From Candidatus Dadabacteria bacterium (lineage in GTDB: Bacteria > Desulfobacterota_D > UBA1144 > Nemesobacterales > CSP1-2): a DNA stretch of 15,743 nucleotides. The DNA lies in the NCBI GenBank assembly GCA_040289575.1, contig PSLL01000016.1, positions 33,337 through 49,079 of the forward strand, in the 5' to 3' direction. The notes under the pieces were generated by a model that saw only the letters and a list, made by a program, of their open reading frames with translations, had not been told where the DNA came from and did not search any database. This document shows, piece by piece, positions 1-15,743 of the stretch (positions within the stretch are counted from its first letter, which is position 1; each line of letters opens with the position of its first letter). The translations under genes and the position numbers were made by a program.

Positions 1-128
1 AAGCAATTATTAATTAGTAGATCAAGCGTCTTTAATGCTAAATCCTTAGATTCCCTATATCCCAGAATCTTAATCTCTTCAGGCTCTAAATCAATAAAAA
101 GGATATTTTTAGCGGTATTGTGCTTCAT
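1..128 (-). CDS. Partial ORF running off the window edge ([42 protein letters not shown]...), possibly a downstream fragment of the YyaL-like gene
   Basis: Manual translation: ATG at 128, no stop to position 1, overlapping the end of the 109..420 ORF in another frame. KILG...[10 protein letters not shown] loosely resembles a helix in the YyaL helical domain. Confidence 0.35.
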
Positions 129-420
129 CTTGCTGGTATCTCCTGTCAACATCCGGACGCTCATCCCGGTCTACCTTCACAGGTATAAAATTCTCGTTTA
201 TGATTCTCGCAATCTCTTCATCGTCGTAGCTTTCCCTATCAATAACATGGCACCAGTGACACCATACGGCACCTATATCAAGAAGGATGGGGCGATCCAA
301 ATCCTTTGCCTTTTGGAACGCCTCTTCGCCCCAGGGATACCAGTCTACAGGCTGGTAGCCTGCACTCCTCAGATATGCACTGGTCTCATTGGCTAAACGG
401 TTTCTTCTTTCTTGAGACAT
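109..420 (-). pseudogene. Truncated DUF255/YyaL (SPATA20-like) thioredoxin-domain protein; N-terminal domain only
   Basis: [12 protein letters not shown]...[12 protein letters not shown]...[16 protein letters not shown]...[15 protein letters not shown] is the YyaL N-terminal signature. The ORF stops at 103 aa, before the conserved GGWP motif, whereas the family is usually several hundred aa longer. SD-like AAGGAG lies upstream. Confidence 0.75.
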
Positions 421-570
421 GGAATTTCTCCTTAAATTCTATCGAGGGATTTACTATCGGGGACAAATGAAAGGGACAAGGCAATCTCCTAGTAGTTACC
501 CAATCGGGACGGTTGTTTCAAACTACGTTATATGATTACTACTCCGTATTCAATGGCAGGTTCGGGTTTT

Positions 571-2469
571 TTAATCACTCCTCAAGATTTGTTCGACCGT
601 AGTGTAGACCTGAGACACCGTAAAGGGTTTGGGCATGAAAGAGAATGCACCTTCAGCCATTACCTTATCCGATACATCTTCCTCCGCTCTTCCGCTTAGA
701 ACTACAACAATTGAGCTGGGGTCTATAGTCTTTATCTCTCTAAGCACATCAAAACCGCTCTTCCCCGGCATTGTCAGGTCAAGAAATATGATGTCAAAGT
801 GATTTCCTTTTATAAGCTCTATAGCTTCATTGCCGGTGCTTGCAGTAAAGACGCTGTGGACAATGCTTGAGAGACACTCTTTAAGTATTGCACATATAAA
901 CTCTTCGTCGTCTACTATCAGGATTTTTGCGTTCCTTTTAGTTTGCAGAACACTTCTGTTGACTTCCTTATCCGACGCACTGCCCTTGACGGAATTTGAG
1001 GGAGGTTGAACGTTTGGAAGGCGTACTGTAAAGGTCGTTCCCTGTCCAACCTCACTTCCCACCTCTATCTGCCCATCATGCCTTTTAATTATTGCATAAA
1101 TCACAGAGAGTCCAAGCCCGGTGCCAGATGCCGAACCGCCTTCTTTAGTCGTAAAAAATGGATCAAAGATCCGCGACAGGTCCTCTTTCGCAATTCCGAT
1201 CCCCGTATCTGAGAAGTCTATCTTTACGTATTCACCTTCCAATTCAGTGGTTATTGTAATCACACCACCCTGCGGCATCGCCTGCTTTGAATTTATAGCC
1301 ATATTGAGTATAACCTGCTGAATTTCGCCCACATTCATCCTAAATGGAGGGACATCCCCATATTGGCGTACGATTTTTATCCCCCTAAGTTCAAAACTAT
1401 GCTCTATGAGAGTGAGCGCATCCTCTATTGTTTCATTTATTGAGGCGCACTCAAACTTCTCCCCCCTTTGTCTTGAGAAAGAGAGTAACTTCTTTACAAT
1501 CTCTATTGCCCTAGCAGAGGCCTTCTCTACTATCCTCAAGTCTCCTTTGATCTGTTCAAGGCTCTCTCTTGTCATAGCAAAACTCGTGTAGCCCATAATT
1601 CCAGAGAGAATATTGTTAAATTCATGGGCAATCCCCGCGGCAAGCTGGCCTACGGCAGACATTTTGGCAGACTGAACCAGTTGTACCTCTAGCTTTTTTT
1701 TCTCCGTAATATCATCAGTAACACCTATCACACCAAATATCTCACCGGTTTCAAAATCGAGGAGAGGAGAAAGGGTGATTTCTAGGAATCTATCTCCATA
1801 CTTAACCTCGCGCTTTGCAACATAAGAAGGGACGGTCAATAAATCAGGAAGAATTGAGCTAAAATCTACGACATCTATTAATTCAGTAATCTTCTGCCCA
1901 ATACAATCCTCACCAAATATGCTTATGGTTTTCGGATTCGCACTTTTTATAACCAAATCTCTATCCAGTGTCACAATGCTTTCGTGAGTGCTAGCGAGTA
2001 TATTCTCAAGCTCCCTGTTTCTCTCCCTTACCTTGAGCTCAAGACTCTTGTTTAGCTCTCGAAGCTCTTTGAGGAGACGCCTGTTTTCCTGCATAAGCTC
2101 ATATCCTTCGGTAGCACGCTTTATTATGCTCTTTAGCTTATTATAGTCGAGGGGTTTTGTGAGATAATCAAACGCCCCGAGTTGCATCGCCTTCATAGCG
2201 GTCCCCAGTGAAGCAAACCCGGTCATCATAATAACTGGCAGATCGGGATTAAGTGCCCTTATTCCTTCGAGAAGGTCTATTCCATTTTTTTCAGGCATTC
2301 GGATGTCAGTGAGGACAACATGGAAAAGGTTCTCTTTTAGAAGATCAAGTGCCCTGTTACAGTTAAAAGCGGTAGTTACCTGATAGCCTTCTTTTGTAAG
2401 GATGTCCGATATGATCTTTAGGATCAAACGCTCATCATCAACTACTAAGGCTCTTTTGTTCTCCATCAT
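571..2469 (-). CDS. Cytoplasmic hybrid sensor histidine kinase/response regulator (REC - coiled coil - PAS - HisKA - HATPase - REC)
   Basis: N-terminal REC (VVDDE, LTDIRMP, TGF, TKP); PAS-like segment; H-box AHEFNN; N-box QQVILNMAIN; DTGIG, FDPFFTTK and GTGLGL boxes; C-terminal REC (IVDDE, FLDLTMP, PKP). Overlaps the upstream kinase gene by 32 bp; the true start may be the second ATG at 2466. Confidence 0.93.
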   Translation of the reverse strand: MMENKRALVVDDERLILKIISDILTKEGYQVTTAFNCNRALDLLKENLFHVVLTDIRMPEKNGIDLLEGIRALNPDLPVIMMTGFASLGTAMKAMQLGAFDYLTKPLDYNKLKSIIKRATEGYELMQENRRLLKELRELNKSLELKVRERNRELENILASTHESIVTLDRDLVIKSANPKTISIFGEDCIGQKITELIDVVDFSSILPDLLTVPSYVAKREVKYGDRFLEITLSPLLDFETGEIFGVIGVTDDITEKKKLEVQLVQSAKMSAVGQLAAGIAHEFNNILSGIMGYTSFAMTRESLEQIKGDLRIVEKASARAIEIVKKLLSFSRQRGEKFECASINETIEDALTLIEHSFELRGIKIVRQYGDVPPFRMNVGEIQQVILNMAINSKQAMPQGGVITITTELEGEYVKIDFSDTGIGIAKEDLSRIFDPFFTTKEGGSASGTGLGLSVIYAIIKRHDGQIEVGSEVGQGTTFTVRLPNVQPPSNSVKGSASDKEVNRSVLQTKRNAKILIVDDEEFICAILKECLSSIVHSVFTASTGNEAIELIKGNHFDIIFLDLTMPGKSGFDVLREIKTIDPSSIVVVLSGRAEEDVSDKVMAEGAFSFMPKPFTVSQVYTTVEQILRSD

Positions 2470-4972
2470 CCTCTACTCCTATATTACCACTGTAACTAAT
2501 AGGAAGCTCTACCATAAAGGTAGTGCCTTTACCCTTTTCACTGCTGACTAAAATCCTCCCTCTATGCTCTTCAACTATCTTATAACTTATAGAGAGTCCG
2601 AGTCCAGTACCTGTATCCTTCTTTGTAAAGAAGGGATTAAAAATCTTTGGAATATCCTCCTCATCTATTCCGATACCTGTATCCGTAAATTTTATCAATA
2701 CACAGTCTGAGTTTCCAGAGGCGAGGCCCGTATCAATTCGGAGTTCTCCACCAGGGGACATTGCCTGAATGGCGTTTATTATAATATTGATGAACACCTG
2801 CCAGAGTTGATTTAGATCGCCTACAATACTCGGAATGCTAACATCAAAGTTCGTTATGAGCTTAATGTGATTATCTGAGAGTTGCTTCCTTACAAGAATC
2901 AAGGCGTTCTCAAGCACGCTGTTTATGTCTAATAACTCAAAATGCGGTGGTTCAGCCCTTGAAAACCTAAGCAGGTTGTCAATTAAGCGGTTGGTTCGTT
3001 CAACCTCGTGTTTGATATAATTTAAATACTCCCCCGCGGTAGAGCCTTCTCCGTTTATCACCTGAGATAAATAGTACCTTGCACCCTCTATTATATTTAG
3101 AGGATTGCGAATCTCATGCGCGATTCCAGCCGCAAGTTGTCCTATCGCCGACATCTTTTCCGCTTGTATAAGCTGCGATTGAGTCTCTCTAAGCTCTTTA
3201 TTTGCCCTTTCCAATCTTTTGGCATAATCCTCAACCATTCTATAAGCAATGGCGTTCTCAATGGCAATTGCACTCTGATTCGCAAGGGTTTTAAGCAGCC
3301 TTATATCCTCTGATGTATAGAGAAGTCCGGATTTCTTCTCACCCAAAGATAAAACACCTATTAGCCGCCCTTTAAAGAATAGAGGTATAAATAAAGCGGC
3401 GTTAAAGTCGCTGAAGGCTCCCATAAGTTTGTCCCTATATTCTATATACTTTTCATCGACAATCAAATCTTCCTTAAGAACCTCCTTCTTATACCTTTTG
3501 AGCAAGGCAACTAAACAACTATTTTCTTTAATCACATGGCTATTTATGGCACTTGCGGTTCCACTTGTAGCATAAACCTCATAGTTCCCGGAATTCTCAT
3601 TCCAGAGGATAATAGACACCGAATTTAAAAACATAGTTCTCTCAATAGAGGTAATAATCTTAGTGGCGATCTCATCAAGGTCAAGAAGAGATGTCATAGC
3701 GGAGCTTATCTCCTCAATAGTCCTGCGGTAGTCATATCTTTTTCTAAAGAACGTTAAATCTATAAAATTCTGGATTTGATTTTTAAGTGGATTTAAAGCA
3801 ATGACCACGAAAATAGTTAGTATTATGAAGAATACCGGATTCCTCCAGCCTCCATAGCTGGCAAAAACTACATTAAAAGCAATTACCATTAATATAAAAA
3901 TCCCACCTAGTACTCCCGTCAATATACTATAAAGCAGGGTCTTTTTAACAATGGCATCTATATCAAAGAGACTATGCTTTACAATGGCATAGGCCACTGA
4001 AATAATGAAAATAATAACCGGAAGAGCCAGAAGATTGTAAGGAATATCTATCTTAAAAACAGTAACGCCAATTGCTCCTAGAGCAGGCAAGAACAAGCCA
4101 AAAGAAGAGCCTAGTAATATCACTTGAGCCTTCTGTCTCTCTAAAGCAGAAGTCCCTTTCAAATAAGTTATCAATGATGAGGCTGGCAGTGACAGAGAGC
4201 CTAATATTATATACAACCAAATTGAGGTATTAATATTCTTCCAGATGACGTAAGAATCAAAATAGACTGTGTTTAAGGTAAACAAAAATGATGAAAGTGC
4301 AAACAAAAAAGCAATATAGTAATCTCTCCATTTTAAGAGGCTCTCAGAGGGAAAAATAAAAGCCAAATATATAGCAAAAGCTGGGGAAAAGAGCCCACCC
4401 AAAAAGGCTAGGTTCCCAAGCAGATATGTAGTCTGAGCACTGAATGAAGTTACAAACCAAATTCCAATCGAGGAGCAAAAAAAGAAGAAGATTCTGCTAG
4501 AGTGTAATTGGGGCTTTAAATAGTATACGAAAGTTCCTACAATCAGGAGAATAAAACCAATAAAATAGATAACTCCGAATATCCATATAAAGTCGCCCAC
4601 AGTAAATCTCATAGTGGGAATAGATAGATTAATAAACTCCCCATTTCTAAATACACGGTAATCAATTATAGTTCCTACGGGCAAACTATTAACAGCCCTA
4701 AAAATATCGCTAGGAGAAGATACCTTTTTTCTATTAATTTCAATTATCTTATCAGAGAATCTTTTTAAGCCTACTCTTTTATTCACCTTATAGGGGATAT
4801 CCGTAACTACTAAATTCCTGTAGAATAAAAAACCGGGGAATGGCTTATCTATCCATTGCAGTGCTGAAACAAAGCTAATTACACACACCGCAAGTGATAA
4901 TGAGACTGTCGCAATAGTCAGAAGCTTATATATCTTATTATCAAAAATATCTAACAATCGATTCTCTGTCAT
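2438..4972 (-). CDS. Membrane sensor histidine kinase (TM - periplasmic PDZ-like domain - multi-TM region - GAF - HisKA - HATPase)
   Basis: PDZ-like DKIIEINRKKV...VGTIIDYRVFRNG; roughly nine further hydrophobic segments including YAIVKHSLFDI; GAF-type IPLFFKGRLIGVLSLG...LLKTLANQSAIAIENA; H-box AHEIRNPL; DTGIG, FNPFFT and GTGLGL boxes. Confidence 0.93.
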   Translation of the reverse strand: MTENRLLDIFDNKIYKLLTIATVSLSLAVCVISFVSALQWIDKPFPGFLFYRNLVVTDIPYKVNKRVGLKRFSDKIIEINRKKVSSPSDIFRAVNSLPVGTIIDYRVFRNGEFINLSIPTMRFTVGDFIWIFGVIYFIGFILLIVGTFVYYLKPQLHSSRIFFFFCSSIGIWFVTSFSAQTTYLLGNLAFLGGLFSPAFAIYLAFIFPSESLLKWRDYYIAFLFALSSFLFTLNTVYFDSYVIWKNINTSIWLYIILGSLSLPASSLITYLKGTSALERQKAQVILLGSSFGLFLPALGAIGVTVFKIDIPYNLLALPVIIFIISVAYAIVKHSLFDIDAIVKKTLLYSILTGVLGGIFILMVIAFNVVFASYGGWRNPVFFIILTIFVVIALNPLKNQIQNFIDLTFFRKRYDYRRTIEEISSAMTSLLDLDEIATKIITSIERTMFLNSVSIILWNENSGNYEVYATSGTASAINSHVIKENSCLVALLKRYKKEVLKEDLIVDEKYIEYRDKLMGAFSDFNAALFIPLFFKGRLIGVLSLGEKKSGLLYTSEDIRLLKTLANQSAIAIENAIAYRMVEDYAKRLERANKELRETQSQLIQAEKMSAIGQLAAGIAHEIRNPLNIIEGARYYLSQVINGEGSTAGEYLNYIKHEVERTNRLIDNLLRFSRAEPPHFELLDINSVLENALILVRKQLSDNHIKLITNFDVSIPSIVGDLNQLWQVFINIIINAIQAMSPGGELRIDTGLASGNSDCVLIKFTDTGIGIDEEDIPKIFNPFFTKKDTGTGLGLSISYKIVEEHRGRILVSSEKGKGTTFMVELPISYSGNIGVEDDGEQKSLSS

Positions 4973-4989
4973 CTTTGTTCAAATTTAGG

Positions 4990-6132
4990 CTATTTTAAAT
5001 TGTTCGCATCGAAATTCCTTCCGTATACCGTCCAGTGTAGATCAATTTTCCCACCCATACATTCGGCAACACGTCTGGAATCCTTATTATCCTCTAGTAT
5101 CCACGTAGCCGTAGCCTCCCTATAGCCCTTTTCAATCATAGCTTTATACACACAAGCGACTAAAGTTGGACCTATCCCTCTACTCCTGTATTTATCCATT
5201 ACGCCTGCCATGATAATGGTTCCACCTTTTATACGGCGCAACTTAATAGGAAACTTAAGCACCCTTATTAGATTCACCCTTCCATTGAATTCTCTAAAGA
5301 TCGGGGCGTACTGTGGAAATCCACCAACAAAACCCACTGGCTTTCCATCTACCTCTGCGATTAACCAAAAATCAGGAATTACAAGGCTTTTAAATTCATT
5401 GACTATCTCCATAAATTCATCGTAATTAAAAGGAACATTACCCCACAGATGTATAAAAGCCTCATTAAAGATTCTAAGAATAGAGCGAACCTCATCATCC
5501 CATTTGGATTTATTTATCCGTCTTATTTGAACTCCTCGAACGAGCGTTTTCCCAGAAAAGGAATAGATCTGTTCAATATTTTCCGGCAGAGTAAGATCAA
5601 TAGAATAATGCAGAAGTTGCTTTATCGGATTAAAGCCAGCCCTCAAAAAATAGCCATGATAGTATGGCGGGGTATAGACCTGCAGAAAAGAAGGGGTCTT
5701 TTCAAAACCGGCTGATAAGAGCCCTCCCCCAAAAAGTCCGAAGATTCCATTTATAGGAGCCCAAACCTCTTTACATCCCTCTTGTTCCAAAAACTCAAGC
5801 GCCTTATCGAAGAGGAGTTTAATTGATTCCTCTTTATCAGAAAGTGCTTCGAAGAAACCAAGGAAACCCACACTCTTATTGTGATACTGATTAAAATAGT
5901 CATCCACAAGCGCACTTACAGTACCAACTATCTCCTTATTTTCCTCTACCACGAACCTTTTATTTCTCACTTTTCTAAAATAGAGGTAATCGCCAGAGAT
6001 GAGCTTTACCTGGTCTTTAATAAGAAAGTATGGAACCCATTGAGGGAAGTTCTTATAAACCTTCCATGAGAGCCTTATAGACTCTTCTATTTCCCTCTTG
6101 GAAGAAATCTCTTTAACACATCCTTCCGCCAT
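4990..6132 (-). CDS. Tandem GNAT-fold N-acyltransferase, YghO / bacterial ceramide synthase (bCerS)-like
   Basis: 380 aa with the family pattern W.VY...PQWVP, GFLGFFE, YTPPYY, IFNEAF..LWG.VP, acyl-CoA-binding YRSRGIG and WILEDN. Confidence 0.8.
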   Translation of the reverse strand: MAEGCVKEISSKREIEESIRLSWKVYKNFPQWVPYFLIKDQVKLISGDYLYFRKVRNKRFVVEENKEIVGTVSALVDDYFNQYHNKSVGFLGFFEALSDKEESIKLLFDKALEFLEQEGCKEVWAPINGIFGLFGGGLLSAGFEKTPSFLQVYTPPYYHGYFLRAGFNPIKQLLHYSIDLTLPENIEQIYSFSGKTLVRGVQIRRINKSKWDDEVRSILRIFNEAFIHLWGNVPFNYDEFMEIVNEFKSLVIPDFWLIAEVDGKPVGFVGGFPQYAPIFREFNGRVNLIRVLKFPIKLRRIKGGTIIMAGVMDKYRSRGIGPTLVACVYKAMIEKGYREATATWILEDNKDSRRVAECMGGKIDLHWTVYGRNFDANNLK

Positions 6133-6171
6133 TCAGGATAAATTACTCTTTCAGCAGGACTAAACACAGGA

Positions 6172-6200
6172 ATTTTATTATAAGATGAATAATATTGCAA
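6172..6200 (-). promoter_or_regulatory. Putative sigma70 promoter for the GNAT-kinase-hybrid kinase unit
   Basis: Minus strand TTGCAA (6200-6195), 17-nt spacer, TAAAAT (6177-6172), about 40 nt upstream of the GNAT ATG. The AT-rich context lowers specificity. Confidence 0.55.
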
Positions 6201-6440
6201 CCTTCTCTTTAAGATATACCAACTCAATGAGATTTTTGTATGCTAGTTGTCTACTGAAAGTTAAGTTCAAGTAAAAGAAAAATTCTTAAATATCGGTAGG
6301 TTATATATTTATTTTAATGTAAGTTAGTATAAAAGGTATGCAACTTAATTAAATTATTATACTTTCTATTTTGATCTGAGATTTTTTACACGGCAAATAA
6401 ACAATCAAAACAATAACTATTAGAAACAGAGTTTATTAAA

Positions 6441-6464
6441 ATGGGTCGGACATCCTTGCCCGAT
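6441..6464 (-). terminator. GC-rich hairpin downstream of the beta-barrel gene; weak intrinsic terminator or REP-like element
   Basis: Minus strand TCGGGCA-AGGA-TGTCCGA stem (one G-U pair) followed by CCCATTTTAAT; the U-tract is short and offset. Confidence 0.3.
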
Positions 6465-6507
6465 CTCTATGGACTTATGGTATTCCCTGGCTATATATAC
6501 CTTATTA

Positions 6508-8172
6508 TCACTTTTTAAAGAACTGATCAATAAATACAAGTAGCCTTCCCTGAAAAGAAAAAGGTACTCTCGGAGCACTAAAGTCACTTGGGGTTGTTAA
6601 CGGAGGTTCACCCCTGGATATCGCCGCATTATTTACCTCAAGTGAAGCCCTCTGCTCTTGTAGGTCTCTGAGACCACTTCCTGAGATTACAACACTACCT
6701 ATGAAATCAAAATTTACATTGGGCAAAACCTTAATTGTGAGAGTCCCCTCAATCTCAGCCCCTAAGAATTTACCCACTTTATTACTTGCACCGGTGATGG
6801 GGTCAGGAGTAAGTAGAGCCTGGCGCTCATCATTCCATGCAAAGAGAACTTGTGGGGTAAACAAAACCCTATCCGCAAGCCTAGCGGTTGTCCAACCCCT
6901 TACATAAGAGGCATTGATAACACTGCCCTCTAGTCCGTATATAGTCGGAATAATGTGTTTAAAAAGCAGATTGTCAATGTTATATGCAGGACTAAACGTG
7001 ATCGCGTTTCCTTCTATATTTGGATTAGAAGGCCCATTGATTTTATCTCCTTTTGCAAAGCCAAATTCAACAGCGGCAATATTTATCGGAAATCCCGGAT
7101 ATACCTCAGCCCTACCTGCAAAAACTAGGTTAGACGGCTTAACTTTAATCTCATCCGTTGGAAACGTAAAAGTGGGTGTGCTAAAGGCTTCCCTGGCATG
7201 TGTTACCTTTCCGAAAATATCGTCAATCTCGAAGGCAAATCTAAATAAATCGGTTTTATATTCAGTGAACAGAGCCGAAGTAAAGCTTCTTGTATCTGCC
7301 GCCGTTCCAGCAAAGTGCTTTTGCACAGCATATGGGAATATATAGCCCGCGACCTTAAAATGCCCTCGCGCCCATTCAAGAAGGGAACCAACCTCCCAAC
7401 CATCTCCTTGTCCTGCAATTAGGGTTGTTCCTTGCACTAGCCTATCTAGGGCAATTCCAAAAGAGAAATTTCCACCTGCAAGAGGAAAAACAGCAAGATA
7501 CCCTAGCCTATCCACTATAAAACCCAAGTCCGAATAGGGATCGGTACCACTATTATATAAAATTCCCAATCCGAAATCATAAGACTGCCTTCCAACCCTT
7601 ATATAACCTATATTTGGAATAAGGAGATCAACATGAAACATACGAGCATTGAAATACTGATTCCTATCATCCCCAACAAAACCGTTAGAACCTATACCAC
7701 CAGCGGGGTCAAAAGGCGGACGACCCCTAAATGGAGACAAGGTGTTTCCAAAGATCCCGGTTGAAAGAACAGTTACTGAAACAGGACCGGCAAGAATCGC
7801 GCCTCTAAACCTATCCCCAGGGGTTAAGGACTCAAATACAACATCACGCTCTAATGCAGAGTTTGCCCCACCCCAAATAACATTATCCATCACATCTACC
7901 TGAGCCCTAATTAAAACATTCTCACTTAGCCTTAGCTCAGGCGTTAAGCGAAGTCTTGAATCCACGAAAAATATCCTGTCATTCGCACTGTTAAGACCGA
8001 GTTGCTTTGCGGTATTCTTATCAAGTGCTCCAATAAAGGTTGAATCTTGGTAAAACTGTGGACGAATACGGAAATAGCTGGGGTATCCCCCCAAAGTCAA
8101 TTCAACTGCCCAAGAATAATCAGGTATAAGAATCCCTAAAAAGAATAGAAAAAGCCACCCGGCTTTTTTCAT
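6508..8172 (-). CDS. Predicted outer-membrane beta-barrel protein (porin/alginate-export-like) with Sec signal peptide
   Basis: Signal peptide MKKAGWLFLFFLGILIPDYSWA; amphipathic beta-strand patterns (DSRLRLTPELRLSENVLIRAQVDVMDN, YIRVGRQ..DFGLGI, FLGAEIEGTLT); strong SD AAGGAGG. Confidence 0.7.
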   Translation of the reverse strand: MKKAGWLFLFFLGILIPDYSWAVELTLGGYPSYFRIRPQFYQDSTFIGALDKNTAKQLGLNSANDRIFFVDSRLRLTPELRLSENVLIRAQVDVMDNVIWGGANSALERDVVFESLTPGDRFRGAILAGPVSVTVLSTGIFGNTLSPFRGRPPFDPAGGIGSNGFVGDDRNQYFNARMFHVDLLIPNIGYIRVGRQSYDFGLGILYNSGTDPYSDLGFIVDRLGYLAVFPLAGGNFSFGIALDRLVQGTTLIAGQGDGWEVGSLLEWARGHFKVAGYIFPYAVQKHFAGTAADTRSFTSALFTEYKTDLFRFAFEIDDIFGKVTHAREAFSTPTFTFPTDEIKVKPSNLVFAGRAEVYPGFPINIAAVEFGFAKGDKINGPSNPNIEGNAITFSPAYNIDNLLFKHIIPTIYGLEGSVINASYVRGWTTARLADRVLFTPQVLFAWNDERQALLTPDPITGASNKVGKFLGAEIEGTLTIKVLPNVNFDFIGSVVISGSGLRDLQEQRASLEVNNAAISRGEPPLTTPSDFSAPRVPFSFQGRLLVFIDQFFKK

Positions 8173-8272
8173 CTCTCCTTCCTCCTTATTTATGATTCTA
8201 ATTCTACCTGGCTTTATATTATATCCTTTCCCCCTCTTTAAACACCCAAGGCAAATTTAAGTTTGGAATCTA

Positions 8273-9628
8273 TCATGCCACTAAGGCCTGTGGATAAGGT
8301 TTTAGAACACCAAATTCCCTTCCTACCTTCTCCATGACCTCGAGGGTTCTATCCAAATCCTCCTGTGTATGGGTTGCCATAATGGTTAATCTGAATCGGC
8401 TCTCCCCTTTCGGCACAGCCGGATATGGAATGGCATTTAAGTAAATGCCCTCTTCGTGTATCCTCTTACTCATTTTTCTAAGGGTCAAATCATCGCCAAT
8501 AATAACCGGAATTACGGCCGACTCGGAGTTCCTAGTATCGAAACCCATGTATCTCAGGTTCTCCTTCATATATCTTATATTCTTCCATAGATTTTGATGT
8601 AGCTTTGGTTCATTTTCCATAACTTCAATAGCAGCCAGAACCGAAGCCGCAACCACAGGCGGCAGATTTGAGGAAAAGAAGAATGACCTTGTGTAATATC
8701 TCAGGTAATTGACAACCTCACGAGAAGAGGCAATGAATCCACCTATCCCACCCAGGGCTTTACTTAACGTACCCGCCACTATGTCTATTTTGCCCTCCAT
8801 TTTAAAATGGCTGGGTGTTCCCCTGCCATTCTCTCCAATAACTCCGGTCGCATGGGCTTCGTCTATCATGACCTTCGCATCGTATTCATGGGCAACCTCT
8901 AAAATCTCAGGGAGAGGCGCAATGTCGCCATCCATACTGTATACGCCGTCAACCACTATGAGTTTCCCATTATACTGATTCTTAGCCCTTTCCAATACCC
9001 CATTTAGGCTCATGACATCGGAATGCTTAAATGTTCTAAGAACGCCTCCACTGAGCATACAGCCATCTATGATGCTTGCGTGGGCAAGCCTATCAATTAT
9101 TGCAACGTCCCCCCTTTTTACCAAAGCCTGGATGCAGCCGAGATTGGTTACATAGCCACTACTAAACACAATGGCATCCTCGCATCCCTTTAATTTGGCT
9201 AACTTAAGCTCAAGCTCCCTGTGTATATCATATGTACCGGCAAGGAGGGGCACCGAACCGGCACCAACACCATACTTCTCTATTGCCACTCTAGCCGCCT
9301 CGATCACCTTTGGGTGGGAAGTGAGACCGAGATAATTATTACTTCCCATCATAATCATCTCTTTCACCCTTCCTGTTGTTCCATCCCTAACTAACACCCG
9401 ATTTTTACAAGCCGAAGCCAAAGGCCTTCTATATGTACCAAAACCCTTCCGGTTTATATCCTCCATAAACTTCCAAAAGACCTTAGCCTTTGCGAATAAA
9501 TCCTTATCCGGAAATTCCACAAAATCAGCCAGACTATAATTATCAGAGTTTATCCCTACTCTAGAGCATTCTTCCGAGTATTCCTCAACCGGGGAAAAAT
9601 CTGGTACATTTTCTACTAAGCTTTCCAT
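8273..9628 (-). CDS. PLP-dependent alpha-oxoamine synthase (serine palmitoyltransferase / BioF / Kbl / CqsA family); SPT-like by context
   Basis: GSNNYLGL, HASIIDG, DGVYSMDGD, DEAH, PLP-lysine motif GTLSKA and YPAVP....RFR; N-terminal extension; SD AAGGAG. Substrate specificity cannot be read from these motifs. Confidence 0.9.
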   Translation of the reverse strand: MESLVENVPDFSPVEEYSEECSRVGINSDNYSLADFVEFPDKDLFAKAKVFWKFMEDINRKGFGTYRRPLASACKNRVLVRDGTTGRVKEMIMMGSNNYLGLTSHPKVIEAARVAIEKYGVGAGSVPLLAGTYDIHRELELKLAKLKGCEDAIVFSSGYVTNLGCIQALVKRGDVAIIDRLAHASIIDGCMLSGGVLRTFKHSDVMSLNGVLERAKNQYNGKLIVVDGVYSMDGDIAPLPEILEVAHEYDAKVMIDEAHATGVIGENGRGTPSHFKMEGKIDIVAGTLSKALGGIGGFIASSREVVNYLRYYTRSFFFSSNLPPVVAASVLAAIEVMENEPKLHQNLWKNIRYMKENLRYMGFDTRNSESAVIPVIIGDDLTLRKMSKRIHEEGIYLNAIPYPAVPKGESRFRLTIMATHTQEDLDRTLEVMEKVGREFGVLKPYPQALVA

Positions 9629-9726
9629 GGCTTTCTCCTTCTGCCCTAGACGTGGATTTAAGGGTCTTAGGAGGAAAGAAAATCCTCTAGTAGGGACAGA
9701 ATTGAGAGATAAGAATAGATGGTAAA

Positions 9727-9876
9727 AACCCTACTTCGGCAACCCGGCCACCATATTCACCGTTGATCTCTGGCTCTATCAAATATAAAAGGCACATTGT
9801 ATCCTCAACAATGAACTTAGGTCCGAGGCTTTGCGTCCCATCCTTTCGAACGGTTCGCCCTTATCGCCCAGGGCTA
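9727..9876 (-). promoter_or_regulatory. Cyclic di-GMP-I (GEMM-I) riboswitch aptamer in the 5' UTR of the alpha-oxoamine synthase gene
   Basis: Minus strand CGAUAAGGGCGAACCGUUC-GAAA-GGAUGGGACGCAAAGCCUCGGACCUAAG...UAUGGUGGCCGGGUUGCCGAAG: GAAA tetraloop stem, canonical 11-nt receptor CCUAAG/UAUGG, GGGACGCAAAGC junction, closing P1 AGCCCUG/UAGGGUU. Positions equivalent to Vc2 G20/A47/C92 are G9859/A9832/C9739. Confidence 0.93.
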
Positions 9877-9890
9877 TTGACTTACTTACG

Positions 9891-9919
9891 ATTCTATATC
9901 ATACTTTTTGCCCCTGCAA
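9891..9919 (-). promoter_or_regulatory. Putative sigma70 promoter driving the riboswitch-containing transcript
   Basis: Minus strand TTGCAG (9919-9914), 17-nt spacer, TAGAAT (9896-9891). The predicted start near 9884 lies just upstream of the aptamer. Confidence 0.7.
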
Positions 9920-10038
9920 TACCCTTTTTTTAGGCAGTGTATTTTAACAAACCGATCTTCCTACCCTCTGTTGCAAGACGAAGCGTATATGATCCAAGGG
10001 ACACCTATCAAATTAGAATCTTATGCCATTAGAAATAG

Positions 10039-11109
10039 CTAAATCCTTACTACCCTTGTCATAAGTAGATGATCTACCAAAACTAGATTTACCATCGCTT
10101 CGGCAATTGGAACCGCTCTTGGACAAAGGCAAGGGTCATGTCTGCCCTTCACCACAAGCTCTTTGAGTCTGCCGAATCTGTCTACCGTCTCTTGAGTTTT
10201 TGGAATTGAAGAAGTGGGTTTTATCGCAATCCTGATAACCAAGTCCTCGCCGTTTGTAATTCCGCCTAGGATTCCACCTGCATTATTTGTCTTAAATCTG
10301 AGCCTCCCAGAATCATCCACGTACATTACATCATTGACCTCGGAGCCCCTCCGCCTTGAAACACCAAACCCCATTCCTATCTCAACTCCCCTTATACCGC
10401 CTATACTCATTAGAGCCTGAGCAAGGTCTGCGTCAATCTTATTGAAAACAGGATCGCCGAGACCCGGGGGAACACCGGCTGAGACAACCTCAACTATCCC
10501 CCCGATTGAATCCCCATCACGCCTTACCTCTTCAATCAGATTTATCATCTCCTGGGCTTTCTGAGGGTCAGGGCATCTCACAGGGTTATTTTCAATTTCA
10601 TTGAAATCTATACGCTCAGCCACAATGTCGCCGATTTGGCGCACATAACCTATAGTTCTTATACCATTCATACTCAGGATCTTCTTTCCTATAGCAGCCG
10701 CGGCAACCCGTCCAGCCGTTTCCCTTGCCGAAGACCTCCCGCCGCCCCTGTAGTCCCTTATTCCATATTTAATATCGTATGTATAATCGGCATGGCCGGG
10801 GCGATATGTGTCCTTTATGTCTTCGTATGATTTAGAAATCACATCCAAGTTCTTGATTAAGAGTGAAATCGGGGTCCCCAGTGTCTTTCCTTCAAATACG
10901 CCTGAGAGTATTTCCACCTTGTCTGGCTCTTTTCTCTGTGTGGTCAGCCTGCTCTGGCCGGGGCGGCGTCTATCGAGTTCATACTGAATGTCCTCCTCAG
11001 AAACCTCAAGCCCCGCAGGACAACCGTCTATTACAACTCCGATTGCGGGGCCATGGGACTCTCCCCATGTAGTTATACGAAAGAGACGACCAAAGGAATT
11101 TCCAGGCAT
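10039..11109 (-). CDS. aroC: Chorismate synthase
   Basis: [41 protein letters not shown] and GRHDPC signatures. Confidence 0.98.
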
Positions 11110-11235
11110 AATGAGATTTTATATTAATAAAAAAGATGTTGCAAATTTAAGGAATTCTGTACCGCTAAAATGCTATTATTATCAAAGCAGAGAAAGGAAG
11201 GACTTCAAGTACTAAGATGAATAAAAACCGTCAAT

Positions 11236-11391
11236 TTAGAATTTGATAAGGGGATAGGGAAGAGCTCGGAAAAACGGTATCATATGGGGACCAAATAGGG
11301 CCACAGATGCCACTGTGAGTATAAACCCTAAAACCCCAATAGCGTAGACGGCAACAAAGACTTGGGTAATTTTATTTAAATTCTCTTCCAT
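11236..11391 (-). CDS. Small 51-aa single-pass membrane protein ending the ACIII operon (MEENLNKITQVFVAVYAIGVLGFILTVASVALFGPHMIPFFRALPYPLIKF)
   Basis: Manual translation (not in the ORF track). ATG 2 nt after the actF stop, GGAGG SD 9 nt upstream within the actF 3' end, one clear hydrophobic helix. Confidence 0.75.
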   Translation of the reverse strand: MEENLNKITQVFVAVYAIGVLGFILTVASVALFGPHMIPFFRALPYPLIKF

Positions 11392-11393
11392 AA

Positions 11394-12644
11394 TCAGTGT
11401 CCTCCAGAGTGATGTGAACCGATTTTACCACTAAAGAGCGGATCTCCTATAGGCAGAACTGGAAAGGTTCTTATAAAAAGCAAAAATGTCAATATGAATG
11501 CAGAAAGGAAACCGATTGTTATAAGGATCTGCACCCAGCCGAAATGAATTTGGGAAAAGAGAGAAGGCGTAACTAGAACGAACTTCTCTAACCAGAGACC
11601 GCAGAAATAGACAGTAGCTATGAATGCAAGTATAGGAGTGATAATCTTATTCGTCTTTGGAAGGAGTGTAACAAGAGGGAAAAAGAAACAGCAGGAGATT
11701 ACAAGCCAAGCAAGGGTCTTAAACGGTGGCTCCTGCACACGCTTAATCACAAACCCTACCTCTTCGGGCAGACTCGCATACCAAATAACTAAAAACTGAG
11801 AAAAGAACATGTAGACCCAAAAGAGTGAGAACCCGAAAAGGAGCCTTCCTAGGTCGTGGAATTGGGATTTCGTTATGTAGTCCTGGAGGTTGAGATACTT
11901 CCGAACCATTACAGAAAGGATAATCGTCGCACAAAGCCCACTTATAAAACAGGCAACAAAGTAATAAATCCCGAATAGTGTGCTATACCAGTGAGGATTA
12001 AGCGACATCATGAAGTCAAAAGCAAAAAGGCTAAAAACAGCCGCATAGATGAGGACAATTGCGGGTGCAAGCCTGAGTATCCTATTCCAGCACCTTACCT
12101 TTTCTTCTTCCCCACGCCAGCCTGAAGCTATCCAGCCTCTTATCCCCGAACTCTCGCCACTACCCCCCAGGTCCTGCCTAAGAGAATAATAGAGATAAGT
12201 AAGGCTAAGAATGGAGAGAATAAATAGTCCAATCACATCTCTGCCAAAGACAAAATAGATATTGAGCCACAGGTCCTTAGGATGAGGATAAGGATGCGTG
12301 GCATAAGGGAGGATATGGTCTTTCCCAATAAAGAGGATAAGAAGTAGAACAAAGGATATAGGTATAAATGAACCAAGGGCCTCGGCGATTCTTAAAACAG
12401 GCCTCCCCCATTTTCCTGATGTTATACGAAAGGCGCAAGATACGATGATTCCACCCTGAGCAACACCAGCCCAGAAGAGAAAATTCACGAGATAAATCTG
12501 CCAGGCTTCCTTGGCATTAGAACTCATAGTCTGAGATACGAACGTAGCAGCTCCTAAAACAAGGAGCGCCAGAAGGATAAGGATGAGCAGATTTGGGATC
12601 CGTATAGGTCTTGAGAGGATTTCTTCTCTTACTTTTTCATCCAT
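11394..12644 (-). CDS. actF: Alternative complex III membrane subunit ActF
   Basis: Polytopic NrfD-like protein with W...VLRIAEA, FDFMMSLNPHWYSTLFG, HDLGRLLFGFSLFWVYMFFSQFLVIWY..LPEE; follows actE. Confidence 0.9.
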   Translation of the reverse strand: MDEKVREEILSRPIRIPNLLILILLALLVLGAATFVSQTMSSNAKEAWQIYLVNFLFWAGVAQGGIIVSCAFRITSGKWGRPVLRIAEALGSFIPISFVLLLILFIGKDHILPYATHPYPHPKDLWLNIYFVFGRDVIGLFILSILSLTYLYYSLRQDLGGSGESSGIRGWIASGWRGEEEKVRCWNRILRLAPAIVLIYAAVFSLFAFDFMMSLNPHWYSTLFGIYYFVACFISGLCATIILSVMVRKYLNLQDYITKSQFHDLGRLLFGFSLFWVYMFFSQFLVIWYASLPEEVGFVIKRVQEPPFKTLAWLVISCCFFFPLVTLLPKTNKIITPILAFIATVYFCGLWLEKFVLVTPSLFSQIHFGWVQILITIGFLSAFILTFLLFIRTFPVLPIGDPLFSGKIGSHHSGGH

Positions 12645-12646
12645 TT

Positions 12647-13186
12647 TTATTTATCCTTAATAATATTGATTTTCCCCTGAAGCTTTCTTACATAATTCAC
12701 AATGTTCCAAGCCTCATCCGACGACACATTTTCGCTGTAGCTCGGCATCATCACTTTTCCTCCGTACCTGATATAAGCGTATATATATCCATCCGTTCTG
12801 GCTTGAGTCTGAGAAGCAGTAAGATTAACAGGATAGAATCCCTTCTTTATAACCGGTCCGTCCCCCTTCCCTCCTATTCCATGACAGGGAGAACAGTTAT
12901 TTTCAAACAGTTTTTCGCCCTTTTGCAAAGAAGCTTCGGTCGGCGGAATTGGGTTTTCGGTTATTGATTCAAAGTTTCCTCTCGTCATTTCGGTTTGCTT
13001 TATACTCTGGTTCTCAGAAACCGACTTCTTCGGATACGGAATGGGTTCTTCATATGGCCAGATTGAAGGCTGTTTCCACATATCATGAGACCAGGGCCAG
13101 CCAAAGACATTGCCTGTTCCAAATATAGTTAAGATCAAGATGATGAAAGGTAGAAAATAGATTTTTAACCCTTTGACCAAATTCAA
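12647..13186 (-). CDS. actE: Alternative complex III monoheme cytochrome c subunit ActE
   Basis: Single CSPCH heme motif, DM..QP N-terminal motif, NPIP, DGYIY..IRYG..MMPSY (distal Met), WNIVNYVRKLQ; TTG start with strong SD GAGGAGG. Confidence 0.88.
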   Translation of the reverse strand: MNLVKGLKIYFLPFIILILTIFGTGNVFGWPWSHDMWKQPSIWPYEEPIPYPKKSVSENQSIKQTEMTRGNFESITENPIPPTEASLQKGEKLFENNCSPCHGIGGKGDGPVIKKGFYPVNLTASQTQARTDGYIYAYIRYGGKVMMPSYSENVSSDEAWNIVNYVRKLQGKINIIKDK

Positions 13187-13242
13187 CTTACCTCCTCGAA
13201 ATCAAGATAGGGGATAAAATACATCTCCCATCGTGCATCATA

Positions 13243-13755
13243 TTAAACTCCCTCAAAACGCACCTCTTCGGCTCCAGAGAACCTTAGTATCTCCTCTACC
13301 TTTTTTATATCCTCTTTTGAACACACGGTTGCTACTCCAAACTTATCTACAGAAAATCTTGGATCATACATGGCTCTGGGAGCATTACGCCTTAAGCGTG
13401 AGTTAATGAGAAGACCAAAGACGGTTGAAAGAGATCCCAAAAGAACCGTAAGCTCAAAGACAATGACCATATAGGGGGGAAGGGACACTATGGGTTTTGC
13501 GCTTGTCCTTATAGGCCAGTCCAAAGAGGTGAGGACTGTAAATGTAAGACCACAGAGCGCCCCCAGAGTCCCTCCGGTCAGGGTAAAAAAGCGCACTATA
13601 CTCTCAGAGCCCTTTAGTGCATCCTCAATCTCGTGATTGGGAAATGGAGAGAACACCCGTAAATTCCCGTAGCCCTCTTCTCTTAGCCTCTTTATTGCAT
13701 CAACGGTCGAATCAACATATGAAAAAACCCCGACTATAGTCTGATCTATCTTCAT
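13243..13755 (-). CDS. actD: Alternative complex III subunit ActD (DUF3341)
   Basis: FSPFP.H, two TM helices, DWPI....KP, VIVFELTVL, YDPRFS.DKF, GAEEV; ATGA overlap with the actC stop. Confidence 0.9.
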   Translation of the reverse strand: MKIDQTIVGVFSYVDSTVDAIKRLREEGYGNLRVFSPFPNHEIEDALKGSESIVRFFTLTGGTLGALCGLTFTVLTSLDWPIRTSAKPIVSLPPYMVIVFELTVLLGSLSTVFGLLINSRLRRNAPRAMYDPRFSVDKFGVATVCSKEDIKKVEEILRFSGAEEVRFEGV

Positions 13756-15116
13756 CGCACCTTTGCCTCCTTATTAGGGGCAGGCAAAATCTCCTTTATC
13801 TCGGCAATTGAAAGCGCAGGAAGTGTCTTGATAAAAAGGAGAAAGAACATAAAGAACCAAGCAAAGGCTCCTGCCGTAATCCCAAGCTCAACCCAAGATA
13901 CCCTATAGATACCCCAGGCGCCTGGCTCAAATTCATGGGAGAGGGAAATCACTATAATGTTAAACCTCTCAAACCACATTCCAATGTTTATAAAAAGGGA
14001 TATTATAAATAGCGCTTTTATATTCGTCCGAATCTTTTTAAACCAGAGAAGTATGGGAATGACAGAATTACAGAAAACCATAATCCAGAAAAATGGAGCG
14101 TAAGGGCCCTTAGCTCTAAATACGGTCTGTCCCCACTCGGGAGGGCTTCCGCTGTACCAAGATATAAAGGGTTCTACTATATACGCATACGTAACGATAA
14201 GTCCGGTAAGAATGATGAGCTTTGCCATACCCTCGAAGTTCGCGACGGTTATATATTCCTCGAGGTGAAAGATCTTTCGAATCGGCACGGCAAGCGTAAT
14301 CACCAATGCAAGCCCAGAGAAGATAGCCCCGGCGACAAAATACGGAGCAAATATCGTTGTATGCCACCCTGGAACATCTGCCATAGCAAAGTCCCATGAC
14401 ACAACGCTATGGACTGAAAGAACAAGGGGAGTCGCAAATGCGGCAAGGTAGAAGTAAGCCCTCGTATAATGACTCCACTCCCAGCTTGAGCCCTTCCATC
14501 CGAGAGACAAGATGGTGTATATTATCTTTCGTGGAACCTCTTTTACTCTGTCCCTTATCGCTGCAATATCGGGAATCATACCTACATAAAAGAAGATACT
14601 ACTTACGGTTAAATAAGTACTTACGGCAAATACGTCCCAAATAAGAGGAGAACGGAAGTTTATCCAGAGTCCGCGCTGATTCGGATATGGGATAAGCCAG
14701 TAAAAATTCCATGGCCTTCCAAGGTGTATAAGGGGAAAGAGGCCCGCCGTGAGCACTGCAAATACAGTCATTGCCTCAGAAATCCGGTATATAGACATCC
14801 TAAATCTCGCCCTAAATAGAAAGAGAATGGCAGAGATGAGCGTCCCCGAGTGCGCAATTCCAACCCAGAAAACAAAGTTTGTGATGTATACCGCCCAAAA
14901 AACGGGATGCCTGTATCCGGTAACCCCCAGACCCATATAGATCTGATACATCCAGCAGAAGATTCCAAAGGCAAGGACGGCAAGGTCAAATACAAAAAGA
15001 GAGAGCCACTTGATTGTGGGCTTATCGAGCATCCGGATTACAGATTCATTTACCTTTGAGTATGTTACAGTTGGTTCGATTATGGTTGTTTCACGTATAG
15101 TTGTTTCGTGGTCCAT
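13752..15116 (-). CDS. actC: Alternative complex III quinol-binding membrane subunit ActC (NrfD/PsrC family)
   Basis: YITNFVFWVGIAHSGTLISAIL, HLGRPW, NFRSPLIWDVFAVSTY, VLSVHSVVSWDFA, GWHTTIFAPYFVAGAIFSG, GMWFERF; TAATG overlap with actB. Confidence 0.95.
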   Translation of the reverse strand: MDHETTIRETTIIEPTVTYSKVNESVIRMLDKPTIKWLSLFVFDLAVLAFGIFCWMYQIYMGLGVTGYRHPVFWAVYITNFVFWVGIAHSGTLISAILFLFRARFRMSIYRISEAMTVFAVLTAGLFPLIHLGRPWNFYWLIPYPNQRGLWINFRSPLIWDVFAVSTYLTVSSIFFYVGMIPDIAAIRDRVKEVPRKIIYTILSLGWKGSSWEWSHYTRAYFYLAAFATPLVLSVHSVVSWDFAMADVPGWHTTIFAPYFVAGAIFSGLALVITLAVPIRKIFHLEEYITVANFEGMAKLIILTGLIVTYAYIVEPFISWYSGSPPEWGQTVFRAKGPYAPFFWIMVFCNSVIPILLWFKKIRTNIKALFIISLFINIGMWFERFNIIVISLSHEFEPGAWGIYRVSWVELGITAGAFAWFFMFFLLFIKTLPALSIAEIKEILPAPNKEAKVR

Positions 15117-15742
15117 TATACTTTATCCCATTTTACCTTTTTTAGATATGTAATTGAGGGGTGCGTATTTAGATCTGAAAGAACGCCGTAACCCCTTTCA
15201 TCCTTTGAAAGACGGGAGACCTCGCTTTCTGGGTCTTTTAGGTCTCCAAAGACAATTGCCTTTGTAGGGCAGGTCTGAGCGCAGGCAGGTATTATCTCAC
15301 CGTCCCTCACATCTCGTCCTTCGTCCTTTGCCCTATCCTCTCCAAAACGAATTCTCTGCACACAGAACGTGCATTTCTCCATAACTCCTTTGCTTCTTAC
15401 AGTAACATCGGGATTCAATTGCCAGTTAAGAGGCACAGGCCATCTGTATGTAAACCAGTTAAACCGCCTGACCTTGTATACACAGTTATTTGAGCAGTAC
15501 CTTGTCCCGACGCATCGGTTATAAACCATTACGTTAAGACCCTCGGGATTATGGTACGTCGCATAAACCGGACAAACAGGCTCGCACGGAGCGTTATCGC
15601 AGTGCTGACAGAGCATCGGAATAAATCTCATATTGGAATCATTTTGATTCTCTTCCTCAAAGTACCTCTCAATTCTAATCCATGACATCTCACGCCTCTT
15701 ACCAATCTGCTCCTTACCAACCACAGAAATGTTATTTTCAGC
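15116..15742 (-). CDS. actB: Alternative complex III iron-sulfur subunit ActB, C-terminal part (gene starts outside the window)
   Basis: Frame is open to the window edge (AENNISVVGKEQ...REMSWIRIERY); CQHCDNAPCEPVCP, CVGTRYCSNNC, EKCTFC and PACAQTCP Fe-S motifs. Confidence 0.93.
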   Translation of the reverse strand, partial: AENNISVVGKEQIGKRREMSWIRIERYFEEENQNDSNMRFIPMLCQHCDNAPCEPVCPVYATYHNPEGLNVMVYNRCVGTRYCSNNCVYKVRRFNWFTYRWPVPLNWQLNPDVTVRSKGVMEKCTFCVQRIRFGEDRAKDEGRDVRDGEIIPACAQTCPTKAIVFGDLKDPESEVSRLSKDERGYGVLSDLNTHPSITYLKKVKWDKV

Positions 15743-15743
15743 A

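Follow-up and report, generated by a model that had tools for sequence, protein, structure and literature searches.

A stretch of 15,743 nucleotides from a Candidatus Dadabacteria genome (GenBank assembly GCA_040289575.1, contig PSLL01000016.1), analysed here at its full length and called the window, carries a locus that is, on balance, probably an agr-like cassette of swappable synthase and receptor, directed to an N-acyl amino-ketone signal and placed under c-di-GMP control. Judging from its sequence, the locus is likely to make and detect a lipid signal that differs between strains, not a structural ceramide, because the sensing half of its membrane kinase, HK1, changes together with the lipid-type enzymes. 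The wider proposal is more tentative, and we place it somewhat below even chances: that Dadabacteria use quorum sensing with strain-specific dialects, based on a ceramide-like N-acyl amino-ketone signal, a riboswitch-controlled, PilZ-gated fused synthase and a kinase receptor with a GPCR-fold 7TM.

In the proposed circuit, the alpha-oxoamine synthase (AOS) would, as its likely reaction, form an amino-ketone by condensing an acyl-thioester with a small amino acid. The YghO-type GNAT would N-acylate this amino-ketone. The half of HK1 that is predicted to consist of a PDZ and a GPCR-like 7TM likely detects the N-acylated product once it is exported, and HK1 would then signal via a second kinase, HK2. 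Gating by c-di-GMP would act through a riboswitch in the window and through a riboswitch and a PilZ domain in relatives; a REC-HD-GYP protein feeding back on c-di-GMP is a candidate output. Exchange and diversification affect the stretch that runs from the AOS core across the tailoring gene and stops where the 7TM ends; the PilZ domain upstream, and the GAF-kinase half of HK1 and HK2 downstream, follow the lineage. Signal types specific to each strain would result, a situation known from staphylococcal agr.

The features of the locus are listed in the table. An earlier note on this DNA had described six co-oriented elements, in the order riboswitch, AOS, barrel, GNAT, HK1 and HK2, with 17 bp between the GNAT stop and the HK1 start; both points are borne out, all six lying on the minus strand and the gap occupying 4973-4989. 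In addition, the HK1 and HK2 reading frames overlap by 32 bp. The AOS-barrel-GNAT order is real and not an assembly artefact, since single contigs from two runs in two studies, either run possibly being the source of the window, span 5700-8700. A single operon for the whole block is less certain because the AT-rich spacer divides the barrel from GNAT. The spacer holds a weak promoter-like match (6200-6172), in a scan that returned 27 sites against 24.5 expected by chance, and an Rfam scan of it gave no match below E 7 and no second riboswitch. A terminator-like hairpin at 8168-8149 was rejected, as it falls within the coding start of the barrel.

Features of the locus, in window coordinates
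Feature	Position	Strand	Remarks
HK2, cytoplasmic hybrid kinase	571..2469	-	REC-PAS-HisKA-HATPase-REC
HK1, whole gene	2438..4972	-	downstream of GNAT
HK1, conserved half	2438..4012	-	two further TM helices, GAF, HisKA with intact H-box, HATPase
HK1, variable sensor half (residues ~1-320)	4013..4972	-	TM1, periplasmic DegS/DegP-type PDZ, predicted GPCR-like 7TM bundle (HisKA_7TM-related)
YghO/bCerS-like tandem GNAT N-acyltransferase, 380 aa	4990..6132	-	C-terminal domain of PilZ-AOS-GNAT fusions in relatives
AT-rich spacer, 375 bp	6133..6507	.	between barrel and GNAT; possible internal promoter (weak)
Outer-membrane beta-barrel, 554 aa, signal peptide	6508..8172	-	AlgE-like / TIGR04551-related porin; accessory
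PLP alpha-oxoamine synthase (AOS), 451 aa, PF00155	8273..9628	-	His183, Lys290; gatekeeper Val126, loop 122-132
Expression platform and ribosome-binding site	9629..9734	-	between aptamer and AOS start
c-di-GMP-I (GEMM-I) riboswitch aptamer, RF01051	9735..9869	-	cmscan; 51-nt insertion in P3 loop

Across 61 genomes surveyed, an AOS orthologue is present in 26, with HK1 just downstream in every one, and was not found in the other 35. GNAT occurs in 17 of the 61; it forms a single ORF with AOS in 15, is cut by a contig end in one, and is a separate gene only in the window, where the barrel gene separates the two parts joined in relatives. No barrel was found in the regions fetched around the 15 fusion loci, and the barrel family is present in 55 of the 61 genomes. 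Five-gene synteny including the barrel, raised in the earlier note, therefore fails; what is conserved is a core of AOS, with or without a tailoring gene, followed by HK1 and HK2. For the same reasons a role for the barrel as core lipid exporter is not supported. Its best solved structural match is AlgE (Foldseek, E 2e-13), alginate-export clusters also rank at the top, and a FadL/TodX lipid channel (PF03349) was rejected in the absence of a Pfam match; a PDB sequence search with the barrel profile gave no useful match. A linked barrel clade occurs in eight GNAT-less AOS loci, bringing barrel-linked loci to nine. The window barrel is 60% identical to a free paralogue and 38-44% identical to these eight (clade support 100/100), and its sister position to their clade has a support of no more than 86 SH-aLRT in a quick tree that includes a wrong-frame ORF as one of its rows.

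The riboswitch aptamer scores 71.5 bits against a gathering threshold of 35 (E 1.2e-12, model positions 1-87 aligned). In the Rfam alignment its bases at the positions equivalent to G20 and C92 (Vc2 numbering) are G and C, respectively, and it is thus of the c-di-GMP rather than the cGAMP type; A20 marks cGAMP-type riboswitches. Both G20 and C92 are ligand contacts (PMC9049102). No intrinsic terminator was found in the AOS leader and control is therefore likely to be translational. When P1 was enforced, the predicted unpaired probability of the SD sequence fell from 0.24 to 0.08 in the window and rose from 0.02 to 0.06 in the same-genus genome G001; the riboswitch leader is conserved between the two. 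RF01051 is present in 18 of 28 HK1 genomes: in 15 it precedes the synthase slot, and in three it separates AOS from HK1. The remaining 10 have no locus riboswitch at the gathering threshold, which counts against the cassette. Of 13 relatives scanned, 12 have an N-terminal PilZ domain on the AOS that exceeds the Pfam cut-off, and both PilZ motifs occur in 20 of 23, one of the three misses being a mis-extracted sequence. The link to c-di-GMP made in the earlier note thus holds for the riboswitch, and PilZ in relatives suggests a second one. The window AOS lacks this domain, unlike its relatives, and a clade HMM detected neither a PilZ remnant upstream of it nor a close PilZ paralogue elsewhere in the genome.

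Membership of the AOS family is indicated by the PLP lysine Lys290, by His183 and by full-length homology (E 5e-96 to Thermus thermophilus AOS, 7poa). The enzyme is not a recognizable SPT, and the proposal of a true-ceramide SPT is not sustained. It misses the NCBIfam SPT cut-offs (406 against 640 bits for CFB, 356 against 500 for beta and 293 against 670 for alpha), and its amino-acid gatekeeper, equivalent to V79 of ThAOS, is Val126, not Ser. Ser at this position is the SPT rule given in PMC11906848. In a quick 37-sequence tree with weak deep branches, E. coli and Roseomonas Spt fall in a different clade from the AOS and Parabacteroides is unplaced. In addition, no CerR orthologue was found in the genome, which is 95% complete, with E. 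coli CerR as sole query (best 2e-14, 23-27% identity). BioF was rejected (TIGR00858, 402 against 426 bits; no bio-operon context), the other AOS of the genome being the one in a bioB-bioA-bioF-like run, as was Kbl (358 against 493 and 420 against 460 bits; no tdh in the locus), with which only the Val gatekeeper is shared. A CqsA-type enzyme was likewise rejected (NF005526, 214.7 against 428 bits). The best cultured sequence matches, at 41-43% and including the N-terminal extension, are AOS domains of prodigiosin-type clusters, next to genes annotated PigD and RedY. The substrate loop varies among orthologues that are 55-70% identical.

The GNAT is 25% identical over 373 aa to YghO of E. coli BL21 (E 2e-36), a strain that carries an spt-yghO cluster of its own. 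For assignment to bCerS/YghO, full-length homology with E <= 1e-30 at a database size of 1e8 was used, as in PMC11334938. With E. coli YghO as sole query, tblastn gave 1.3e-28 for the window and values at or below 1e-30 for three relatives, the best being 1.7e-31. A PDB sequence search with GNAT gave no useful match.

The sensor half of HK1 was modelled by AF2 with a mean pLDDT of 82, and the predicted 7TM bundle is GPCR-like (VIA Z 15.7, rmsd 3.2 A over 197 aa). Within the HK1 family, PDZ_2 is found in 22 of 30 members and HisKA_7TM in three. The periplasmic part of the sensor adopts the PDZ fold, which binds peptides, and this counts against a lipid receptor.

HK1 is a mosaic. Between the window and G001, identity is 44% in the sensor, 86% in the cytoplasmic half, 88% in HK2 and 93% in AroC, and the break lies around residues 310-320, where the 7TM ends. 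In AU tests on 22 genomes, the sensor alignment favours the AOS tree over the HK2 tree (dlnL 333, p-AU 1.6e-6), and the cytoplasmic half favours the HK2 tree over the AOS tree (dlnL 708); PilZ weakly favours the HK2 tree (p 0.037). It is the 7TM, not the PDZ alone, that co-varies with the enzymes (dlnL 148). The partial rho of sensor and AOS given HK2 is 0.68, and 0.63 on 14 thinned genomes. Congruence is only partial, as the sensor alignment fits its own tree much better than that of AOS (dlnL 362). Inside genera, identity in the 7TM rises and falls with that in GNAT (rho 0.80, over 13 pairs that are not independent) but not with that in AOS, the kinase half or HK2. For example, G043 and G045 are 96% identical in AOS, 77% in GNAT, 62% in the 7TM and 97% in the kinase half, and the 7TMs of G009 and G012 are 95% identical to each other and 48-49% identical to that of G014, which has a different tailoring gene. 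The co-phylogeny of synthase, GNAT and sensor sought in the earlier note is therefore present in part, with the sensor half following AOS and GNAT and the kinase half following HK2. In G001, the same riboswitch, ribosome-binding site and first ~35 codons are followed by a methyltransferase in place of AOS. Among the 120 homologues listed for it, 11 of the 20 named matches are called "3-hydroxypalmitic acid methyl ester biosynthesis protein"; its putative assignment as a PhcB-type signal synthase comes entirely from such automatic database names.

Some loci fit the cassette less well. PilZ-AOS is present and HK1 was not found in G017, HK1 occurs without a synthase in a second locus of G019 and in a G025 fragment with aroC directly before HK1, and AOS is missing from all 37 of the more distant 7TM-sensor loci; all of these count against it. 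Distant AOS-GNAT fusions of the AOS clade have no 7TM kinase on their short contigs. About 16 of the 37 distant loci have an acyl- or lipid-type enzyme (Lnt 4, LPG-synthase-C 4, FeeM 2, PhcB-like 2, others 4). The scan covered 117 of 135 selected ORFs and then 45 at a looser cut-off, without a null control, and is for that reason a lead only.

A structural role is the strongest of the other explanations, though we consider it unlikely: AOS and the bCerS-like GNAT would make an oxidised (deoxy)ceramide-like envelope lipid within a c-di-GMP biofilm or surface regulon, and the kinases would monitor or regulate the envelope rather than act as communication receptors. The full-length YghO homology agrees with this, the AOS-GNAT fusion fits the cytoplasmic Spt-then-bCerS order (PMC11087976), SDR or Zn-dehydrogenase genes follow AOS in G012, G019 and G014, a FadL gene precedes one distant AOS-GNAT, and the other riboswitches of the genome precede genes that, by sequence inspection, are pilus- and polysaccharide-export-like. 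The evidence against SPT and CerR weighs the other way, as does the lack of a detected AOS orthologue in more than half of the genomes, and with a structural lipid one would not expect the substrate loop to vary, the tailoring genes to be swappable, an unrelated methyltransferase to take the place of AOS or the sensor to change along with them.

The co-varying parts are contiguous DNA, and recombination tracts could therefore carry the sensor along without any relation to a ligand. If so, the locus might be a recombination hotspot for a secreted bioactive amino-ketone made by PigH/RedN-like chemistry, with a hitchhiking sensor half and HK1 sensing something else. The prodigiosin-type matches, the contiguity of the cassette and the two loci with HK1 alone are in keeping with this idea, but it is quite improbable given that the break coincides with the 7TM boundary, leaving PilZ and the kinase half unaffected, that the Dadabacteria AOS clade is apart from PigH in the quick tree, and that the loci contain no PKS or ACP genes. 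Least probable of all, in our estimation, is a role for HK1 in sensing envelope stress: its DegS-like PDZ would recognise the C-termini of peptides, such as those of outer-membrane barrels, and HK1 would act upstream of the lipid enzymes to control them. The PDZ does match DegS/DegP (Foldseek, E about 1e-3), a barrel is linked in nine loci, and the closest PDZ-7TM proteins outside Dadabacteria have as neighbours, in four of four loci, an Lnt-like acyltransferase together with a small protein predicted to be secreted. Against it, co-variation resides in the 7TM rather than in the PDZ alone, and it is not evident why a stress sensor should follow the GNAT sequence inside a genus.

A signalling cassette, the reading preferred here, can be compared with several known systems. 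It resembles the Vibrio CqsA/CqsS and Legionella LqsA/LqsS alpha-hydroxyketone systems (PMC8023197) in the clustering of an AOS-family synthase with a membrane histidine kinase, seen in all 26 AOS-orthologue genomes, and in the predicted product class, an acyl amino-ketone. The Dadabacteria locus adds an N-acyltransferase, fused in relatives, and control by PilZ and a riboswitch, and its predicted receptor combines PDZ, GPCR-like 7TM and GAF, followed by a hybrid kinase. With the Spt-bCerS-CerR ceramide pathway (PMC11087976, PMC11334938) it shares an AOS, a YghO/bCerS-type GNAT and probably formation of an amino-ketone before N-acylation; it differs in that the AOS is no SPT by cut-off, gatekeeper or tree, is PilZ-fused in relatives and is tied to a co-varying receptor, and in that the locus lacks a CerR orthologue, ACP and acyl-AMP ligase. 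PigH/RedN, the AOS of prodigiosin clusters, are the highest-scoring cultured relatives and have the N-terminal extension in common; the Dadabacteria AOS differs in its substrate loop, its separate clade in the quick tree and the lack of ACP domains and pig genes. In Ralstonia phcBSR (PhcB methyltransferase, PhcS kinase), a lipid-signal synthase also directly precedes a sensor kinase, and a methyltransferase named automatically after PhcB function, homology here meaning database names only, fills the synthase slot of G001; in the window the enzyme is an AOS, and the receptor architecture differs.

The literature searched, which left most subscription journals outside, did not join c-di-GMP control of an AOS, ceramide-type N-acylation for signalling and a lipid ligand for a GPCR-fold kinase. 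If the cassette is confirmed, it would bring together all three, the last as a candidate ligand. Orphan HisKA_7TM-type sensors would gain a lipid ligand class, and AOS, PhcB-type and other acyl enzymes would be interchangeable in the synthase slot. The window, G008, G003, G014 and G001 form a natural allelic series for cognate/non-cognate comparison in a laboratory host, by which one could test directly what an orphan receptor family binds and how an uncultured phylum behaves socially. A parallel to this arrangement is found in staphylococcal agr, whose hypervariable region comprises the 3' part of agrB, agrD and the 5' part of agrC (PMC3673130). The agr signal is a peptide and its proteins are unrelated, whereas the Dadabacteria signal is a predicted lipid with putative specificity groups; the likeness is one of pattern, in that a variable segment, covering the genes for synthesis and the 5' part of the kinase gene that encodes its sensor, lies between conserved flanks.

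The six elements proposed for this locus in the earlier note, namely a c-di-GMP riboswitch, an alpha-oxoamine synthase (AOS), an outer-membrane barrel, a YghO/bCerS-like N-acyltransferase (GNAT), a sensor kinase (HK1) and a hybrid kinase (HK2), all lie on the minus strand and follow the order claimed, and its 17-bp gap between GNAT and HK1 agrees with the coordinates. A single transcript is not assured, because an AT-rich 375-bp spacer splits the barrel from GNAT. The AOS–barrel–GNAT junctions are covered by single contigs in two runs from two studies, either run being a possible source of the window. In 16–17 of the 29 fetched loci, HK2 is followed by two small unannotated ORFs (e.g. L011:3817-4474), one of ~114 aa with CxxC motifs and one of ~96 aa.

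Features of the locus and its upstream neighbourhood (window positions)
Feature	Position	Strand	Remark
c-di-GMP-I aptamer	9869-9735	-	RF01051, 71.5 bits
AOS	9628-8273	-	
Barrel	8172-6508	-	
GNAT	6132-4990	-	
HK1 sensor kinase	4972-2438	-	
HK2 hybrid kinase	2469-571	-	
aroC	10039-11109		conserved neighbour upstream of the locus
Membrane, cytochrome c and iron-sulfur ORF run	11394-15743	-	resembles alternative complex III

Conservation was surveyed in 61 genomes, the window's own and 60 relatives. An AOS orthologue, clearly distinct from the BioF-like paralogue, occurs in 26, always with HK1 directly downstream (26/26); a search of 120 genomes of the phylum found the sensor orthologue in 38. GNAT occurs in 17/61 genomes: in 15 of these it forms one ORF of ~820–950 aa with AOS, in another it is cut by a contig end, and it is a separate gene in the window only. 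The conserved synteny envisaged earlier therefore holds for AOS–HK1 and, where GNAT occurs, for AOS–GNAT, but not for the barrel, which is absent from the fetched regions of all 15 fusion loci. This barrel had been cast as the mover of a lipid product, a role that loses ground since it is not a core component and, as a predicted beta-barrel, is nearest to AlgE (E 2e-13), not FadL; it may nonetheless aid crossing of the outer membrane by the product. Its family is present in 55/61 genomes, the window's copy is nearest in sequence to a free paralogue, and in eight GNAT-less loci the AOS has a linked barrel upstream that belongs to a separate clade. FadL precedes one distant AOS–GNAT.

The AOS of relatives carries an N-terminal PilZ domain, above the Pfam cut-off in 12 of the 13 scanned and with both c-di-GMP motifs in 20 of 23 (one of the three misses is a mis-extracted row). 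Among 119 matches from a protein search, 37 were clusters of near-full-length PilZ-AOS-GNAT type. No PilZ remnant was found for the window's AOS, which has lost the domain. PilZ-less AOS–GNAT fusions of the same clade lie on other metagenome contigs (L157:1043-4760; L152:3559-6984), one right behind a FadL-family barrel and another with a weak methyltransferase match after it. Of the 28 genomes with an HK1 orthologue, 18 have RF01051 at the locus: 15 ahead of the synthase slot, three in the AOS–HK1 interval. The gene in that interval differs between genomes: GNAT, SDR, Zn-dehydrogenase, SAM methyltransferase or none.

Comparison of the window with G001, a genome of the same genus, gives 44% identity in the sensor half of HK1 (TM1, PDZ and 7TM), 86% in the cytoplasmic half, 88% in HK2 and 93% in AroC, with the break near residue 310–320, at the end of the 7TM. 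HK1 is a mosaic. In the 22 genomes where all four parts are present (its truncated AOS excluded G055), the sensor alignment favours the AOS tree over the HK2 tree (dlnL 333, p-AU 1.6e-6) and the cytoplasmic half favours the HK2 tree (dlnL 708); PilZ has a weak preference for the HK2 tree (p 0.037), and PDZ and 7TM lean to the AOS tree. Partial rank correlations are consistent with this, including in 14 thinned genomes. Within genera, the 7TM is conserved on a par with the kinase half where the enzymes are alike (G009/G012 95%, G045/G047 87%), and its identity falls where the tailoring gene has changed or diverged (G014 48–49%, G043 62%, G029/G037 38%). Over 13 non-independent same-genus pairs, 7TM identity follows GNAT (rho 0.80) and does not follow AOS, HK2 or the kinase half.

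In G001 (L041:7729-9084), homology to the leader of the window's AOS takes in the riboswitch, the RBS and the opening ~35 codons, after which the frame goes on to encode a SAM methyltransferase; this locus has no AOS, barrel or GNAT, and HK1–HK2 come next. A database protein, P0122, has a chimeric start identical in kind. Of 120 methyltransferase homologues listed, 20 are named, 11 of them '3-hydroxypalmitic acid methyl ester biosynthesis protein', an automatic label that suggests a PhcB-type enzyme. That biosynthetic function is reported for PhcB, which makes a quorum signal and has a sensor kinase as its partner. Some cases run counter to the pairing of synthase and sensor: HK1 also occurs without a synthase at a second locus of G019 and on a G025 fragment. 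The PLP lysine is missing in the alignment from two PilZ-AOS copies, L029:8900-11675 (G011) and L036:1-1422 (G017), and no HK1 was found for the G017 PilZ-AOS, a further counter-case. In G011 the riboswitch precedes a methyltransferase and HK1, whose 7TM shares 76% identity with the G001 7TM; for these reasons the G011 AOS may be a dead remnant.

Both PLP residues, lysine and histidine, are present in the window's AOS, but its scores do not reach the curated thresholds of SPT, BioF, Kbl or CqsA-type synthases; the genome's other AOS sits in a biotin-type gene run. At the ThAOS position governing amino-acid choice, given in the cited passage as Val in KBL and Ser in SPT and AONS (PMC11906848), it has Val, which points to glycine or alanine over serine, a preference limited by ThAOS itself also taking serine. 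The substrate loop diverges widely between orthologues otherwise 55–70% identical. The top cultured matches are PigH-type domains of prodigiosin clusters (41–43%), yet a quick tree sets the Dadabacteria AOS sequences apart as a separate clade. GNAT is a distant full-length YghO/bCerS homologue (25%, E 2e-36), borderline by the homology criterion in the cited part of PMC11334938. No CerR orthologue was found in the window's genome with the E. coli query; this, the sub-threshold SPT score and the Val gatekeeper speak against an SPT/ceramide-synthase pair. An AOS–YghO-like GNAT–NAD-epimerase operon on a plasmid of the cultured actinobacterium Rubrobacter radiotolerans (L142:8941-12308) looks like a plasmid-borne ceramide pathway.

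An AlphaFold model of HK1 (residues ~10–420, pLDDT 82) comprises TM1, a DegS/DegP-like periplasmic PDZ and a bundle of helices similar to GPCR 7TM folds (Z 15.7, rmsd 3.2 Å, 197 residues), a resemblance of fold only, since helical bundles score generously. A second PDZ-7TM-GAF kinase (26%) beside a dnaE-like gene (C31:72509-74889) is apparently frameshifted in the window's own assembly and intact in G001. The nearest such proteins outside Dadabacteria (L104-L107) include an adenylate/guanylate cyclase; at 4/4 loci, genes for an Lnt-like N-acyltransferase and an unannotated, probably secreted protein of 160–180 aa adjoin. In other phyla, 7TM sensors lie beside PhcB-like methyltransferases or after FeeM-type N-acyl amino acid synthases (L108:6559-12001; L116:9269-17800; L124:8690-12247; L140:1107-5022; the two checked match HisKA_7TM). 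No AOS was found beside 37 distant 7TM sensors, which again runs counter to the synthase–sensor pairing.

The window's own genome has 10 RF01051 sites (L001-L010); the others precede, by inspection, pilB-, pilM- and polysaccharide export/modification-like genes and look like markers of a surface regulon. Some relatives have REC-HD-GYP and CZB-GGDEF genes immediately ahead of the locus (L028:13580-15814; L021:9288-11785), and the window's genome has a REC-HD-GYP orthologue elsewhere (58%; C28:49103-50185) and four GG[DE]EF proteins. REC-HD-GYP is a candidate feedback output of the locus.

On balance we favour a signalling circuit, whose chemistry and binding we infer. Cyclic di-GMP would set expression of the synthase through the riboswitch and, in relatives, also its activity through PilZ; AOS would make an acyl amino-ketone, GNAT would N-acylate it, the 7TM of HK1 would bind the product, and HK1–HK2 would relay the signal, possibly to REC-HD-GYP, closing a c-di-GMP loop. 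Exchange would involve a single unit that starts at the AOS core and extends to where the 7TM ends. The co-phylogeny anticipated earlier is borne out in that the sensor favours the AOS tree, but the sensor's own tree fits far better (dlnL 362), which counts against full congruence. Moreover, every co-varying part is contiguous DNA, so the sensor half may have co-varied by hitchhiking. A secreted metabolite combined with such a hitchhiking sensor is a reading that we think improbable. That the product is a structural, deoxy-ceramide-like lipid seems rather unlikely, and that HK1 is a PDZ peptide or stress sensor very unlikely.

Neither PilZ-AOS nor the locus was found described among titles and abstract starts, or in the passages cited here. 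As far as the cited passages describe these systems, the putative exchange unit is patterned like the hypervariable region of agr (PMC3673130), and the locus would work like Cqs/Lqs and Phc quorum sensing (PMC8023197, PMC7567580) while sharing the chemistry of the ceramide pathway (PMC11087976); by the sequence tests made, it is a member of neither Cqs/Lqs, Phc nor the ceramide pathway.
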